A DNA stretch of 64,000 nucleotides from a virus (lineage: Duplodnaviria > Heunggongvirae > Uroviricota > Caudoviricetes): the IMG/VR virus record IMGVR_UViG_3300042554_002914. One strand, written 5' to 3'. This document shows positions 1 to 64,000 of this stretch, in pieces. Numbering within the stretch: position 1 is the stretch's first letter; the number at the start of each line of letters is the position of its first letter. The notes under the pieces are model-generated. The model made no database searches. It worked only from the letters and a program-made list of their open reading frames with translations, and had not been told where the DNA came from. The translations under genes were made by a program, and so were the position numbers.

Positions 1-881
1 AGACCCCAGCACCAGAATCCACTATCTACTTTGAAAATATCATTATATTCTTGACCGGCTGCAGGTTGTACCCGGGCGTTACGAAGACCCTTACCCAAAA
101 TGCCAACATCACGCTTCCAACGAATAGGGAGGCTTGGCTCGGTATAAAGGCCAGGACCAACTTCAACTAGGTCACCAGGCTGGGCCGCTGCTGCTGCTGC
201 GCCAAGTGTGAGTAAAGGTTCGCCCGGGGAAGTTCCATCGTTGCTATCGCTAGCGTAAATACTCTTGGAAACATAAATCCTATTACTATCTCTGAACTTC
301 AGAAGTTGTTGTTGCAGGGTGGCAATGTTTGTGTTTGCAGTAGATAAACCTGAACTTATAGTCCCTATGTTGGTGCTTAAGAGACTGATTGCCTTCGGCG
401 TGGCCGCCAATGTCTCGGAAACATCGGTCAAAGATGACGAAAGCTGGACTTGCCCCCTTTGGGAAATGGATGCGTTCAGGTTGAATCTTTGGGGATTCCC
501 GGCAGAATCTGTGAAGATAAGGTAGGGGTTACTAGCCGTATTGGTAAGGGATAGGTCTCCCAAATCCCCGGTACCGCCTCCACCACCTTGGATAGCGATC
601 CAAGCAGACCCGCTCCAAATTTTGAGTTCTTCATTAACAGTATCATACCACATTTCCCCGATGCAGTTTCCTGCAAATAGCGGTGGCAAGACTCCGGAAT
701 TGGGGGGTACAGGGCCAATGTGACAAGGCCCAACTTTCCGAAGGTTGCCGCTTGTGTCAGAGAAGTATAAACCTGGCTCAGCAGGATTAATGTTCGCAGC
801 CAGTTGCCCCGGCAAAAGAGTTGCGGGGTTGGGGCGCTTCTTTGCCTCTAGACTCCTTAGGATTTGGATTGTTTGGGGCAT
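1..881 (-). CDS. Tail fibre/tail spike protein, N-terminal part (runs off the left edge; not in the ORF track)
   Basis: Hand translation from ATG at 881: MPQTIQILRSLEAKKRPNPATLLPGQLAANINPAEPGLYFSDTSGNLRKVGP..., open to position 1. The N-terminus resembles that of 5800..10623. It contains a RGQVQLSSS...LAATPKA tail-fibre-type repeat and an IYVSK...SDSNDG...PLLTL motif of the kind that precedes beta-helix spike domains. Confidence 0.75.
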   Translation of the reverse strand, partial: MPQTIQILRSLEAKKRPNPATLLPGQLAANINPAEPGLYFSDTSGNLRKVGPCHIGPVPPNSGVLPPLFAGNCIGEMWYDTVNEELKIWSGSAWIAIQGGGGGTGDLGDLSLTNTASNPYLIFTDSAGNPQRFNLNASISQRGQVQLSSSLTDVSETLAATPKAISLLSTNIGTISSGLSTANTNIATLQQQLLKFRDSNRIYVSKSIYASDSNDGTSPGEPLLTLGAAAAAAQPGDLVEVGPGLYTEPSLPIRWKRDVGILGKGLRNARVQPAAGQEYNDIFKVDSGFWCWG

Positions 882-944
882 GGTGACTTGGAACTCGTTT
901 TTGTTCTTTATTAGGAGTTATACCCGCTCTGATTTGAGGAAAGG

Positions 945-1622
945 TCACCAGGTTTGAAAGCTTTCGCTTTGGCAGTAGGTCCGCAGACTTTCTACACTAT
1001 TTTGCGAAGCGGCGGTTGTGAGCTTCTCACTAGCAGCGGCTCTCACGGCTGCTCTCCAGGTAACCCATTCTCCAGGAATTGCCTTGCCAGTTTCAGACTG
1101 ACGCACTACATACCAATCAGATGGTAGCAACAGCGCATAGGCTTTATCGTTGACTAGGCTAGTGACATAATTTTGGGCGCCAGCCAGGTCCAAATCAATA
1201 GGGAACGCTGACCATACAAACTCAGTGCCGTCCCAATAGAGAGATGTATTCGGTGAAGGTTGAGCTGGGGGGGCTTGTTCGGTGCTGTTGTCGGGCTGGG
1301 GCCAACCCTTTTTAGTCACTTCAATGGGAGCACCAATGGGGGCGACAGTGCTGTAGAAAGTTTTAGGGTTACGTCGGCAGAAAAGAATTTCCTCCGCATC
1401 TAAGATTTGAGGTTCCCAGGGGTCAACATTGGTGATTTGCTCTTGGGGCCTAGTGGCACCAGTCTCCGGGTTTGTTTTAAACTCTACCGTCCCCTTACCT
1501 AGCTCTGTATTAAACTGAACGGCATGAATTTCCGGGTCTACGGATGCCATGTCAACCCCGGAGGCCGCTGCTCCGCTAAGGACCACTACTTGGTCGATAG
1601 GGACTATTGTAATCTGTGACAT
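945..1622 (-). CDS. Tail fibre-associated / tail assembly chaperone-like protein
   Basis: C-terminal LLLPSDWYVVRQSE...WVTWRAAVR resembles tail fibre assembly chaperone motifs; lies among tail fibre genes. Confidence 0.55.
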   Translation of the reverse strand: MSQITIVPIDQVVVLSGAAASGVDMASVDPEIHAVQFNTELGKGTVEFKTNPETGATRPQEQITNVDPWEPQILDAEEILFCRRNPKTFYSTVAPIGAPIEVTKKGWPQPDNSTEQAPPAQPSPNTSLYWDGTEFVWSAFPIDLDLAGAQNYVTSLVNDKAYALLLPSDWYVVRQSETGKAIPGEWVTWRAAVRAAASEKLTTAASQNSVESLRTYCQSESFQTW

Positions 1623-1645
1623 TTTGTTCTATGTATAGAAAGGTT

Positions 1646-1966
1646 TTACCCTGGCAGGATTTCTCTCAATTCTACCGGTTGAATGGCATCCCTATTCGTG
1701 TGTCCTTGAGAAGCCTGCAAGAGGATTGTATTCATCAGGTCGGACCTTTCTATGGACTCATTCCTGAAACTTTGAACTGACGCCGAAGTTTGTCTCTGCT
1801 GATTAGAATTTTCGATTAGGAGAATTGGAAGCAAGGTTACAGCGCATTGCCATTCTGCTACTTCTTGACCGGTATTTGGGTTAATCCCCCTCACTTGGCA
1901 AAACCAGGAGCATTTATGTTCAATGCAGTCTTTTTTAATGAGGGGGCAATAATTTACGTTTTTCAT
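1646..1966 (-). CDS. Cys-rich hypothetical protein next to tail fibre
   Basis: CPLIKKDCIEHKCSWF...WQCAV; compact ORF, co-oriented between tail fibre genes. Confidence 0.6.
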   Translation of the reverse strand: MKNVNYCPLIKKDCIEHKCSWFCQVRGINPNTGQEVAEWQCAVTLLPILLIENSNQQRQTSASVQSFRNESIERSDLMNTILLQASQGHTNRDAIQPVELREILPG

Positions 1967-1993
1967 GGTTGTGTATTAGTGTGTTAGATTGAG

Positions 1994-4900
1994 TTAGAAC
2001 CGTTGTGCGACAATGAAATCAACATATTTTACATTGAAGTTCAGTCCACCCATTGAGTAAGAGGGGTTGGTGAAACTGTGTCCGTGGGAATTGCTGCCAC
2101 CACTCAGACCTGTTCCCCCCTTAAAGGTCATCTTATAGGAACCATTACCCGTATAGCTCATGGTTGGGTCTCCTGTAGCATATTGGCTCGGGATATTACC
2201 TATAAATAGTCTATCAGGATTAGAGGTATCATCCCAGAAATGTTGGTGAGATGCCAATTCGGTCACAGTCAGTGTGTGATTACTCACAGAGCCGTTGGTT
2301 GCTACGCTAATACCTGAACTCCTTGATGCGGTGAATACGGTTGTGAACGGTTGGTCACCACTGGAACCCCCCGCTGCAGGGAATGCAGCTCCCGAAGAGT
2401 TAACAATCCTGATAGCAGCATTATCAAAAGCGGCACCTGTTACGATGGCCCACCCTGGAGGTGGAGAAGCGTTGTTGAAACTCATGCGAGTACCGGTTGG
2501 GAATCCGATCACGCCTGATGCAGAAGCGTAAGCTAAGGTTGCGGGAGAAATAGCTACATCCGTGGCAGTACCAGCGGCGGTTTCGACATTGGTCGCATAA
2601 CGAGTAATTCCAGTTTGGGTCTGGCTAGCAACACGGAAGTTCTGATACCAGTCCAGGGAGAAAATCGGGGCTCCCGAAATGTTACACCCTGAAGTAAATT
2701 CGACACTTGTGGTAACGCTTAGGTTATCCACGGTTAATGCAGGGTAGTATGTTGGAATATCAACTCCCGCGAAAGGATTTCCAATATCGGTAATACTAAT
2801 TGTCGCCCCAGTACTCAAGTCGGTTAAACCTGCCGCAGTTACAAAGTAGCCCTCTTGGTTAAAGCCAGTCGCATAAACTCGACCACCGAGTTCGTTAGTG
2901 AAGTAATAGGTGAACTGATTTTGTGGGGACAAGTCCCCTTGGTAACGGGGGAGAGCTTTCGTATAGTTGAGGAAGCCCGCCCATTCCCAAGCATGGCCAA
3001 ACATGCGTAGAACGGATGGACGCCTGAACTCAATGGACCAGTTTGATAGCAAGTTTGCTGCTCCATTAGGGGTGTACCCCTTCATGTCCACGTTGGAAGC
3101 CGGATTTAATTCCCTGTCGGCAGTTGCTACAGGTAGCAAAATGCTAGTTACTTGGGGTGCAGTGAAACCGATACCAATCAGGAACTGATAAACACCCCTA
3201 TAGTCGGTTGCTGTTGTGTACTGGCCAATGATTTCTGGGTCAGTAGACCAGCAAGTGGTTAGATTATAGCCACAGTTTGTGGTAGGTTGATTGCCATCGG
3301 TATCATTATCGAAATAAATTACAGGTGCTACGTTGACGAAAAAGTCATAAGCATTGAAATCTGAGCCCATGTGAACGTAGGACTGGCTCCACTTTTCAGT
3401 GTCAAAAGTAGTATCTGAGTTCTTAACTACGCAGGTGAAGTGCTTATTCTCGCGCCTAACTGTTTCACCTGGCCTGTAATAATTGCCAGCGGCCCAAACA
3501 TTGGAAGGATTGGCTCTTTCTAATATGACCTGAGCTTTCCTGGTAACAGGGTCTGTTCCAATCGGTATAGGTCCAGACTTATTCACAATTACCATGTCTG
3601 ACTCAGGGAGCGAGTCTACGATACCACCACCAGAACCCAAGGTTGTTTGAATTACATAGTCTCTTAAAGGGGTGCGAGTGTTGTTATCAGTGTTGGTTAC
3701 ATTAATGCTGTACCGCCTTTGAGTCAAAGAGCGGTTGTCTACAAGGCGGCGAATGTATACCTTACTGCCCACTAAACTAGGCGCACCACCGACTCCTGGC
3801 GAATTTCCACTCTGGTTCCCCATTGGAACGGTAATTTGAATGTTCGCGGGGTTTGAGGAACTCCAAGCTGCTGACGACAAGGGGGCCCTCCAATCTGGTC
3901 CGCTAGGGTTTTCAATCCACAGATAGCTGCCGTCTGCGAAAGTGTAATTTTTAGACGCAAGAATTTGGGGAATACCCGGATTCACCTCAGAATCTATTAA
4001 GGGTTGGGTTAGAGTTATAGTGATAGCATTATCAGCTACACCCGAATTTACCACGCCGAGTGAGATATTATTTACGACGGTAGTTTGATCCGTCATGTTT
4101 GTTGCTAGGTTTATTGTGGCAACGCTCCAGTTTGTATCCTGGGGGAATGCCTCAGACTTGTATCCTTCAGCTAAAGCAGCACACCCACCAAATGAAGAAT
4201 TAGAGTTCGTTATAGAAATTTCACCGCCAGACTTCACCCAGTGGTGAATACCTTGTCCAATGGCAAATACAGAAACTTCCTGAATGAACGCCTCATTGAC
4301 AGCCCTAATGTGGAAACTTCTTTTAGCGGGGTCCATCCTAACATTATTTGGATCTAACGCGATATAAGAGTCATAGTTGGCGATGGTATTGGTCCATGTT
4401 TTTGGACCTGAATTATATTTCTGCCAGCATGTCAAGTCTCTCTGTAAACTAACGCCAGTAAACTGGGCTACAACCATGGACTTGAATCCGGTTACATCGT
4501 TGCCGTCTGCGTTAATTCCACAAAGGCCATAATTTGAACGCACAGAACAGTTGAAGATGTACGGGGAAGATCCGATAATGCCGTCTGTATCCTGCTCGGG
4601 GATACCAGGTGGCTGGGGGGCTACAATCTCAGTCTCACCGGGGTTAACAGGGACGTTGGAATTGGTTTGGGCAAAAATAATTTTTACTTTTTCATAGTAA
4701 TCATCCAGGTCTGCCTCAGAAACAAACGAAAAACAGTCTAGGAGGTGATGACTATCGGAAAGACCTTCTTTGTCCTTGAAAGTGAAGTTAAAGAAGAACC
4801 CCCCACCCGTGATCCTTAGAATAGAGCCACGGTCAGTGTCGATATTACCTGTTTTTAGGGGAACATATAGGGGCCTAATGATGGTCTTCCTTAGATCTTC

Positions 4901-5755
4901 ACCAATGACGGATACACCCCTGGGCAAAATTATACCTGGATAATCCACGCTATTCATGGCCCTTAATTGGGCGGCGGACGGCACGGCACCGTTTACCCAG
5001 GCCGAAACGGACTCGCTACCAGTGGCATTATCAATCAATGCAACCCCGGCAGTACACTTAATTACAAAGCGATCGAATGACTGGTCATCTTGGCCTAAAC
5101 CATTCTGAATTCTGGCCACTTCTAGTGCGGCTCTTTGCAGGGTTTTAAAGGGTTTTTGAGCAGTGTAGCCAGCCTGCGTCATTTGGTTGGTGATGACTGG
5201 TACTACTGTATTATCGTAGATCCCGGTTACATAAATGTCGCTACCAATTTGGGGGTTAACATATAGAGTATAAGTTCCCGTGAGAAGGGCCTCGTTAAGG
5301 TCAGCAGGGCCGTATGAGGTTTGGACCCATGAGCCACCAAAATTTATAAAAAGATTGCCGCTGTCACTGTTCCAATATAAACCACCTTCTGGAGCTTCTT
5401 CTAATTCTGTTCCAATATCCGGGTTAGTAGTGGAAATGGGTAATGCTGCCTTGAGGTTAGAGGCGTTGGTACCGTCCTCCACTAGACCAAAACCGGGAAT
5501 TCTGCCCCATGTTAGGCTATTACCTGCTCTGAGGATAAGCTGGCCATTTGTTAATACGGATTCTGGCCAGATATAAGAGTTGAATGCTGCAGCGTTGTTT
5601 GTCCTTACTACCCCTGAAGATGTATTAGCTTTAAAATTTATTGTGCCATCAGTTAAAATCTCAACGCCCGTACCGGCTTTAACACCCCGGACCTGATCCG
5701 CAAGGACATCGCCCTGGTTTGTATCTCCAGCTATGTATTGGGCTCTAGTTAACAT
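1994..5755 (-). CDS. Long tail fibre / tail protein (1253 aa)
   Basis: LYVNP...KPFKTLQRA and SPYIFNCSVRS motifs; C-terminal FPTGTRMSF...PPGW tail-collar-like segment and HTLTVTELASHQH/HGH His motifs. Confidence 0.75.
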   Translation of the reverse strand: MLTRAQYIAGDTNQGDVLADQVRGVKAGTGVEILTDGTINFKANTSSGVVRTNNAAAFNSYIWPESVLTNGQLILRAGNSLTWGRIPGFGLVEDGTNASNLKAALPISTTNPDIGTELEEAPEGGLYWNSDSGNLFINFGGSWVQTSYGPADLNEALLTGTYTLYVNPQIGSDIYVTGIYDNTVVPVITNQMTQAGYTAQKPFKTLQRAALEVARIQNGLGQDDQSFDRFVIKCTAGVALIDNATGSESVSAWVNGAVPSAAQLRAMNSVDYPGIILPRGVSVIGEDLRKTIIRPLYVPLKTGNIDTDRGSILRITGGGFFFNFTFKDKEGLSDSHHLLDCFSFVSEADLDDYYEKVKIIFAQTNSNVPVNPGETEIVAPQPPGIPEQDTDGIIGSSPYIFNCSVRSNYGLCGINADGNDVTGFKSMVVAQFTGVSLQRDLTCWQKYNSGPKTWTNTIANYDSYIALDPNNVRMDPAKRSFHIRAVNEAFIQEVSVFAIGQGIHHWVKSGGEISITNSNSSFGGCAALAEGYKSEAFPQDTNWSVATINLATNMTDQTTVVNNISLGVVNSGVADNAITITLTQPLIDSEVNPGIPQILASKNYTFADGSYLWIENPSGPDWRAPLSSAAWSSSNPANIQITVPMGNQSGNSPGVGGAPSLVGSKVYIRRLVDNRSLTQRRYSINVTNTDNNTRTPLRDYVIQTTLGSGGGIVDSLPESDMVIVNKSGPIPIGTDPVTRKAQVILERANPSNVWAAGNYYRPGETVRRENKHFTCVVKNSDTTFDTEKWSQSYVHMGSDFNAYDFFVNVAPVIYFDNDTDGNQPTTNCGYNLTTCWSTDPEIIGQYTTATDYRGVYQFLIGIGFTAPQVTSILLPVATADRELNPASNVDMKGYTPNGAANLLSNWSIEFRRPSVLRMFGHAWEWAGFLNYTKALPRYQGDLSPQNQFTYYFTNELGGRVYATGFNQEGYFVTAAGLTDLSTGATISITDIGNPFAGVDIPTYYPALTVDNLSVTTSVEFTSGCNISGAPIFSLDWYQNFRVASQTQTGITRYATNVETAAGTATDVAISPATLAYASASGVIGFPTGTRMSFNNASPPPGWAIVTGAAFDNAAIRIVNSSGAAFPAAGGSSGDQPFTTVFTASRSSGISVATNGSVSNHTLTVTELASHQHFWDDTSNPDRLFIGNIPSQYATGDPTMSYTGNGSYKMTFKGGTGLSGGSNSHGHSFTNPSYSMGGLNFNVKYVDFIVAQRF

Positions 5756-5799
5756 CGGATTCCTTCTCCTAGTATGGGTATTTTACCCGCACCTTGTGC

Positions 5800-8700
5800 T
5801 TATTGTATAATATCGGCACTATCAGCAAGTTCCAAGACAATGCTAGGCCCCCACTTCAAGAATGATGATGCGCCGTACTTCCCAGATGGGCAAGTTATAA
5901 ATTCGGCATTGGTTATAACCCTGATATTCACCGTAGCACCCTCTGCAGGCCCCTCAGTGAAAATTATCCTCGACCCTTCCACCCTGTACGAATAGTCGCC
6001 CGCAGACGCACCCTGGAAGTAAGGAATCTGCATAGAACCCCCCAGATTAACTAAAATATTCTGAGAACTAACTGAAGCAGCGTTAACTGGTCTTGGGAGA
6101 GTTTCTGCTACATCGAAGTACCCATAAGTCAAATCAAATTCGGTTTTCACACCATTAAACTGGCTGGAGATGGAATTTAAAGAATATACTTGAACAGGAA
6201 AAACCGACTGAATGGCCCAGAAAGAAGAGGTACAAACAGTTCTAACATCAAACACGGTGCCAACTGCAAGGGCTTCGGAAAAAGTGATTTCCAACTCAGA
6301 GCCAGAGAGCCTAGTTAGGGTGTAAGAGTAAGGATCTAATGGACCGGGGGTTGTTATGGGCAACTGTCCAGTACCACCTAAGAATACAAAAGTATTATTG
6401 GCGTTAATGTCGAACGGTGCCAAGTTAATTGCAGGATCTTTTGATACCAAAGTAAACGAGAACCGGATGCCATTAATACTCTGGCCTTCCTTGATCTTTA
6501 GGGGCACCATTTGCAAAGTCCTATTATCATCATCAGATGTGACGATTCTAATATCACTCACTGCCCCTTGCAAAGGAGCTTCATTGAAGATTATTTGATT
6601 GCCATTGACTGTGTAGTCCTTACCGGGCACCTGAGTGACGGCCCCTAGAATTGCAAAAATGGAGTTAGCTGAAATCTGAGTTGGAGGTATGGGGACCCCA
6701 CCTTTAGTCAAGGTGAAGATAGTCGTGATACCGTTGAATAGGGGCGAAATAGAATCCGTTGAATATGCAGTAACCTGCCCAGGAAACTCTACAAATGGTT
6801 GCTGTTCGTAAATTTGTTGATTGGTCAGGTTTGCGAATGGGTTGATTTGCTCGAAATAGTTAGCTGTAAGGGCTTGTCTTTGGGGGCCAAAAATGATGAT
6901 TTCACCCTTATCGTTGACACCAGTAATTGTCAGCCTGCCACTCCACAAAGTAGTTGCTTGGAAGTCCGCCGCTAATTTTCTAGAGATATCGTTTGTTTGG
7001 AATTTAGGTAAGCCACGGGAGTAATTGTAGTATCCTACATATGCCCATGTATGAGTATTAGCAATGACTATGGACGGTTGATTGAATTCTACAGGCCACC
7101 TACTGGTAGTTAGGGCATAACCACCGGTTTCGGGGGTCAATGGTAAAGCACCGATGGGCAAGAGCCTATCCCCCCAATATTTAGGTTGAAGGTAAGTAAG
7201 TAGAGACTCCGGAGAATACCCCATAATCTGGAAGAATCTCAGTATTGCTCTCTTAGTGTTGGACCAATTAGGGTCATATAGCCCCGGTTCAGGAATGGGA
7301 TTAGTTCCACAAACCTTAACGGAAGTTTGAATGGGCCAAGAATTTGGTATAGTACCGGAATTAAAGTAGAAACCATTACCGGAGTTAAGTCTGATGGCCC
7401 TAACTATGGAGCCTGAGATACCAATTATTCGGACAAACTCATGATTGGTGTCATTTCCGATTCTGACGATAGAAACAGTTTGCCTAGGGTTCTGTAGAAC
7501 ACTAGCAGATAGAACAGAGAACTCAACTATTTCTGGCCTGTATCGTTGTGTGGGCCCTGGCAACCGCTCGGTTTGAATAACCGCAAGTGGGCTCACCAAG
7601 AAAGTCTCTGCACTGGTAACTAAATCTTTAAGGCAAATACCAAGGGATTCGGAACCATCATCATCGTCGTACTGATTATTAACCGGGTAGGTGGTGTAAG
7701 GGTTGGTAGAACCCCGGAAGTAGGTAGAATTTGGATAAACCGATAAATATTCATCTGCAGCATAGGACCCCTGGAAAGTCTGGCTGACTAAGTCCTGTCT
7801 TTCTAAGGTACTAGTATCGACGAATGGGGAATTGGTAGAAGTTGGGGATAGTTTTTCTGGTCCTGATGAGGGCTGGAAGTTACTAGCCTCCCCATAATAA
7901 ACTGAGGTCCAGTAATTATTTTCCGCAGCATACCAGTTTCTATTGGCGTATGTAGTGTAGGTTCCCGAAGGGTTATCGAAAGTCAGGTAACTATTACTGC
8001 CGGAGTCATAATTCTGCACCCACGGCCTATCGTAATCGGATGCCGTTATGGTAACATAGTACTCTATGTCTTGATTCCCATCCCCAATCAAATAGTTAAA
8101 CTGAGGTGAAGATCCCAAAATTCCCGTCTCCACTGCATCCACGGTGAACACACGGCCCCATCCCCCTAGTATCCCTGGGTCAAATTGAACATTGGGCCTT
8201 AAACTCGATGACCCGAGAATCTGACTACTTTGGTTGAGACGTAAAACATCGCCTATTTGAGGAGAAATAGCATTCGATGACGTATTACTTAATACTACGC
8301 TATAAGACTTTTCAATATCACTACGGGGGTCATGGAAACGCCTGATGTATGGCACCCCTAGGACAGGGATCAAATTGGTGTCAGTCGGTATAGTGCTGTC
8401 AGAAGACCTAATTCTCAACTGAGCAAATCTAGCCGGGTCATCCTGACCAGTGTTGATTGTGGGGCCACCATCTGTGGCCAGGAAGCCACGGTATGTGCAT
8501 TCTTCCGTCTCTACCCAAATTGCACTACCCGGCTTCAAAGAATAAGGAAGTAAATACCGTGGATCAAAATCCGCACTCAACTCAACTAGCTGAATTTCGG
8601 TATTAGTTGGATCAATGTAAGAGCTTACTATTCTGGATCCCAGGGAAAGAATCTTTTTGTTTTCTGACTTCTCAACTTGACCGATAGTTAAAGTCAAAGG

Positions 8701-10623
8701 TCTCTGGATGCCTTCAAAGACAAATCCTTGAGTATTATTCTGTGCTCCACTTATTGTATTTATTCCTAGAAAACCTTCGGCTTTGAAAGCTATGGACCCG
8801 AAGTTACTTGTGCTGTTAGTTAGGCTGGTGATTCCCCCATTTAGTGACCATACCCCAATTGCTGGACCGATGGTGTACACAGATTGTAGTTGAGCATAGG
8901 CTCCGTTCCTCACTCTGAACCCAAAATGTCTAAAATCATTATCTATATCTACTATGCCTAAACTAAGATTATCAACGGTTTTTAGGTTCTGATAGTAATA
9001 ACGTATGTTATTGATGGGTACTGAATTTAATTCTTGGAGCTGGTCTTCAACGGTTATATCAACTATAGATGCGGGCCTTTGGGATAAAGGCTTGGATAGA
9101 TATGTATACTCAGTCAATGACCACCATTTTTGTTCAGACCCTAGAGTGGTATAAACCTCATATGCCGTTGGGTCATTTTGTAGGCTGACAGATGTACAAG
9201 AGTTGGCAATGATGGACTTAAACCCAAGGACATTGGACCCGTCAAAATCAGTAAAACACATCCCATAATCAGACTTTAGATTTACCTGATTGACATAGGA
9301 TGATGAATTTTTTGTAGTATTTGAATTAATATTGTTCGGGAATGCCGTATCGGTGGGGCCCACGATGACAAAATCACCTGAATTAACCAGTAAATCACCG
9401 TCAGTTACTCTGCCCCCAAAGAATTCTGGGAAGGCTCTTTGAACCTTAGTATAATACTCGGCTAAGTCATTTTTAGATGCCTCTTCAACTACTCTTAGTC
9501 TGTGGGCTGATTTCAAAGTAAGGGAACAGCTGAAACTCACAGTCCTGGAATTGACATTAAGTGGAATTGATGTAAACGCAACGCTAGGTGCTCCACTAAA
9601 TGGTAATTGCTTTTCTGTGGATAACTGAAAAGTATATGTTGTTATGGGGATGGCATAGTATTCACCAGTAGAGAAAGTCCCAGTGCTTTGATCGATGCCA
9701 GGTGAGTACTGGATGTTAACTAAATCATTCAACTCTAGACCATGGGGCCTCCTAGTTCTGAATAGTGCGTAGGTATTCTGATTGGTAACTTCGACTACTT
9801 CGTTGTAGTTTACTTTATCGTTGATGGAAAAGTTGGAAAGGGACGAGTTGCCTGACAGTTTAAAAATAGAAGTTATAGGTTGATTAACTCCTGCTAATGC
9901 GGTAGGGAAAGTGTGGTTACGGTATGAAGGTACATATGAAGGGCAAACTACGCACTTTTTCAGGTCCAAACCAACGATAGAAATACCAGATGGCACTATA
10001 ATGGACCCGCTCTCAGTGTTAAATTTGCTTAAATCAGAGCTGGAAATATTTTCCGTTCCATAATTTGATAAGTCAAGAGAGAAGTCCGACAAGCTCTGCC
10101 CAGGGCCATTATTAGCGGTGAATCTTGACGACGCCAAAAAGATTGTGTACCTATTAGATTCACTCTTCTGGGATAAACCAGCCAGTACGTTGCTGATATA
10201 AATTTTCGATAGCTCCAGGATAGCCCTTGTTAATGTCTGGTAGGGCAATGCTTGTCCATCATTGGCAATGGCATCCGAGGAGAACTGAAATTCCGGGGCT
10301 ACAAATACTACATTACCATTGCCCCCAAGGAAAGGCGCTGCGATTGACCTCCATGACCTTACAGCATCACCTACATTCAAAGTACCGTCAACGGTATTCA
10401 ACCAGGATTCACCCCTCTCTGGGGTGCTTGTAGGGGCATCTGGTAGAACTGCCGTAGGACCAACTTTAATTACTCTTCCATCTGTTGTTCCAAAGAATAA
10501 TCCCGGTTCTTGGCTATTGGTGTTCAAACCGATTTCGCCGGGTTGCAGTTGGTTGGTAGGACGCTTACCCAGAAGGCTGGATTTTGCGAAAATGATTTTG
10601 TTTGCTGATTGTTCTCTGGTCAT
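5800..10623 (-). CDS. Tail fibre / tail protein (1607 aa), paralogue of 1994..5755
   Basis: Shares blocks with the neighbour: GFKSIIANSCTSVSLQ vs GFKSMVVAQFTGVSLQ; HTWAYVGYYNYSRGLPKFQ vs HAWEWAGFLNYTKALPRYQ. C-terminal repeats of the FNG..T.F.L type. Confidence 0.7.
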   Translation of the reverse strand: MTREQSANKIIFAKSSLLGKRPTNQLQPGEIGLNTNSQEPGLFFGTTDGRVIKVGPTAVLPDAPTSTPERGESWLNTVDGTLNVGDAVRSWRSIAAPFLGGNGNVVFVAPEFQFSSDAIANDGQALPYQTLTRAILELSKIYISNVLAGLSQKSESNRYTIFLASSRFTANNGPGQSLSDFSLDLSNYGTENISSSDLSKFNTESGSIIVPSGISIVGLDLKKCVVCPSYVPSYRNHTFPTALAGVNQPITSIFKLSGNSSLSNFSINDKVNYNEVVEVTNQNTYALFRTRRPHGLELNDLVNIQYSPGIDQSTGTFSTGEYYAIPITTYTFQLSTEKQLPFSGAPSVAFTSIPLNVNSRTVSFSCSLTLKSAHRLRVVEEASKNDLAEYYTKVQRAFPEFFGGRVTDGDLLVNSGDFVIVGPTDTAFPNNINSNTTKNSSSYVNQVNLKSDYGMCFTDFDGSNVLGFKSIIANSCTSVSLQNDPTAYEVYTTLGSEQKWWSLTEYTYLSKPLSQRPASIVDITVEDQLQELNSVPINNIRYYYQNLKTVDNLSLGIVDIDNDFRHFGFRVRNGAYAQLQSVYTIGPAIGVWSLNGGITSLTNSTSNFGSIAFKAEGFLGINTISGAQNNTQGFVFEGIQRPLTLTIGQVEKSENKKILSLGSRIVSSYIDPTNTEIQLVELSADFDPRYLLPYSLKPGSAIWVETEECTYRGFLATDGGPTINTGQDDPARFAQLRIRSSDSTIPTDTNLIPVLGVPYIRRFHDPRSDIEKSYSVVLSNTSSNAISPQIGDVLRLNQSSQILGSSSLRPNVQFDPGILGGWGRVFTVDAVETGILGSSPQFNYLIGDGNQDIEYYVTITASDYDRPWVQNYDSGSNSYLTFDNPSGTYTTYANRNWYAAENNYWTSVYYGEASNFQPSSGPEKLSPTSTNSPFVDTSTLERQDLVSQTFQGSYAADEYLSVYPNSTYFRGSTNPYTTYPVNNQYDDDDGSESLGICLKDLVTSAETFLVSPLAVIQTERLPGPTQRYRPEIVEFSVLSASVLQNPRQTVSIVRIGNDTNHEFVRIIGISGSIVRAIRLNSGNGFYFNSGTIPNSWPIQTSVKVCGTNPIPEPGLYDPNWSNTKRAILRFFQIMGYSPESLLTYLQPKYWGDRLLPIGALPLTPETGGYALTTSRWPVEFNQPSIVIANTHTWAYVGYYNYSRGLPKFQTNDISRKLAADFQATTLWSGRLTITGVNDKGEIIIFGPQRQALTANYFEQINPFANLTNQQIYEQQPFVEFPGQVTAYSTDSISPLFNGITTIFTLTKGGVPIPPTQISANSIFAILGAVTQVPGKDYTVNGNQIIFNEAPLQGAVSDIRIVTSDDDNRTLQMVPLKIKEGQSINGIRFSFTLVSKDPAINLAPFDINANNTFVFLGGTGQLPITTPGPLDPYSYTLTRLSGSELEITFSEALAVGTVFDVRTVCTSSFWAIQSVFPVQVYSLNSISSQFNGVKTEFDLTYGYFDVAETLPRPVNAASVSSQNILVNLGGSMQIPYFQGASAGDYSYRVEGSRIIFTEGPAEGATVNIRVITNAEFITCPSGKYGASSFLKWGPSIVLELADSADIIQ

Positions 10624-10672
10624 TGCTAAAGAGCTTTCTATTTGAGCGCAAAGGCGCCCCTATTCTTACCCC

Positions 10673-11869
10673 TTAATCCTTAGAATAGTCTTTGACTCCA
10701 TCATACAAAATGTCGATAACTTTGGCAGCGTCATTGTTTGATAGCTTGGCCCATGGGCCTTTCTTGTATGACTTCAGGGGCTGCCCAACCCTGGACACAA
10801 TCATATAGGTAATTTCGTTGTCGGAGATGCCGTGACTCCTGAGCGCATCGTAAACCCTGGGCAGATTGTCCCTCATTTTTAGCAAATTCTGGGGGGCATC
10901 CCCCTTGATTGACCCTTTATGTACTCCCATTTGGGGGTCTGTTTTTGATCTATGGTCCCCAGAGGTCAAGGGATCAGTTTTTCTAAGGTCGAAAGTCGAA
11001 CCTTTTGGTAAAAACCCCTTGTTGGTAAAAGCCCCCAGTGCTTCAGATAACGCTGCTTTGACGCTTTGCTGCGATAAGCCCATATCAACAAACCTGGACC
11101 TACCATTTTTATCGATCAATACGTTATCACTATGTGCATCGTTGTGAGCTATCCCGAGCCTATGGACCTGTGATCTCAAGAACCAGTAAGCATCTCCAAT
11201 GGATGTCTTTCCTACTTTGTCTGAAGACTTACTAAAGTTACCATAACTCTCACCTGGCACCAGTCCCATGACTATACGACCATTTATTATATAGACACCA
11301 CCCTCTGCCTTTGGTTTGCCTTTGGCTATTTCCCCATATATCAGTTTAGGACCTAAACCGGCTTTCCCTAAGATTTGAGTTATTTCCGCTTCCGTTGTAC
11401 TTACCTGGCCACGTTTAACGGCATAGCTCGGGTTTCCTTTTATCAAGAGCACAGTACCAAATCCACCTTCCCCTAATTTGGTTCCTTTACTTAGGGACCC
11501 GGACCAGTCAAATTGATCCTTAGTGCCATTAATGATCCTACCTACCTTGAAACTAGAATCAAAATCAGAAGCATCATCTCTGGCCCATTGTGTGTTACCA
11601 GTAATTATTTTTCCTGGCCTCTTGATTGACTCTTGATTTACTTTGGGTACAGATTTTGTGCTTGCTTTTGTGTTTGGTTTCACCCTCGCCAAGTAGTCTT
11701 CCAGACTTTCCTTGGCATCATCGATGAAACTAGCATCAATAGACCCGGATATACGGTCAATAGATTTAGATATGTTATCTCCAAAATCAACCCTACAAAC
11801 TTTTATTCGGGAGATGCACGTTGACCCACATGATTTTCCTATATCACACCTGTCCCCTTTACCAAACAC
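10673..11869 (-). CDS. Protein kinase-like protein with N-terminal Cys-rich tag
   Basis: Gly loop LGEGGFGTV, AVK lysine, catalytic loop HNDAHSDNVLI, DMG in the DFG position; N-terminal CDIGKSCGSTCISRIKVC. Confidence 0.75.
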   Translation of the reverse strand: MFGKGDRCDIGKSCGSTCISRIKVCRVDFGDNISKSIDRISGSIDASFIDDAKESLEDYLARVKPNTKASTKSVPKVNQESIKRPGKIITGNTQWARDDASDFDSSFKVGRIINGTKDQFDWSGSLSKGTKLGEGGFGTVLLIKGNPSYAVKRGQVSTTEAEITQILGKAGLGPKLIYGEIAKGKPKAEGGVYIINGRIVMGLVPGESYGNFSKSSDKVGKTSIGDAYWFLRSQVHRLGIAHNDAHSDNVLIDKNGRSRFVDMGLSQQSVKAALSEALGAFTNKGFLPKGSTFDLRKTDPLTSGDHRSKTDPQMGVHKGSIKGDAPQNLLKMRDNLPRVYDALRSHGISDNEITYMIVSRVGQPLKSYKKGPWAKLSNNDAAKVIDILYDGVKDYSKD

Positions 11870-11873
11870 GGAC

Positions 11874-12308
11874 TCAGCCCCCGTTTAGTAAAGTCTCTAG
11901 TCTAGCGATTCGGTTTGATACTGTGTCTATCTTTTCGGAATATGACAATTCTTCACCTGTGGCGATTCGGTGGTCATCGGTATTCTTTCTGGCCAGGTCC
12001 AGGGTGGCCATCTTGGCATCTATGTCTTCGCGCTTCTTGACTAGCTCCTTAACTTGCTTCATTTGTTCTTGCAAGGATTGAAACGCCCCCCTCTGACGGG
12101 AGATTTTCATTTTCTCGTTTAGGGACTCTATTTGGCTGGTTAAATCCGTATGCTTTTTCCCAAGGTCTCCATACTCGCTATAACTAGGTCGAAGGCCCAG
12201 GACTACTGTAGGCTCCATTACAGTACCTTTGGCATAATCTGTGGGCTTATGGGAATAAGCTTGGATCGCCTTATCGTATGCTTCTTTTGAGATTTTATCT
12301 TTTCTCAT
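11874..12308 (-). CDS. Hypothetical coiled-coil protein
   Basis: Co-oriented ORF; GGGTAAAA motif 23 nt upstream. Confidence 0.6.
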   Translation of the reverse strand: MRKDKISKEAYDKAIQAYSHKPTDYAKGTVMEPTVVLGLRPSYSEYGDLGKKHTDLTSQIESLNEKMKISRQRGAFQSLQEQMKQVKELVKKREDIDAKMATLDLARKNTDDHRIATGEELSYSEKIDTVSNRIARLETLLNGG

Positions 12309-12337
12309 TTTAAGAGTCCATTATGTTTTCTTTTACC

Positions 12338-12727
12338 CTAATTGAAGTCGATGTTTTTTCTGGCCATAATATCCATGGCTTCATTCCATTTAAATCGATT
12401 CGACCACCAGGCCGATGAAGATGGCCCTTTAGCGATGTTCTTGGAGTGCCTAGACTTAAACTTTTTACGCTTCATCTTCATGCGTTCAGATTCACCTTCT
12501 TTAGGTGGCCCAGCAGTTTCTGCCCCCTTTTGGCCAAATTTCTTCAATTCTTCCTTACCGTCATGGCACCATTTGACCACATGGCTTTTTTCGTCGCCAG
12601 ATTTAGTAGGGCGTGGTTTATTACAAGCCATTTTAGACTTGTCATAAGTCTCCCCAAACTGCTCAGCAAACATGTTATAGAATGCCTCTAGGGCTTCATC
12701 GCTGAAATTTGCACTACCGTAAAGCAT
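12338..12727 (-). CDS. Basic hypothetical protein, possible internal head protein
   Basis: KSHVVKWC...KFGQKG...RKKFKSRH...SAWWS resembles a small basic domain seen in viral proteins (from memory). Confidence 0.55.
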   Translation of the reverse strand: MLYGSANFSDEALEAFYNMFAEQFGETYDKSKMACNKPRPTKSGDEKSHVVKWCHDGKEELKKFGQKGAETAGPPKEGESERMKMKRKKFKSRHSKNIAKGPSSSAWWSNRFKWNEAMDIMARKNIDFN

Positions 12728-13143
12728 TACTCTTTCTCTCCATGTTTCAAATAGTCTGCAATTGCTGTTAAACTGTGGGAAGCTTCTGAAATTTTTGATG
12801 CTATCCAGGGGTCTGAGTTGCTATTGGGGGTGATCATTCCTAAGGAAGTGGCGATATTATCCTGCATTGATTTTAACTGAGTGATTAACATACCACCATT
12901 AGGTTCGAAATCAGCGTCCCCTTCCCCCATGATAAAAGTCGATGGTTTTGTGATGGGTTCTTTTTTCATACCGGGGGCAATGGCCATCTTATCCATTGGG
13001 GTAAGGTCGGGGTTTTGACCCCCTGATGCTTCACCAGATCTGGTAGTCCTGGGACCTTTAGCACCCTTGGCAGCATTCTCCACAAAATTCAAGTCAAAGC
13101 CCAAACCTTGGAGACGTCTCCAATCGTACTCAGAAATAGTCAT
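12727..13143 (-). CDS. Hypothetical protein
   Basis: N-terminus EYDWRRLQGLGFDLNFVE is nearly identical to that of 13952..14452. Confidence 0.6.
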   Translation of the reverse strand: MTISEYDWRRLQGLGFDLNFVENAAKGAKGPRTTRSGEASGGQNPDLTPMDKMAIAPGMKKEPITKPSTFIMGEGDADFEPNGGMLITQLKSMQDNIATSLGMITPNSNSDPWIASKISEASHSLTAIADYLKHGEKE

Positions 13144-13218
13144 TTTATCTCAGGAAGTAATTAATGTTACCCTGTGAGGGTTGGGGTCGTAATACTTGGG
13201 AATTAAATACCGCCATAC

Positions 13219-13938
13219 CTAGCGAGGCCACCATTTAAATAATTTCCGGAGTGGCGATGGCTGAATGAATCGTGTCCTCATGATTTCGGAAATTTCCAGG
13301 TACAGGTTTTCTAAGGTATCCTTATTGCTTTTTATTGTTAAATCAAATTTATTCCTTTCTTCAGTACCGTACTGAACTGACAAGATTCCAATTGGCAAAT
13401 TACCCACCTTAACCATCCTATTGTAGAAACAGTCAATCCCATTCCTAGACAGATAGTCCTTACAAGCTTGAGGCAATTCCTCACTAAATTTCACAGTCAA
13501 CCAATCATTTTCCTTAAGCATGGCTTCAATATCCCTTATGAAACTGCCTATTTGAATATCTTTTACCGGGGATGCCATAGCAGAACTATCTTTAGCTGTG
13601 TAGGTATTGGTAGTGGACATTTTTTGGAGGTGGTACCCCGTAAAATCAACTTGTCCATTATGGAAGGAACACAAAATAACCCTAGAAGCATTAGTTATGA
13701 TACCAATTTGAGCCAAACAAGTGTTGATTTCCTTTTCTTTCTCGATGTGATTTAGAAAGACATCTAGTTTATTTATAGTTCGGGGGGCAATCACCTTGGT
13801 AACAAGGGCCCAAAGGGCAAACCCAAGGACCAACACGGAATCGCCGGTAAAAGTGAAATTGACTGGGGCTTGGGGAGCAGGTTGCGGAGCAGGTTGCGGA
13901 GCAGGGGCCCCTTGACTGATATTATTTGGAGTGGTCAT
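13219..13938 (-). CDS. Single-TM membrane protein with GAF-like C-terminal domain (holin candidate)
   Basis: Start moved to ATG 13938 to avoid overlap with the upstream gene. PQPA repeats, TM SVLVLGFALWALVTKVIA, then ASRVILCSFHNG...PIGILSVQY. The function is inference. Confidence 0.45.
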   Translation of the reverse strand: MTTPNNISQGAPAPQPAPQPAPQAPVNFTFTGDSVLVLGFALWALVTKVIAPRTINKLDVFLNHIEKEKEINTCLAQIGIITNASRVILCSFHNGQVDFTGYHLQKMSTTNTYTAKDSSAMASPVKDIQIGSFIRDIEAMLKENDWLTVKFSEELPQACKDYLSRNGIDCFYNRMVKVGNLPIGILSVQYGTEERNKFDLTIKSNKDTLENLYLEISEIMRTRFIQPSPLRKLFKWWPR

Positions 13939-13951
13939 AGAATTTGGTAAA

Positions 13952-14452
13952 TTATTTGGTTTTAGAGTGCTTTTTCCAAAGGTCGTTATCAGCCTGGCGA
14001 GCCTTACCAACTCCTGTAATAAATGAATTCACTCTGGCTAATGCCCATTGCTGCGGGGAAACTCCGGGCCGGTGACCGGAACGCCATGCTGCGATCCCTC
14101 TACTGTATACTTCTCCTAGGATACTAGCAGAAATTCCGGACTTCTCAGATTTTGCTTTTAGTGCCTTGCTAGACCCCTCTGAATACTTATCATCGAAGGC
14201 TTTAGTTGCGGGGGATTGAGGGATTTTTTCGTTTCTTTTCCTGAACTTATCGTCAGATTCCCAATCTTTGTATAGGTCTTTGGGTGATACTCCAGGGTCT
14301 TTAGCCTTTTGCATCGTTTCTTTAGCTTCTTCCTTGGCGATGGTTTGTTCCTTGGGGGTCAATCCTTTTTTATACCTAGCAGGTAGGGCCCTCTCTACAA
14401 ACTGCAAATCAAAGCCAAGACCCTGTAGGCGGTTCCAGTCGTATTCCATCAA
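13952..14452 (-). CDS. Hypothetical protein with DUF5824-like C-terminal domain
   Basis: ALKAKSEKSGIS...VYSRGIAAWRSGHRPG...QQWALARVNSF; family recalled from memory. Confidence 0.55.
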   Translation of the reverse strand: MMEYDWNRLQGLGFDLQFVERALPARYKKGLTPKEQTIAKEEAKETMQKAKDPGVSPKDLYKDWESDDKFRKRNEKIPQSPATKAFDDKYSEGSSKALKAKSEKSGISASILGEVYSRGIAAWRSGHRPGVSPQQWALARVNSFITGVGKARQADNDLWKKHSKTK

Positions 14453-15216
14453 TTGCCATCCGGTAAACCACTACCACCATTTTCAAGCCTTTGCCTGACA
14501 GTTTCCGGTAAACCAGATTCCCATTTGTTTTTGATTGCGATGCGGATGATGGCAGCCATAACCTTACGTGGATCAGCGGTGCGACCTACGGATGACCATG
14601 CAGCAGCGACATCTTGGGGGCTAGCGATTGGGAAAGACATTCCGGGGCCTGCGAATTCCCCCTTTGTTTTTCCTGCCTTTAGTTTTTCCCTGGACTCAGC
14701 ATCCCATTCCCTGAATTTTGCTGAATTGCTTGGCTTCGCGTTACATGAGTTACATTTACAATTACCCGACTGGCAAGACTTGCATTTATCTTCTTTGAAC
14801 GGTTGGGGAATTGACATCAGTTCGGTATCGTCTGCAAAGTTATATTCTTTTCTTTTAAGTTCTTTGAAAGAATCCATTCTAGCTTTGCGGCGACCCATGA
14901 TTTCCTTCATAGCATCTGCCCCGTCAGCGTGGCTATCATAGTCCCTATTGACTAGGTTGGCCCTCCGTTCTCGGATGGCCTTATTGCCCTTTAGAATAGC
15001 CTCCTTGTGCATCGACAAGCCACCTTCAGGGGTGGGGGACCATTTACGGCCGATTTTATTCCTTTTCATCAACTGATCAGTAGAAATGGCATTACTGGCA
15101 TTTAACTGTCCCCCGACACCCGGCAAGAGTACAGAGGAGAAATCCATGTGTTCTCCGTAAGGCATAAGAGTAGTTAGAAACTTATTTCTTTTACCCTTTG
15201 CCTTCGGTATTTGCAT
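14449..15216 (-). CDS. Hypothetical protein, possible internal head protein (true start may be ATG 15165)
   Basis: CKSC...CKCNSC cluster; C-terminal FAGPGMSFPIASPQDVAAAW domain; the GGGTAAAA motif at 15189-15196 lies 24 nt upstream of ATG 15165. Confidence 0.55.
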   Translation of the reverse strand: MQIPKAKGKRNKFLTTLMPYGEHMDFSSVLLPGVGGQLNASNAISTDQLMKRNKIGRKWSPTPEGGLSMHKEAILKGNKAIRERRANLVNRDYDSHADGADAMKEIMGRRKARMDSFKELKRKEYNFADDTELMSIPQPFKEDKCKSCQSGNCKCNSCNAKPSNSAKFREWDAESREKLKAGKTKGEFAGPGMSFPIASPQDVAAAWSSVGRTADPRKVMAAIIRIAIKNKWESGLPETVRQRLENGGSGLPDGN

Positions 15217-15511
15217 CTGAGTTGCTATCTAAACTATTGTCCTTATTGTTTGACTTACCGGAACTCCCCTTGGCAGCCATCCCCAAAGCAGCAGCGGGTA
15301 CTAGCAACGCTAAGAAGACATTGGCTGCGGATTTGGCAGTTTCGGAGAAACTATCGGATATTTTTAAGCAAAAAGCTGAGTAGGAATCATTTGGTGATTT
15401 CCTTAGGTTATTGCGGCACGATATATTTTCATACCCTATCATGGCAATTTGTGCTACAAAAATAGCCACCAAAGCTCTGACTAAAAATGCTCTCTCGTTG
15501 AATTCTTTCAT
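15191..15511 (-). CDS. Small two-TM membrane protein
   Basis: Two hydrophobic stretches: FLVRALVAIFVAQIAMIG and ANVFLALLVPAAALGMAA. Confidence 0.55.
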   Translation of the reverse strand: MKEFNERAFLVRALVAIFVAQIAMIGYENISCRNNLRKSPNDSYSAFCLKISDSFSETAKSAANVFLALLVPAAALGMAAKGSSGKSNNKDNSLDSNSDANTEGKG

Positions 15512-15561
15512 TGCCCTTCAGCGAATCTACTTAGATTTACCCTTTGCTGACTGGTTAATTC

Positions 15562-15741
15562 TTAAAGGTAACGCATCCCCTCAATTACTTCGGGAGATAC
15601 CGAGCCTGAACTCTTTAATTCTTGGGCTGCCTTAAGGAGGGTTTGGGCCTTTTCTAAATCAGCAGGGTCTCTGCGGGCGACTTTATAAGCCCCCATTAAT
15701 TTTTGGTATTTTTTATCGGATTCAGACATTTTGCTTGCCAT
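15562..15741 (-). CDS. Small helical protein, 59 aa (below the ORF track cutoff)
   Basis: Hand translation MASKMSESDKKYQKLMGAYKVARRDPADLEKAQTLLKAAQELKSSGSVSPEVIEGMRYL; fills the gap between co-oriented genes. Confidence 0.6.
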   Translation of the reverse strand: MASKMSESDKKYQKLMGAYKVARRDPADLEKAQTLLKAAQELKSSGSVSPEVIEGMRYL

Positions 15742-15774
15742 CAGACCTTGTCGTATAGAAGGTCAATGTATTTC

Positions 15775-16050
15775 TTAGGGTTTTGCTAGGGGCTTCGCTG
15801 CGGACTTCTTAGCCGGGGATACCTTTTGAACTTTCTTAATTGCTTCAACAGCTTTATTTAGGCCCATGTTTAAAGACCAGGGGATATCAACCATGCAAAC
15901 ATGGTATCTCGGGATGCAGGATGCTCCGCAAGATTTCCCTTTGTTGCACTTTTTTCTTTTTAATTTGGGCAAATTGAGGCCGCCTAGTCTGGCTATTTGG
16001 CCTCTTTTTGCGGTATTAATTTCAGCTTCCGTTTTTCCCAGGGGTGCCAT
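15775..16050 (-). CDS. Small protein consisting mainly of the Cys-rich tag (possible deletion remnant)
   Basis: KKCNKGKSCGASCIPRYHVCMVD, the same motif as in 10673..11869 and 17740..18543. Confidence 0.6.
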   Translation of the reverse strand: MAPLGKTEAEINTAKRGQIARLGGLNLPKLKRKKCNKGKSCGASCIPRYHVCMVDIPWSLNMGLNKAVEAIKKVQKVSPAKKSAAKPLAKP

Positions 16051-16086
16051 TGAATTCAGGGTATTTATGCTTTAAATTTACCCAAT

Positions 16087-16779
16087 TTATTCCTTGTCGT
16101 TGTATTCCCCGTCTTCATCATCATCGTCATCGTCCGAGTCTTCATCGCCACCTTCGCTAAGGATCTCATCGATCAGGGTATCAATTTCATCTTCATTTAG
16201 TTCTTCTTCACCTTCGACTTCGGACTCCTCATAAGGGTCTTCTTCGTATTGGGTTTCGTTGTCGTTGCTGTTGTCGTTGTCGTCAGAGTCACTTTCTGCG
16301 TCATCGTCAGAATCGCTCTCATCCGAACCCCAAATCTCTTCAGAAAGGCGTTTAAATTCTTCATCGGTTAGGAATGTTGAGTTTTCATCTGAATCTTTAA
16401 TATCATCGGCATCTTCGGCATCTTCGGCATCTTCATCAACTTCTTCGGCACCATCTCCCGGGCTAGCCGGAAAATAATCGTCTGGATTAAATGGCTGGTT
16501 GGGTTTAAAGTCACGGGACATACCATCATTGGCTTTCCAGAGCCCGGTATGCTCAATCCAGGGAGATGTATTATGAACTACGTTAGTTGGCAACCCATTA
16601 ATGGGGTCAATTTCGTGATCTTCAGGGTTTGACAATTGAGCTGCATAAGCTGCGCGGAAAGCTTCAATAGCATCCTGTTCAAAATCGCCGTTGATTCTAT
16701 TCGTCATTTGTTTAAGGGTCGGTACTTGAATGTTTAAGTGTTGGGGGGGAGGGGTTTGGGGTGTTGGGCCCTGGTCCAT
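16087..16779 (-). CDS. Highly acidic hypothetical protein
   Basis: C-terminal half dominated by D/E. Confidence 0.65.
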   Translation of the reverse strand: MDQGPTPQTPPPQHLNIQVPTLKQMTNRINGDFEQDAIEAFRAAYAAQLSNPEDHEIDPINGLPTNVVHNTSPWIEHTGLWKANDGMSRDFKPNQPFNPDDYFPASPGDGAEEVDEDAEDAEDADDIKDSDENSTFLTDEEFKRLSEEIWGSDESDSDDDAESDSDDNDNSNDNETQYEEDPYEESEVEGEEELNEDEIDTLIDEILSEGGDEDSDDDDDDEDGEYNDKE

Positions 16780-16878
16780 TCAGCTTTCAGTTTTTAGGCC
16801 TATTTCAGCAAATGTTGAAAGTGTGCCCCGAGACCTACTTAGACCAATGATTATTACCCATCGTGCTGGCGGTAGGGG

Positions 16879-17220
16879 TCACCACTTTTCAATTTTACCG
16901 GAAATATCTTGCAATAATTTGCTATTGCCTTGAAGTTCCTCTTCATATTGTCTTATGGTGGCCTTGACTTCAGCCTTTAATTTACCCTCTTTAATGAGAC
17001 GTTCCTTTCTCTCATCGTCAGTTTCTTCCTTTTCAGCGTGATTTCCGTCAGCATCGTCAGCATCATCAATAACCACGGGGTGAATCTCATGAGTTAACCT
17101 ATCTAGGAGTTTATCCATAGAGTCTTTCAACCCCCTTCTACACACTGAATCGGCAGAAATTTCCATGGGGCCGCAAGGAATCCTGTATAAGTCTCTAATT
17201 TTAGCCTCAGTTTTGTCCAT
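16879..17220 (-). CDS. Hypothetical protein
   Basis: Co-oriented ORF abutting its upstream neighbour. Confidence 0.55.
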   Translation of the reverse strand: MDKTEAKIRDLYRIPCGPMEISADSVCRRGLKDSMDKLLDRLTHEIHPVVIDDADDADGNHAEKEETDDERKERLIKEGKLKAEVKATIRQYEEELQGNSKLLQDISGKIEKW

Positions 17221-17221
17221 G

Positions 17222-17557
17222 TCAAGCCCCTTCTCTAGGTTTTAAAATCCATTCATTTTCGTAATCCGTGTAATGGATACCTTTTCTTTTTTCTAATCTT
17301 CTGGCAGGGTCTTTCTTGTTGGCTTCCCTCATACCGTTTACCATGATGTCCCGCATGGCCCTAAGTTTTTCCTTTGGCACTTCACAGTGTGGGCTGTCCC
17401 TGTAGCTTCTATACCATTTACAAACTTCTGAGGGATCATCAGATTGTAACATCATGTTCCAGATTCCCATTTCTTGGCTACCGGTTAGCGTACCCACTGG
17501 TAATTTACCTTCTAGGTCTTCACGGGGTGGCCTATTAAATCTTGTGTCTCTTCTCAT
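17222..17557 (-). CDS. Hypothetical protein
   Basis: 4-nt overlap with the upstream ORF. Confidence 0.55.
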   Translation of the reverse strand: MRRDTRFNRPPREDLEGKLPVGTLTGSQEMGIWNMMLQSDDPSEVCKWYRSYRDSPHCEVPKEKLRAMRDIMVNGMREANKKDPARRLEKRKGIHYTDYENEWILKPREGA

Positions 17558-17736
17558 TGGGTAGCTACCAGTAGGGCTTCCATTAGTTCATTTTTGATAA
17601 ACTCAGATGACTCCATGTCCCCTCTTTTTCCCTCTAAATCAGACAAGGCAGACAAGGCTTTTGCATATTTATCGAAGTTTTCTTTATCGGAAGGTGCCTT
17701 ACGAATTAAGGCCTGGGCTTTTTCGATGCTATCCAT
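17554..17736 (-). CDS. Small helical protein, 60 aa
   Basis: Starts 3 nt after the metallopeptidase stop. Confidence 0.55.
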   Translation of the reverse strand: MDSIEKAQALIRKAPSDKENFDKYAKALSALSDLEGKRGDMESSEFIKNELMEALLVATQ

Positions 17737-17739
17737 AGT

Positions 17740-18543
17740 TTACCTCAGTAAGTTCCCTTCCCTTAGAACAGACTCCACCAGTTCATATTCCGCTGGAAAA
17801 AGTTTTTTCATTTTGGGTCCAGCGAATATGTAACTTGAAAATAGCTCAGCATAGTGCTCTAGTTGATTTGTTTTACTGTATGTGCTAACTCTTTTGAAGC
17901 TATCGGGAATTCCAACTTCTTTCGCTTTGAAGTGAGCGTGGTGCCCTAGTTCGTGGACTAACGTCACCAGTGTATTATTGCTGGCTGACCCTGGAGCTTT
18001 ACCCATAGTGTGTGGCAGTTCTTTACCTTGGGCGGCACTGGATAAGTGCTTTTCGGCAGTGGCCTTTATTTTCTTTACTTGCGGGGTAAACCCCTGAGCT
18101 GACCGAATAACTGTGACCCCTTCTTTATACGCTAACCCGCCCCAAGTCTTATTGTAGATTTTCTGCGAGATGGTGAAATCTGGGTTTTTGAAGTACCCTG
18201 AAAATGCGCTTCTGAAGGCTTCTTTGTTGCCTGCAATGTCCTTCCAGTCCATGAATAGGGTCTTAGTCTTATTGAAAATCCTCTGGAGAACTTCTACTCT
18301 GCGGGGGGCGTCTGGGTCCAGGGTTTTTAAATCCCGGATGGCACCCATGATGGAGTTCCTGTTAAAGTCTATCTTTAAGTCAGGGTGAGCTTTTACTTCG
18401 CCACTTCTCATTAGCTTGATGAATTTCCCAAGGGAATCTGCAATATATGGGCTTAATTCAACTCTGCAAACTAAACCCCGTTGAATGCAAGTTGAGCGAC
18501 AAGATTTCCCTAAAGAACATCTTTTCTTCCCGGACCCCCCCAT
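17740..18543 (-). CDS. Zincin-type metallopeptidase with N-terminal Cys-rich tag
   Basis: TLVHELGHHAH (HEXXH) with downstream STYSKTNQLEHYAELF; N-terminal KKRCSLGKSCRSTCIQRGLVCRVE. Confidence 0.7.
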   Translation of the reverse strand: MGGSGKKRCSLGKSCRSTCIQRGLVCRVELSPYIADSLGKFIKLMRSGEVKAHPDLKIDFNRNSIMGAIRDLKTLDPDAPRRVEVLQRIFNKTKTLFMDWKDIAGNKEAFRSAFSGYFKNPDFTISQKIYNKTWGGLAYKEGVTVIRSAQGFTPQVKKIKATAEKHLSSAAQGKELPHTMGKAPGSASNNTLVTLVHELGHHAHFKAKEVGIPDSFKRVSTYSKTNQLEHYAELFSSYIFAGPKMKKLFPAEYELVESVLREGNLLR

Positions 18544-18722
18544 CTCTGGGGTGCGCCTAGGTGCTGAATGGTTCCTGCAATTGCAAAATCAAATTCTTTA
18601 GGGTTATCTATTTCGATCATTAGTCCTCGTACCTGCCTATGGGGAATTTAATAGATGACGGGGTATATAGTAGTCCATGAATAAGATTTACCCAGGGTCA
18701 CACTAACTCCCCCCCCTATCCA

Positions 18723-19544
18723 TTAAGCTTCGTATGCCTCCAAGATTTCTGCTATGATGCCGTTCCTGACGATGTCCCCTCTTTCAAATTTAACTCTCCC
18801 CACCCCTCTAATGGAGGAAAGCCGGTGATAGCAATCTAAAAGTCCATTTTCAGGTTTAAATACATCTAGGTCAATTTGCCTTGTGTCACCCGTAATGACA
18901 ACTTTCGAGTCTTTTCCAACCCTACTGAGGACGGTTTTAACATTTTCTGGTAATGAATTTTGGGCCTCATCAAAAAGAATTAGGCACTCATTTAGTGATC
19001 TCCCCCTCAAATCCTCTAGGAGTGTGGGTTCTACAATCTTTTTATCTACAAGGTAATCCGCAGCCCCCTTGCTTCTAGTCATTACAACCAAATTGTCATA
19101 AACAGGTCCCACCAGTGGCTTCATTTTTTCTTCCAGGGTTCCAGGAAGAGCCCCCCTATTTCTTTGGTGAGAACAGCCTACGTCACTTCTAATGTAATAA
19201 ATTTTTTGAATGTTACCCTTAGAAATTTCACTCAATCCCCACCATAGCGCCACTAAGGTTTTTCCAACTCCTGATGGGCCTATAGCAATGGTGACTGTAT
19301 TCTTATTTAAAGAAGACCACAAGTCCTCCTGATGGTTTGTTTTCGGGTAAAAGGGTAGAACATCCATTCCCCTATAAGAGTGCTCAACCATTTGGGCGGA
19401 CTCTGCGCGGCGCGATTTGCGCTTGTCTTTTGATCTCAACATTTGGTAAAGAGGGTTAATGACAACTGTGGATAACGTGTATGCTTCGTTGCTAATTTGG
19501 ATTACATGATCCTCACCCCCTTCTAAACTAATAGGCAGAGTCAT
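18723..19544 (-). CDS. phoH: PhoH-family ATPase
   Basis: GPSGVGKT, GALPGTLEEKM, LRGRSL, DEAQN, TGDTRQID, DIVRNG. Confidence 0.93.
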   Translation of the reverse strand: MTLPISLEGGEDHVIQISNEAYTLSTVVINPLYQMLRSKDKRKSRRAESAQMVEHSYRGMDVLPFYPKTNHQEDLWSSLNKNTVTIAIGPSGVGKTLVALWWGLSEISKGNIQKIYYIRSDVGCSHQRNRGALPGTLEEKMKPLVGPVYDNLVVMTRSKGAADYLVDKKIVEPTLLEDLRGRSLNECLILFDEAQNSLPENVKTVLSRVGKDSKVVITGDTRQIDLDVFKPENGLLDCYHRLSSIRGVGRVKFERGDIVRNGIIAEILEAYEA

Positions 19545-19588
19545 TTGTGAAAGGGAACTCTACGACCTTATTTTACCCTGCCCCTGGC

Positions 19589-19610
19589 AAAAAGCTCCCG
19601 TTAGAGAGCT
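19589..19610 (-). terminator. Probable intrinsic terminator
   Basis: Minus strand AGCTCTC-TAAC-GGGAGCT followed by TTTT, downstream of 19663..19866. Confidence 0.5.
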
Positions 19611-19662
19611 AATGCATTAGAGAGACCACCATTTATCGTGGTTGAGCAACCACTCTATGTAC

Positions 19663-19866
19663 TCATTCATGGACCCTTTCGACGAATAAGTCGAATCCAT
19701 TAGCGCCACCACACCATCGGGAGTAGGAGTCTTTCGGGATTGTGTATTGAGGTCTTTTTTTCGCTTGGCTGAGGTATCGGTCAGAAGCAGGGTCGGTAAT
19801 CAGGCAGCGGGTGCCGTGTAGCTCCTGCATGATAGCGGGGTTTTTATCGGTTGGTGAAATAGCCAT
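19663..19866 (-). CDS. Hypothetical protein, 67 aa
   Basis: Co-oriented ORF followed by a terminator. Confidence 0.55.
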   Translation of the reverse strand: MAISPTDKNPAIMQELHGTRCLITDPASDRYLSQAKKRPQYTIPKDSYSRWCGGANGFDLFVERVHE

Positions 19867-19923
19867 GAGAAACTGTTGGTAACAACAGCAACTTTTTATG
19901 CGGTTGCGAATCGCAATTTGCCG

Positions 19924-21336
19924 TCAGGTAACGATGGGTAGTAGTTGACTGTAGCTAACTAAGATTGCACACATGGTATCGGACGGGGGCCCCAATGGAA
20001 TCTGGGGGTCATCACATCTATTCAAAGTGCTTTGGATATTAGGATTGGAAGATTTCACTCTCCCTGAGTCTAGCATATGGGAGATAACGTTTAATGTGGG
20101 TTGTCTCGGCTTGCTACCTACGCAAACGTTTAACCCTAAGCCCTGTAGGTACACAGTCCAAGCTGCACTTACCATGGCGGATTCAAGTACAATTTCTTCC
20201 GCTTCGTATGCCTTAACTGCTAGGCTTAGGATTACTCCGACAGTTTTCAAGTCCCAATTGCCTTCGTAAGTGTCAAGGACATACATGTAGTCCCTTTTCT
20301 TTGTAACCCCTGCGATGCAAATACCTGTTTTATCAATGCTGCCGGCACTGAAAGCAGGATCAACAGAAATAATTACTTTATCTAATGGGGGGATTTTCGG
20401 TGTCGGTGAGCATCCCTTATAGAGCCAGGAGAACTTTTCATCGCCGATATTCCTTCTAATATGGTTCAGATTTTCGGGGGACCAGTAGGAATTGATTCTA
20501 CTCAAGGTTTCCCCTACATTCCTACCAAGAATGTCAGCCTCTGCCTCTTCTTTACTTTCGATAATTGCTGACAAATTAATGTGGACGGCTCCTTTCGGGT
20601 TTGATACGGGGTCGAAAACACCGAATTTATCTAAGAAGTAGCCGAAAATGTCTTCATCGCCCCATCTTGACCCAAAAACAACTATGGCACTGTTTTGGTG
20701 GCGCCGGGTCATAATTTCCTTTTCTATCCAGTCTTTATTTACTGTCATATTTGAGGACTTGTGATAGTCATCGATTAACCAAACCCCTGGTACCCCGTTG
20801 GGTCCACCCCAAGGTGAACGATACCCGTGCGTACGCCAGGGGATGTTAGCCGATGTTACGCTATCAGCCCGCAAATCAAGTTTTGAAAACAATTCCTCAA
20901 AAGGAAAGGCACTAACCAACTGCTTAACTCTACTTACTGCTAAGTCGGTGATACCCCCATTGTAAGAAGTTACGAAATGGTTAGTATCAGGATCTTTCCC
21001 CAGGAGCCAAGACAGAAATAGGGAGCCCAATGTAGACTTCCCAGTACGAGGAGGCATCGATACTAAGAGGATTGGGTACCTGCCTTCGGCAATGTCTTCA
21101 AAGGCGGACCCCAAGACTTCATAAGTTTCCCAATTTAGCAAGGAGTCTGTGCCTTCCGTGGCGCGAGACAAATAGCAAGGGAAACTATATTGGGCGCACT
21201 CTTTAATGTAGTCATTAATTATTTCCTTAGTCGCGCCTCTCATTTCAAGTTCAAGAAGTCCCCTCCTATACTTTCTCCAGCTTGAATGTTCCGATAGCTG
21301 GGAAGCGTGTGTTATTTTCGGGTGTTTTGGTGTCAT
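19924..21336 (-). CDS. Large terminase subunit paralogue 2 (diverged)
   Basis: Walker A MPPRTGKS, Walker B WLIDD, GSRW motif, SVDPAFS nuclease start; N-terminus homologous to 21422..23152. Confidence 0.8.
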   Translation of the reverse strand: MTPKHPKITHASQLSEHSSWRKYRRGLLELEMRGATKEIINDYIKECAQYSFPCYLSRATEGTDSLLNWETYEVLGSAFEDIAEGRYPILLVSMPPRTGKSTLGSLFLSWLLGKDPDTNHFVTSYNGGITDLAVSRVKQLVSAFPFEELFSKLDLRADSVTSANIPWRTHGYRSPWGGPNGVPGVWLIDDYHKSSNMTVNKDWIEKEIMTRRHQNSAIVVFGSRWGDEDIFGYFLDKFGVFDPVSNPKGAVHINLSAIIESKEEAEADILGRNVGETLSRINSYWSPENLNHIRRNIGDEKFSWLYKGCSPTPKIPPLDKVIISVDPAFSAGSIDKTGICIAGVTKKRDYMYVLDTYEGNWDLKTVGVILSLAVKAYEAEEIVLESAMVSAAWTVYLQGLGLNVCVGSKPRQPTLNVISHMLDSGRVKSSNPNIQSTLNRCDDPQIPLGPPSDTMCAILVSYSQLLPIVT

Positions 21337-21350
21337 TTTAGTTAAGATTT

Positions 21351-21385
21351 TGTTGGCTTGTGTTGGCTTGTGTTGGCTTGTGTTG
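21351..21385. repeat. 10-nt tandem repeat TGTTGGCTTG x3.5
   Basis: Read directly in the spacer between the two terminase genes. Confidence 0.9.
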
Positions 21386-21421
21386 ATTTTTGGTTTGCTC
21401 TAGGACTTTTTTTACCTGGGG

Positions 21422-23152
21422 TCAGAGCGATAACCCATAACCAGTGTCATCCCTATTGAGGCGAGGTCTGGAAAAAGACTCTGGACCGATAAAACCAGAA
21501 CCAGAATCTAAATTATTGTAAAGTCCAGCCGAAGGTAAATTCCTCCCTACTCTACCAGTAGGTAAATTTGAATTACCCAAGAATGGCCTTCTGTTTCCTC
21601 CGCTCCACCTCCTCGCTTGTATTATAGCATCTTGTATCCCACGGTCAACGGTGTCTAGCTTCATCGCATAGTACGTCAGGGACCACACAAACGCATCCAC
21701 CGAGTCATCGTGCTTAACGAAGGGGAATCCTGTTAGCTCCTTAATAAAACTATCTACCCATAACCCCTCAACAAGTTTAACCCTGTCATTCTCTAAGAGT
21801 GGGCAAACAGCTTCGAGTCTAACCGTTTTTGACCTAAGGGGTCTCATTTCTTCTACAGGTATTTTTGTTTCCCGTCTCAACATTTGTATCAAAGATTGGC
21901 CGGATGCTGCCTTTTCGATACAGATTACTTTTGGTTTGTAGAAGGAATGTAGTTGCTTAATAGAGGCAATCAAGTCCGGGAAGCCCCATCTCCCTTTAAC
22001 GATTTCCCTAATGTAAACAGTTCTGGGATCTCTAGTCGAAATTCCAGCCACACAGACCGCAGTTTCGTCTGCACCTTCTTTTTCAGAAAACGCACAGTCT
22101 ACACCCAGCCATACTACATCTAGTGGTGGGCACTTTTTTTCTTCTACCATGGCGATCCATCCGGCCTTTACAATTTGACCTTCTGCTGCAGTTGGAGTTC
22201 CCTGATAAAGGGCCGCAAATTTGGAACTGCCCATAGTTTTCTTTTGGGCCTCCAGCATATCAATCGAGAATGCCGGGTTATCAGGCCAATGGGACTCACC
22301 GATTTGCCTGCCTAAGGGGTCATCGACGGGGTCTTCACACAGGCCCGCAATATTCACCCATCTCCAACCTTCCGGGTTTTCTTCCTCATCATAGCTGCCG
22401 TCCGATTCTAAAACCTGGCCATGCAAATCATTGGCATGAAACCTGGTCGCAATAATTAGACGGCAATAATTGTTAGTTTTACGTGTCGATGCCTCTTCTT
22501 GCCACCACGTTTGGAGACTCTCAAAAGCCCTGGCAGAAGCTGAGCTTTTCAGTGGGTCGTCGATTACCATGGCCCCCACACCTGGGCTAATAATGTTTAC
22601 AGACCCTGCCGTATGGCCAGTCAACACACCACCGACAGAAGTAGGCAGGATGTATCCGCCACTAAGCATCTCAAATTTAGAATCCTTGGCAAAACCTTTC
22701 CAATCGGGGAAGATTTTCTTAAAGACAGGTGTCTTCAACATGCCGATAACTTCCTTATGGAACTTATTGGACAGTGATAAACCATAAGAGGCAATAACGT
22801 GTTGAGTTTCTTGATCTCTCCCTAGTAACCAAGCCACAAACATTGATGCCAGCATTGATTTACCAGATCGAGGAGGACAGGATACGATCAAGTTATGGTA
22901 GCGTTTATTTGCTAGATCCTCAAAACCACTGGCAATAATTTCATGGAAATCCGCGACCTTTAACGCACCACCCTTCATTAAGTCTGCAAAAGCCAGGAAA
23001 CAATACCTAGAAGACTCAAACATGTAGTTCTGAATGACAGAGTTTGGTGCTTCTAAGACATTAAGATGATGTAAACCCCTAATGTAATGGCGCCATGAGC
23101 TGTGCTCATCTAGTTGACTAGCGTGGTTTATTATCGGCCGTGGGAGTGTCAT
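21422..23152 (-). CDS. terL: Large terminase subunit
   Basis: CPPRSGKS, VIDDPLK, ATRFH, LYQGTP, GVDCA, IEKAASG, FPFVKHDDSVDA. Confidence 0.93.
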   Translation of the reverse strand: MTLPRPIINHASQLDEHSSWRHYIRGLHHLNVLEAPNSVIQNYMFESSRYCFLAFADLMKGGALKVADFHEIIASGFEDLANKRYHNLIVSCPPRSGKSMLASMFVAWLLGRDQETQHVIASYGLSLSNKFHKEVIGMLKTPVFKKIFPDWKGFAKDSKFEMLSGGYILPTSVGGVLTGHTAGSVNIISPGVGAMVIDDPLKSSASARAFESLQTWWQEEASTRKTNNYCRLIIATRFHANDLHGQVLESDGSYDEEENPEGWRWVNIAGLCEDPVDDPLGRQIGESHWPDNPAFSIDMLEAQKKTMGSSKFAALYQGTPTAAEGQIVKAGWIAMVEEKKCPPLDVVWLGVDCAFSEKEGADETAVCVAGISTRDPRTVYIREIVKGRWGFPDLIASIKQLHSFYKPKVICIEKAASGQSLIQMLRRETKIPVEEMRPLRSKTVRLEAVCPLLENDRVKLVEGLWVDSFIKELTGFPFVKHDDSVDAFVWSLTYYAMKLDTVDRGIQDAIIQARRWSGGNRRPFLGNSNLPTGRVGRNLPSAGLYNNLDSGSGFIGPESFSRPRLNRDDTGYGLSL

Positions 23153-23430
23153 ACTTGGGGTTTAAACTTCTTAATGAGTTCAGCCGCAGTACCTATATAC
23201 TCCTTAGTGAGTTCCTTCTCAGACTTACTTTCACCTTCTGTCAAAGCAGCCGCATCGGAAATGAAATCTCTATGGGCTTTAACGGAGGAGTTAAAAATTT
23301 TCACTAAATCGTCAGTACTACACTCCTCCAAAGAAGCCTGGATAATAGTCAAGGAGTCCTCAGCTACTTGTAAAGTCCTGAGAGCTAGCTTTTCCTTTTG
23401 GCGTAGAATTTTTTCATTTTGATTCATCAT
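23149..23430 (-). CDS. Small helical protein, candidate small terminase subunit
   Basis: Overlaps the terL start by 4 nt; the assignment rests on position only. Confidence 0.4.
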   Translation of the reverse strand: MMNQNEKILRQKEKLALRTLQVAEDSLTIIQASLEECSTDDLVKIFNSSVKAHRDFISDAAALTEGESKSEKELTKEYIGTAAELIKKFKPQV

Positions 23431-23579
23431 CTGAATCTCCTATTACAACTTGAGCAACCCTGTGGTTTAGGGGTAGATTTGTAGGAGTGCAATCTTCTTA
23501 GTAGGGTTTCAGCTAGTTTGTTATCGCCGGATTTAACTGCCGTATGGTACTGAGCCCATAGGGATCTTGGAGTTTCCAT
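23427..23579 (-). CDS. Small protein, 50 aa (not in the ORF track)
   Basis: METPRSLWAQYHTAVKSGDNKLAETLLRRLHSYKSTPKPQGCSSCNRRFR; ATGA overlap with the next gene. Confidence 0.5.
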   Translation of the reverse strand: METPRSLWAQYHTAVKSGDNKLAETLLRRLHSYKSTPKPQGCSSCNRRFR

Positions 23580-23682
23580 TTAACAATTAGCAAAGTTGAC
23601 AAGGTGTAGAGTTTCCTGCCTGCACATCAGATTGGGAGTTGCCACTTGGATCCCATTTTTACGAGGGCAATCATGGCAATCT

Positions 23683-24915
23683 TCAACACAGGGCCGTAGG
23701 TTCTGGCCCACCCTGGCAAACCCCACACCCAAGTTTCCACAGGGAATTCATGGAAGCAAGTTCAAATGTACCTTCTAGTAACCAACCTTTCCCTTGAGGG
23801 GATTGACCCACGAAGTAAAATCTTCCCTTAGGCGCTTGAATGAATATATCTGGTTTTACCCCAATTAATGAACCTCCCGCCAGGGTTTGGGTTTTTGCCT
23901 CTGGGTTTAGGGGGTCTGAGTAGAAAATTTGAAAAGCCCCCTTAACAACTGCAAATTCACCGGTATTCATTCCCTGGAAGAAAATGGCTTCTTTGACAGA
24001 ATCGGATGCAATGCCGCTATTGCCATCGGTTGCCCCTTCCAGTGTATTCCTCCATAGTTCAACAGCATATCTAGCTAGCTTTTTCCCGGAATCTACATAG
24101 AAAACTTCCCTCAGTGGCTGCCTAGTTTGAGCGTCCCAAACGGTAACCACTAGGCGACCATCTTCGGTATAGCTATTGTTACTTAGCAAGTAAATAGGTT
24201 GCCCCAAGGGGTCTTCTATGTATACTTCGGAAGGATCGCAAATAAAGACCCAGTCTCCACTTTGAGTTACTTCATTACTCCATCTGATGCCAGACTGGTT
24301 GGAAAACTCGTATTCTGACGGATTAGCGCCAGGGTACCATGGGACATAAATACTACCGGAAGCCTCGTCTACTACTCCGCCTAGGGGCAATGTGGTAGCT
24401 ACATTAAGTCCTGGGAACAACTGCCTGCAATCTCCCCTTTGGACGCAAGGGTCTAATGCGACGTATGGGTAGACTTCCTGTACTGTTACTGTATATAGTT
24501 GGGTGTATGCGTATTGAGATTGCTCGGTTATCCCCCTAAATTGGGTCGATGCGCAGTGGAACGGCTCAATAACTTGCACGAAAGAACCCGACGGCACCCC
24601 ACCTGAAATTGTGATTTCTGAACCCATTAACAACTGAGTAGCAAAATCATGGCCAGAACTGGTTAGGTAATTTTGGCAAAGGAAATTCAATTCAAATTGC
24701 ATCCTCTTATCGTAAATAAGGGGAATTTTATTTGTCACATTAGACGATGCCCCTACAAATCTAACCACAATGTTGTTAGTCTGATTTACCACACCCTCGT
24801 TATCCATGGCATCTGCCAGCCGTAGGACATTGACATTAAGTGGAATTAAAGGAGATGCTATTAGGGAGTCGCATAAGTACTGCTCTATGCGGGTTATAGT
24901 AGAAAGTTCAGCCAT
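23683..24915 (-). CDS. Putative tail completion / neck protein
   Basis: Follows the gp36-like gene; N-terminal domain plausible as a Mu gp37-like tail terminator (inference). Confidence 0.45.
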   Translation of the reverse strand: MAELSTITRIEQYLCDSLIASPLIPLNVNVLRLADAMDNEGVVNQTNNIVVRFVGASSNVTNKIPLIYDKRMQFELNFLCQNYLTSSGHDFATQLLMGSEITISGGVPSGSFVQVIEPFHCASTQFRGITEQSQYAYTQLYTVTVQEVYPYVALDPCVQRGDCRQLFPGLNVATTLPLGGVVDEASGSIYVPWYPGANPSEYEFSNQSGIRWSNEVTQSGDWVFICDPSEVYIEDPLGQPIYLLSNNSYTEDGRLVVTVWDAQTRQPLREVFYVDSGKKLARYAVELWRNTLEGATDGNSGIASDSVKEAIFFQGMNTGEFAVVKGAFQIFYSDPLNPEAKTQTLAGGSLIGVKPDIFIQAPKGRFYFVGQSPQGKGWLLEGTFELASMNSLWKLGCGVCQGGPEPTALC

Positions 24916-24923
24916 TGTTTACC

Positions 24924-26003
24924 TCATGGGAATATTGTATTTGACCCGCCGATGTCGTAGCCACCCGCATCATTGGGTTGTATGACTTGTGGGGTGCCCC
25001 CCAGGTCTTCATAATTACTATCTGTTATCCAGTTGGAGTTGGTATTATTTTGTCCTGTGGCGCCATAACCCAATCGGTAATCTGGGGATTGATCCCCGGC
25101 TGGGTCTGTATTCCAACCGCCGAAACCCTTTCCGGATACACCATTATACCTTTGTGGAATACGCCATGTTCGCATTATACCGCGTTTAGTATCAATAGCA
25201 GAGTCCCCGTGTCCTGCCCGAATAGCAGTCATTTGCCGTTCGGCATCTAGTTGCTTAAGAGCCTCTACATAATCACTTTTGATATCATCTCTTTTACGGA
25301 CTGTATCAAGGTAGTATCTAGCAATAATTAATGCAGTCCTTCTGCGACTACTGGTAATTAGTACTTTGCCAGCCTTTCCAGACTGCTCAATATAAGAGTC
25401 AATTAGAGAATTAGCATCCTCAATGGCCATCCTGAGCTTAACTATGTTAACGCTAGTCGCAGAAGCATCATCGATATTTGTCAGTTGAACGGCTTCTTTA
25501 AGGCCGAAGGCTGTGATGAAATCATCCGGGGATGCGCTACGTGGGTCTGAACGGTTGGGCGTTAAAACTCCTGAGCGATCCTGATAGGGGAAGCCATAGC
25601 CGCCGATGGTTTGCCCTAGGTTAGACCCTTTTTGGGTGCCATCGGTCTTTTCGTCAGGGGCTAACGTATTTTTAACAGCAAACCTATAAAAGGCCCTGAC
25701 GGCATTCCTCTTTTTGATTACATCATTTGAACCCGGTGGTATGGGCCCCCTGAGGCATACATTTAGGTCTAGTGGTGGTTCATACGAAACAAAGACTTCA
25801 TCCCAAGGGGACAATGCAGAATCTAACCCCAGTGAGATCATCGTATCTGAGGAGTACACTATGGTGTTCACCCCATATTGACCGAAGCATACTGTGAAGC
25901 TGGAGACGGGGACAGGTATGGTAATGTCTAATGGCCCATCAAAGAATAGGACAACATTATTTGGGGTCGTTAAAGTGGATTCCTTTAATTTGGGTATTGC
26001 CAT
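24924..26003 (-). CDS. Head-tail adaptor (Mu gp36/DUF1320-like) with an extra N-terminal domain
   Basis: EAVQLTN...AIEDANSLIDSYI...IARYYLD...YVEALKQL. Confidence 0.7.
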   Translation of the reverse strand: MAIPKLKESTLTTPNNVVLFFDGPLDITIPVPVSSFTVCFGQYGVNTIVYSSDTMISLGLDSALSPWDEVFVSYEPPLDLNVCLRGPIPPGSNDVIKKRNAVRAFYRFAVKNTLAPDEKTDGTQKGSNLGQTIGGYGFPYQDRSGVLTPNRSDPRSASPDDFITAFGLKEAVQLTNIDDASATSVNIVKLRMAIEDANSLIDSYIEQSGKAGKVLITSSRRRTALIIARYYLDTVRKRDDIKSDYVEALKQLDAERQMTAIRAGHGDSAIDTKRGIMRTWRIPQRYNGVSGKGFGGWNTDPAGDQSPDYRLGYGATGQNNTNSNWITDSNYEDLGGTPQVIQPNDAGGYDIGGSNTIFP

Positions 26004-26005
26004 GA

Positions 26006-26419
26006 TTATCTCAGAATTAAGTAATCGTCAGGTTCATTGGTTACGGGGAAGAAATTCTCTGATACCCAAAATGGATAGGCATCTCTATTGACTCTGACTA
26101 GGAAGCCTTTCCCCTCCGGGTACAAGCAATTGACCAATACCTGGGCAGCAAGTCTCAGGGGCCATTCGTCTCTCCAGTTAATCTCCCAATGCTCTACTGT
26201 AATAAGATTACCCACAAGAGTGTAATCGATTCTGGACACAATATAGCCGCCCCCGAAATCAGGTGCAGGATAGTCAAAAGTTTGCTGCAATGATTCATAG
26301 GGTTCTCCGTCGTATTTACCGAGGATGTATCTTCCTTGTTCTGGGCCATTTTCATAGTATAGAAAATCTTGAAAGGCAAATAGGTCTTGGCGATAAATTG
26401 AAGGTCGGCGGATAGCCAT
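26006..26419 (-). CDS. Hypothetical protein
   Basis: Tightly packed co-oriented ORF. Confidence 0.55.
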   Translation of the reverse strand: MAIRRPSIYRQDLFAFQDFLYYENGPEQGRYILGKYDGEPYESLQQTFDYPAPDFGGGYIVSRIDYTLVGNLITVEHWEINWRDEWPLRLAAQVLVNCLYPEGKGFLVRVNRDAYPFWVSENFFPVTNEPDDYLILR

Positions 26420-26421
26420 TG

Positions 26422-26841
26422 TTAAATCGCAGCGAGTACTGTGAATGTGCCATTCTGGGTTACAATTCTAGTTGGTCTAAACTCTTTACCAGCGACAATC
26501 AGGCGGTCGGTATTTGTAATATCATTTACCCTGAGGGTTTGTTCGCAATTTACGGGTTGCTCGCAGTTTACGGGTTGTTCGCAATTTACTGCCTTAAGAA
26601 AGTTAGTTGGGACCCCGACGCTAAACAAGTCTTTACTAAGCAAGCTGTCACCTACAGAAAATGATACATCGGCAAATATGCTTCGAGACGCATAAATTGA
26701 ATCATAAACCGACAAATTATTAACTACACCAAGGGACTGATAAAAAACTGGAGCTAACGGGTTTGTGGCACTTTGACCGAACCCTTGATAGATTGGGAAC
26801 CCTGGGTCATAATCAGCGTTGTAGTTACTTTCGAATGCCAT
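26422..26841 (-). CDS. Putative baseplate spike-associated protein with VNCEQP repeats
   Basis: 18-nt repeat in about three copies at 26541-26589 encoding VNCEQP VNCEQP VNCEQ; directly downstream of the spike gene. Confidence 0.5.
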   Translation of the reverse strand: MAFESNYNADYDPGFPIYQGFGQSATNPLAPVFYQSLGVVNNLSVYDSIYASRSIFADVSFSVGDSLLSKDLFSVGVPTNFLKAVNCEQPVNCEQPVNCEQTLRVNDITNTDRLIVAGKEFRPTRIVTQNGTFTVLAAI

Positions 26842-28034
26842 TATTTGAAGGGGTTTAGTGCGGAAGTCAAAGATGAGTAAACAGTGTTTATAGTGCCTTG
26901 GGGATTTTGTAACGTTTTTAGTATGAAATTAGTTTGAGGGGAATACGATTGTAGGGCCGCCAATGCAGTTGACTGAATAAATGTTGTGGGATCTGATATG
27001 ATGTTCCTTGCAGCCTCAGCGATAGAGAGGGCTTTTTGTGCTGTTTTTAAAGCGGTCTCCGCAAAGTTTATGCCAGGTATTGCTGGTAGAGTCGCTGGAA
27101 TTTGTGGAGTCCATGCGGTAGTAAAAGAGCCTTTAATTTGGCCTTCTATGTACCCGGCATCCTTCCTCACAAAATCCATCGCAGCACCCATGTCTAGGAG
27201 CTTAGGGTCTTCGAAAGGGAATGGTTGTTTATCGCTCATCGGTGGAGGATTCCAATTAGCATCGACCCCAAATGGGTTACCAGTGGGCGCAGTCCCGAAA
27301 GCTGAGTATCTTTTGCACTGGCCATTGGATGTTGGAAAAGTACAGTCGCCTACCGTCCCGGCTTGAATGGGGTTTTGCCTATTTCCAGAAGAGTCTGGTG
27401 GTTGAATGGAATCATTAGCCCCTGCGTGTCCATGTTGCAAGTCACAATGCCTTACCCAGATATACTCACCGTTTCTTTTCAGACAGACGCATACCCAGTC
27501 AGAACTCATGGGGCCATCCTCTTCTATGACAGAGCAACCACGGTTCTCCTTGCAAGGTGGTGGCAGGCTCCCTGAGGGGTAAGCCGGGAGGCGGGTCATG
27601 GAAGAGTTATTAGGAATTGTCAACCCCCCTGCCGCTTGTTCTGTTAGGTTTTGTGGGTCGTAAAGGGTATCACTCAAGATGGCATAGTGATATTGGCCAT
27701 TACTTAGTATGACATTTACTCTGGACCCTACCAAGTCAGGGGGCTGCTTACCGACAAATGCAGGAGAAGCGTCAATCCAATGGGAATATGAATTTCCTTT
27801 ACCGTCCCTTGGACCCGAAAATAAACCGGCCCCTTCAATTTCAGGGATATCCTCCGGGTTCATAGCATCAAATAGTACCCTCACCCTACCGAGATTCTCA
27901 GGGTCATCGACATCGACTATTTTTCCCCTAACCATCCCCCTAGGTAAACCAGCATACTTAGCATTGGATTCTGCAAATAGCATCAACCTGGCTAAATTGT
28001 GAGTTAGCGGTATGCAACTGAGACTTTGTGCCAT
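26841..28034 (-). CDS. Baseplate central spike (gp5/gpV OB-fold)
   Basis: RGKIVDVDDPENLGRVRV...P..GSRVNV is typical of the gp5/VgrG/gpV OB domain. Confidence 0.75.
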   Translation of the reverse strand: MAQSLSCIPLTHNLARLMLFAESNAKYAGLPRGMVRGKIVDVDDPENLGRVRVLFDAMNPEDIPEIEGAGLFSGPRDGKGNSYSHWIDASPAFVGKQPPDLVGSRVNVILSNGQYHYAILSDTLYDPQNLTEQAAGGLTIPNNSSMTRLPAYPSGSLPPPCKENRGCSVIEEDGPMSSDWVCVCLKRNGEYIWVRHCDLQHGHAGANDSIQPPDSSGNRQNPIQAGTVGDCTFPTSNGQCKRYSAFGTAPTGNPFGVDANWNPPPMSDKQPFPFEDPKLLDMGAAMDFVRKDAGYIEGQIKGSFTTAWTPQIPATLPAIPGINFAETALKTAQKALSIAEAARNIISDPTTFIQSTALAALQSYSPQTNFILKTLQNPQGTINTVYSSLTSALNPFK

Positions 28035-28381
28035 TACTTATGCGCTGAGAATCTAGGGGTATTTCTAAGTTGGGTGCGCTTTGGTTGGGGTTTGACTATC
28101 TTTTGTTCCCCTTGAGCTACTTGTGCCACTTGTGTGTCATCAACCGTAAATTGAATTAATTCATTTTTGTCTAACTCTGCAGTTTCCTCAGGCACTTTTG
28201 GTTTAGAGAGGGCTTTAAGAACTGGGCTTAGTTGCTTGGGGGTTATTTCCAAAATTGGTTCAGGGCTTTCGGGGGTCTCGGGGTTCCCAAGGGTCCCAAG
28301 GCTCCCAAGGCTCTCAGCGCCCTCGGCGCTATCAGGAGTCAAATCCTGAGTCTCATCCAAGTTTTTTCTTTTGGTGGTCAT
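28034..28381 (-). CDS. Low-complexity hypothetical protein
   Basis: SLG and PE repeats; GGGTAAAA motif 24 nt upstream. Confidence 0.55.
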   Translation of the reverse strand: MTTKRKNLDETQDLTPDSAEGAESLGSLGTLGNPETPESPEPILEITPKQLSPVLKALSKPKVPEETAELDKNELIQFTVDDTQVAQVAQGEQKIVKPQPKRTQLRNTPRFSAHK

Positions 28382-28434
28382 AATAATTTGTTTGTATGGT
28401 GGATTTTTACCCTGACTTTATTGTTACAGATCAA

Positions 28435-31329
28435 TTATGGGCAATCCGGGCACGGGGTCAAATAGAGGGAGGTTCTTTGCGTACATTTTTTCCAAGATGT
28501 AGGATTAAATGGGTCGAAGAAAGTTTCATCAGCGGCCGACAAATCAGCAGCAAAATACGCATAGCCGACCTTATAGTGGTTGGCGTCTACTCTGTAAGAT
28601 TCTTCGTTTATGACACAAGTAGTTGGAATTTTATAGATACTGGAATCCCAGAGTGGTGCGTCTACTCTTTCGATAATTGAATCTTCCAAGTCATTAGCCA
28701 AGTGGCCAGATAGTCTTCCGCATTCGTCAGCTCTGTAGTAATCCCCTTCCCAATCCCCATAGACTTTATCTGATGTGGCTTCAGTGGTCGCTCTACGGTC
28801 GTGGAGGGGAGCGTATTCCACTATTTTGGACCCTGAGAAATCATCAAAATCAATGTCCGCACCCGGCAATATGGCGGCATTTAGGTAGTCCTCTTCCAGA
28901 CCTAGGCCGTACCTTACATTGGAATATAAGTAAGATTCAGAATACAGATAAGTAGGACTCGATGGTTCTAAACCGTATAGAAACACATCGTCGTAAATTC
29001 TTGGTTGCTCCTGCTGAGGGGGACACTCCATGTCTTCTGGAGATAAAGGGGACCCCCATAAGCCAAAATCTTGGCAAATCAGGTTTACTTTTTGCCACTC
29101 TGGTCCGTTCCTTTGGTAGGCTGGTGGTAACCTTAGGAAATAATTCTCCCAGTTATCATCGCCTACTCCTGAATTTAAATCCGCCACGAGGGCATTGTCA
29201 TGCATGTCCAACTCTGGTACGGAATTGGCCACATACATGGGCTTCGTCTTCCAAATTCTCAAAGAAGTAGAAGCGTCCATTACGTTGGGGGACATGTAGA
29301 TTTGTAACCCACTGAATACCAAGTTGGAGATGTCGTGTCTAAATGTGTAAGTCAGCGAATCCGTTATTATTACTGTCGGGAGTTTAACTTTTCCCTCGAA
29401 AGTCATTGTATTGTAGGAAAAATTAAAAGTTCCATTCAGGCTGTCAACTGTAAAAACTATTTGAAAGTCCTCAGTTTGATACGGAATAGATGGCTCTAGT
29501 GGTACACCGTTACAAAATACCTTAACAGCATCAAAATTGACAGCTGATGATGGGACAGCAGGGGTGAAACTATTGATGTCTACCCAGTCTCCTTGTAGTT
29601 CCCATTGGGTGCCCACCAACTCCCACCGATTATAATAGAAGATAGATGCCCCCCTTGTCTGTGGGTCGGGGTTACTGTAATCCCAAGATAATTCCCCATC
29701 TTGTAGCTCATCGCCAAAGAGACGGGTATCTCCGATGTACCTTAATTTGGACGGGGGTGAAATATACCAAGGACTCCTCGGCTGATTATCCCACCTTGAT
29801 AAGATCAGGGGGTAAGGGCCCCCCAGGTTTGCCAATAGGTTGGCAATCACATAGCTACTAGTGGATGGGCTAAGGGATGCCGAATTCTCTAGTTTGATAA
29901 TTACCCTTGCAGGTAAAATGGGGGCGTCTATGGAAAAGTTTGCCTCATCAGGGTATACTACGGACTGCAGCTGCCAGTGCCCCTCATCAGATGGTTTGAA
30001 CAGGTCGATTTGGCAAGTACCGGATATGACCCCAGACAGACCTATAACTCCATCAGCTTCTGATAGCCCGGTGGCGTCTAAGATCCTAACGACTGCCCCG
30101 ACTGTAATTGGGTCCGTATAGCTAGAGAAACTATTATAATCAGGGAATAAGAAATCAGGGATTAAGGGGAAATTACCATCTTCAGGATACTCTATCTCCA
30201 CCCATGGGCCACAGTTGAAGCCGCCCCCGTCGTAAACCGAAAATGATCCTGTCTGGCTATTCCACCAGATTTGATTTTGTTTTGGGGACGGGGCAGTAGG
30301 GCTTACTGCTGCCTTCTGGTAGTAAATGAAATTTAAAATGTCATTAAATGGTATCTTTCTCTCCACTGGCGCCAAATACAGGGAGTTTCTTTCATCGAAA
30401 CCATGTAAGCTAAGGCTATCAAATACGAAATTAAATGGTAAAAATCCGCCCTTATTTCCCCAGACCCCTGTAAAATTATCTAAGACGGATTTGCAATTCC
30501 AGTCACTATTGAATGACCAAGGCAGTACCAGGAAAGTAGAGCTGTACTCATCATACTTTAACAGGGCATTAATTCCAAGACCTTCTAATTTTAGATTTAG
30601 GGGGATGTCTAGGAACCATGACTTTGTTTCAAAACTATAGGTTGGATTTATGGTAACTTCTTCAGAAATGATGAGCTGTACGGGTTTATCAAAGTATAGT
30701 CTGGACCCCGCATAAAATATGTTGAATACATACGGTAAAGAGTATTGGTTATCAAAATCTGGGTGGAGAACTATGGAACCAGTCTCATTTACTAGGTTAA
30801 CCAAAAATGAAGCATCAGCAGAGATGCCTGGAGTTGGCCTATAGAATGGGGCTGGTCGAGTACTTTCTATATCAATTTTAATTTGGCTACCGATAGAGTA
30901 ATCAAGTATGAATTGATCATTAAACTCGCTAATAAACAACGATAAGGATTGGCTATTTTTTTGGACACCCTTTATTTCGTACGAGTAATCACCCAATGTC
31001 AAAATTTGACCGATTTGTATTCTGTTATCAGATTCAACGACAATGGAGCCTTCCCAGTTCCTAATTTCTTTGACGGCAGGAAATACAGAGCTATTGTAAA
31101 CACCAAAAGTACCACCCAAGAGTTGTCGTTTTTGGTCTATGTTTGAAGCAAGACTAAACCAGTATTCATCACCGCTCCAACCTAATAGCTGAGCTAACCA
31201 ATCTAATTGGTTACTAACTCTGGTTCCAACTTGTTGGACAGATGAAGCTTGACTTTCTGATAGGAATGGGTTGGAATACCCATAGAGTTCGTAGTCACCT
31301 ATGTTAAAATTTGGGGAAATTTTGGTCAT
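28435..31329 (-). CDS. Large putative baseplate/tail structural protein (964 aa)
   Basis: Long ORF in the baseplate operon; internal VSPTAPSPKQNQIWWNS motif common in virion proteins. Confidence 0.55.
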   Translation of the reverse strand: MTKISPNFNIGDYELYGYSNPFLSESQASSVQQVGTRVSNQLDWLAQLLGWSGDEYWFSLASNIDQKRQLLGGTFGVYNSSVFPAVKEIRNWEGSIVVESDNRIQIGQILTLGDYSYEIKGVQKNSQSLSLFISEFNDQFILDYSIGSQIKIDIESTRPAPFYRPTPGISADASFLVNLVNETGSIVLHPDFDNQYSLPYVFNIFYAGSRLYFDKPVQLIISEEVTINPTYSFETKSWFLDIPLNLKLEGLGINALLKYDEYSSTFLVLPWSFNSDWNCKSVLDNFTGVWGNKGGFLPFNFVFDSLSLHGFDERNSLYLAPVERKIPFNDILNFIYYQKAAVSPTAPSPKQNQIWWNSQTGSFSVYDGGGFNCGPWVEIEYPEDGNFPLIPDFLFPDYNSFSSYTDPITVGAVVRILDATGLSEADGVIGLSGVISGTCQIDLFKPSDEGHWQLQSVVYPDEANFSIDAPILPARVIIKLENSASLSPSTSSYVIANLLANLGGPYPLILSRWDNQPRSPWYISPPSKLRYIGDTRLFGDELQDGELSWDYSNPDPQTRGASIFYYNRWELVGTQWELQGDWVDINSFTPAVPSSAVNFDAVKVFCNGVPLEPSIPYQTEDFQIVFTVDSLNGTFNFSYNTMTFEGKVKLPTVIITDSLTYTFRHDISNLVFSGLQIYMSPNVMDASTSLRIWKTKPMYVANSVPELDMHDNALVADLNSGVGDDNWENYFLRLPPAYQRNGPEWQKVNLICQDFGLWGSPLSPEDMECPPQQEQPRIYDDVFLYGLEPSSPTYLYSESYLYSNVRYGLGLEEDYLNAAILPGADIDFDDFSGSKIVEYAPLHDRRATTEATSDKVYGDWEGDYYRADECGRLSGHLANDLEDSIIERVDAPLWDSSIYKIPTTCVINEESYRVDANHYKVGYAYFAADLSAADETFFDPFNPTSWKKCTQRTSLYLTPCPDCP

Positions 31330-31330
31330 T

Positions 31331-32626
31331 TTATTCTACAATGATTAAATCATCAGATAGTGCTAAGTATTCTTGATTCATGCAAGTATTGGGGGTCATC
31401 CACAGGGTCGAATAATTATCCACTTGCTCGTATAGGTTAATCAAGTTGTCATCCCATGGTCTTGTAAGCCATTCTGCAATGGGTTGGTAATCTGCATTTA
31501 CAGACTCTCTGATGTCAAAAATTTTCTTTACTTCATAACTCGGGGAAATATCAACTTGAGCAAGTTTACAATAGGTGACCGGAACCTCTTTTCCAGCACC
31601 ATTGATTACTGTAGATGGCAGACTGCCTAGTGGGTGAGCAACAAGGGATACTTCTGATTTACCCGTTGATGGTCTCCTCAGGAGGGAGATAGTCCCTGAA
31701 ACAGAAACAGATTGTATGGAAATTTTGGGGTCTGACCACTCGATTTTCCAACCAGTATTAAAAGTAGGTATTGCAATTTTAAACGTAAAGAATTGACCTA
31801 TACTATCCCTACTAACTTCCACTGTTTCCACAAAAATCCAATCCGGATCAGGGCAGTATGGATTATCAGGGTGCGGTTGCCCAGGGTTATCAGGATCTTC
31901 GTTAAGACAATTAGTTATAGATAGGGTGGCGTTGCCCGTAATTACAGTGTTAGGTGGACAACGGAAAGTTATCTCAGAAAAAGAAGCCGCCCTGGGGAAT
32001 TGCCAGTATAGGTATGGAGCCCCGGAATAATTTGGGAATAGCCCATCGTAATTTCTCCACTCTAAGGTCGTATCATCGCAAAAAGCATATTTAGGTACGA
32101 ACCTCCACCCTACCTCAGAATCTGTGCCACTGACGACATTCATTTCGTGACCTGATAAGGAGTAATTCTCTACAGAATACAAAGCATAGAAGGGGGAATC
32201 GTCATAGGTCAATCTATAAGCTATCAAATATTGGGAATCAGCCATCCCCACCAATTCTAAATTTATAATGACTGGACCTATGGAAAGATTACCGTGTTCC
32301 CAAACTACGGTTCCAGGCTTGATGACTAAAAATTTATCGTCCCCTGATGGAACAACTTCTAGGGAATTAGGGCCAAACGGACTTTCCCCAGGCGGTAGAT
32401 ACACATAGGCAGACTTTCTATCTAGTCCAAAGTCAATATAGTATCGTTCCGATGCAGCAGGTAACCTACCATAAATAGGTCTACCATCTGGTACCCATTC
32501 AGTGGGTGTCTCAAACAGGTTATTAGCCTCTTGAAACTGAACGGATAATATAGTACCAAATGTAGGATTAGAAGATGTTTGAATTTCTCCCCTGCCCCCA
32601 TTTAAAGGCGTGATAATCTGGCTCAT
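31331..32626 (-). CDS. Putative baseplate/tail structural protein
   Basis: Overlaps the baseplate J gene by 4 nt. Confidence 0.5.
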   Translation of the reverse strand: MSQIITPLNGGRGEIQTSSNPTFGTILSVQFQEANNLFETPTEWVPDGRPIYGRLPAASERYYIDFGLDRKSAYVYLPPGESPFGPNSLEVVPSGDDKFLVIKPGTVVWEHGNLSIGPVIINLELVGMADSQYLIAYRLTYDDSPFYALYSVENYSLSGHEMNVVSGTDSEVGWRFVPKYAFCDDTTLEWRNYDGLFPNYSGAPYLYWQFPRAASFSEITFRCPPNTVITGNATLSITNCLNEDPDNPGQPHPDNPYCPDPDWIFVETVEVSRDSIGQFFTFKIAIPTFNTGWKIEWSDPKISIQSVSVSGTISLLRRPSTGKSEVSLVAHPLGSLPSTVINGAGKEVPVTYCKLAQVDISPSYEVKKIFDIRESVNADYQPIAEWLTRPWDDNLINLYEQVDNYSTLWMTPNTCMNQEYLALSDDLIIVE

Positions 32627-35600
32627 AGACTTAAGGTTCCTTCTTTATAGTCAGGCGGTTGATAGGGGAAAGTAGTCCCAGTATACCAAGAAAGTTGGGG
32701 AACATCTGTATTGGAACTAGGGTTCTCCCATACATAAGTGATTTCCTGGTTGGAGTTGGTAAATCTTCCTGTATTACGAGGCACTAATGTTATTTGAGCT
32801 ACGCCTAATTTAATCGAGGAGGTCTCCAGTCCAAATTGAGAGATAATTTCCTCTTCACACCGGTAAAAAGAGACGTACCTCAGTAGGTTATCGGCAAATT
32901 CTTCAAATCTGGCCGTATTGGTGACTGTCATGTTTGTCCAGTTGGTCACCGTTGTTTGGGGGGTGAATGCTCTCATTACCCTATAGATATTCCTGCCATC
33001 TTCTGCTACAAGGGTGTCCTCTGCGTATTTGACATACTCCGGATTAAAATATGGGACGTATGCCCGGGGGTCAAATTCGTTTGTTCCAGCTTCTGAGGAG
33101 TCTATGAAAATACCATTTTTGTAGTAAATTGAAAAGTCAAATAAGGGGCTTACGCTAGATGTGGCTGTATAGGATTTTACCGAATTACCATTTCTAAAGT
33201 AGGTTCTGTCCCCCCTATAGAAAGTAAACATCCTGATAAATGTATTTATTTCCGTCAGCCGGGGGTAAAGAGAGGTTATTTGGATTTGGAAGCCACTGCC
33301 GGTGCCGCCCAAGTAACTATTATCTATAGTCAGGACATCGCCAATTGAGTACCCCCTTCCAAAATCTGATAACTCGTAGGAAATAATTGTATTCCCTGAG
33401 ACTACCAAGTTAATAGACCCGTTGACCCCGACCCCATTGATTGGGTTGCCATACACCAAAGGTAAGTTAGTATAGGCACCGTTTCGGTAACCTGATCCCC
33501 CGTTCACCAAGTTGGTCGTCTTTATTCTGCCAGATACGCTATTATCTACTAGATCGTCTAATTGTGACCTTAGCTCGAATGAGGGTGCAAGGTTGATCAC
33601 TGAGCCATCATTGATTAAGTCCTGAATAGATGTGCTGCTTGGTGTGAAGTACTTGGCGGCAATGCAATAAGTGGGGATTCCACCTGAAACTTCCCTGTAT
33701 TCTAAATACTGCCCACATTTGAATCTAGGTTTGTATTTGTAAATGGGTAGCCCGCCATTACCGTCTAGTACGGACACTTCTCTTATAATGCCTTGCTTGA
33801 TTAATTCGCTAAAGTAATCTACGGTTAGTGCCCCATTGGGTTCGTAAGTAAAAGGTGCAATTACATAGGCGTACTTATTGACAGCCCCTTTCGTTACGTC
33901 AACATAGTCATAATGGGGGTCAGAAACAGCATCCGGACCGCTCCCAACCTGTGGTGTGTAAACCCAAGTTCCTGCTAAGTAGGACTGACCTTCAACTAGT
34001 TGATTGTAATTATTTGGCAAGCTAGAATTTAAAGCTGGTCCTATTTTATTTTCAGTCTGGCCCCCGGTAATGTCATTCGTAGAAGGGAATAAGATAAAAT
34101 TCTGAGCTACCAGCCAAGCCAATCTTCCGACAGTAGTGGTAGGTAGGAACTCACCGTCTGAGTAGTCATATTCGACGATTTCTGGGTCTATTGTTGTCCC
34201 CAGTGAATATTGGTAAGTGTTATTTACGACCCATGCAGAATAAGTCTTTGCCGAAGAAATTTTTCCAGCTACAAAGGCACTGGGGATATCTGCTGAAGAT
34301 CCAATTACTATGTTTTCAAGGACTACGAATAACTGATTGCCTAAAGACACGATGTCCCCTAAACTATACCTGCCAGCAGTAAGTAACTTTATTTGCTTTA
34401 AAGCTAGATTACCGTACACAGTTTGGTCGAATTTGTTCGTTGAATAGGGGCTATATGCTACTTCTACTGGGTAGTATGATGGGTTAGGGTTATTAACTAC
34501 AATGAGGTCATCACTATTTAAAATAGTATTTACGGGTTCAAAATCATATACATTAGTATAAATAGCAGCGTCTTTACTCAGAAGGACGGGGGTATTGTAA
34601 GCTGCAGAGTAGTTAATTTGAGGGTCTTTGAACCTGCTGATAGAATCAAAAGTATTGTAAAAAGCTGCATCAACATCACTTACGGTCGGGTTCGTATCAG
34701 TTGGGAAAACATTTCCAGGGGTCAATACTGTGGAGAGCCTATCCCTAAAATTCAAAGTTACAGGCTGATAATTAGAGCCATAAATGCCATTAGCATCAAC
34801 TTCAAGAGTGATGTTATATTGAGTTTGACTCAGAGTGATAGGGTACAGGTGGGCTTGATTTTCAATGGGGATCGAGAAATTAATTACATTTTGACCCCTT
34901 CTTATTTGGTCATCTGTTAATTCTATACCATTGGGTCCAAGCACAAAGAAAGAAACTTGTCCATTGGGCTTCGTAAAGTCAGACAAATAATTATAACCAA
35001 ATCTGCTACTTCTATTGGGTTGAACAGAAGTCAGAGTCCCTAAACCAAACATATCTATGAAGAAATTCTCCCAGTCTGCTTGGCTAACGGGATTCCTGCG
35101 TCGGATTAGGGAGAAAAACCTTTCTTGGACTTGAGCATATGTTTCTACATCACTGCCCCCTACCGCAGGTTCTGGGTTGGTTACTACGGTGCTAGCTTCC
35201 CCGAGATCTGGGGGGCCGGTAATTGAATTAGCCGGGACATTATAGATGTTACCTACAAATTTGGAATAAACAGGGATTTCAACTTCGGTCTTACCGGCGG
35301 GTATTGTGACACTATATGAGCTTACATATTCAAATCCTTGGCCGCCCGATAATTGGGGGTTGGATGTAAATACAGACCCGGATGGTACAGATAAGTCTGA
35401 ATTTCTTGGTGCTATTGACAACCTAACCAAAGCTGTAGCAGGAGTACCCAGTCTCCTTAGGGCGCCTAAAAATGGGCCTATCCATTCGATGAGGATCTTA
35501 TTTGGTAGTTGATTCGCCCAAAATAAAAATTCACCTTGAGAAAAAGCCTGCCCCTCTAAAAGAACCGCAAGGGGATTCCCTGCACTGAAGTCATTGAGGG

Positions 35601-35703
35601 TTTTGTTAGACGCCTCGTATACTTTTTGCGCTGCATCTTGAACTAATTGTGCCTCGTTCCTTGGGTCTATTGAAACCGAGGGGAGGGGAGCATATCTTGG
35701 CAT
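32623..35703 (-). CDS. Baseplate J-like wedge protein with long C-terminal extension
   Basis: DPRNEAQLV, DFSAGNPLAVLLE, GNIYNVPANSI, VTNPEPAVGGSDVET...R...VSQADWE. Confidence 0.85.
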   Translation of the reverse strand: MPRYAPLPSVSIDPRNEAQLVQDAAQKVYEASNKTLNDFSAGNPLAVLLEGQAFSQGEFLFWANQLPNKILIEWIGPFLGALRRLGTPATALVRLSIAPRNSDLSVPSGSVFTSNPQLSGGQGFEYVSSYSVTIPAGKTEVEIPVYSKFVGNIYNVPANSITGPPDLGEASTVVTNPEPAVGGSDVETYAQVQERFFSLIRRRNPVSQADWENFFIDMFGLGTLTSVQPNRSSRFGYNYLSDFTKPNGQVSFFVLGPNGIELTDDQIRRGQNVINFSIPIENQAHLYPITLSQTQYNITLEVDANGIYGSNYQPVTLNFRDRLSTVLTPGNVFPTDTNPTVSDVDAAFYNTFDSISRFKDPQINYSAAYNTPVLLSKDAAIYTNVYDFEPVNTILNSDDLIVVNNPNPSYYPVEVAYSPYSTNKFDQTVYGNLALKQIKLLTAGRYSLGDIVSLGNQLFVVLENIVIGSSADIPSAFVAGKISSAKTYSAWVVNNTYQYSLGTTIDPEIVEYDYSDGEFLPTTTVGRLAWLVAQNFILFPSTNDITGGQTENKIGPALNSSLPNNYNQLVEGQSYLAGTWVYTPQVGSGPDAVSDPHYDYVDVTKGAVNKYAYVIAPFTYEPNGALTVDYFSELIKQGIIREVSVLDGNGGLPIYKYKPRFKCGQYLEYREVSGGIPTYCIAAKYFTPSSTSIQDLINDGSVINLAPSFELRSQLDDLVDNSVSGRIKTTNLVNGGSGYRNGAYTNLPLVYGNPINGVGVNGSINLVVSGNTIISYELSDFGRGYSIGDVLTIDNSYLGGTGSGFQIQITSLYPRLTEINTFIRMFTFYRGDRTYFRNGNSVKSYTATSSVSPLFDFSIYYKNGIFIDSSEAGTNEFDPRAYVPYFNPEYVKYAEDTLVAEDGRNIYRVMRAFTPQTTVTNWTNMTVTNTARFEEFADNLLRYVSFYRCEEEIISQFGLETSSIKLGVAQITLVPRNTGRFTNSNQEITYVWENPSSNTDVPQLSWYTGTTFPYQPPDYKEGTLSL

Positions 35704-35715
35704 TTAATCCTCTAA

Positions 35716-36207
35716 TCAGTATTCGCCGTTGTCAATGACTAAATTGTTTAGCAAATCGGCTAAGATTTTCTTGGTGATTAAGTCAGCATCATCCAATGAC
35801 CCGAACTTTTGAGCTACTGACGGGGTAGGTGTCCCATTGGCGTAATTATATTTATTGTTTGTCGTATAACTTCTAGGAGCATTTTCTTTGATGTTTTCAG
35901 GGTTGACATTATTATTATTTTCATCTAACAAAGTAGGGAAACCAAACCACCATTTACCCAAGGTAACTTTATTGCCGGTGATAGGGGCTCCAGAAATGAA
36001 TTCATTTAAGCTAGATAGCGTAGGCTGGTTGGTACCTAAAGTCATGTACCGACTATCCAATCCATTCGGACCAGCCGTAACCAGGGAGTTCAATCCGAGG
36101 GGGTCATAGTGCCAATCTAAATCTTGGCCATCGAAAAATATTTGTTTTGCTCCGTTCAACCATGCACTGGTTACAATGACAGCGGAACTGTAAGTTGTCT
36201 TTGCCAT
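35716..36207 (-). CDS. Putative tail/baseplate protein
   Basis: MAKTTYSSAVIVTSAWLNG N-terminus resembles tail-fibre attachment segments; GGGTAAAA motif 28 nt upstream. Confidence 0.5.
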   Translation of the reverse strand: MAKTTYSSAVIVTSAWLNGAKQIFFDGQDLDWHYDPLGLNSLVTAGPNGLDSRYMTLGTNQPTLSSLNEFISGAPITGNKVTLGKWWFGFPTLLDENNNNVNPENIKENAPRSYTTNNKYNYANGTPTPSVAQKFGSLDDADLITKKILADLLNNLVIDNGEY

Positions 36208-36249
36208 TATCCGTTGGTAATCCTGTTATGTATGTTTTACCCTGCCTAC

Positions 36250-36271
36250 AAAAAAGCCCCCTTTCGGGGGC
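36250..36271 (-). terminator. Intrinsic terminator after capsid and tube genes
   Basis: Minus strand GCCCCC-GAAA-GGGGGC-TTTTTT. Confidence 0.85.
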
Positions 36272-36289
36272 AATTATTGAACCACAAAA

Positions 36290-36733
36290 TCAAGTTCTGT
36301 CCCAAATATTGACGGTCAGTTCCACTTCAATTTCCTGGACGTTTCCGCTGTCGCGATCAACGTTGGCAGTAGTGATTGATAGGAATTTACAACCGTAGCA
36401 GGTGTACGCGCCACCGGCTGGAGCAGATCCTGTACCAGTACAGTCCCTGGGGGTTACTGTAACGGTAACATCTTGACAATTGTAGTTTAACCAGAAGTTC
36501 TCTAATTGCTTGAAGATCGTAGGATCATACGGAGCAGTAAGAGTAACATTATCTGCAGTTCGTGGGCCAACGACATGGTACTTTCGGTTTCCAGTGCCAT
36601 TGGCGTATTCGCTCTTTTCGGAAGAATCTTTGATACCACTGAATTTTGTGAAGACAGCGATTAAAGACACCCCGTTGGGAGCTACGAACGATACCTCGTA
36701 TTGCGACTTTGTTAAAGGTCTGAGAATTGCCAT
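36290..36733 (-). CDS. Tail tube protein (probable)
   Basis: 147 aa; FTKFSGI...G..T..NVTLT and terminal D..SGNVQEIEVELTV pattern typical of contractile tail tubes; GAGG ribosome-binding site upstream. Confidence 0.7.
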   Translation of the reverse strand: MAILRPLTKSQYEVSFVAPNGVSLIAVFTKFSGIKDSSEKSEYANGTGNRKYHVVGPRTADNVTLTAPYDPTIFKQLENFWLNYNCQDVTVTVTPRDCTGTGSAPAGGAYTCYGCKFLSITTANVDRDSGNVQEIEVELTVNIWDRT

Positions 36734-36761
36734 GGGATCACCTCTTTATTTCCTATCCTTA

Positions 36762-39700
36762 TCAGGACAAGATGTTGGTGATCATAGCGCCAGAACCGAT
36801 AAGACCAGATGCACCGAGGCCAACCAAGTTAACCACACGTTCGATGGTGATTTCAGCACGCACGACACGGCGTTCGCGAATGTAGTACTCCAATTTGTTA
36901 TCGTAAAGGCTCTTTATCCTCTACATCTTTGTATTTCTACAAAGTTCAGACTATATCTTTGCCTTACATCCTTATGTAAGACATTAGGCGCTCGTGGAGT
37001 TTTCATCTGTTCTAGATTACTAACTCTAGTCGTTGAACGTTCGTTTTCTCCCGAAAACGCTTCGCTGCTGATTGCCATGGTTTGAAGTTCAAACGTTAGG
37101 GTCCCAGCAATTCACCTAATTTCTTTTTATGTCAGACCCCAGTAGTTAAGGACGGACAGCGGGTGTTCCTGTGAGTTGATCATTTTTGTTAGCGTAAAGG
37201 TTATTTATCCTTCACTTCTTTACATTTCTGCAAAGATCAGACTATATCTTCTTCCTGAAATTTCTTATCAATCCGGTAACATGACTATCAGGTAGATTTA
37301 AGTGTCGTGCGAACTTGCGAATTGCTGGTTTACCCAGCTCTACCCAAAGTTCAAACAATTCATCAAACCTAGACCATAACTCTTTTCTCGATCTGGGGTT
37401 ATTTATTCCCCTTACCTTTAGAGACAAGGTTTTCGAGATTTTCAGTTTATGCTCTTCAGTCATTTTTCTACCAGTCCAGGGATGATTTGACTTATCCTTG
37501 AAATGATTTTTATGCCAGTCACTGTTTTTTCTTTTAGCTTCTTCTGAGCTTCCTAATTTGGGGGAAATTAAACTAATCTCCCTTGAACCTAGCCCCCATT
37601 GTTTTGAACTTTTCCAAATTGCCCACCATAATTTTTTATTATGGGGTTGGGATAAACTTAAAAGTAAATGGGCTATGTAGTGTTCTCTCCGGGTCAGCAT
37701 TACTAGGTTTGATACTTCATCATTCCCTCCACAACAAATAGGAATAATGTGATGTTTTTCAAGCCCATTTTTGCTTCCCCTTCGTTTGGGGATTGGCCGA
37801 AGTAAAAGTAAACGTGATGTGATAAGATTCCAATACCACTTTTCCCATTTATTAAGAAAGTGACATTCTATCAGGAGTGGGGCACTCGTGGATGGGTTAT
37901 TATTTTCGGTATTCACCATCTAGTCGTTGAACCTTTTGACTACAACTCTATTATAGCATAGAGTCCGAAATAGTCAACTTGGCTGCTGATTACCATAGCT
38001 TTCAAACTTTCGTTTGAAGCCGTAGGCTTCCCAGCAATTCACCCCATTGATCTGCGGATCAGGCAGATAATTTGACGTTACCGTCAAACCACGCATTCAA
38101 CTCGTTTAAAAGAAACGATGTTATTAACATACGTGTAACTGAAGGCCGGAGTCGCAGCATTAGCACCACCCGCAGGCATGATCGAATCAGAAGGGCCGTT
38201 GGGGCTGTAGAACAGGAGGATGCCATTGGCGGGGAAGACAGGCTGCAAGGAGCCGTCGTTGGCCAAATAACGCCCTTCAGCTACGCGCAGGCCACGCTCA
38301 AGACCGAAGTAGCGAGCGATGACATCTGTGTCGATGCTATTGGCGGAGGTGTACTTGATACGATCAAGGATCGCTTCGTTGGTCAGCAAGAGGTCGAAAA
38401 CCGAAGTTCCAAGAACAGCGGAGTTCGGACGAATGCCGATCTGGTTGGCAACAGCACGCTTCAGGGTCAGGATGTCCTCAATGGGATTAGAGGTTGCACC
38501 AGACCATGCGGCAGGGCCAGTGGCTGTGCCATAAGCGGTGTTGAAGGCGGTCCAGGTTGTAAAACCAAGACCAGTTTGTGAGCCAGGAGTCCCATTGTAG
38601 GGCTCGTATGGATTGTAGCTGCCAGTCACTGAAACAGCTTGAGCAACGGTGTACTCGTAGCTGTTCATTCATTATGTTATCGCGAGGGCTCTTTATCCCT
38701 TGCTTCTGCATGTTTCTATGCAGTTCAGACTATATCATCGTTTTGTAAACAAAACGTCAGGCGCTCGTGTCAGCTTCATTACTGTTCTAGTAGTATGCTG
38801 TTAGTCGTTGAACGTTCCGTCAATCCCTTGACGGCTTCGCTGCTGATTACCATAGCATCAAACTTTCGTTTGAAACCGTAGGTTTCCCAGCAATTCACCC
38901 AATTTTCTAAATGAGATTAATCTCATAGGGCCAATGTGTTTAGCCTAGACATCGCGTTGCGAGTCTCGATGGCGCGTAGCATTTGTTAACTCAGCGGCTC
39001 TTTATCCACTGATTCATTACCTTGTCGTTGGTAATGTTCAGACTATATTATTGCCCCACTATGTACACGATTACTGTACTTTGTAAGACATTGGGCGCTC
39101 GTGTCAGCTTCATTACTGTTCTAGTAGTATGCTGTTAGTCGTTGAACGTTCCGTCAATCCCTTGACGGCTTCGCTGCTGATTGCCCACGCGGGGGTTCCA
39201 GCAATTCACCCAATTTATAGTGGACCTACGCTGCGATCGAAATCGTTCGTAAAAAATAATCCACTTGTGCAGGACCTTCTCCTGCGTTTTCGATTCAATA
39301 ATGTTATCGCAAAGATTTTATTCTATGCTTCTTTACATTTCTGTAAAGTTCAGACTATATCTTCACCCCTGTTTTTCTTTCTTAGCTTAGCCATATGCTC
39401 ACGGGCAATCTGCCTATGGGTTTCAGACTTTTCTTTATCCGCCCAGTACTTTTTGGCGGACTCACTTCTCTTTTCCTTTTCCTCTTCAGTTTGAACCCTT
39501 CCTCTATTAGCTTCGTGAGCTTTTTTAAGTGTTTTTTCGGGCAGGGATTTACCCATCTTGGTTTTACTAAGTCTTTCTCGCATTTGCTTGGACTTAGGTC
39601 TTCCTTTCTCGGCTGCCCCCGGGGCAATACCGAATGAGGTCTTTTGTAGGGAAGTAGCTAAAATAGATGTACGTGGTCGGTAGGTAATGGCGCCTTCTCC

Positions 39701-41530
39701 GCATTTAACTCCCAACATCCTTCTAACTGCATACCAGTGTTTTACTGAGTTAGCACCTTTCGCAAGGAGGACATGGGCTATGAAGTGTTCTCGGATTGTT
39801 AGTTTTACTCTGTTTCCTTTGGAGTTATCCCCACCGTCACACTTAGGTATGATGTGATGGACGTGGTATCCCCTTTCCTTGGAGATTCCTCTATACTTCC
39901 TGGAGGAGCAGAGTTCGTGGTACCATTTTAACCATTTGTTAGGGTGCTGGGCGCTCGTGGATGGGTTATTATTTTCGGTATTCACCATCTAGTCGTTGAA
40001 CCTTTTGACTACAACTCTATTATAGCATAGAGTCCGAAATAGTCAACTTGGCTGCTGATTGCCTTGTGTTTCAGAGAAGTCACTCCTGAAACCGTCAGGG
40101 TTCCCAGCAATTCACCCAGTTTTTCTATCAGTTTTTCAACTGACGGAGGCTATCGATCTAACCTCTTCAGGCAATTCCCAAGCCACTACTTCTTGTTCAA
40201 GAGCGTAGGGCTCAGAGTCGTAACGGCTCTGTACATACGGAATGTTAGTCCCGTAAGCACGGCGGAAGTCGTTAATAGCAAATTGTTCCTTCAATTATGT
40301 TATCGCAGGGGCTCTTTATCCCCCACTTCTCTTTGTTTCCAAAGAGTTCAGACTATATCATCGTTTTGTAAACAAAACGTCAGGCGCTCGTGGAGTTTTC
40401 ATCTGTTCTAGATTACTAACTCTAGTCGTTGAACGTTCCGTCAATCCCTTGACGGCTTCGCTGCTGATTACCATAGCATCAAACTTTCGTTTGAAGCCGT
40501 AGGCTTCCCAGCAATTCACCCAATTTTTCATAACCCCTCACGGAGTTAAGCGGCATATGGAATACCGAAGCGCAGGATACGTCCTGCACGAGTTGGCGTG
40601 TCTACCACCGGTGCTATGAATAATATACAAAACTTAACGTTTTGCTCTGCATGTTTCCATGCAGTTTAGACTATATCATCATCTTTGCCTAAGCAAAGAG
40701 TCGGGCGCTCGTGGAAAGATTATTCTTGGGTCAGTCACTTTCTAGTCGTTGAACCTTCTTACTTCACTCTTATTATAGCAACAAGAGACCCGAAGTAAAC
40801 TTGGCTGCTGATTGCCTCTTTTGCGTAGCAAAAGTAAGGTGTCCCAGCAGTTCACCCGATTATTCGACAGGGGTCACCCCCTGAAGGAACCTCATTGATT
40901 CGCAATGTTGGTAGACGGTAGCATGAAACCTTGCGCGAGGGTGGTGAGACATTTGTTAACGTAGAGGCTCTTTATTCCCTACCTCTCTTTGTTTCCAAAG
41001 AGTTCAGACTATATCATCGTTTTGTAAACAAAACGCCCGGCGCTCGTGGAGTTTTCATCTGTTCTAGATTACTAACTCTAGTCGTTGAACCTTCCTTTTC
41101 TCCCGAAAAGGCTTGGCTGCTGATTACCATAGCTTTCAAACTTTCGTTTGAAGCCGTAGGCTTCCCAGCAATTCACCGGATTTTCTTTGTTAAAAACAAA
41201 GCCACTCCTTTAAATGGGCAATATGTTATCGCAAAGGCTCTTTATCCCTTGCTTCTACATGTTTCCATGTAGGCCAGACTATATCATCATCCTATAACTC
41301 CCATGCTGAGGAGTCAAGGAGCTGGGCGCTCGTGGAGTTTTCATCTGTTCTAGATTACTAACTCTAGTCGTTGAACGTTCCGTCAATCCCTTGACGGCTT
41401 CGCTGCTGATTGCCTCTTTTGCATAGCAAAAGTAAGGTGTCCCAGCAATTCACCCAGTTTTCTGCCATCATTAAAATGACAGGGACCCTAATTAATCCAC
41501 ACCTGCGTAGGTCTGTTGTAGATTCATCAT
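36762..41530 (-). CDS. Major capsid protein, 351 aa, in 10 exons: 41530-41495, 41218-41214, 40949-40898, 40620-40564, 40291-40161, 39295-39259, 38979-38942, 38669-38131, 37180-37149, 36890-36762
   Basis: Exon lengths 36+5+52+57+131+37+38+539+32+129 = 1056 nt = 351 codons plus stop, with no internal stops: MMNLQQTYAGVDPILTTLAQGFMLPSTNIANFIAPVVDTPTRAGRILRFGKEQFAINDFRRAYGTNIPYVQSRYDSEPYALEQEVVAWELPEEVIENAGEGPAQVDLRAIETRNAMSRLMNSYEY...AFSYTYQLTGTPAVRPEYYIRERRVVRAEITIERVVNLVGLGASGLIGSGAMITNILS. VDPILT..A.G, FGKE.F and W....SNPIEDI...K....IGIRPN match capsid proteins of this type. The gene lies downstream of the portal, protease and decoration genes. Confidence 0.9.
36891..37148 (-). mobile_element. 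Group I intron 9 (258 nt)
   Basis: Core elements; P1 UCCU with GGGG; P10 UACU with AGUA; terminal G. Confidence 0.9.
37242..37919 (-). CDS. Intron-encoded HNH homing endonuclease with NUMOD3-like motif
   Basis: EKHHIIPICCGGNDEVSNLVMLTRREHYIAH; HPWTGRKMTEEHKLKISK; stop TAG lies within GAUAUAG. Confidence 0.88.
   Translation of the reverse strand: MVNTENNNPSTSAPLLIECHFLNKWEKWYWNLITSRLLLLRPIPKRRGSKNGLEKHHIIPICCGGNDEVSNLVMLTRREHYIAHLLLSLSQPHNKKLWWAIWKSSKQWGLGSREISLISPKLGSSEEAKRKNSDWHKNHFKDKSNHPWTGRKMTEEHKLKISKTLSLKVRGINNPRSRKELWSRFDELFELWVELGKPAIRKFARHLNLPDSHVTGLIRNFRKKI
37950..37977 (-). promoter_or_regulatory. Sigma70-type promoter inside intron 8 for the HNH gene
   Basis: TTGACT-N16-TATAAT with extended -10 (TGC TATAAT), 30 nt upstream of ATG 37919. 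Confidence 0.7.
38670..38941 (-). mobile_element. Group I intron 7 (272 nt)
   Basis: P1 GGCU with GGCC; P10 CAUU with AAUG; terminal G; splits a Leu codon CT|A. Confidence 0.9.
38980..39258 (-). mobile_element. Group I intron 6 (279 nt)
   Basis: P1 GUGGAU with GUCCAC; P10 GCGUAG with CUACGC; terminal G. Confidence 0.9.
39350..39988 (-). CDS. Intron-encoded HNH homing endonuclease with NUMOD3-like repeats
   Basis: HVHHIIPKCDGGDNSKGNRVKLTIREHFIAH; basic repeats (KSKQMRERLSK, GRVQTEEEKEKRSES); stop lies within the GAUAUAGUCUGA core element. Confidence 0.88.
   Translation of the reverse strand: MVNTENNNPSTSAQHPNKWLKWYHELCSSRKYRGISKERGYHVHHIIPKCDGGDNSKGNRVKLTIREHFIAHVLLAKGANSVKHWYAVRRMLGVKCGEGAITYRPRTSILATSLQKTSFGIAPGAAEKGRPKSKQMRERLSKTKMGKSLPEKTLKKAHEANRGRVQTEEEKEKRSESAKKYWADKEKSETHRQIAREHMAKLRKKNRGEDIV
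40019..40046 (-). promoter_or_regulatory. Sigma70-type promoter inside intron 5 for the HNH gene
   Basis: Identical TTGACT-N16-TATAAT, 30 nt upstream of ATG 39988. Confidence 0.7.
40292..40563 (-). mobile_element. Group I intron 4 (272 nt)
   Basis: Core elements; P1 CGGU with GCCG; UUCC can pair with 3' exon GGAA; terminal G. Confidence 0.9.
40621..40897 (-). mobile_element. Group I intron 3 (277 nt), terminal nucleotide A
   Basis: Core elements present; P1 GAAU with GUUC; P10 AUGAG with exon UUCAU. Confidence 0.85.
40950..41213 (-). mobile_element. Group I intron 2 (264 nt)
   Basis: Same core elements; P1 CCAU with GUGG; terminal G; splits an Ile codon AT|T. Confidence 0.88.
41219..41494 (-). 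mobile_element. Group I intron 1 of capsid gene (276 nt)
   Basis: Core elements GAAUUGCUGGGA, AAUCAGCAGC, GUUCAACGACUAG, GAUAUAGUCU; P1 exon GGAU with GUCC (U.G at the splice site); terminal G. Confidence 0.9.
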
Positions 41531-41651
41531 AATAGATGATTTCCTTTTCTAGGTTGACTTCAAAGATTGCGTTGGCAATCTAACCCAAAAGTCCGAAAAC
41601 TTCGGGGTCACTGTAGTTATACCCACACTTTGCTAATGGAAGCCTAACCAT

Positions 41652-41677
41652 AAAAAAGGAGCCCCTTTCGGAGCCCC
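41652..41677 (-). terminator. Intrinsic terminator between decoration and capsid genes
   Basis: Minus strand GGGGCTCC-GAAA-GGGGCTCC-TTTTTT (stem with G.U pairs). Confidence 0.75.
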
Positions 41678-41699
41678 GTAGTAAAAATTCAATCAGCAA

Positions 41700-42173
41700 T
41701 CAGTTGAAGGTTGCAATAACCAAGGTACGACGACCGATCGTAACAATCTCACGAATAAGTGGAGTGGTACCATCTAGGGTAACGTTCACACCGCTGTTGG
41801 CGACTGGGAGTGCTTTACCGTCAGTGCCAACAGAAAGGCGGCTACCAATGGTAAAAGCAGCGACAGCCGAAGCGCTTACTTCGACGATCAAAGAGCCGCT
41901 ACTGGCGACACTAACTTGACGGGCAGTTTGAGGTTGGGATAGTGCAGTCGGGATATAAGACTGGCTAACACCTACGATAGCCCCGGTAAAGGATGTTAAA
42001 TTACCAGGGGAGCAGACTAGATTAGCTCCGGCATAGGTTGCTTGAGCGACGACCGAAAATTCAGGGATTTCGACTACGCCAATACTACCAGCTTGGTTGT
42101 CGGTAGCGGCTTGCCAGGTGGAAGCATATCTGATGTACTGTTTTGCGTAAACGGGTGCAATGTTTAGACTCAT
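41700..42173 (-). CDS. Capsid decoration/cement protein (DUF2190-like)
   Basis: IVGVS...VSVASSG.LIVE...FTIGSRLSVGTDGKA; immediately upstream of the capsid gene. Confidence 0.65.
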   Translation of the reverse strand: MSLNIAPVYAKQYIRYASTWQAATDNQAGSIGVVEIPEFSVVAQATYAGANLVCSPGNLTSFTGAIVGVSQSYIPTALSQPQTARQVSVASSGSLIVEVSASAVAAFTIGSRLSVGTDGKALPVANSGVNVTLDGTTPLIREIVTIGRRTLVIATFN

Positions 42174-42281
42174 GATCTTTTTCTTAATATGTGTTGACTT
42201 TTGGTTTACTCTAGGACTTGTTTTTCACCTAGCTGATGTGATAATTGGTTTTACCCCCACTTACGTGGGGTTGCTGATGGG

Positions 42282-43043
42282 TTACCGGTAATCGACCAGA
42301 CATCTGCATCTGTCATAGCATCTGCATCTCTGCCCAGGAAGTGGTAGGGAGCCAATGGGTTGCCAACCTAACTTCTCATATTCTTTGCATTCTTTGCAAG
42401 TTTTTTTGTCCTTTTTGGCAACTCGCATCATTTCTTTATGGCCTTGTTCTTCCTTCACTAGGTAATCACCCAGTTGAAAAAATGCGTAAGCTGGGGTAAC
42501 AAGGTAGCGAGAAACCCTAGAAAAAACCCCTTGCCAGGTTTGCCCCACACCGGAATTAATCGAATTCTGTATGGCATCCTGAACCCCGGGGTCCTCAGAG
42601 TCGTAGTCGGGATCCTCTAAAATATCCCAATCATAGTCGCCAGATGGTCCTTTGGAGGCAAAATCCATTTCGTCACCGACTATAGAGATTGCATTATTGT
42701 CAAATCGAGCCTTTGTCACATTGAGGAATTTAAGTAATGGTGGCACCAATTGTCCGACAACTGTTGGCCATGCTTTTTCCAATTTTGCTTTAGGCTTCGA
42801 TGATGCTGACCCAAGGTAGACTCCTGCTAAAGATGCCTCTAAGGTTTTGTCAACCATGGCACGAGAAAACTCGTCCCACTTTATGTCTTTGTCCTTAAGA
42901 GACTTAACTAAAAGCTTAGAATCCTTAAGCATCATACTCTCTAGATTCTCAATGGTTTTAGCCTTTCTAGCTAGGGATTCGGCATTAGAGAAAAAATCTC
43001 CCCTCCTTTTAGTGGCAGAGCCAATTAAGGAAAGGAGATCCAT
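42282..43043 (-). CDS. MuF-like head morphogenesis protein
   Basis: C-terminal DKKTCKEC...LPLPGQRCRCYDRCRC; located in the head module. Confidence 0.6.
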   Translation of the reverse strand: MDLLSLIGSATKRRGDFFSNAESLARKAKTIENLESMMLKDSKLLVKSLKDKDIKWDEFSRAMVDKTLEASLAGVYLGSASSKPKAKLEKAWPTVVGQLVPPLLKFLNVTKARFDNNAISIVGDEMDFASKGPSGDYDWDILEDPDYDSEDPGVQDAIQNSINSGVGQTWQGVFSRVSRYLVTPAYAFFQLGDYLVKEEQGHKEMMRVAKKDKKTCKECKEYEKLGWQPIGSLPLPGQRCRCYDRCRCLVDYR

Positions 43044-43048
43044 TTAGC

Positions 43049-45622
43049 TCAGTTAGAAGTCCAAAGGCAAGTTTTGATGGCTTCCAAATAGTCGGAGGCT
43101 TCACCGCGTTTTACCATTTCAAGGGCTCTTTCATGGGGATCCATGTTTTCTAAGGTTGCTTCAAATGCTTTGTCTTCCGGTCCAACAATTTCCCCAAAAT
43201 GCACCATGCTTGGCAGGCGATTTAAAATTCCAAAGAGTTTAGACGTTGGTGTTTCACCTTCGGAGAATTCCAAGGTCCCAAATTCTAAACCTTCGCAGAA
43301 ACTTTGCAGTTCATCTTGCTGAATGATGGCATTGGTCAGTTTGCCGTCGCTATAAAGATTCTCAACGTAGTGGGAAATCCTTTGTTTATGGGCATGAACT
43401 TTCTGCTCTTCGAATTCCTTTTTGAGCCTATCATTTTCTTTCCTAAGTGCCTCAACCTCTTTCTCAATCTCCCTGTAGATTTGGGCTGGGAATCCGGTAG
43501 GACGGGCTTGACCTGCAGAACCCATTCCGCTATACTTAACTTCTTCTTCCCCGTCAGAACAAGCTCCCATGGAACCCTTGGGCTCCTTATAAGTCGAACC
43601 CTTGCCTGTTACAGTCATTGGGTCTTCCTCCTCTGCTGCCCTTTTACGGCGGGACATTTCACCTTCAGCATGGTTGACGGATGCCTTCTCACCGGACTTC
43701 TGACGGACAACCCGGACCTTATCACTTTGGGTAGCATCCTTTACGTCAACTGCCATGTCGAGATCATCGGGATCTTCCTCAGAGCGAGTTGGGAAATCAG
43801 TCGGGCCACCCTCGCGGCCACGGGGGGCTTTACCACTGGAAGTCTTGGCGGATTTCGGTTCTCGGACGACTCCCTCTTCATCAGGCTCACCACCTTCGGC
43901 ATGGTCGGCAATTGGGCCACCTTTGAGTGGGGCTCTTTTGTCGCTAGATGATTGGTGAATGACGCGGGAAGTTTTGTTACCTTTAACTGATTTGACATCT
44001 ACTGCCATATCGAGATTGTCGGGGTCTTCCTCAGAAAGGTTAGAAACTGGGGTAGGCCCTTCGCTGCGGCCATGGGGATCCTTCCCATCGGAAGTTCCAG
44101 GGCGTTGCTTCTCCGGGTACTTGGTGCTGGCATCGTCGTACTGATCGTTGTTTCTATCTTTGGCCATAGTATCTTGACCAGCCCAACGACCTTCCTGACT
44201 ATTGTCACCATCTTCCTCTCTGGCAGTTTTTAGGCGGTCTTCGTCTTGTTCGCTATTTTTTGCAGTCTTGAGACGGTCCTCGTCTTGTTCACCATCGCTG
44301 GTTACACCATCGCGGTCTTCCTCTGGGGCTTTACCGGCCTTTTGACGGGCTCCGTAGCTATCATCTTTAGATCGGGCAGTAACCGAACGGCCAGTAACTT
44401 TATCTCCGGTTTCACCTTTGTGAGTGCCAAAGGATACTTTCCCATTAGATGCGGTTTTGTGACTAACTTCGTCGTACTCTAGTTCATTGTACTCTGAATC
44501 CTCGTCATCCATTTCCTCTTCGTCCATGTCCGCTTCGTCAACAGGTTGACTGGGGGCTTTCTTTTTCTTGGACTTGGAAACTTCCTTATGCTGAGAATCG
44601 ATACCTTCCTCAAATACTTGCTCAACAACCTGAACCTCCTGGCCACCAGCCCCTTTAGAGACACGGCGCTTAATGCCTTCCTCGAATTCGGTGTCTTGGC
44701 GCTCTGGTTCATCCTCGGAGGAGTCCATCATTTCGGACTCATTGCCACCTTCGGTAACTTCCTTGAATTCCCCGTCTTCTTCGGCATCATTAAGATCGGC
44801 TTTGGGGGAAGCCTCTGGTTTGGACATTTTTGGCTTGTTTTCTGGTGCTTTGGTTTCTAGATTGGCTACTTCTTGAGTAGACTCAGCGCCTTCGCGCCCC
44901 AAGTTCTTTTTCATTTCAGAGAATTGCTGATTAGGGTTATCGGGGTTGGCGTTTTGATCCGCCGAATTTGTGGTTTCAGGTTGTTGGCCTTGGCCGACAT
45001 CTGGTTCTGTTTGTTGGTCCTGGTTTTGTTCTAGTTGCTGTAGGGACTGATTGACTTCACTTTTGACTTCATCTAGTCTTTCTTTTAGCATTTCTAGGGG
45101 ACTTTTTTCTATAAGCAGCGTCGGTCCTAAGTCCTTATCAAAAATTTGGTCAGGGGACAGGGCCACCGCAAAGTCGAAAACTCCCTCTTCTTCGCTGAAA
45201 GAGAATGGCTCCAAGCCTTTCACAGCTGGGGGTGCAGCTCCGAGCAATGCCAAATGCCTTGCACTCCACTTGCCTTTGTGTGGGTTAATGGGGGAATCGG
45301 GGGAATAGAAGGAAATGGAAACTTTCCTATAATGACCACCTCTAACTAAGTCCTTAGCTACATCTGTAAATTCTACATCTGCATATAAGTCATCACCCTT
45401 TTGAGAGAATCCTTTAATCCACCCGTAAGCAGGTACGCTGTCGTTATCTCCAGAGTGGCCAATTACAAGGGGGGCTGAATGGACTTTGGGGTCATATGAG
45501 TTTGCAACTTCCTTAAGGTCGTCAGCAGAGAAGTTCCTCTGCACACCCTGTGCGCTAGTTTGGGGGCCAGCTTTAAATACGTGGACTTTTTTTGAGAACA
45601 CTTTTTTATCGGATTTACTCAT
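43049..45622 (-). CDS. Mu-like prohead protease fused to a long acidic scaffold
   Basis: APLVIGH, PAYGWI, YRKVSISFY, RHLALLGAAPPAVKGL; C-terminal coiled coil. Confidence 0.88.
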   Translation of the reverse strand: MSKSDKKVFSKKVHVFKAGPQTSAQGVQRNFSADDLKEVANSYDPKVHSAPLVIGHSGDNDSVPAYGWIKGFSQKGDDLYADVEFTDVAKDLVRGGHYRKVSISFYSPDSPINPHKGKWSARHLALLGAAPPAVKGLEPFSFSEEEGVFDFAVALSPDQIFDKDLGPTLLIEKSPLEMLKERLDEVKSEVNQSLQQLEQNQDQQTEPDVGQGQQPETTNSADQNANPDNPNQQFSEMKKNLGREGAESTQEVANLETKAPENKPKMSKPEASPKADLNDAEEDGEFKEVTEGGNESEMMDSSEDEPERQDTEFEEGIKRRVSKGAGGQEVQVVEQVFEEGIDSQHKEVSKSKKKKAPSQPVDEADMDEEEMDDEDSEYNELEYDEVSHKTASNGKVSFGTHKGETGDKVTGRSVTARSKDDSYGARQKAGKAPEEDRDGVTSDGEQDEDRLKTAKNSEQDEDRLKTAREEDGDNSQEGRWAGQDTMAKDRNNDQYDDASTKYPEKQRPGTSDGKDPHGRSEGPTPVSNLSEEDPDNLDMAVDVKSVKGNKTSRVIHQSSSDKRAPLKGGPIADHAEGGEPDEEGVVREPKSAKTSSGKAPRGREGGPTDFPTRSEEDPDDLDMAVDVKDATQSDKVRVVRQKSGEKASVNHAEGEMSRRKRAAEEEDPMTVTGKGSTYKEPKGSMGACSDGEEEVKYSGMGSAGQARPTGFPAQIYREIEKEVEALRKENDRLKKEFEEQKVHAHKQRISHYVENLYSDGKLTNAIIQQDELQSFCEGLEFGTLEFSEGETPTSKLFGILNRLPSMVHFGEIVGPEDKAFEATLENMDPHERALEMVKRGEASDYLEAIKTCLWTSN

Positions 45623-45624
45623 GC

Positions 45625-47352
45625 TTATTTTTTACCCTTGACCTTGTTTTCCATCTCTGATATTATAGAGTCTATTTCCTTACCGGAAATTCCACTTGTG
45701 GATTCGGTCTCATTTGCCTCTTCCTCAGGGAGTTCCCCCGGTTCGGATTCCCCTGGTTCTTCAGCCAATGCAGAGTCTAACTCGGATAGTAAGGAGTCTA
45801 ACTCTTTGTTGGCTTTGCTATTTTTCTTTTTTGGTTGCTTTTCTACAGGGGGTTGCTTTGTTGGAGTTTCTTCATTCGGAGTCGTCTCATCCGGGGTTTC
45901 TTCACCCTGAATTCCCCCATCCGGGGCCTCTTCATCTGGGGTCACATCACCCATGGTCACCTCATCCCGGGCCACATCATCCGGGGCCATCTCAGTGGTA
46001 GATCCAGGGGGCCCTTCAGCATCGCCACCCGAACCATCTTCTGGACCGAAAATCGACTCATATAGGTTCTTATCCTTTTCAGGGTCAAACGTAGTTTCTC
46101 CTTCGCTACCTTGTTGGCCTTCAGCAGATTTGGCCTCATCTTCTAGATCAACTCTAAAGTGCCTCTCAATCCATTCTCTACGGGGTTTGAAACCATTTTG
46201 AATCAATAGGGAAACATCAGCGGGTGTCAGTTGGGACTCCTCAATTCTGAACTCCCTAGTTAAGGTCGGAGATGCAACATCAGCACCGAAATTTAAATCT
46301 ACAATCCACCTTACCAAAGTTTGAGTTAGTTGATGACAGATCATTTCTGATATCTCAGATGCCCTCACCACTCGAACTACGTTAGCAACCATCGACGAAG
46401 CCCTGGAACCAGACTCAGCCTGCCCAGCTTCATTTTCACCGCAAATCAGAAGGCTAATGACTTTATCCAGGTAGTCAATCAAGCCTTTAAACACATCGGG
46501 GCTACCTTCAGGGTTAATAAAATCCAATACGAACCCTTCAGGTAAAACCATCGCGGTCTCTTGGGATAAATTTGAGATCATCCCATAAATATTATCGATT
46601 TCGGCTGTTGATGCACTTAGGGGGGCAGTTGCTACGGTAGTCGGGGTTGCATATCTGTCACCATAAAGGACATAAGACTCTAATGCCCTCTTCCTAAACT
46701 TCACCAGGGGGTATAAAATACGACCAATCGAAGAACCATAGGGATCCCCATTATGCTGAGTCCAGTACCTATTGATGATGAATTTACGCGCAGGTAGCTC
46801 GATACCTTCAAACATCCTGTTGAATGTCAAGCAACGCATTGTAAAACCTGTTTGAGAATCCTCAGCTTCTTGGAAGACAAATCGGCGCTGGTCTCTAACT
46901 CGAACATCAAATGGGATGACACCCCGCTTGGTTTTCTTCCACATTACTTCCGCAACACTGAAACCAACAATTAAGGCTTCGGCTAAGCCTTTGAAAATAT
47001 CGTCTATTGGCAACTCCTCTAAAACTTCTGCTACAAAGTCCCTGACGGCTAAATCCCCAGGTTTATCGCTGTATTCCTGAACATACCATGGCCTAGACGT
47101 AACTTCCTGGAGCAACTTAGAGTAAGAACCCTGGACTTGTTCATCCAATAGCAACCTTTGGTAAGTTGATAATGCGCGATTACCTCCCTTTTGGATTAGT
47201 AGGTCGTCATTAGGGCGAACAATGCTGGAACCAGTCCCCGTAAAAGGAGAGCTAGAACCAAACATGTAAATGGAACTAAGCGCATACGGGTTACTGATGT
47301 ACGAGCTTATTTCACCGGTTGGGACAGGCGATGTCTTAAATCTTTTGGCCAT
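45625..47352 (-). CDS. Portal protein (Mu gp29/DUF935-like) with acidic tail
   Basis: ALIVGFSVAEVMW, DPYGSSIGR.LY, LIDYLDKVISLLICG, GSRA, LVRWIVDLNFG. Confidence 0.88.
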   Translation of the reverse strand: MAKRFKTSPVPTGEISSYISNPYALSSIYMFGSSSPFTGTGSSIVRPNDDLLIQKGGNRALSTYQRLLLDEQVQGSYSKLLQEVTSRPWYVQEYSDKPGDLAVRDFVAEVLEELPIDDIFKGLAEALIVGFSVAEVMWKKTKRGVIPFDVRVRDQRRFVFQEAEDSQTGFTMRCLTFNRMFEGIELPARKFIINRYWTQHNGDPYGSSIGRILYPLVKFRKRALESYVLYGDRYATPTTVATAPLSASTAEIDNIYGMISNLSQETAMVLPEGFVLDFINPEGSPDVFKGLIDYLDKVISLLICGENEAGQAESGSRASSMVANVVRVVRASEISEMICHQLTQTLVRWIVDLNFGADVASPTLTREFRIEESQLTPADVSLLIQNGFKPRREWIERHFRVDLEDEAKSAEGQQGSEGETTFDPEKDKNLYESIFGPEDGSGGDAEGPPGSTTEMAPDDVARDEVTMGDVTPDEEAPDGGIQGEETPDETTPNEETPTKQPPVEKQPKKKNSKANKELDSLLSELDSALAEEPGESEPGELPEEEANETESTSGISGKEIDSIISEMENKVKGKK

Positions 47353-47428
47353 TGCCTTCCCCCTTGTTGATATGATGTTTGACCAAGCTACTAAATGTTA
47401 CGCTGTAGAGGTTTTACCCCGTGGAAAC

Positions 47429-47806
47429 TCAGTTTCCAAGGGAGAATTGAACAGGGGGCTGAGGTATGTTATTGACGGCGTAAGTAATGGCCACTAAATA
47501 AACACCGTCGTCCCCCCTGGTTACCCAATCCCCATTAACAGAGAGGGAAGTTAAACCTGAAACCTGTGATGTTATCGAAGTTTGAAATTCTGAATTAATT
47601 TGCCCAGGGTCCATTACATCGAGAGTATGGTCACCAACCCCGTAATCAGCTCTCATCACCCTTTCGAAAAATCTCGTCTCCACTACACTTCTGATCTCTT
47701 GAGATTTCAATTCAAAATCAGTACTTGTAGCTAAATTGCCATTTTCAATTCTTAAAGGGTAAGCTATGCCCCTTACAGTGGGGTATGTCGGTTGCGGCAC
47801 ACTCAT
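47429..47806 (-). CDS. Baseplate wedge protein gp25/GPW-like
   Basis: GIAYPL...IRSVVETRFFERVMRADYG. Confidence 0.8.
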   Translation of the reverse strand: MSVPQPTYPTVRGIAYPLRIENGNLATSTDFELKSQEIRSVVETRFFERVMRADYGVGDHTLDVMDPGQINSEFQTSITSQVSGLTSLSVNGDWVTRGDDGVYLVAITYAVNNIPQPPVQFSLGN

Positions 47807-48087
47807 CTATAACACCTTAGAATTTGAAGCTCTAATTGTCTTACCCTCCTTTTTACCTCCTCTGTAGATAAGTCACTTCCCATGACTTTCTTCATTTCTA
47901 ACCTAATTTGACCATTCGGTAAAGACCCGTACAGTGATGGATCTGTCAGTTGTTCTGAAACTCTTTGATTGTCGCTATCTAGCATATAGAGGCAGAATGC
48001 TTCTAATGAAACACCCTGCCCCTTAGCTTCTTGTTCTAGCTTAGAAAAAAGAGAGTCAGGAATCTGTAGCTTTAATTCCTTGTTCAT
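47803..48087 (-). CDS. Ribbon-helix-helix DNA-binding protein
   Basis: LKLQIPDSLFSKLEQEAKGQGVSLEAF. Confidence 0.65.
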   Translation of the reverse strand: MNKELKLQIPDSLFSKLEQEAKGQGVSLEAFCLYMLDSDNQRVSEQLTDPSLYGSLPNGQIRLEMKKVMGSDLSTEEVKRRVRQLELQILRCYR

Positions 48088-48102
48088 TAACCCTCTTGTA
48101 GA

Positions 48103-51100
48103 TTAACCTAAGCCCCTTGATTGAAGTTCATTGCTCATTTGACCAATGGAAACTCTAATCAATCCAACATCGATTCTTTCCATTGTTGGGACAGGGACAT
48201 CATAGACTTGGACATTGACGATTCCGTTTTCCAAATCTTCGACCCTGTTGATCCTTTCGTCGCAGATGACTTGGAAAGCATCAGAAGGCTTAGCACCATA
48301 AAGAGCACCTTCGTTGTAAAGTTGACCCATGACGCTGTTGCCTATAGTGACAATCTGGTTGAAGATAACTCCAAAGCCATCAATTACCGAGAAGATCTGA
48401 TTATCAAATACCCTACGGAGCGAACCATAAACAACGTTTTGGATGACGCGGGTGTTGACAAATTGGAACTTACGTTGTTCGGGGATAGCAGGGTTGATCC
48501 TAGTTCTTCCGCCCCAGATAAAGATCGCAGAAGAAGCATAGCCAGGTAGGGTCCTAGCAACGTTGCAGCCTCTGGGATTCAACAAGTTCTGTTGAGCAGA
48601 GTTGACAGAAAGTTGAACGCTAACGGCATCGACAAGTTGATATTTAGTGCCAGCTGGAGGGAATTGGAACCCTTCTGAACGATAACGTCTTAGCGCAACA
48701 CCAGCCACATACGGGGAGAGAGGAATGTACTGACCCGCTGAATTAAGGATGTGTGGGCCATAGTAGGCAATAAATCCAAAAGCGTTAAAGTAGCGTTGGC
48801 TATCCTCTAGCAAGCGTGCTACATTATCGACACCAGCCTCTACGAATACGGCCTCTGGAACTCCCGAGTTCCCTACCCCACGTAAAGCATCATCGATAAT
48901 CTCAGTGGATGTAATGGCATCAAAGTTCCACAAATTGGTTAATGGTGTTTGCTCTTCGGTTAATACAAGTTCGACTTGTGAGCCATAGCAAACATGACCA
49001 ACGGAGGTTAAATCACCGCCAAGGGAATCGGCAGGGATAACCGCCCACTCATAATTAGAGCCGTTGAAGACCACAGCAATACGATCACCAACAACTACTG
49101 GGGTTGTCCCATCAGGAGCCAAACCAGCGGCAGTAATCACGTCGAAGTAAACACCTGAGAGGTTAGTAATTCTACCTTGGATGTCCCCTTTACCAGACCC
49201 ATTCAGCAGACCAACGGCGAGAGTGTAGGGTTTGGCACCTAATAGGATACCTGGGCCTGCGGTTATGGTGCCAACAGTAACTGTGAACAAGGTTCCGGAA
49301 CCGATTACAGCAGTAGAGGCAGAAAGCAAACTTCCGGCTGTGTGCCCAAAACCAGTGGCCTTCAGAGTCACAACGGTAACAATCCCACCAGCGACAGTGA
49401 TATCAGCCGTAGCCCCACTACCACTGCCACCTGTGAGGGGGACATTTGTGTAGATGCCATTGGTGTACCCTGTACCCCCGGTAATGGCGCCAAGAGTAGC
49501 GATAGGCCCCCTGGTAGCTGTTCCGGTTGGATTGTAGGAGCCACCATTAATAGCATCGATAGCTGGAACTAAGTATGCCTGCGATGTGAAATTTTGAGTT
49601 GTAGTCGGGGCGCAAATATAGTTTTGAGTTGTAGTCTGAATATCACCCGGGTCAACCAAGTCCAAAGAAGGTAGCCAACCGGCAGAGGTGGTTTCACCGT
49701 ACGGGAAAATTAACTCTTTGCCAAGAACCTTAGAACTTCTGTTCAGGTAGATGGATACGGTGGGGTTGTCTATATTTGGTACCGGTGCTACAGATGCTCT
49801 AGCGGCCTGGCTTGCGACAATACCGCTGTTTAGACCATATTTCCTGGCTCTAATGAGTGGAATAGTGGTTAATTCAGCCAGGTTAACCGACGTCAGATTG
49901 CCACCCAATACACCCGAGTATAAAATAGTCGGTGCTGTGGAAATCGATGCAGATGGATAAATAACATAAGAACCAGACAGGTACCCCGTATAGCTGGTAG
50001 CTAGTAGGATAGTGTCATTATCCAGAACTTTGACGTAGTAGGGATTAATGGAGTTAGAGGTCGTTGCCTTTAGTAAGGTTGCAGCCCCCGCCAAAACAGT
50101 CTGAGTAAAGAAGACCTTTTGGCCATTGACTAATCCGTGTCCTTTCAGTTCAAAAGCCGCATATCCCACAGAACCACCAGGGAATGTGTAGGAACTAATA
50201 CTGGCAGAAGGGTTTAAAAGGGTTCTTGAAATAAAATTCAGCCTGTAATCCCTAGTGGAAGCCTGTAAGGTCGCAGGTAGGTGCAGGGTGTTGACGTATG
50301 TAGTCTCACCTGTGGTGTTCTGAAGGAGGTTAGAGGGTTGTCCGCTGATTTCAACGGGCCAATTCCAACTAGAAACCCCATAGGTAACAATAGCTGTAGA
50401 TCCAGTGGGAGTGCCAACCACATAAGCACCGTTCGCTGCAGCAACACCGGACCCAATAAGAGCAGTTCCACCAGCAGCTAGGACTGCAGTCAGTACAGAA
50501 GTAGCCTCTGAAGCTGTGGCAGTAATGTAGACGTATTGTGTGTTACCATCTGATGGGTAGGTGCCATACAGATTTGTATTATATGGTGGTGCTACGATGT
50601 AAACAGTCGCCGAAGTTTCACCTACACCGAACAACCCAGCAAAATCTGCACCGGCATTACTGATGGTAACTTCTTGAATGTCATATTTGACGGGCCAAAC
50701 TGCGCCATCAATGTAGAATACGCCATCATCAGATTGACCGACTACAGATTCTACTGTAAAGACGGCAGGGTCTAGAAGACCAACCTTTTCACCAGCGGTT
50801 ACTGATTCTGTAGATTGTTCTACGGCTACTTGAGGGTCATAGCCCGAAATCAAAGATTGATATGGCAAACGTCTGTAAGTAACGTCATTGCCGGTCCATT
50901 CATAGATGGTATTATCAACCAAATACTTCAAACCCATTACCAAATCTTCGGCCGGCTGGTGTGGGATATAGTTTTTATACTTATTGATATCTGTAACTAA
51001 GAACGAGCCACTATCTGCCAAAGCCAGCCACTTAAAGTTACCATCTTCGCAATGGGCCGCAGCAGCAGCTCCCACGGCAGTTCTACCTGCAGCATCAAAC

Positions 51101-52005
51101 TGCGCATATGCAGTGGGCGATAGCAGATACCCCTGGTCTTGTTGTCCGTCAAATGCAGTTCTGATGCACTGAACATAGTCTTGAGGGACCCTTTCCAGGC
51201 TAGTCTGGGCACAATCAATAGTTCCGACCACATAGCAATCGGTCATTAAGATTTTAGCAGCGCCTACAATGAATTGTTCAGGTACTACTTGGATAGTCCC
51301 GTCAAAAGTTGTAGCTGCCAGGACTGCAAATCCGCTTTCTGAATTTGTCTCAGGGCAAAGGGTATTTACTAGGCCCGACTCCCTAACATAGACGGAGCTG
51401 CTAATGCTAGGATTAGACTCAATTGCAGCAGCAAATGCGTTGACGATCGCAGATGAAATCTTACGGTTATTTACTTCGTCCCCAACGATATAACCAACGG
51501 GGATAGTAACAGGGACACCGAGCCACTCGCCATCGGCAGTATAACCAGTGGAGCCATCTCCAGCCACTAACTTTTGGCCATTAAGGATCATTTGGATATA
51601 CACCTGGTCACCAGCTTCGAGCTGGGAGGGTAATCCAGTGGAATTGATTTTGGTGCCAGAAGGTAGAAACTCAATTTCAGCAATCTGGGTTGGTGTTCCT
51701 ACTCTGACAACACGAACGTCCCCAACTTGTTGGGCATTTAGGAAAAGTTCATTTACACAATTATAGCTAAGAAGGGGGATTTTTTCGGTGGGTACTCCGC
51801 CTACTAGGGCCCTATAGTCATTTAAAGAAGTGATGACGACCGGGGTGTTAAACGGAAAGCGACTTACTGGGACAGAGTCCTCAGCCTCCACCAACATATA
51901 GGCAGTGTTAAATGTTGCGATTGGCGCGGCTGTAATATTGCCAGCGACTTCGTTTATGAATGTACCAGGGGCCCCAGGGGTGGTGCCAAAAGAGAAAGTT
52001 GCCAT
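48103..52005 (-). CDS. Tail sheath protein with large insertions (1300 aa)
   Basis: N-terminal APGTFINEV and VRVVRV; C-terminal YYGPHI, PPAG, IWGGRT, FVNTR, AFQVICDERIN, VPTMERI. Confidence 0.9.
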   Translation of the reverse strand: MATFSFGTTPGAPGTFINEVAGNITAAPIATFNTAYMLVEAEDSVPVSRFPFNTPVVITSLNDYRALVGGVPTEKIPLLSYNCVNELFLNAQQVGDVRVVRVGTPTQIAEIEFLPSGTKINSTGLPSQLEAGDQVYIQMILNGQKLVAGDGSTGYTADGEWLGVPVTIPVGYIVGDEVNNRKISSAIVNAFAAAIESNPSISSSVYVRESGLVNTLCPETNSESGFAVLAATTFDGTIQVVPEQFIVGAAKILMTDCYVVGTIDCAQTSLERVPQDYVQCIRTAFDGQQDQGYLLSPTAYAQFDAAGRTAVGAAAAAHCEDGNFKWLALADSGSFLVTDINKYKNYIPHQPAEDLVMGLKYLVDNTIYEWTGNDVTYRRLPYQSLISGYDPQVAVEQSTESVTAGEKVGLLDPAVFTVESVVGQSDDGVFYIDGAVWPVKYDIQEVTISNAGADFAGLFGVGETSATVYIVAPPYNTNLYGTYPSDGNTQYVYITATASEATSVLTAVLAAGGTALIGSGVAAANGAYVVGTPTGSTAIVTYGVSSWNWPVEISGQPSNLLQNTTGETTYVNTLHLPATLQASTRDYRLNFISRTLLNPSASISSYTFPGGSVGYAAFELKGHGLVNGQKVFFTQTVLAGAATLLKATTSNSINPYYVKVLDNDTILLATSYTGYLSGSYVIYPSASISTAPTILYSGVLGGNLTSVNLAELTTIPLIRARKYGLNSGIVASQAARASVAPVPNIDNPTVSIYLNRSSKVLGKELIFPYGETTSAGWLPSLDLVDPGDIQTTTQNYICAPTTTQNFTSQAYLVPAIDAINGGSYNPTGTATRGPIATLGAITGGTGYTNGIYTNVPLTGGSGSGATADITVAGGIVTVVTLKATGFGHTAGSLLSASTAVIGSGTLFTVTVGTITAGPGILLGAKPYTLAVGLLNGSGKGDIQGRITNLSGVYFDVITAAGLAPDGTTPVVVGDRIAVVFNGSNYEWAVIPADSLGGDLTSVGHVCYGSQVELVLTEEQTPLTNLWNFDAITSTEIIDDALRGVGNSGVPEAVFVEAGVDNVARLLEDSQRYFNAFGFIAYYGPHILNSAGQYIPLSPYVAGVALRRYRSEGFQFPPAGTKYQLVDAVSVQLSVNSAQQNLLNPRGCNVARTLPGYASSAIFIWGGRTRINPAIPEQRKFQFVNTRVIQNVVYGSLRRVFDNQIFSVIDGFGVIFNQIVTIGNSVMGQLYNEGALYGAKPSDAFQVICDERINRVEDLENGIVNVQVYDVPVPTMERIDVGLIRVSIGQMSNELQSRGLG

Positions 52006-52179
52006 TTTATATTTAGTATTCCCCCTTTACCTAATCCTCGTACCGGCGGGGATAACTCCGGTGGTGGTGCCCGTAGGCCAAGGATTGTTTATGGACAATT
52101 AATATTTACCCACCATTGAATCGGCATTCTTTCCGGCCTGAATAGTGATGCCCCTAGCCAAAGATTGGAGGTTTTTATC

Positions 52180-52545
52180 CTATTGGTTACCAGTATCGGA
52201 ATGGATACTAGCGGCTGACCAACCGTTGTTTCTTTCTACATCACTTAAAGACAATCTGGTGTATCTCGATAAGGACTCAGCGTAAGACTCTTGAGAAGAG
52301 AAAGGGAAGAAGTCTCCAACAGAGTTTGTAACGGGGGACAGTACGGGGGATTGTTGGGTTAACCCCACAGACGTAACTGACCCAGTAACACTACCCGGGT
52401 TAAGAATTGTCCCTAAAGGGGGATTTTTTACTACAGACCATGTAGGATTATTATCTAGAACTTCCCTATATGAGAGGGAGTTTGAGTATAGAGCAAAACC
52501 CAGTCTTCTCCAGGTTGAACCAGATTGAAAAACTAGGTTTGCCAT
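52180..52545 (-). CDS. Putative tail X/LysM-like baseplate protein
   Basis: GSTWRRLGFALY...YREVLDNNP...PLGTIL resembles a degenerate LysM/tail X motif. Confidence 0.45.
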   Translation of the reverse strand: MANLVFQSGSTWRRLGFALYSNSLSYREVLDNNPTWSVVKNPPLGTILNPGSVTGSVTSVGLTQQSPVLSPVTNSVGDFFPFSSQESYAESLSRYTRLSLSDVERNNGWSAASIHSDTGNQ

Positions 52546-52548
52546 CTA

Positions 52549-52998
52549 TCAGGTTCCTCTTTTTGCTTTTGCCATCAGGCGAGCACCAACTTCAGTACCA
52601 CGAGTTAGGGGGAAGCCATTATCCCTAGAAACTTCCTTAACTTCGTTATTAAGTTGACTCGAAGGTACAAATGGGTCTACTTCCGGGGAGTTTAACCTGT
52701 TGGAAAGTTTCTCTTGGATGGACGCCTCGATAGACTCCTTAGTGGGTTTATCCTTAATGGCAGTGCTCTCGGCTGTTTTAAGGTCGATTACAGCGGGTTC
52801 GTGTGATTCGTGTGATTCGGGCTCTAAACCAGGGGGTTCTGTGGGGCCTGGCACCATGGCTACGGGATGCTCAGGGGTTTCTGGATTGGGTGCAATTTCA
52901 GCAGCTGGATTTTCGTCCCAGGCTTCATTTACGTTAGGGGTAGTTGGGTCATCACCAACAAATTTACCGAGGGGGTCTTTAGCGCGTTGTCTTGTCAT
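52549..52998 (-). CDS. Hypothetical Pro/Glu-rich protein
   Basis: RAKDPLGKFVGDDPTTPNVNEAW; co-oriented ORF. Confidence 0.55.
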   Translation of the reverse strand: MTRQRAKDPLGKFVGDDPTTPNVNEAWDENPAAEIAPNPETPEHPVAMVPGPTEPPGLEPESHESHEPAVIDLKTAESTAIKDKPTKESIEASIQEKLSNRLNSPEVDPFVPSSQLNNEVKEVSRDNGFPLTRGTEVGARLMAKAKRGT

Positions 52999-53000
52999 GG

Positions 53001-53411
53001 TTATTTAAGAATGTGTTTCCAGGCAATGTCAGATAATTTATCAAGGGAGCTATCTGGTACTCCCATCCATGGGCGAGCGGGCATTTTTTTAGTTCCAAAT
53101 TGGTTGAACACCCCCCATGGAGTCGTATCGACTAAGAATCTATTACCCCAAGGTCTAACCACGGCTGTGTTAAACATCTCACCGGTCTCCCTTAGGATAA
53201 ATCTAGACCCATACCCCTCGGCATCTTTTTCTTTTATGGTCTCCGGATCTAGTTTAACCCAGGGTTTACCTTCGTAGTCAGTTTCAGCATACCAATGGGG
53301 CTTATTTTCCTCCAGAAGAGCAGGAGCCCATTCCACTTTGGCAGGACCCCACCACCCTAATTTAAAGGGTTGCATAGAGCCCGGTTCCTTTAGGGTGACT
53401 TTAATTTTCAT
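53001..53411 (-). CDS. Virion morphogenesis protein (Mu gpG / tail completion S-like)
   Basis: GKPWVKL.P.T...ILRETG...QFGTKKMPARPWMG. Confidence 0.8.
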   Translation of the reverse strand: MKIKVTLKEPGSMQPFKLGWWGPAKVEWAPALLEENKPHWYAETDYEGKPWVKLDPETIKEKDAEGYGSRFILRETGEMFNTAVVRPWGNRFLVDTTPWGVFNQFGTKKMPARPWMGVPDSSLDKLSDIAWKHILK

Positions 53412-53824
53412 TTCTTTTTCATTAGGCTCTCTTGTTCTTCGGCGTATTTTTTATTGACTTCAATCATGGCTCTAATTTTGCTCATAGGTTGAGTTTCCAA
53501 CCAATCGATAGATGAATCCCACCGTTGTTTGCATAAGTGAAACGCGACTTCAAGCCAATTTTCCACCGACAGGATATTTTCTTGGAAGATAGTTGTCACT
53601 GCCCAGTCAATTAATACTTTGAAAATTTTAGACGGGGTTTCATCGATGGCGTCGGTATTTAAGATCACCCTTAGAAGAAGCGGTAGGAAGCTCTTCTCAC
53701 CATTCCTGAGGATTTGTGCCTTATAGAAGTCTTTGGGGGTTATCTCCCTAAGGTGAAATGGCCCCCACCCGTCTATAGTTACAAGATATGAAAAGTCGTC
53801 TTGATCCTCAATTATGATTTTGGG
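53408..53824 (-). CDS. -1 frameshift extension of the tail assembly chaperone (fusion of about 240 aa)
   Basis: Slippery C CCA AAA at 53824-53818; the -1 frame is open from there to 53408, with no start codon before GTG 53668. Confidence 0.7.
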   Translation of the reverse strand, partial: PKIIIEDQDDFSYLVTIDGWGPFHLREITPKDFYKAQILRNGEKSFLPLLLRVILNTDAIDETPSKIFKVLIDWAVTTIFQENILSVENWLEVAFHLCKQRWDSSIDWLETQPMSKIRAMIEVNKKYAEEQESLMKKK

Positions 53825-54129
53825 TCAACTACAACTTCCCCCATTGCCTTGCCGACTAACTCACTGATTTTTTTAATGTCCGAGAGACGAAGATCAGCAA
53901 TTTCGTCAAAGGAAATTTTATCCTCACCGATTGTTAATCGTTCGGCCAATAGAAAGCTTTGCTTGGCTTGTTTGAATTCACCAAGTTCTTCTTCTAGGTA
54001 AATTAAATCCCTGCCGGTCATTTCCCTAATTGTGAGGGTTCGGCCGTCAGACAAAGTTTCACTATAAGTCTCAAGCCCAGTGACTGGTGTAGTCTTTACT
54101 GTGGTGGTTTCGTTGGATACGGTTCGCAT
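53812..54129 (-). CDS. Tail assembly chaperone (short form)
   Basis: TLTIREMTGRDL...FDEIADLRLSDIKKI resembles Mu gp41-type chaperones. Confidence 0.7.
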   Translation of the reverse strand: MRTVSNETTTVKTTPVTGLETYSETLSDGRTLTIREMTGRDLIYLEEELGEFKQAKQSFLLAERLTIGEDKISFDEIADLRLSDIKKISELVGKAMGEVVVDPKS

Positions 54130-54362
54130 TTGGTTTTTATTGAGGGATACTCAGTGAGTTTTACCCTACTTGCCACCAGATGCCTTTCCAATTCTGCATC
54201 ACCTTTCCCAGCAGGAAGTTTGAGATATAGATGGTTAGCTGTCTGCCAGCTTTTTTCAGCCCCATCTAAATCCCCCATATCGACCCTATCGCTAACATCA
54301 TCAATCCAACTACGGATAACTTCTTTGCGAAACTGTGGGTCTAAGGGTAGCGGAAATGGCAT
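54096..54362 (-). CDS. Hypothetical protein
   Basis: Co-oriented ORF. Confidence 0.5.
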   Translation of the reverse strand: MPFPLPLDPQFRKEVIRSWIDDVSDRVDMGDLDGAEKSWQTANHLYLKLPAGKGDAELERHLVASRVKLTEYPSIKTKCEPYPTKPPQ

Positions 54363-54414
54363 GTTGCTGTTTGGGTTGGAACGTAGTAACTCCTATGGGC
54401 TTAGTGCCCAATAG

Positions 54415-54612
54415 TCAAAGGGCTTTAAGCATTTGGACAACTTGATCTTCAGAGTAGTAAAGAGCATTATATGCGCAATCGACTGAAGAAGGGATGAATT
54501 TATCTTTTTTATCGAAGGGTTGCGGCATATAGAAAGTACCGAGGGACCCGGGATGCGCAATAACGATGGCAGAAACAGCGCGATTCTTTTTCAGTTTTGG
54601 TTGTGTTGTCAT
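54415..54612 (-). CDS. Hypothetical protein
   Basis: Co-oriented ORF downstream of the polymerase. Confidence 0.5.
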   Translation of the reverse strand: MTTQPKLKKNRAVSAIVIAHPGSLGTFYMPQPFDKKDKFIPSSVDCAYNALYYSEDQVVQMLKAL

Positions 54613-54653
54613 GGTGTTTTTGTGATTAGTTTTAGTTAAAGGTAAGTTAAAAG

Positions 54654-57599
54654 CTAAATGAGTCCTTTCTGGATTGAGTCATACCGGAAAGTTAGCTTAC
54701 TGACAGCACCCAATTCAAATAGTTGAGTCATTGAGTATTCAACCCCAGGTGGTTCATCACCCCCAGACTGATTGGATGGAGTTACCGTATTCTCTTTTGG
54801 GGACTTCCGGAGCCTATCATCAATGGCAACCGAGGAGAAAAACGCACGGCTCAATGGTAATTCGGGTATTTCCATCGCGTAGTGGAATAAACACCAAGTG
54901 AAAAGGTGGGCAATCTGGAATAACACGGCAAACTGCTCTGCGTATTTTTCCGGTGTCATAAAATGCAGTTCATCATGGATGCTAATTATGAATCGGTAGG
55001 GGATCTTAAACTCTTCGGCCAGCCATGCCACGGCAGTTAAGGTGATAGACAGGATTTCGGACCCTGAAGCTTGAATTGCCCAGTTGGTCCTCCCCGTCTT
55101 AAAATCATTGCCGACTGCAGATGGCATCATGGCCGTTGAGATTTTTGTCCCCAAACACGGCAACCGGGGGGTCCCTGGCCCCATGGAAATTCTTTCCATC
55201 ATATTGAAAGCACCTGAGTCTGATCCACCTTCGTATTTGCCGAACCTTAAGACCCCCTTCTTAGACGCAATAGCTTTAAGGGCAAAAGTTTTGACCGCAT
55301 CTTCGTCTTTATCGGGGAAGGTCATTCGGATTGGGTTACTAAGGGCTCTGACGCTCCCGCCATACAAGGTAGCAAATCCTACAATCTTGGCCAGGTCTCT
55401 AGCTATTTTAAGCATAGTGTCTTTTTCCTTATCAATTGGAGACACCCAGTAGCCATCACGGGAGCGGCAATCATCGCTGTCTTCAGGTTTTTGCTCATAT
55501 TTATAGCAAATCCCCAGGGTCTTATCCCAAATTAGACCATCATACAATTCCGGGAAGATCGCTCGGGCCAATGCAGTGTGAGGATCAGTACCATTCTCTT
55601 TAGAACCAGAAAGCACGTTATACCCCATGGGCGAACACCCAATGAAACCGCCTTCCCATTTATCACTATAGATAGACGCAATCTGCATCTCTTGGCCGTC
55701 ATAGTCCGCACTAATGATTTTCCACCCCTCCGGGGCCTGTACACGGGTCTTAAGCTCGGTTCCGATGCGCCAGCTCTTGGTAGAGCACATGGTGGCCATA
55801 AGGCTCTCTACGACCCTACGGGTGACGGTTCCGTGGCAGACGATCTCTGGCAGGGTAACGAGGTTAGGTTTTCCCAGGGGGTTGGTGGCCCCCATGACAA
55901 TACGGCTTTTAACTCGGCTGCGAACTGATGTCCAAAAACTAATGGCATTAGCAATTTCCAGTGCCCTTTTTGCCTCGGGTAAGTCACTACTTAGTCTTCC
56001 AACTTCCATGTGAGTAACGAACTCTTTAGAGAATAGGCCGCCTACGTTTTCGCCGGGTTTCTTAGGGTGTGGGATTCTATCCAGGGTGCCGTCTCCCGTA
56101 GTAAAACACCAACCTTGTCCATCTTCCCATATGATGGGGGTGCCTTCCCATTTTAGTTTCAATAGGAAATGCGATAGTTTGCTTTTAACACCAATCTCCT
56201 TATCAGGGTCCTTCTTATAGGGCCTCATCCAAGTGGGGACCCATGCGTAGACACCCTTGATAGACTTCACTTCCCAATCTAATTGGCGAATCCACGGGTC
56301 TTTTGACACCCATTTACTTGCCTCTTTGACCCCAATTTCCTTTGTTTCGTGGCTATCTACTATTTCCTTCCATGAATTGAAAGTATCCCATAGCAAAGTT
56401 TTACAAAGACCGGTCATTTCCTGGTTATGGCTGTTATAGACTTCTTCAGCCCCTTGCACCCATTCAAACCAGTTGTCCACTAGCGGCACCACAGACCCAT
56501 TCAGGTGGTAATGCCCGCAAAGCCCCACCATTGATGGTGTACTATCAAGGTATTTTGGCCATAGTGCCTGGAATAACTCTGAAGTATAATAAGCGTCCTT
56601 AATGGCGTAATCAACTGTCTCGGCTAGTACCTTATTGATTTCGGAAAGCGTATCAGCGGTGACAAAAATGTTCCTAATTTCCTTGTCGGAATCTGATAGT
56701 GGCTTTACATCGCCATCGTCAAAGAAAAATTCTTTTGCCCGTTGAACATGGAAGTTGTATGTTTTAACTAGGGAGTTTGTGCTCCCCCTGTCAAGCCATT
56801 CCGGAGAATACTTAAGTTTCCGCTTCTCATCATCATCAAGCAAATCAAAGTCCTTTTCAGCCAGCGCATAAAGCCACCTCTGACCTGATGCTAAGCCTGA
56901 TACGCCAACGTGCGCTGACAGGGTGTCAAAGTAGAAATTTTCCGGTTTGGTAAAATCTAGCGAATAACCCTCTTGGGCCCTCACACGGTCATAGGATATA
57001 TTGTGGCCAATGACAAGCCTGTCAGTCCCAATTGGAATAAGTTTAAATTGATCCCAATCATTTTGGGGAATATCAAGGTCAATCAGCTCGGCGGCTAACC
57101 AAATATAGGCGGCCCTATCACTTAGAGCAGTTCCAATAATGGGAAAGGCCCCACCTTTAACGAAAGTTTCCGTGTCGAATGTAAATACTTCTTCCTCGGG
57201 GTAGGGTACTTTTCTAGTTTGCCATTGCTTGTTGGGGCCATCCCCGATAAGCTCATACCGTGTCCACCCCGGTTGAAATACTAAATCGTTGATTGACGGG
57301 ATCTTTGGTAGGGCACATTTGGCAAATTTATTGCCTAGTTCCTTATAGCGTCCAACTTGATTTTCTGCAATCTTTTCAAAGTGGTCGCGGATATTGTTAG
57401 CCTTTAGGTTAGGCAGGGGGACTGGCCCATCATAGATGCTTTCGGGATAATCAACGGGGGCCTCAATCCCAAATTTCCTCAAAAGGGAAACGGCCTGGTC
57501 CTTTTGCTTGCTATTCATTTCGGGCCTATAGTCAGATCCAAAAATCTTTAGGTGCAAGTCATCGGACAAGACCGGGTAGCCAAGGGCAGTAGTTTTCAT
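54654..57599 (-). CDS. Family A DNA polymerase, mitochondrial Pol-gamma-like
   Basis: Exo FDTE, GHNISYDR, FDTLSAH; HGTVTRRVVE, RIGTELK..VQAP.G, motif A ADYDGQE, motif B RDLAKIVGFATLYG, RTNWAIQASG, motif C ISIHDE, AFFSSVAID..LRK. Confidence 0.92.
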   Translation of the reverse strand: MKTTALGYPVLSDDLHLKIFGSDYRPEMNSKQKDQAVSLLRKFGIEAPVDYPESIYDGPVPLPNLKANNIRDHFEKIAENQVGRYKELGNKFAKCALPKIPSINDLVFQPGWTRYELIGDGPNKQWQTRKVPYPEEEVFTFDTETFVKGGAFPIIGTALSDRAAYIWLAAELIDLDIPQNDWDQFKLIPIGTDRLVIGHNISYDRVRAQEGYSLDFTKPENFYFDTLSAHVGVSGLASGQRWLYALAEKDFDLLDDDEKRKLKYSPEWLDRGSTNSLVKTYNFHVQRAKEFFFDDGDVKPLSDSDKEIRNIFVTADTLSEINKVLAETVDYAIKDAYYTSELFQALWPKYLDSTPSMVGLCGHYHLNGSVVPLVDNWFEWVQGAEEVYNSHNQEMTGLCKTLLWDTFNSWKEIVDSHETKEIGVKEASKWVSKDPWIRQLDWEVKSIKGVYAWVPTWMRPYKKDPDKEIGVKSKLSHFLLKLKWEGTPIIWEDGQGWCFTTGDGTLDRIPHPKKPGENVGGLFSKEFVTHMEVGRLSSDLPEAKRALEIANAISFWTSVRSRVKSRIVMGATNPLGKPNLVTLPEIVCHGTVTRRVVESLMATMCSTKSWRIGTELKTRVQAPEGWKIISADYDGQEMQIASIYSDKWEGGFIGCSPMGYNVLSGSKENGTDPHTALARAIFPELYDGLIWDKTLGICYKYEQKPEDSDDCRSRDGYWVSPIDKEKDTMLKIARDLAKIVGFATLYGGSVRALSNPIRMTFPDKDEDAVKTFALKAIASKKGVLRFGKYEGGSDSGAFNMMERISMGPGTPRLPCLGTKISTAMMPSAVGNDFKTGRTNWAIQASGSEILSITLTAVAWLAEEFKIPYRFIISIHDELHFMTPEKYAEQFAVLFQIAHLFTWCLFHYAMEIPELPLSRAFFSSVAIDDRLRKSPKENTVTPSNQSGGDEPPGVEYSMTQLFELGAVSKLTFRYDSIQKGLI

Positions 57600-57613
57600 C
57601 GGCGTTAGGTTGA

Positions 57614-57651
57614 TTGACTGTGGGCTATTTGACTGTGGGCTATTTGACTAT
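57614..57651. repeat. 15-nt tandem repeat TTGACTGTGGGCTAT x2 plus partial copy
   Basis: Read directly, just upstream of the polymerase start. Confidence 0.85.
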
Positions 57652-57658
57652 TTAGCCA

Positions 57659-57982
57659 TTAGGACACGGAGTCCAAAGGTGGTGGTACGAGGCTGTCGGC
57701 AACTGGGGAAAGAATCGCACTAAAACCATTGCCAAATATACGTTTTGAAGGCTGCGCCCATCGTGGTTGGTTTCCTAGCCAACTATGGACGTAATAGCTG
57801 AAAGTTACGGGCCTGCCTAAAGTGTCACTGGGGCCATTGCCTGATGTGCCTAAGAAGTAAGCAGAGTAAATGTTGCTCCACCCCATGTAAGGCTTGGCTA
57901 TGATGTTGCCGTATTCACTTACTGACTCCTCCCCAATAATGTCAGCTACGGCTTTTGCCATTACTACTGTAAGTGGTACCAT
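57659..57982 (-). CDS. Hypothetical protein
   Basis: GGGTAAAA motif 26 nt upstream. Confidence 0.5.
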   Translation of the reverse strand: MVPLTVVMAKAVADIIGEESVSEYGNIIAKPYMGWSNIYSAYFLGTSGNGPSDTLGRPVTFSYYVHSWLGNQPRWAQPSKRIFGNGFSAILSPVADSLVPPPLDSVS

Positions 57983-58887
57983 TCTTCCTCTCTTTCGATT
58001 TCTTCAATTTTACCCCTTACCCAAGTTGATTCCGTATCCTCTGGGTCGGCATCTAGTTGGAAATTAATTGATTGGTTTAGTTTTTGAAAGCTTACTTCAA
58101 AATCCTGAAGACCTGAACTTATGTAAACATCCTTTCTATTTCTCTTGTAGATGTCAAATACGTCATCAATTTTTGAAAATTCATGGGGGCGGCATTCCGG
58201 GTGCTGCTGCCACTTTCTCATTTCGAAGAATGAAAATGGCTCATCGATTTCCCATGATTTATCTTTGCCTTCAAAAAGTCTAATAAGGGCGTCCCTCTTC
58301 CACCAATTGCTTACCCTATCGATATAATACTCCCATGCAGTTTCGTCAGTCAAGTAAGTATCACAATCTTTACGGATTGACTCAAGTTCTTTTTTACCGT
58401 CGTTTATGACATCCATGGTAGCTTCAGGGAGCACACCAAATAGGTACTCAGGGCGGCACTCATTGATGCGTTCATACACACTGGGGAACAAAACCGAGTA
58501 GCACATTAGCTTATAGTCGTCAGAATCCCCACAAATTAAATCTAAGATGGTCTCAAAGATTGATATTGACGTTGCGATTTGCTTTTCTAGGTCTGGCTCG
58601 TGCTCTTCTTCCCGGTCTGGCAGTCCTCTTTCACTTCTAAGTTCACGAATTTCACTCATCAACCCCTCAATATCAAGCTTTAGCTTTTTGTTTTCCCTAC
58701 CCATTTCTCTTTCTAGCCGTGCCTTGTAGGCTTCCACTTCGTAGAATAGGTTTGTAACTTTTTCTTTTAGATAATCAAGAGATAATGCCGTCTTATTATC
58801 TAGTTGGGTGCGAGCATTAAAGTCTTTTTCAACACTGCGAATACTGGAGAGAACGCTGGTTTTTAATTTGAGGATCGAATCGTTCAC
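57964..58887 (-). CDS. Hypothetical protein with N-terminal coiled coil
   Basis: 307-aa co-oriented ORF. Confidence 0.6.
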   Translation of the reverse strand: MNDSILKLKTSVLSSIRSVEKDFNARTQLDNKTALSLDYLKEKVTNLFYEVEAYKARLEREMGRENKKLKLDIEGLMSEIRELRSERGLPDREEEHEPDLEKQIATSISIFETILDLICGDSDDYKLMCYSVLFPSVYERINECRPEYLFGVLPEATMDVINDGKKELESIRKDCDTYLTDETAWEYYIDRVSNWWKRDALIRLFEGKDKSWEIDEPFSFFEMRKWQQHPECRPHEFSKIDDVFDIYKRNRKDVYISSGLQDFEVSFQKLNQSINFQLDADPEDTESTWVRGKIEEIEREEEWYHLQ

Positions 58888-58888
58888 G

Positions 58889-59458
58889 TTAAATTGGTTT
58901 GATGGTTGCTTTTAGTTTGTTTTCTGGTTCTCCGGGTTCAGTTGTATCTGATGGCCGGATTATAAAGCTGAATTTCTTTTCAGGGTCTGATAATAGGTGA
59001 AAATCACCCATAAAATGTTTGCCTTCAGAAGATAACAAAAATGAATTACCCGGTGTTGGCGGAGAACACAAGGCAATGTCACCTTCTAAATCGGGGTCAG
59101 CCTCTTCGATGGCTATTACTAATTCCCTGTAAATGGCAGAGGTCTTAGCCAGATCCTCATCAGTGGTTATTTCAGCCCTGACTTCATCCTGTACGGCCTC
59201 TAAGCGAGATTCTAGACCAGTGTCAAGCTGGATGGTGAAGATGGCTCCGTCATTTTCCGACTCAAACATGACTTCCTCAGGTTCAAATTCGCAATCTTCG
59301 GGCTCTTGATCTGTGAAATCAAACTCCAGAAGCGAGTAGAAAGCTTCTTTAAGTGTGTCACCGTCTGGGCCACCCAGATAGTTGGCTATGGCATAGAAGA
59401 TTTTGGGGTTTGCTAACAATCTGGAGACAGGGTATACAATTGACATAGTTCGGTCCAT
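58889..59458 (-). CDS. Acidic hypothetical protein
   Basis: 189-aa co-oriented ORF. Confidence 0.6.
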   Translation of the reverse strand: MDRTMSIVYPVSRLLANPKIFYAIANYLGGPDGDTLKEAFYSLLEFDFTDQEPEDCEFEPEEVMFESENDGAIFTIQLDTGLESRLEAVQDEVRAEITTDEDLAKTSAIYRELVIAIEEADPDLEGDIALCSPPTPGNSFLLSSEGKHFMGDFHLLSDPEKKFSFIIRPSDTTEPGEPENKLKATIKPI

Positions 59459-59517
59459 CTACTCTTAGTATAGCAGGGAGGCCCCGTAAGTAAACCCCCC
59501 TTGTGTTTTACCCTGTT

Positions 59518-60576
59518 TCACTCTGGGTTTTCTCTAACTTGTTGGATTCTTTGCTGGGCGATGTCGAGGTACGATTCCTCCATTTCAATGCCAATAAAGT
59601 TGAATCCCTCCAGTAGGGAAGCCTTTCCAGTTGTTCCAGAGCCTAAGAATGGGTCAAGTACGGTACCACCGGGCGGCGTAATTAAGCGGCACAAGTAACG
59701 CATTAAATTTGTTGGTTTGACTGTGGGGTGATTGTTGGTTTCACCATTGAGACCTTCGTTTCTGTCTTTTTTATTAGCTTTGGCGCAGTAGAAGAACCGG
59801 GCGGCGCTGCCCCCGTTGTCGTCGTGGCCACGCACTGTGGATTCACCACCGTACACGCCATAGGCGTTTGATTTGCCCTTGCCCGTGCCACGATGAGCAG
59901 CTTTAGCCGGACCCGTCTGTGGAAACAACCCCACCACCTCGTCGCTGCCATCCGTGATCAGGTTAGCGGGCCATCTACCGGTGAGCCCATCGCCGGTCCT
60001 GGTTCCGCGTTCCATGCCATAGCTGCCATAAACCTTGTTCTCGCCGCCATAAGGGCGCCCAAGTCCGTCATTCGTCCCCACCCTGCACCCATCAATGTTG
60101 ATAGCCCCGGTGCCGTGCTCCAGCACGTTTGCGGCCACGGTGCCCTCTGAGATGGGCTTGCGGGCCATGGTGATCGGCTCTAGGGCGGGCTTTAAGGAGC
60201 CTCCCCAGCCATCACGCACAGTCTCACCGTTGCTGTCCTTGATGTAGCCCACCTTGTTGAATCCACTTCCGTAGACCCACGCAATCATATCACGAATCTC
60301 AAACCCCGCATCCTCAATCCGCACCGCCATCCGGTGCTGCGTGCGCGTGCCAGCAAATGACAGTAAATGGCCACCAGGCTTCAGCACCCGCAGGCACTCT
60401 TTCCAAATATCAACACTTGGCACATCATAGTCCCATTTTTTACCCATAAACGCCAGGCCATAGGGCGGATCAGTACAAATAGCATCGATACTATTGTCGG
60501 GCATTTCCTTTAATACATCAAGGCAATTGCCATGGTACAGTTGATAGCGGTCTTCGGAAACGTAAGGCTTAATCAT
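59518..60576 (-). CDS. DNA methyltransferase (N6-adenine/N4-cytosine, beta-type motif order)
   Basis: TDPPYG near the N-terminus; HPTVKP and VLDPFLGSGTTG near the C-terminus. Confidence 0.92.
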   Translation of the reverse strand: MIKPYVSEDRYQLYHGNCLDVLKEMPDNSIDAICTDPPYGLAFMGKKWDYDVPSVDIWKECLRVLKPGGHLLSFAGTRTQHRMAVRIEDAGFEIRDMIAWVYGSGFNKVGYIKDSNGETVRDGWGGSLKPALEPITMARKPISEGTVAANVLEHGTGAINIDGCRVGTNDGLGRPYGGENKVYGSYGMERGTRTGDGLTGRWPANLITDGSDEVVGLFPQTGPAKAAHRGTGKGKSNAYGVYGGESTVRGHDDNGGSAARFFYCAKANKKDRNEGLNGETNNHPTVKPTNLMRYLCRLITPPGGTVLDPFLGSGTTGKASLLEGFNFIGIEMEESYLDIAQQRIQQVRENPE

Positions 60577-62633
60577 GGTAGTTTAATCTCATTTAGGTTT
60601 GCAATTTTAGCCCCTTTCGCACCGGGTTTCCCCAGCTTTACAGAAAGGTCAATTTTTGTTGGTTTTTTCTTTGTTGATACCCACTCGACGGTAAATGGTT
60701 TCTCCCCAAAATACATAAAGACGGCCCCTTCCGGCAACCATTGCTTGCCCGTGCTTGTGGTTCTACACAGGGTTTCACCATCCATGGCCATAGCCCTTAG
60801 TTGACCATCAACCATAAATACAGCCAGGTATTTGCGTCCCGAGACGTATGCTTCCGGTTTTGCAAGCACCACAGGTGAATACCCTGTGGAAATTACACCC
60901 TTAAACGAAGCAGGCACCTTCTTTAGCATTCCGTCCTCGCACACTAGGATTAGCTTGTCGGTAGACCCCATGGCCAGGCAACCCTTGGGCCCTTTAGACT
61001 GTTCAATCACACCTTTCTTCATGTCGATTTTTAAGAAACGTGGTTTTGCTATTGGGGTGGTGTCTGAGGGGGTAGTGGCCGGAGGGAGAGACCCTGCGTT
61101 GTCTACTTTGGACCGGACCCCTACGGCAACAGGAACATCAATCAAAGGGCTCCTGCGGGGGACCCCATATTGCTTGTTGATCCTAGCAAGTTCCTCCAAC
61201 ATGTATGACTTTCGGGCACTGACATTATTGGCTTTGTCCCCCACCAGGGACTCTAGCCTATTGATGTCAGCCAATAGCTCATTTTTCTCACAAGACATCA
61301 AATCAAAGTCTAGGCACGTTAATTGCCGCAACCTCATTTCTAAAATGGCATCAGCTTGTTGCTCGGTGAATTTAAGCGGTGCTGACATTAGGGACTGCTT
61401 GGCTTCAGATTTGCCATTTGCGGCACGAATGCGCTTAATGACTAGGTCCATACGGTCAATAGCCTTTAGGAGACCATCAACGATGTGTAATCTTTTGTTT
61501 TTTGCCTCCAGTTCATGTTCAAATTTAACATCAAGCCGATCCAATCTCCATTGGACCCATCGTTGGATGATTTGTACCGGTGATAACTCAACGGGCTTAA
61601 ACCCATCGATAACCAAGGTTTTAGCTGAGTATTTGCAATCAAGGTCTGTATATGTGTATAGCAACTGCTTTACCAAATTAATATCAGCACCAGGTTTGAG
61701 GACCACCACCAGCCTATCCCCACTAATATCACTTTCATCTGTGATTTCGGCGATCCCTTCAATACGTCCTTTTTCTAACTCACTCTTGATCTGCTCACCA
61801 AGTTTCTCTGGATTGGTGCCAGGTGGCAAACAAGTGAAAGTCAAGGTGGATCGATCCCTGGCTTTTCCGCCCCTTTTCTGAATACCAGTCTCAACACAAG
61901 CCACGCAGCGTATTCCCCCGATTCCAGTACGGGTATAAGCATCTAGTTGCTCGTCTTGGACGATTTGGGTGCCAGTTGGGAAATCGGGAATTAGAGATAG
62001 GCTGGCTTTTTTTATATTATCAAGGTGGGCCTTTTCGGTAGGGGCATCCTTGCAAATTAACTTAATGGCTTCTACGATGGAGCGTAGACTGTGGGGAGCC
62101 AAACGGGTAGCAAAACCCACGGCAATTCCTGAGTCACCGTTTAGCAAAACGGTTGGCAAAGAAGTATTAAACCTGATGGCCTCCCGCTTACTGCCATCAT
62201 AGTTTGATTTAGTTTCCCACACTTCCCGGTCTTGTAAAAGAAGTTCCACTGCGGAAATTCGTAGTCTATTTTCTAGGTACCTTTCTGCTGAGGGGGAGTC
62301 AACTGTGCTTCCAATATTTCCATGACAATCAATCCAAGGGACATTATTGTTCCAAGGAGTAGCCATGTTAATGAGGGCCCCGTATGCAGAGCCATGGGGA
62401 TGGTAATAGGCACTAGTTAGGCCCGTAGTTCGGGCACACTTTACATACGGTTTATTCGGAAGCAATCCCTCTTCAATCATTGTCTGAAGGATGCGTCTTT
62501 GAACTGGCTTTAGCCCATCGCAAATGTCCGGTATCGATCTCCCGATAAGCACGGCCATACTATAGCTCAAATAGTCTTCCTTGAGCTGATCGACGAGATT
62601 GACTTCTGTGATTTTTGGCCTAGTTTTAGTCAT
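60573..62633 (-). CDS. Type IIA topoisomerase subunit A (GyrA/ParC-like)
   Basis: DGLKPVQRRIL, YHPHG, catalytic AERY, NG.SGIAVGFAT..APH, PDFPTG, QADAILEMRLRQLT. Confidence 0.92.
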   Translation of the reverse strand: MTKTRPKITEVNLVDQLKEDYLSYSMAVLIGRSIPDICDGLKPVQRRILQTMIEEGLLPNKPYVKCARTTGLTSAYYHPHGSAYGALINMATPWNNNVPWIDCHGNIGSTVDSPSAERYLENRLRISAVELLLQDREVWETKSNYDGSKREAIRFNTSLPTVLLNGDSGIAVGFATRLAPHSLRSIVEAIKLICKDAPTEKAHLDNIKKASLSLIPDFPTGTQIVQDEQLDAYTRTGIGGIRCVACVETGIQKRGGKARDRSTLTFTCLPPGTNPEKLGEQIKSELEKGRIEGIAEITDESDISGDRLVVVLKPGADINLVKQLLYTYTDLDCKYSAKTLVIDGFKPVELSPVQIIQRWVQWRLDRLDVKFEHELEAKNKRLHIVDGLLKAIDRMDLVIKRIRAANGKSEAKQSLMSAPLKFTEQQADAILEMRLRQLTCLDFDLMSCEKNELLADINRLESLVGDKANNVSARKSYMLEELARINKQYGVPRRSPLIDVPVAVGVRSKVDNAGSLPPATTPSDTTPIAKPRFLKIDMKKGVIEQSKGPKGCLAMGSTDKLILVCEDGMLKKVPASFKGVISTGYSPVVLAKPEAYVSGRKYLAVFMVDGQLRAMAMDGETLCRTTSTGKQWLPEGAVFMYFGEKPFTVEWVSTKKKPTKIDLSVKLGKPGAKGAKIANLNEIKLP

Positions 62634-63429
62634 TAGTAATTTCTTCCCTTAGCGAGGGATCAATGCCCCTAGCAGTTTGATATCGAGTGAGGCCGCCAGG
62701 TGTTGATATTTTTCCCGTTACTAAGCAGCGTACGCGCCTAGAATTAGTTTTTTTAGCCATATCGGAAAAATGCAGGGGATTCTTGGCCAATGTCACACGC
62801 GCTGATCGCCTAGCATGATTGCTAAAAAACTCAGGGTCTTTGCTTAGTTTAGTTTGATTAGCTTTTTCATATGCTTGTTTCCTCTTTTCTGGAGTCATGG
62901 CCTTTTTCATCGCCAAATACCTACTTTCTTTTTCTTCAGGGGATAACTTGGCCATCGCCGCTCGACCCCCTGCTTGTTTCTGCTCCCGGGTTTGACTAAG
63001 TGCCCCCTTTCTAGAAAACTCTGCTTTTTCTTCAGGGGATAACTTGGCCATCGCCGCTCGACCCCCTGCTTGTTTATGCTCCCGGGTTTCTTCTCTGGGG
63101 AGACCTTTCCATCTAATTATTCCGGGAATGGCTTTAACCCCCATCCACTTTCGCCAAAGAGATAAAATCTCCGCCTCAAGGTAAGATTTCTCCCAGCCCC
63201 AAATACAAGGGTGGTTACACTCCTCTGACTGCAAAACACCTTGAATAGCGTGGTGCTCTTTGAGCAGAAGAACGGTATTACTTCCCCCTAGGCATTTTGG
63301 GACAGGGTAATGACAAGACTCCCAATCCCCGTGGCAAGGATTACCAGGTTCCAGCCGGTTGTCAAAGTAATAGTCTTCGCACCACCTTACAAATTGCTCC
63401 TGAGTCGGCATCATTTTAGCATTAGTCAA
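62626..63429 (-). CDS. Free-standing HNH-like endonuclease with internal repeats
   Basis: CHYPVPKCLGGSNTVLL..EHH; two copies of TRE.KQAGGRAAMAKLSPEEK. Confidence 0.6.
   Translation of the reverse strand: MTNAKMMPTQEQFVRWCEDYYFDNRLEPGNPCHGDWESCHYPVPKCLGGSNTVLLLKEHHAIQGVLQSEECNHPCIWGWEKSYLEAEILSLWRKWMGVKAIPGIIRWKGLPREETREHKQAGGRAAMAKLSPEEKAEFSRKGALSQTREQKQAGGRAAMAKLSPEEKESRYLAMKKAMTPEKRKQAYEKANQTKLSKDPEFFSNHARRSARVTLAKNPLHFSDMAKKTNSRRVRCLVTGKISTPGGLTRYQTARGIDPSLREEITND
62928..63089. repeat. Direct repeat of about 66 nt (62928-62993 and 63024-63089), one mismatch
   Basis: Read directly; 96-nt period, in frame. Confidence 0.85.
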
Positions 63430-63986
63430 GGTAAAAAATCCAGATAGTCAAGGATCGTTTCCTTGGCTTCCGATGCTTTTACCCGAACAGGAGTAAAACT
63501 TTTGCCGTACTCAGTTGAAAACGAATTAAGATACTCCTCAAGGTGCCCATCCAAACGTAAAGCGTCTTCTTCAGATTCATATCTGCCTTGGGGGTCATAC
63601 GGGAAATCCCTACTAAGAAGAAAATTCAAATGCACCACACCGTCATTAGTAGAGTGGTTTACAAACCCCTTGGCCGCCTCATCGACGTAACTGGATATCA
63701 CACCGTGATAATAGGTGGCATAAAACCCGGCAAGCAATACCGGGGAGTCAGTGACAATGTACCTCACGGTGCCATACAGGAAAGACTCATAATGGGATTG
63801 TTTACCTAGTAGGTACAATTGGTCGTACTTCCCGATTTTCCTCTTTGTGTAAGCCCAGTGTTTGACATATTCGCGAACAAGTTCTGCGCTTTCGCCTTGT
63901 TTCTTGAGTTCGCTGTAAATGTCGGGCGCAGCAGTGGATTTACCCGTACCTGGGCCACCAAATAGATTAATTACGGTAGTTTGCAT
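63426..63986 (-). CDS. P-loop nucleotide kinase-like protein (NadR/AAA_28-type)
   Basis: INLFGGPGTGKST, ELVREYVK, IVTDSP, YDPQGR. Confidence 0.75.
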   Translation of the reverse strand: MQTTVINLFGGPGTGKSTAAPDIYSELKKQGESAELVREYVKHWAYTKRKIGKYDQLYLLGKQSHYESFLYGTVRYIVTDSPVLLAGFYATYYHGVISSYVDEAAKGFVNHSTNDGVVHLNFLLSRDFPYDPQGRYESEEDALRLDGHLEEYLNSFSTEYGKSFTPVRVKASEAKETILDYLDFLP

Positions 63987-64000
63987 GGCGAATGTGGTTT

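Follow-up and report, generated by a model that had tools for sequence, protein, structure and literature searches.

A group I intron ending in A among the nine that interrupt a phage major capsid gene

Results

The capsid gene and its introns

The DNA analysed here (hereafter the window) is the whole 64,000-nt stretch of the IMG/VR phage record IMGVR_UViG_3300042554_002914. On its minus strand, nine group I introns matching Rfam RF00028 interrupt the major capsid gene (41530-36762). Exon 8 matched Pfam Phage_cap_E, and the spliced 351-aa model ran colinear with the capsid protein of Synechococcus phage S-CBWM1, at 68% identity. The spliced coding sequence (1056 nt) could be aligned without gaps to an intron-free copy of the same length on another contig, L027. 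Two HNH proteins are encoded inside introns 5 and 8, and very short exons, of 5 nt and 52 nt, flank some of the introns. The introns share DNA similarity with those of Clostridium, Streptococcus and Staphylococcus phages; a literature search for a cyanophage capsid gene with many introns found none described. Intron boundaries were rebuilt from protein colinearity. The P1 alignment and 3' end proposed by RF00028 itself were wrong for these introns and were set aside, the model stopping at the G after P9. Positions of the features are given in Table 1.

Table 1. Features of the capsid gene and of intron 3 (positions in the window)
Feature	Position	Strand	Basis
Gene for the major capsid protein; ten exons separated by nine group I introns; 351 aa after splicing	36762..41530	-	Rfam RF00028, Pfam Phage_cap_E, colinearity
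Exon 3, 52 nt, ending ...AUU GCG AAU (I A N)	40898..40949	-	gene model; IAN/FIAP kept in all relatives
Intron 3, group I, 277 nt, no ORF, last base A at 40621	40621..40897	-	RF00028 and intron-free copy
Internal guide CAAUGAG-GUUC	40887..40897	-	duplex energies and ortholog covariation
Putative promoter-like TTTACT-N16-TATAAT in P6 extension	40772..40799	-	direct sequence reading
R element GUUCAACGACUAGA, including P7 5' strand GACUA (40747-40743)	40741..40754	-	identical in G-ending ortholog introns
S element GAUAUAGUC, including P7 3' strand UAGUC (40673-40669), G-binding G-C pair unchanged	40669..40677	-	intron comparison
A at second base after P7; G in 87 of 88 family variants	40667	-	family survey; A only in intron 3
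P9 hairpin CUGCAUG-GAAA-CAUGCAG	40647..40664	-	Rfam alignment, sequence
Terminal hairpin GCAAAAC-GUUAA-GUUUUGU, in place of the family's GAUAAAGAGC-loop hairpin	40627..40645	-	intron comparison
Single-stranded tail AUAUUA with terminal A; family UAACA...UG tail absent	40621..40626	-	intron comparison
P10 partner UUCAUAG, first 7 nt of exon 4	40614..40620	-	pairing with guide, ortholog comparison
Exon 4, 57 nt, FIAPVVDTPTRAGRILRFG	40564..40620	-	gene model and L027 alignment

Intron 3 ends in A

Intron 3 starts with a C at 40897, after the exon sequence ...GCGAAU, and finishes in ...GUUUUGUAUAUUA at 40621, where exon UUCAUAGCA begins, so that the 3' boundary reads ...UAUAUUA/UUCAUAGCA (slashes mark splice junctions). 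A re-reading of the minus strand from 40897 to 40621 gave the same letters, with the terminal A, as had been reported in a first-pass annotation made from the sequence alone. The intron scored 94.3 bits against RF00028 (cut-off 50) over model positions 1-253, which is the whole core, and this was the second-best core score among the nine. The ribozyme core is intact. The G found at the end of nearly all group I introns is absent.

Precise excision of intron 3 restores the capsid reading frame, as judged from comparison of the 351-aa product with S-CBWM1 and L027. The intron-free junction in L027 is GCGAAT/TTCATAGCA. The boundary cannot slide: the intron begins with C and the 3' exon with T, and the intron closes with A where the 5' exon closes with T. 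The junction residues IAN/FIAP are kept in S-CBWM1, S-TIM5 and about 80 relatives. The placement of the splice site after the A, proposed in the first-pass annotation, is backed by the frame, the intron-free copy and the P1 and P10 pairings described below. Moving the 3' site to the nearest G (40628, 7 nt upstream) breaks the frame, as had also been proposed, and a stop was computed after 52 codons.

The same terminal A was present in four further contigs from other samples or metagenomes (L014, L015, L029 and L047). Since exon 4 has synonymous differences among them, the terminal-A contigs are separate variants; exon 8 diverges by about 1% among the five assemblies. Intron 3 itself differed at 0 to 2 of its 277 positions among the five contigs, which matches the exon divergence of about 1%, so that the idea of an extra constraint on intron 3 was dropped; the neighbouring introns are the outliers, with 9-25 differences each. 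When IMG/VR and the JGI metagenomes were searched with a variable-gap pattern for a G variant or any other tail variant of the 3' end, the same contigs alone came back. The possibility of a sequencing or assembly error at 40621, raised in the first-pass annotation, with G as the true base in a family-like tail ...AUAUUG, draws on the similarity between the tail UAUAUUA and the end of intron 1, CAUAUUG. Five contigs, each from a different sample assembly, have the A, and neither collection yielded a G variant; this refutes the error, and we consider its probability negligible.

Both splice sites are defined by the internal guide

The guide pairs with both exons. Its segment GGUUC (40891-40887) forms P1 with exon GAAU and the first intron base C, with a U-G wobble at the splice site, and the overlapping segment CAAUGAG (40897-40891) forms P10 with the start of the 3' exon. 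The duplex energies were -3.4 kcal/mol for P1 and -2.9 kcal/mol for P10, versus -0.6 and +0.6 kcal/mol for a model in which the sites are shifted by 7 nt. The P1 pairing is identical in orthologs at the same site. The five-bp P10 first noticed by eye (AUGAG with UUCAU) is present; it reaches six of seven pairs and covaries among same-site orthologs, with two compensatory positions. At position 3, four ortholog types have A-U, and the intron 3 clade and L051 have G-C; at position 6, three ortholog types have G-C and L048 has A-U. P1, with its wobble, and P10, with its two compensatory positions, fix both splice sites of intron 3. An especially strong P10 is not claimed for this intron: inspection by eye also showed 5-6 bp for introns 5, 6 and 8.

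Orthologs at the same site (L017, the L019 group, L042, L045, L048, L050 and L051) have the guide GGUUC in common and end in UG/. Those of the related lake cyanophages (all of these but L042) resemble intron 3 in their site, AAU/UUY, in the guide and in P7, and the L017 intron is of the same P3/P8 type. They differ from it in having a GAUAAAGAGC-type hairpin, a UAACA...UG tail, a terminal G and a G at the position equivalent to 40667, and several of them contain an ORF of about 0.7 kb which intron 3 has lost.

A G end is possible for all eight sister introns of the capsid gene and for every intron that relatives have at the intron 3 site. Among junction-checked variants of the family, 61 of 62 were compatible with a G end, and intron 3 was the only one without a G-ending solution; the checker ignored split codons, and 40 of 63 variants (62 after a double entry was merged) gave several shifted solutions, so that against the 61 variants compatible with G stand 22 in which the G is unambiguous. 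Intron 8 of L014 came up as a second non-G end; its reference peptide was missing, and it is no real exception.

An unchanged core and a divergent 3' tail

The R and S elements of intron 3, GUUCAACGACUA and GAUAUAGUC, are identical to those of G-ending paralogs and orthologs. The guanosine-binding pair in P7 stays G-C, with no change to A-U, and P7 (GACUA with UAGUC), which the first reading had called standard, is the same as in the sister introns. In the Rfam alignment, an insertion of about 30 nt separates GACUA from ACGAGCGCC. Introns of subgroup IA (phage type) are expected to have the additional helices P7.1/P7.2 in the interval from P7 to the 3' strand of P3, and intron 3 may belong to that subgroup.

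Intron 3 does lack the GAUAAAGAGC-type 3' hairpin, as had been observed, and GCAAAAC-GUUAA-GUUUUGU was found instead. The accompanying picture, in which the other introns end at a G after that hairpin, had to be corrected: they end about 10-12 nt later, in a conserved tail G-NUAACA-(N)n-UG/. A visual search of J2/3, P2 and P7.1 for a sequence that would pair with UAACA gave nothing consistent.

One more difference lies close to the core. In the family survey, AUAGUC is followed by UG in 87 variants and by UA only in intron 3. The second of these bases, 40667, which we take to be the counterpart of Tetrahymena G313, may form a P9.0-like contact by pairing with the penultimate U of the intron. 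A single intron type has C ahead of the terminal G, and there the partner G gives G-C. The changes in this putative pair (G-U, G-C, A-U) are all single-sided. An alternative reading would place 40667 opposite the C before GACUA, and the change would then be a mismatch adjoining the G pocket. A second putative P9.0 pair was also considered and was dropped, as it is not kept across the family: many sister introns lack it (tails AAUG and AGUG facing GAA of J7/9).

Intron-free contigs

The 127-kb contig L029/L100 carries intron 3 and seven others. Two short contigs, L027 and L103, match it at 100% identity throughout a 4186-nt flank and in all exons but are devoid of all introns; for L027 versus L029 the identity extends over 5.2 kb, with eight introns missing in L027. 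Contigs L105 and L106 are identical likewise and keep only intron 2, as an exact copy of that of L029. They were the only partly processed capsid contigs found, with intron 3 gone and intron 2 retained. At the intron 3 site, L027 and L102-L104 read GCGAAT/TTCATAGC, and the intron-free contigs retain FIAP. The Logan contig L104 is not identical to any genome compared and so does not provide a second genome-transcript pair.

We take samples 3300012758-3300012777 to be metatranscriptomes; no mention of the sample numbers of the intron-free contigs was found in the literature. The intron-free and intron-2-only contigs are probably mRNA. In principle they could be DNA variants, and presence or absence of introns at the DNA level is common among more distant relatives. 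If they are mRNA, excision of intron 3 takes place at the A, and another intron is the slowest to leave. The suggestion of the first-pass annotation that splicing of intron 3 might be slow or rate-limiting is not supported by L105 and L106, which lost intron 3 and kept intron 2, a weak argument given that these contigs are only putatively RNA. Contigs keeping intron 2 and not intron 3 also give a hint of a speed similar to that of the sisters.

One of the four other terminal-A contigs is the complete genome of a relative, of 279 kb (terminal repeats, 100% complete), which carries intron 3 and one copy of the capsid gene. Intron 3 must therefore function.

Discussion

How an A-ending intron may be spliced

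Intron 3 is very probably a genuine, working group I intron with a phage IA-like core, located in the only capsid gene, whose last base is A and which is excised exactly at that A. The 5' splice site lies behind the U of GAAU, at a canonical U-G wobble with the guide GGUUC in P1. Pairing of UUCAUAG with CAAUGAG in P10 places the phosphate after A 40621 beside the 5' exon end, in the register used by the same-site relatives, which end in G. P7, the helix that binds guanosine, shows no change, so that free guanosine should still serve in the first step. In the second step, docking of the terminal A is likely to be poor, since the G-binding pair is unchanged and an A would fit badly in an ordinary G pocket. 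From work on the G414A change in Tetrahymena, a terminal A with an unchanged G-C pocket is reportedly expected to impair exon ligation strongly. An engineered Tetrahymena ribozyme (G264A:C311U with a terminal A) is said to use the terminal A for exon ligation; its binding pair was changed to A-U, whereas that of intron 3 stays G-C, so the solution here is another one. The 3' splice site may be held mainly by P10 and a short P9.0-like contact, which the G to A change at 40667 would strengthen, its pair with the penultimate U becoming A-U instead of G-U. Exon ligation in vivo would be fast enough for capsid production, and excision at the A is expected to give the mRNA junction GCGAAU/UUCAUAGC.

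We tentatively propose, with rather low confidence, that the two changes (last base G to A, and G to A at 40667) are a minimal natural recipe by which an ordinary group I ribozyme with an unchanged pocket efficiently ligates exons without a terminal G, the 3' site being chosen by P10 and P9.0 pairing instead of docking of the last base, at a speed about that of the G-ending sisters. A somewhat doubtful alternative, in line with the cofactor suggested in the first-pass annotation, is that excision at the A needs a phage or host protein or an RNA chaperone, and that the naked RNA would stall after the first step. The unchanged G-binding pair and the poor docking expected of a terminal A speak for it, as do the two HNH proteins that introns 5 and 8 of the capsid gene encode. 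We know of no HNH endonuclease that acts as a maturase, however; the analysis turned up no candidate maturase, and the core is intact, as are P1 and P10. In the literature, a hexacoral terminal-A intron has been discussed as host-dependent (PMC3679873), whereas the Coxiella intron without a terminal G is called self-splicing in the title of Raghavan 2007.

The remaining alternatives do without excision at the A. If both sites lay 7 nt upstream (5' after U 40905, 3' after G 40628), frame and length would be kept, giving a same-length protein ...STNIILFIAP..., with a U before the 5' site and a G before the 3' site. Such a shift abolishes P1, including its U-G wobble, and P10; it would make intronic a UGCGAAU that the intron-free copy has, letter for letter, as exon and that codes for the conserved A-N, it departs from the GAAU and GGUUC register of the same-site orthologs, and its predicted junction AACAU/UAUAUUAUUC is in no contig, L027 and L102-L104 showing the other junction. 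It is hardly credible. Use of the next in-frame G (40609, ...UUCAUAGCACCG/GUG; junction GCGAAU/GUGGUAGAC) likewise satisfies frame and a terminal G. It would delete FIAP, though F-I/F-A/G-P is kept in every relative, the distant S-TIM5 included, and FIAP is present in the intron-free contigs; nor does P10 pair there, which makes this site equally implausible. Finally, intron 3 might be splicing-defective and the capsid allele dead, the intron-free contigs being DNA of a separate intron-less strain. These contigs are only presumed to be RNA, and DNA-level presence or absence in distant relatives agrees with this reading. It is nevertheless very unlikely: the complete genome has one capsid gene, the allele occurs in five assemblies differing by about 1% in exon 8, L027 lacks eight introns over 5.2 kb of perfect identity to L029, and a third form with intron 2 alone is hard to explain by DNA alleles. 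Precise excision at A 40621 remains the reading that we retain.

Relation to other introns

Group I introns are regarded as needing their terminal G in the second splicing step, and natural exceptions reveal the extent to which other contacts can serve the ribozyme in choosing the 3' site. The case of intron 3 has been well controlled by nature, with G-ending relatives at the same site, eight G-ending sisters in the same transcript and an identical core. There is one other core-adjacent base difference in an intron of 277 nt without ORF. It sits in a single, heavily expressed capsid gene, and must therefore work.

To our knowledge, all three introns of Staphylococcus phage Twort orf142 end in G. 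That gene (three introns, 23-nt exon; PMC10136302) resembles the capsid gene in having several similar introns, those of the capsid gene being putatively of IA type, and very short exons in a phage structural or late gene, but the capsid gene has nine introns, one of them A-ending, versus three. The first-pass annotation was right that terminal-A exceptions are rare and published: hexacoral mitochondrial ND5-717 also has a terminal A instead of G (PMC8146996, PMC6545197), and its exons are nonetheless perfectly ligated in vivo (PMC6545197). ND5-717 is organellar, obligatory, vertically inherited and giant, with genes in P8 and reduced splicing efficiency, whereas intron 3 belongs to a phage, measures 277 nt, is optional in the relatives and shares its gene with eight similar introns. 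A bacterial exception had been missed, the Coxiella burnetii 23S rRNA intron Cbu.L1917, which lacks a terminal G and, going by the title of the original paper and its later citation, is self-splicing (Raghavan et al. 2007, J Bacteriol 189:6572; cited in PMC3428280). Cbu.L1917 is like intron 3 in belonging to the bacterial world, in lacking the terminal G and in being separated from a neighbouring intron by very little exon (34 bp; here 5 nt and 52 nt). It differs in lying in rRNA and not in a protein gene, and reportedly in its subgroup (IB2/IA3 pair, PMC10136302); for intron 3, G-ending same-site orthologs and an intron-free copy permit a direct comparison. Sequence homology of intron 3 to Cbu.L1917 or ND5-717 is unlikely, given the different host genes and subgroups. 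With these published members, the terminal G is near-universal but not obligatory, and does not strictly define group I introns; the textbook picture is unchanged because such exceptions were already published, and the novelty of intron 3 is modest.

As a minor observation, introns 5 and 8 carry TTGACT-N16-TATAAT ahead of their HNH genes, at the same place as the promoter-like TTTACT-N16-TATAAT of intron 3.

Nine group I introns in the capsid gene

The window belongs to a 103-kb IMG/VR virus record. Among annotated proteins, the major capsid protein of Synechococcus phage S-CBWM1 comes closest to the product of its major capsid gene. Eight Rfam group I matches above threshold, together with the split halves of two ORF-bearing introns, bring the introns of this gene to nine. 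The gene model was reconstructed via protein colinearity; the spliced product, of 351 aa, is colinear with the S-CBWM1 protein and 68% identical to it. The core of intron 3 ranks second among the nine (94.3 bits against RF00028, the Rfam group I family). A literature search turned up no account of a many-intron capsid gene in a cyanophage. In introns 8 and 5, the HNH ORFs begin immediately 3' of the P7 strand; their first 13 residues (MVNTENNNPSTSA) are shared, and the rest diverges.

Location of the features in the window and in related sequences
Feature	Position	Strand	Remarks
Major capsid gene	41530-36762	-	largest exon matches Pfam Phage_cap_E
Ten capsid exons		-	36, 5, 52, 57, 131, 37, 38, 539, 32, 129 nt; protein colinearity
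Exon 2	41214-41218	-	5 nt, CCCAU, between introns 1 and 2
Intron 3	40897-40621	-	277 nt, no ORF; after exon ...AUU GCG AAU, before UUC AUA GCA
P6 extension of intron 3	40772-40799	-	TTTACT-N16-TATAAT
Conserved tail, examples	40292-40303, 38670-38680	-	3' ends of introns 1, 2, 4-9; single-stranded
HNH ORF, intron 5	39353-39988	-	
HNH ORF, intron 8	37245-37919	-	
215-nt intron type	L019:4286-4500		also in L022, L039, L042
Extra intron	L029:4201-4460		within the window's exon 5, coding position 193
Intron 2, sole intron retained	L105:51-312		introns 1 and 3 onward gone (L105, L106)
Capsid region of L014 record (G001)	72235-77911		about 14 RF00028 matches, more introns than the window
Another gene of L014 record (G001)	20378-21454		three RF00028 matches

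Intron 3 ends in A

The 3' end of intron 3 reads ...GUUUUGUAUAUUA. An intron-free copy, on contig L027 of a different sample, fixes its boundaries exactly: over 1056 nt, the coding sequence of the copy and the spliced window sequence align with no gap, and the copy reads GCGAAT/TTCATAGCA at the site. The intron begins with C and ends with A, the adjoining exon bases are both T, and the junction is therefore unable to slide. Use of the nearest G (40628) as the splice site would add 7 nt and bring in a stop after 52 codons; with the next in-frame G (40609), FIAP would be lost, a stretch conserved as far as the distant phage S-TIM5. Therefore, the last base of intron 3 is A. The first-pass annotation had claimed this terminal A from the sequence alone and was right, as it was in dismissing the nearest G and in letting the reading frame and P10 set the splice site.

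P1 joins exon GAAU plus intron C1 to GGUUC, with the canonical U-G wobble, and P10 pairs CAAUGAG with UUCAUAG (6/7 pairs). P10 covaries across six same-site guide/exon types: at position 3, four types have A-U, and the intron 3 clade and L051 have G-C; at position 6, three types have G-C and L048 has A-U, with a mismatch in the intron 3 clade and L051. This covariation indicates that the register is the same in G-ending and A-ending introns. Moving both splice sites 7 nt upstream would restore canonical ends, U and G, but would abolish P1 (-0.6 kcal/mol) and P10 (+0.6 kcal/mol), and would assign to the intron seven bases that match the exon of the intron-free copy exactly. A sequencing error, the alternative raised earlier, can be set aside: four further contigs from other metagenomes (L014, L015, L029, L047) carry intron 3 with the same A, and no G variant of its 3' end was present in IMG/VR or the JGI metagenome collection. 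The intron-3-bearing contigs are distinct: their exon 4 sequences differ at synonymous sites, and exon 8 diverges by about 1%. Nor is the gene dead: the L014 record, a complete genome of 279 kb with repeats at its termini and 17 RF00028 matches, has only one capsid gene copy, and the intron core is intact.

Sister introns and related loci

In the eight sister introns, the 3' end is a conserved tail, G-NUAACA-(N)n-UG, following a hairpin whose loop is of the GAUAAAGAGC type. The tail is intronic, since in introns 4 and 7 it contains in-frame stops, and all eight junctions are consistent with the intron-free copy. Over 80 related loci, a UAACA...UG tail follows 85 of 95 distinct S-element contexts; no pairing partner for UAACA was found. 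Intron 3 has instead a hairpin, GCAAAAC-GUUAA-GUUUUGU, and a six-base single-stranded tail, AUAUUA. When the junctions of 62 intron variants were checked against intron-free proteins, a G-ending solution was possible for 61 (unambiguous in 22), the intron 3 type being the only one without. Introns at exactly the site of intron 3 in L017, the L019 group, L042, L045, L048, L050 and L051 share its guide and all end in UG. These orthologs are 262–964 nt long, several of the long ones with an ORF; as the ORF is retained in those of 938–964 nt, intron 3 appears to derive from such a form by loss of the ORF. In introns 5 and 8, TTGACT-N16-TATAAT lies upstream of the HNH genes, at the place of the similar motif in the P6 extension of intron 3.

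In some relatives, site 3 is preceded, 18 nt upstream, by an intron of another, shorter type (215 nt, S element AGAUAGUCCGACAC, ending in ACAUAUUG), so that two introns are separated by an exon of 18 nt (UCCACCAACAUUGCGAAU). Among some 80 related loci, the I-A-N codons before site 3 contain GCGAAT in intron-bearing copies and GCCAAC, with C in place of the U that P1 needs, in most intron-free relatives. Exon sequence thus tracks intron presence, which may reflect co-conversion or the need for U. Compared with L014, L029 and L047, introns 1, 2 and 4 each show 9–25 differing bases and intron 3 shows 0–2, with exons at about 1%. This pattern fits frequent block exchange among the similar introns, with intron 3, whose periphery is unique, less involved. 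Intron content varies between genomes with 99% identical capsid proteins; L029, which has the extra intron, lacks introns 8 and 9.

Core changes and a possible mechanism

Intron 3 does not differ from G-ending paralogs and orthologs in its R and S elements, nor thereby in P7 and the G-C binding pair. A pocket re-specified to A-U was reportedly engineered by Michel in 1989 and by Been and Perrotta in 1991; intron 3 keeps the G-C pair, and so is no instance of this design. Unique to it is UA after AUAGUC (A at 40667), where 87 family variants have UG; five further contexts, of a different intron type, read CG. Position 40667, which we take to match Tetrahymena G313, would pair with the penultimate base (P9.0), which is U in the sisters (G-U), C in one other intron type (G-C) and U here (A-U). 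Because the P9.0 changes are all one-sided and a second pair is not maintained, the link between 40667 and the terminal A is no more than suggestive. Most likely, we infer, the ordinary group I pathway would operate, with the 3' splice site held by P10, perhaps aided by a stronger P9.0 contact, and a poorly bound terminal A acting as leaving group.

The hexacoral ND5-717 intron likewise ends in A, and its exons are still perfectly ligated in vivo (PMC8146996, PMC6545197). Intron 3 joins this small, already published class of terminal-G exceptions, and is attractive chiefly as a compact, naturally controlled test case.

Probable processed forms of the capsid transcript

L027 (IMGVR_UViG_3300012770_000549, 5.8 kb) matches L029/L100 at 100% identity in every exon and throughout 4186 nt of upstream flank, but lacks all eight introns of this 127-kb contig (sample 3300027763, Ga0209088_10000023), namely the A-ending intron and seven others. 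L103 does not differ from L027, and L105 and L106 represent this molecule with a single intron retained, an exact copy of L029 intron 2. The L027 protein was found on short contigs of samples 3300012770, 3300012772 and 3300012777 and of the Logan assembly of SRR5839259, and in N-terminally shortened form in 3300012758 and 3300012761. Both processed forms (intron 2 only, or none) were seen on short contigs alone, all from a single series of samples, presumably lake metatranscriptomes. Three otherwise identical forms, the processed ones confined to short contigs, are most simply explained as pre-mRNA and mRNA. L027 is then likely a spliced polycistronic late mRNA, recorded in IMG/VR as a 'viral genome fragment'. 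If so, intron 3 is excised exactly at A in vivo, and it is intron 2, after a 5-nt exon, that lags. The earlier suggestion that intron 3 may be the rate-limiting step is not supported: the partly processed contigs, taken here to be RNA-derived, keep intron 2 and not intron 3. The last 95 nt of L027 repeat part of exon 8, and this end looks chimeric.
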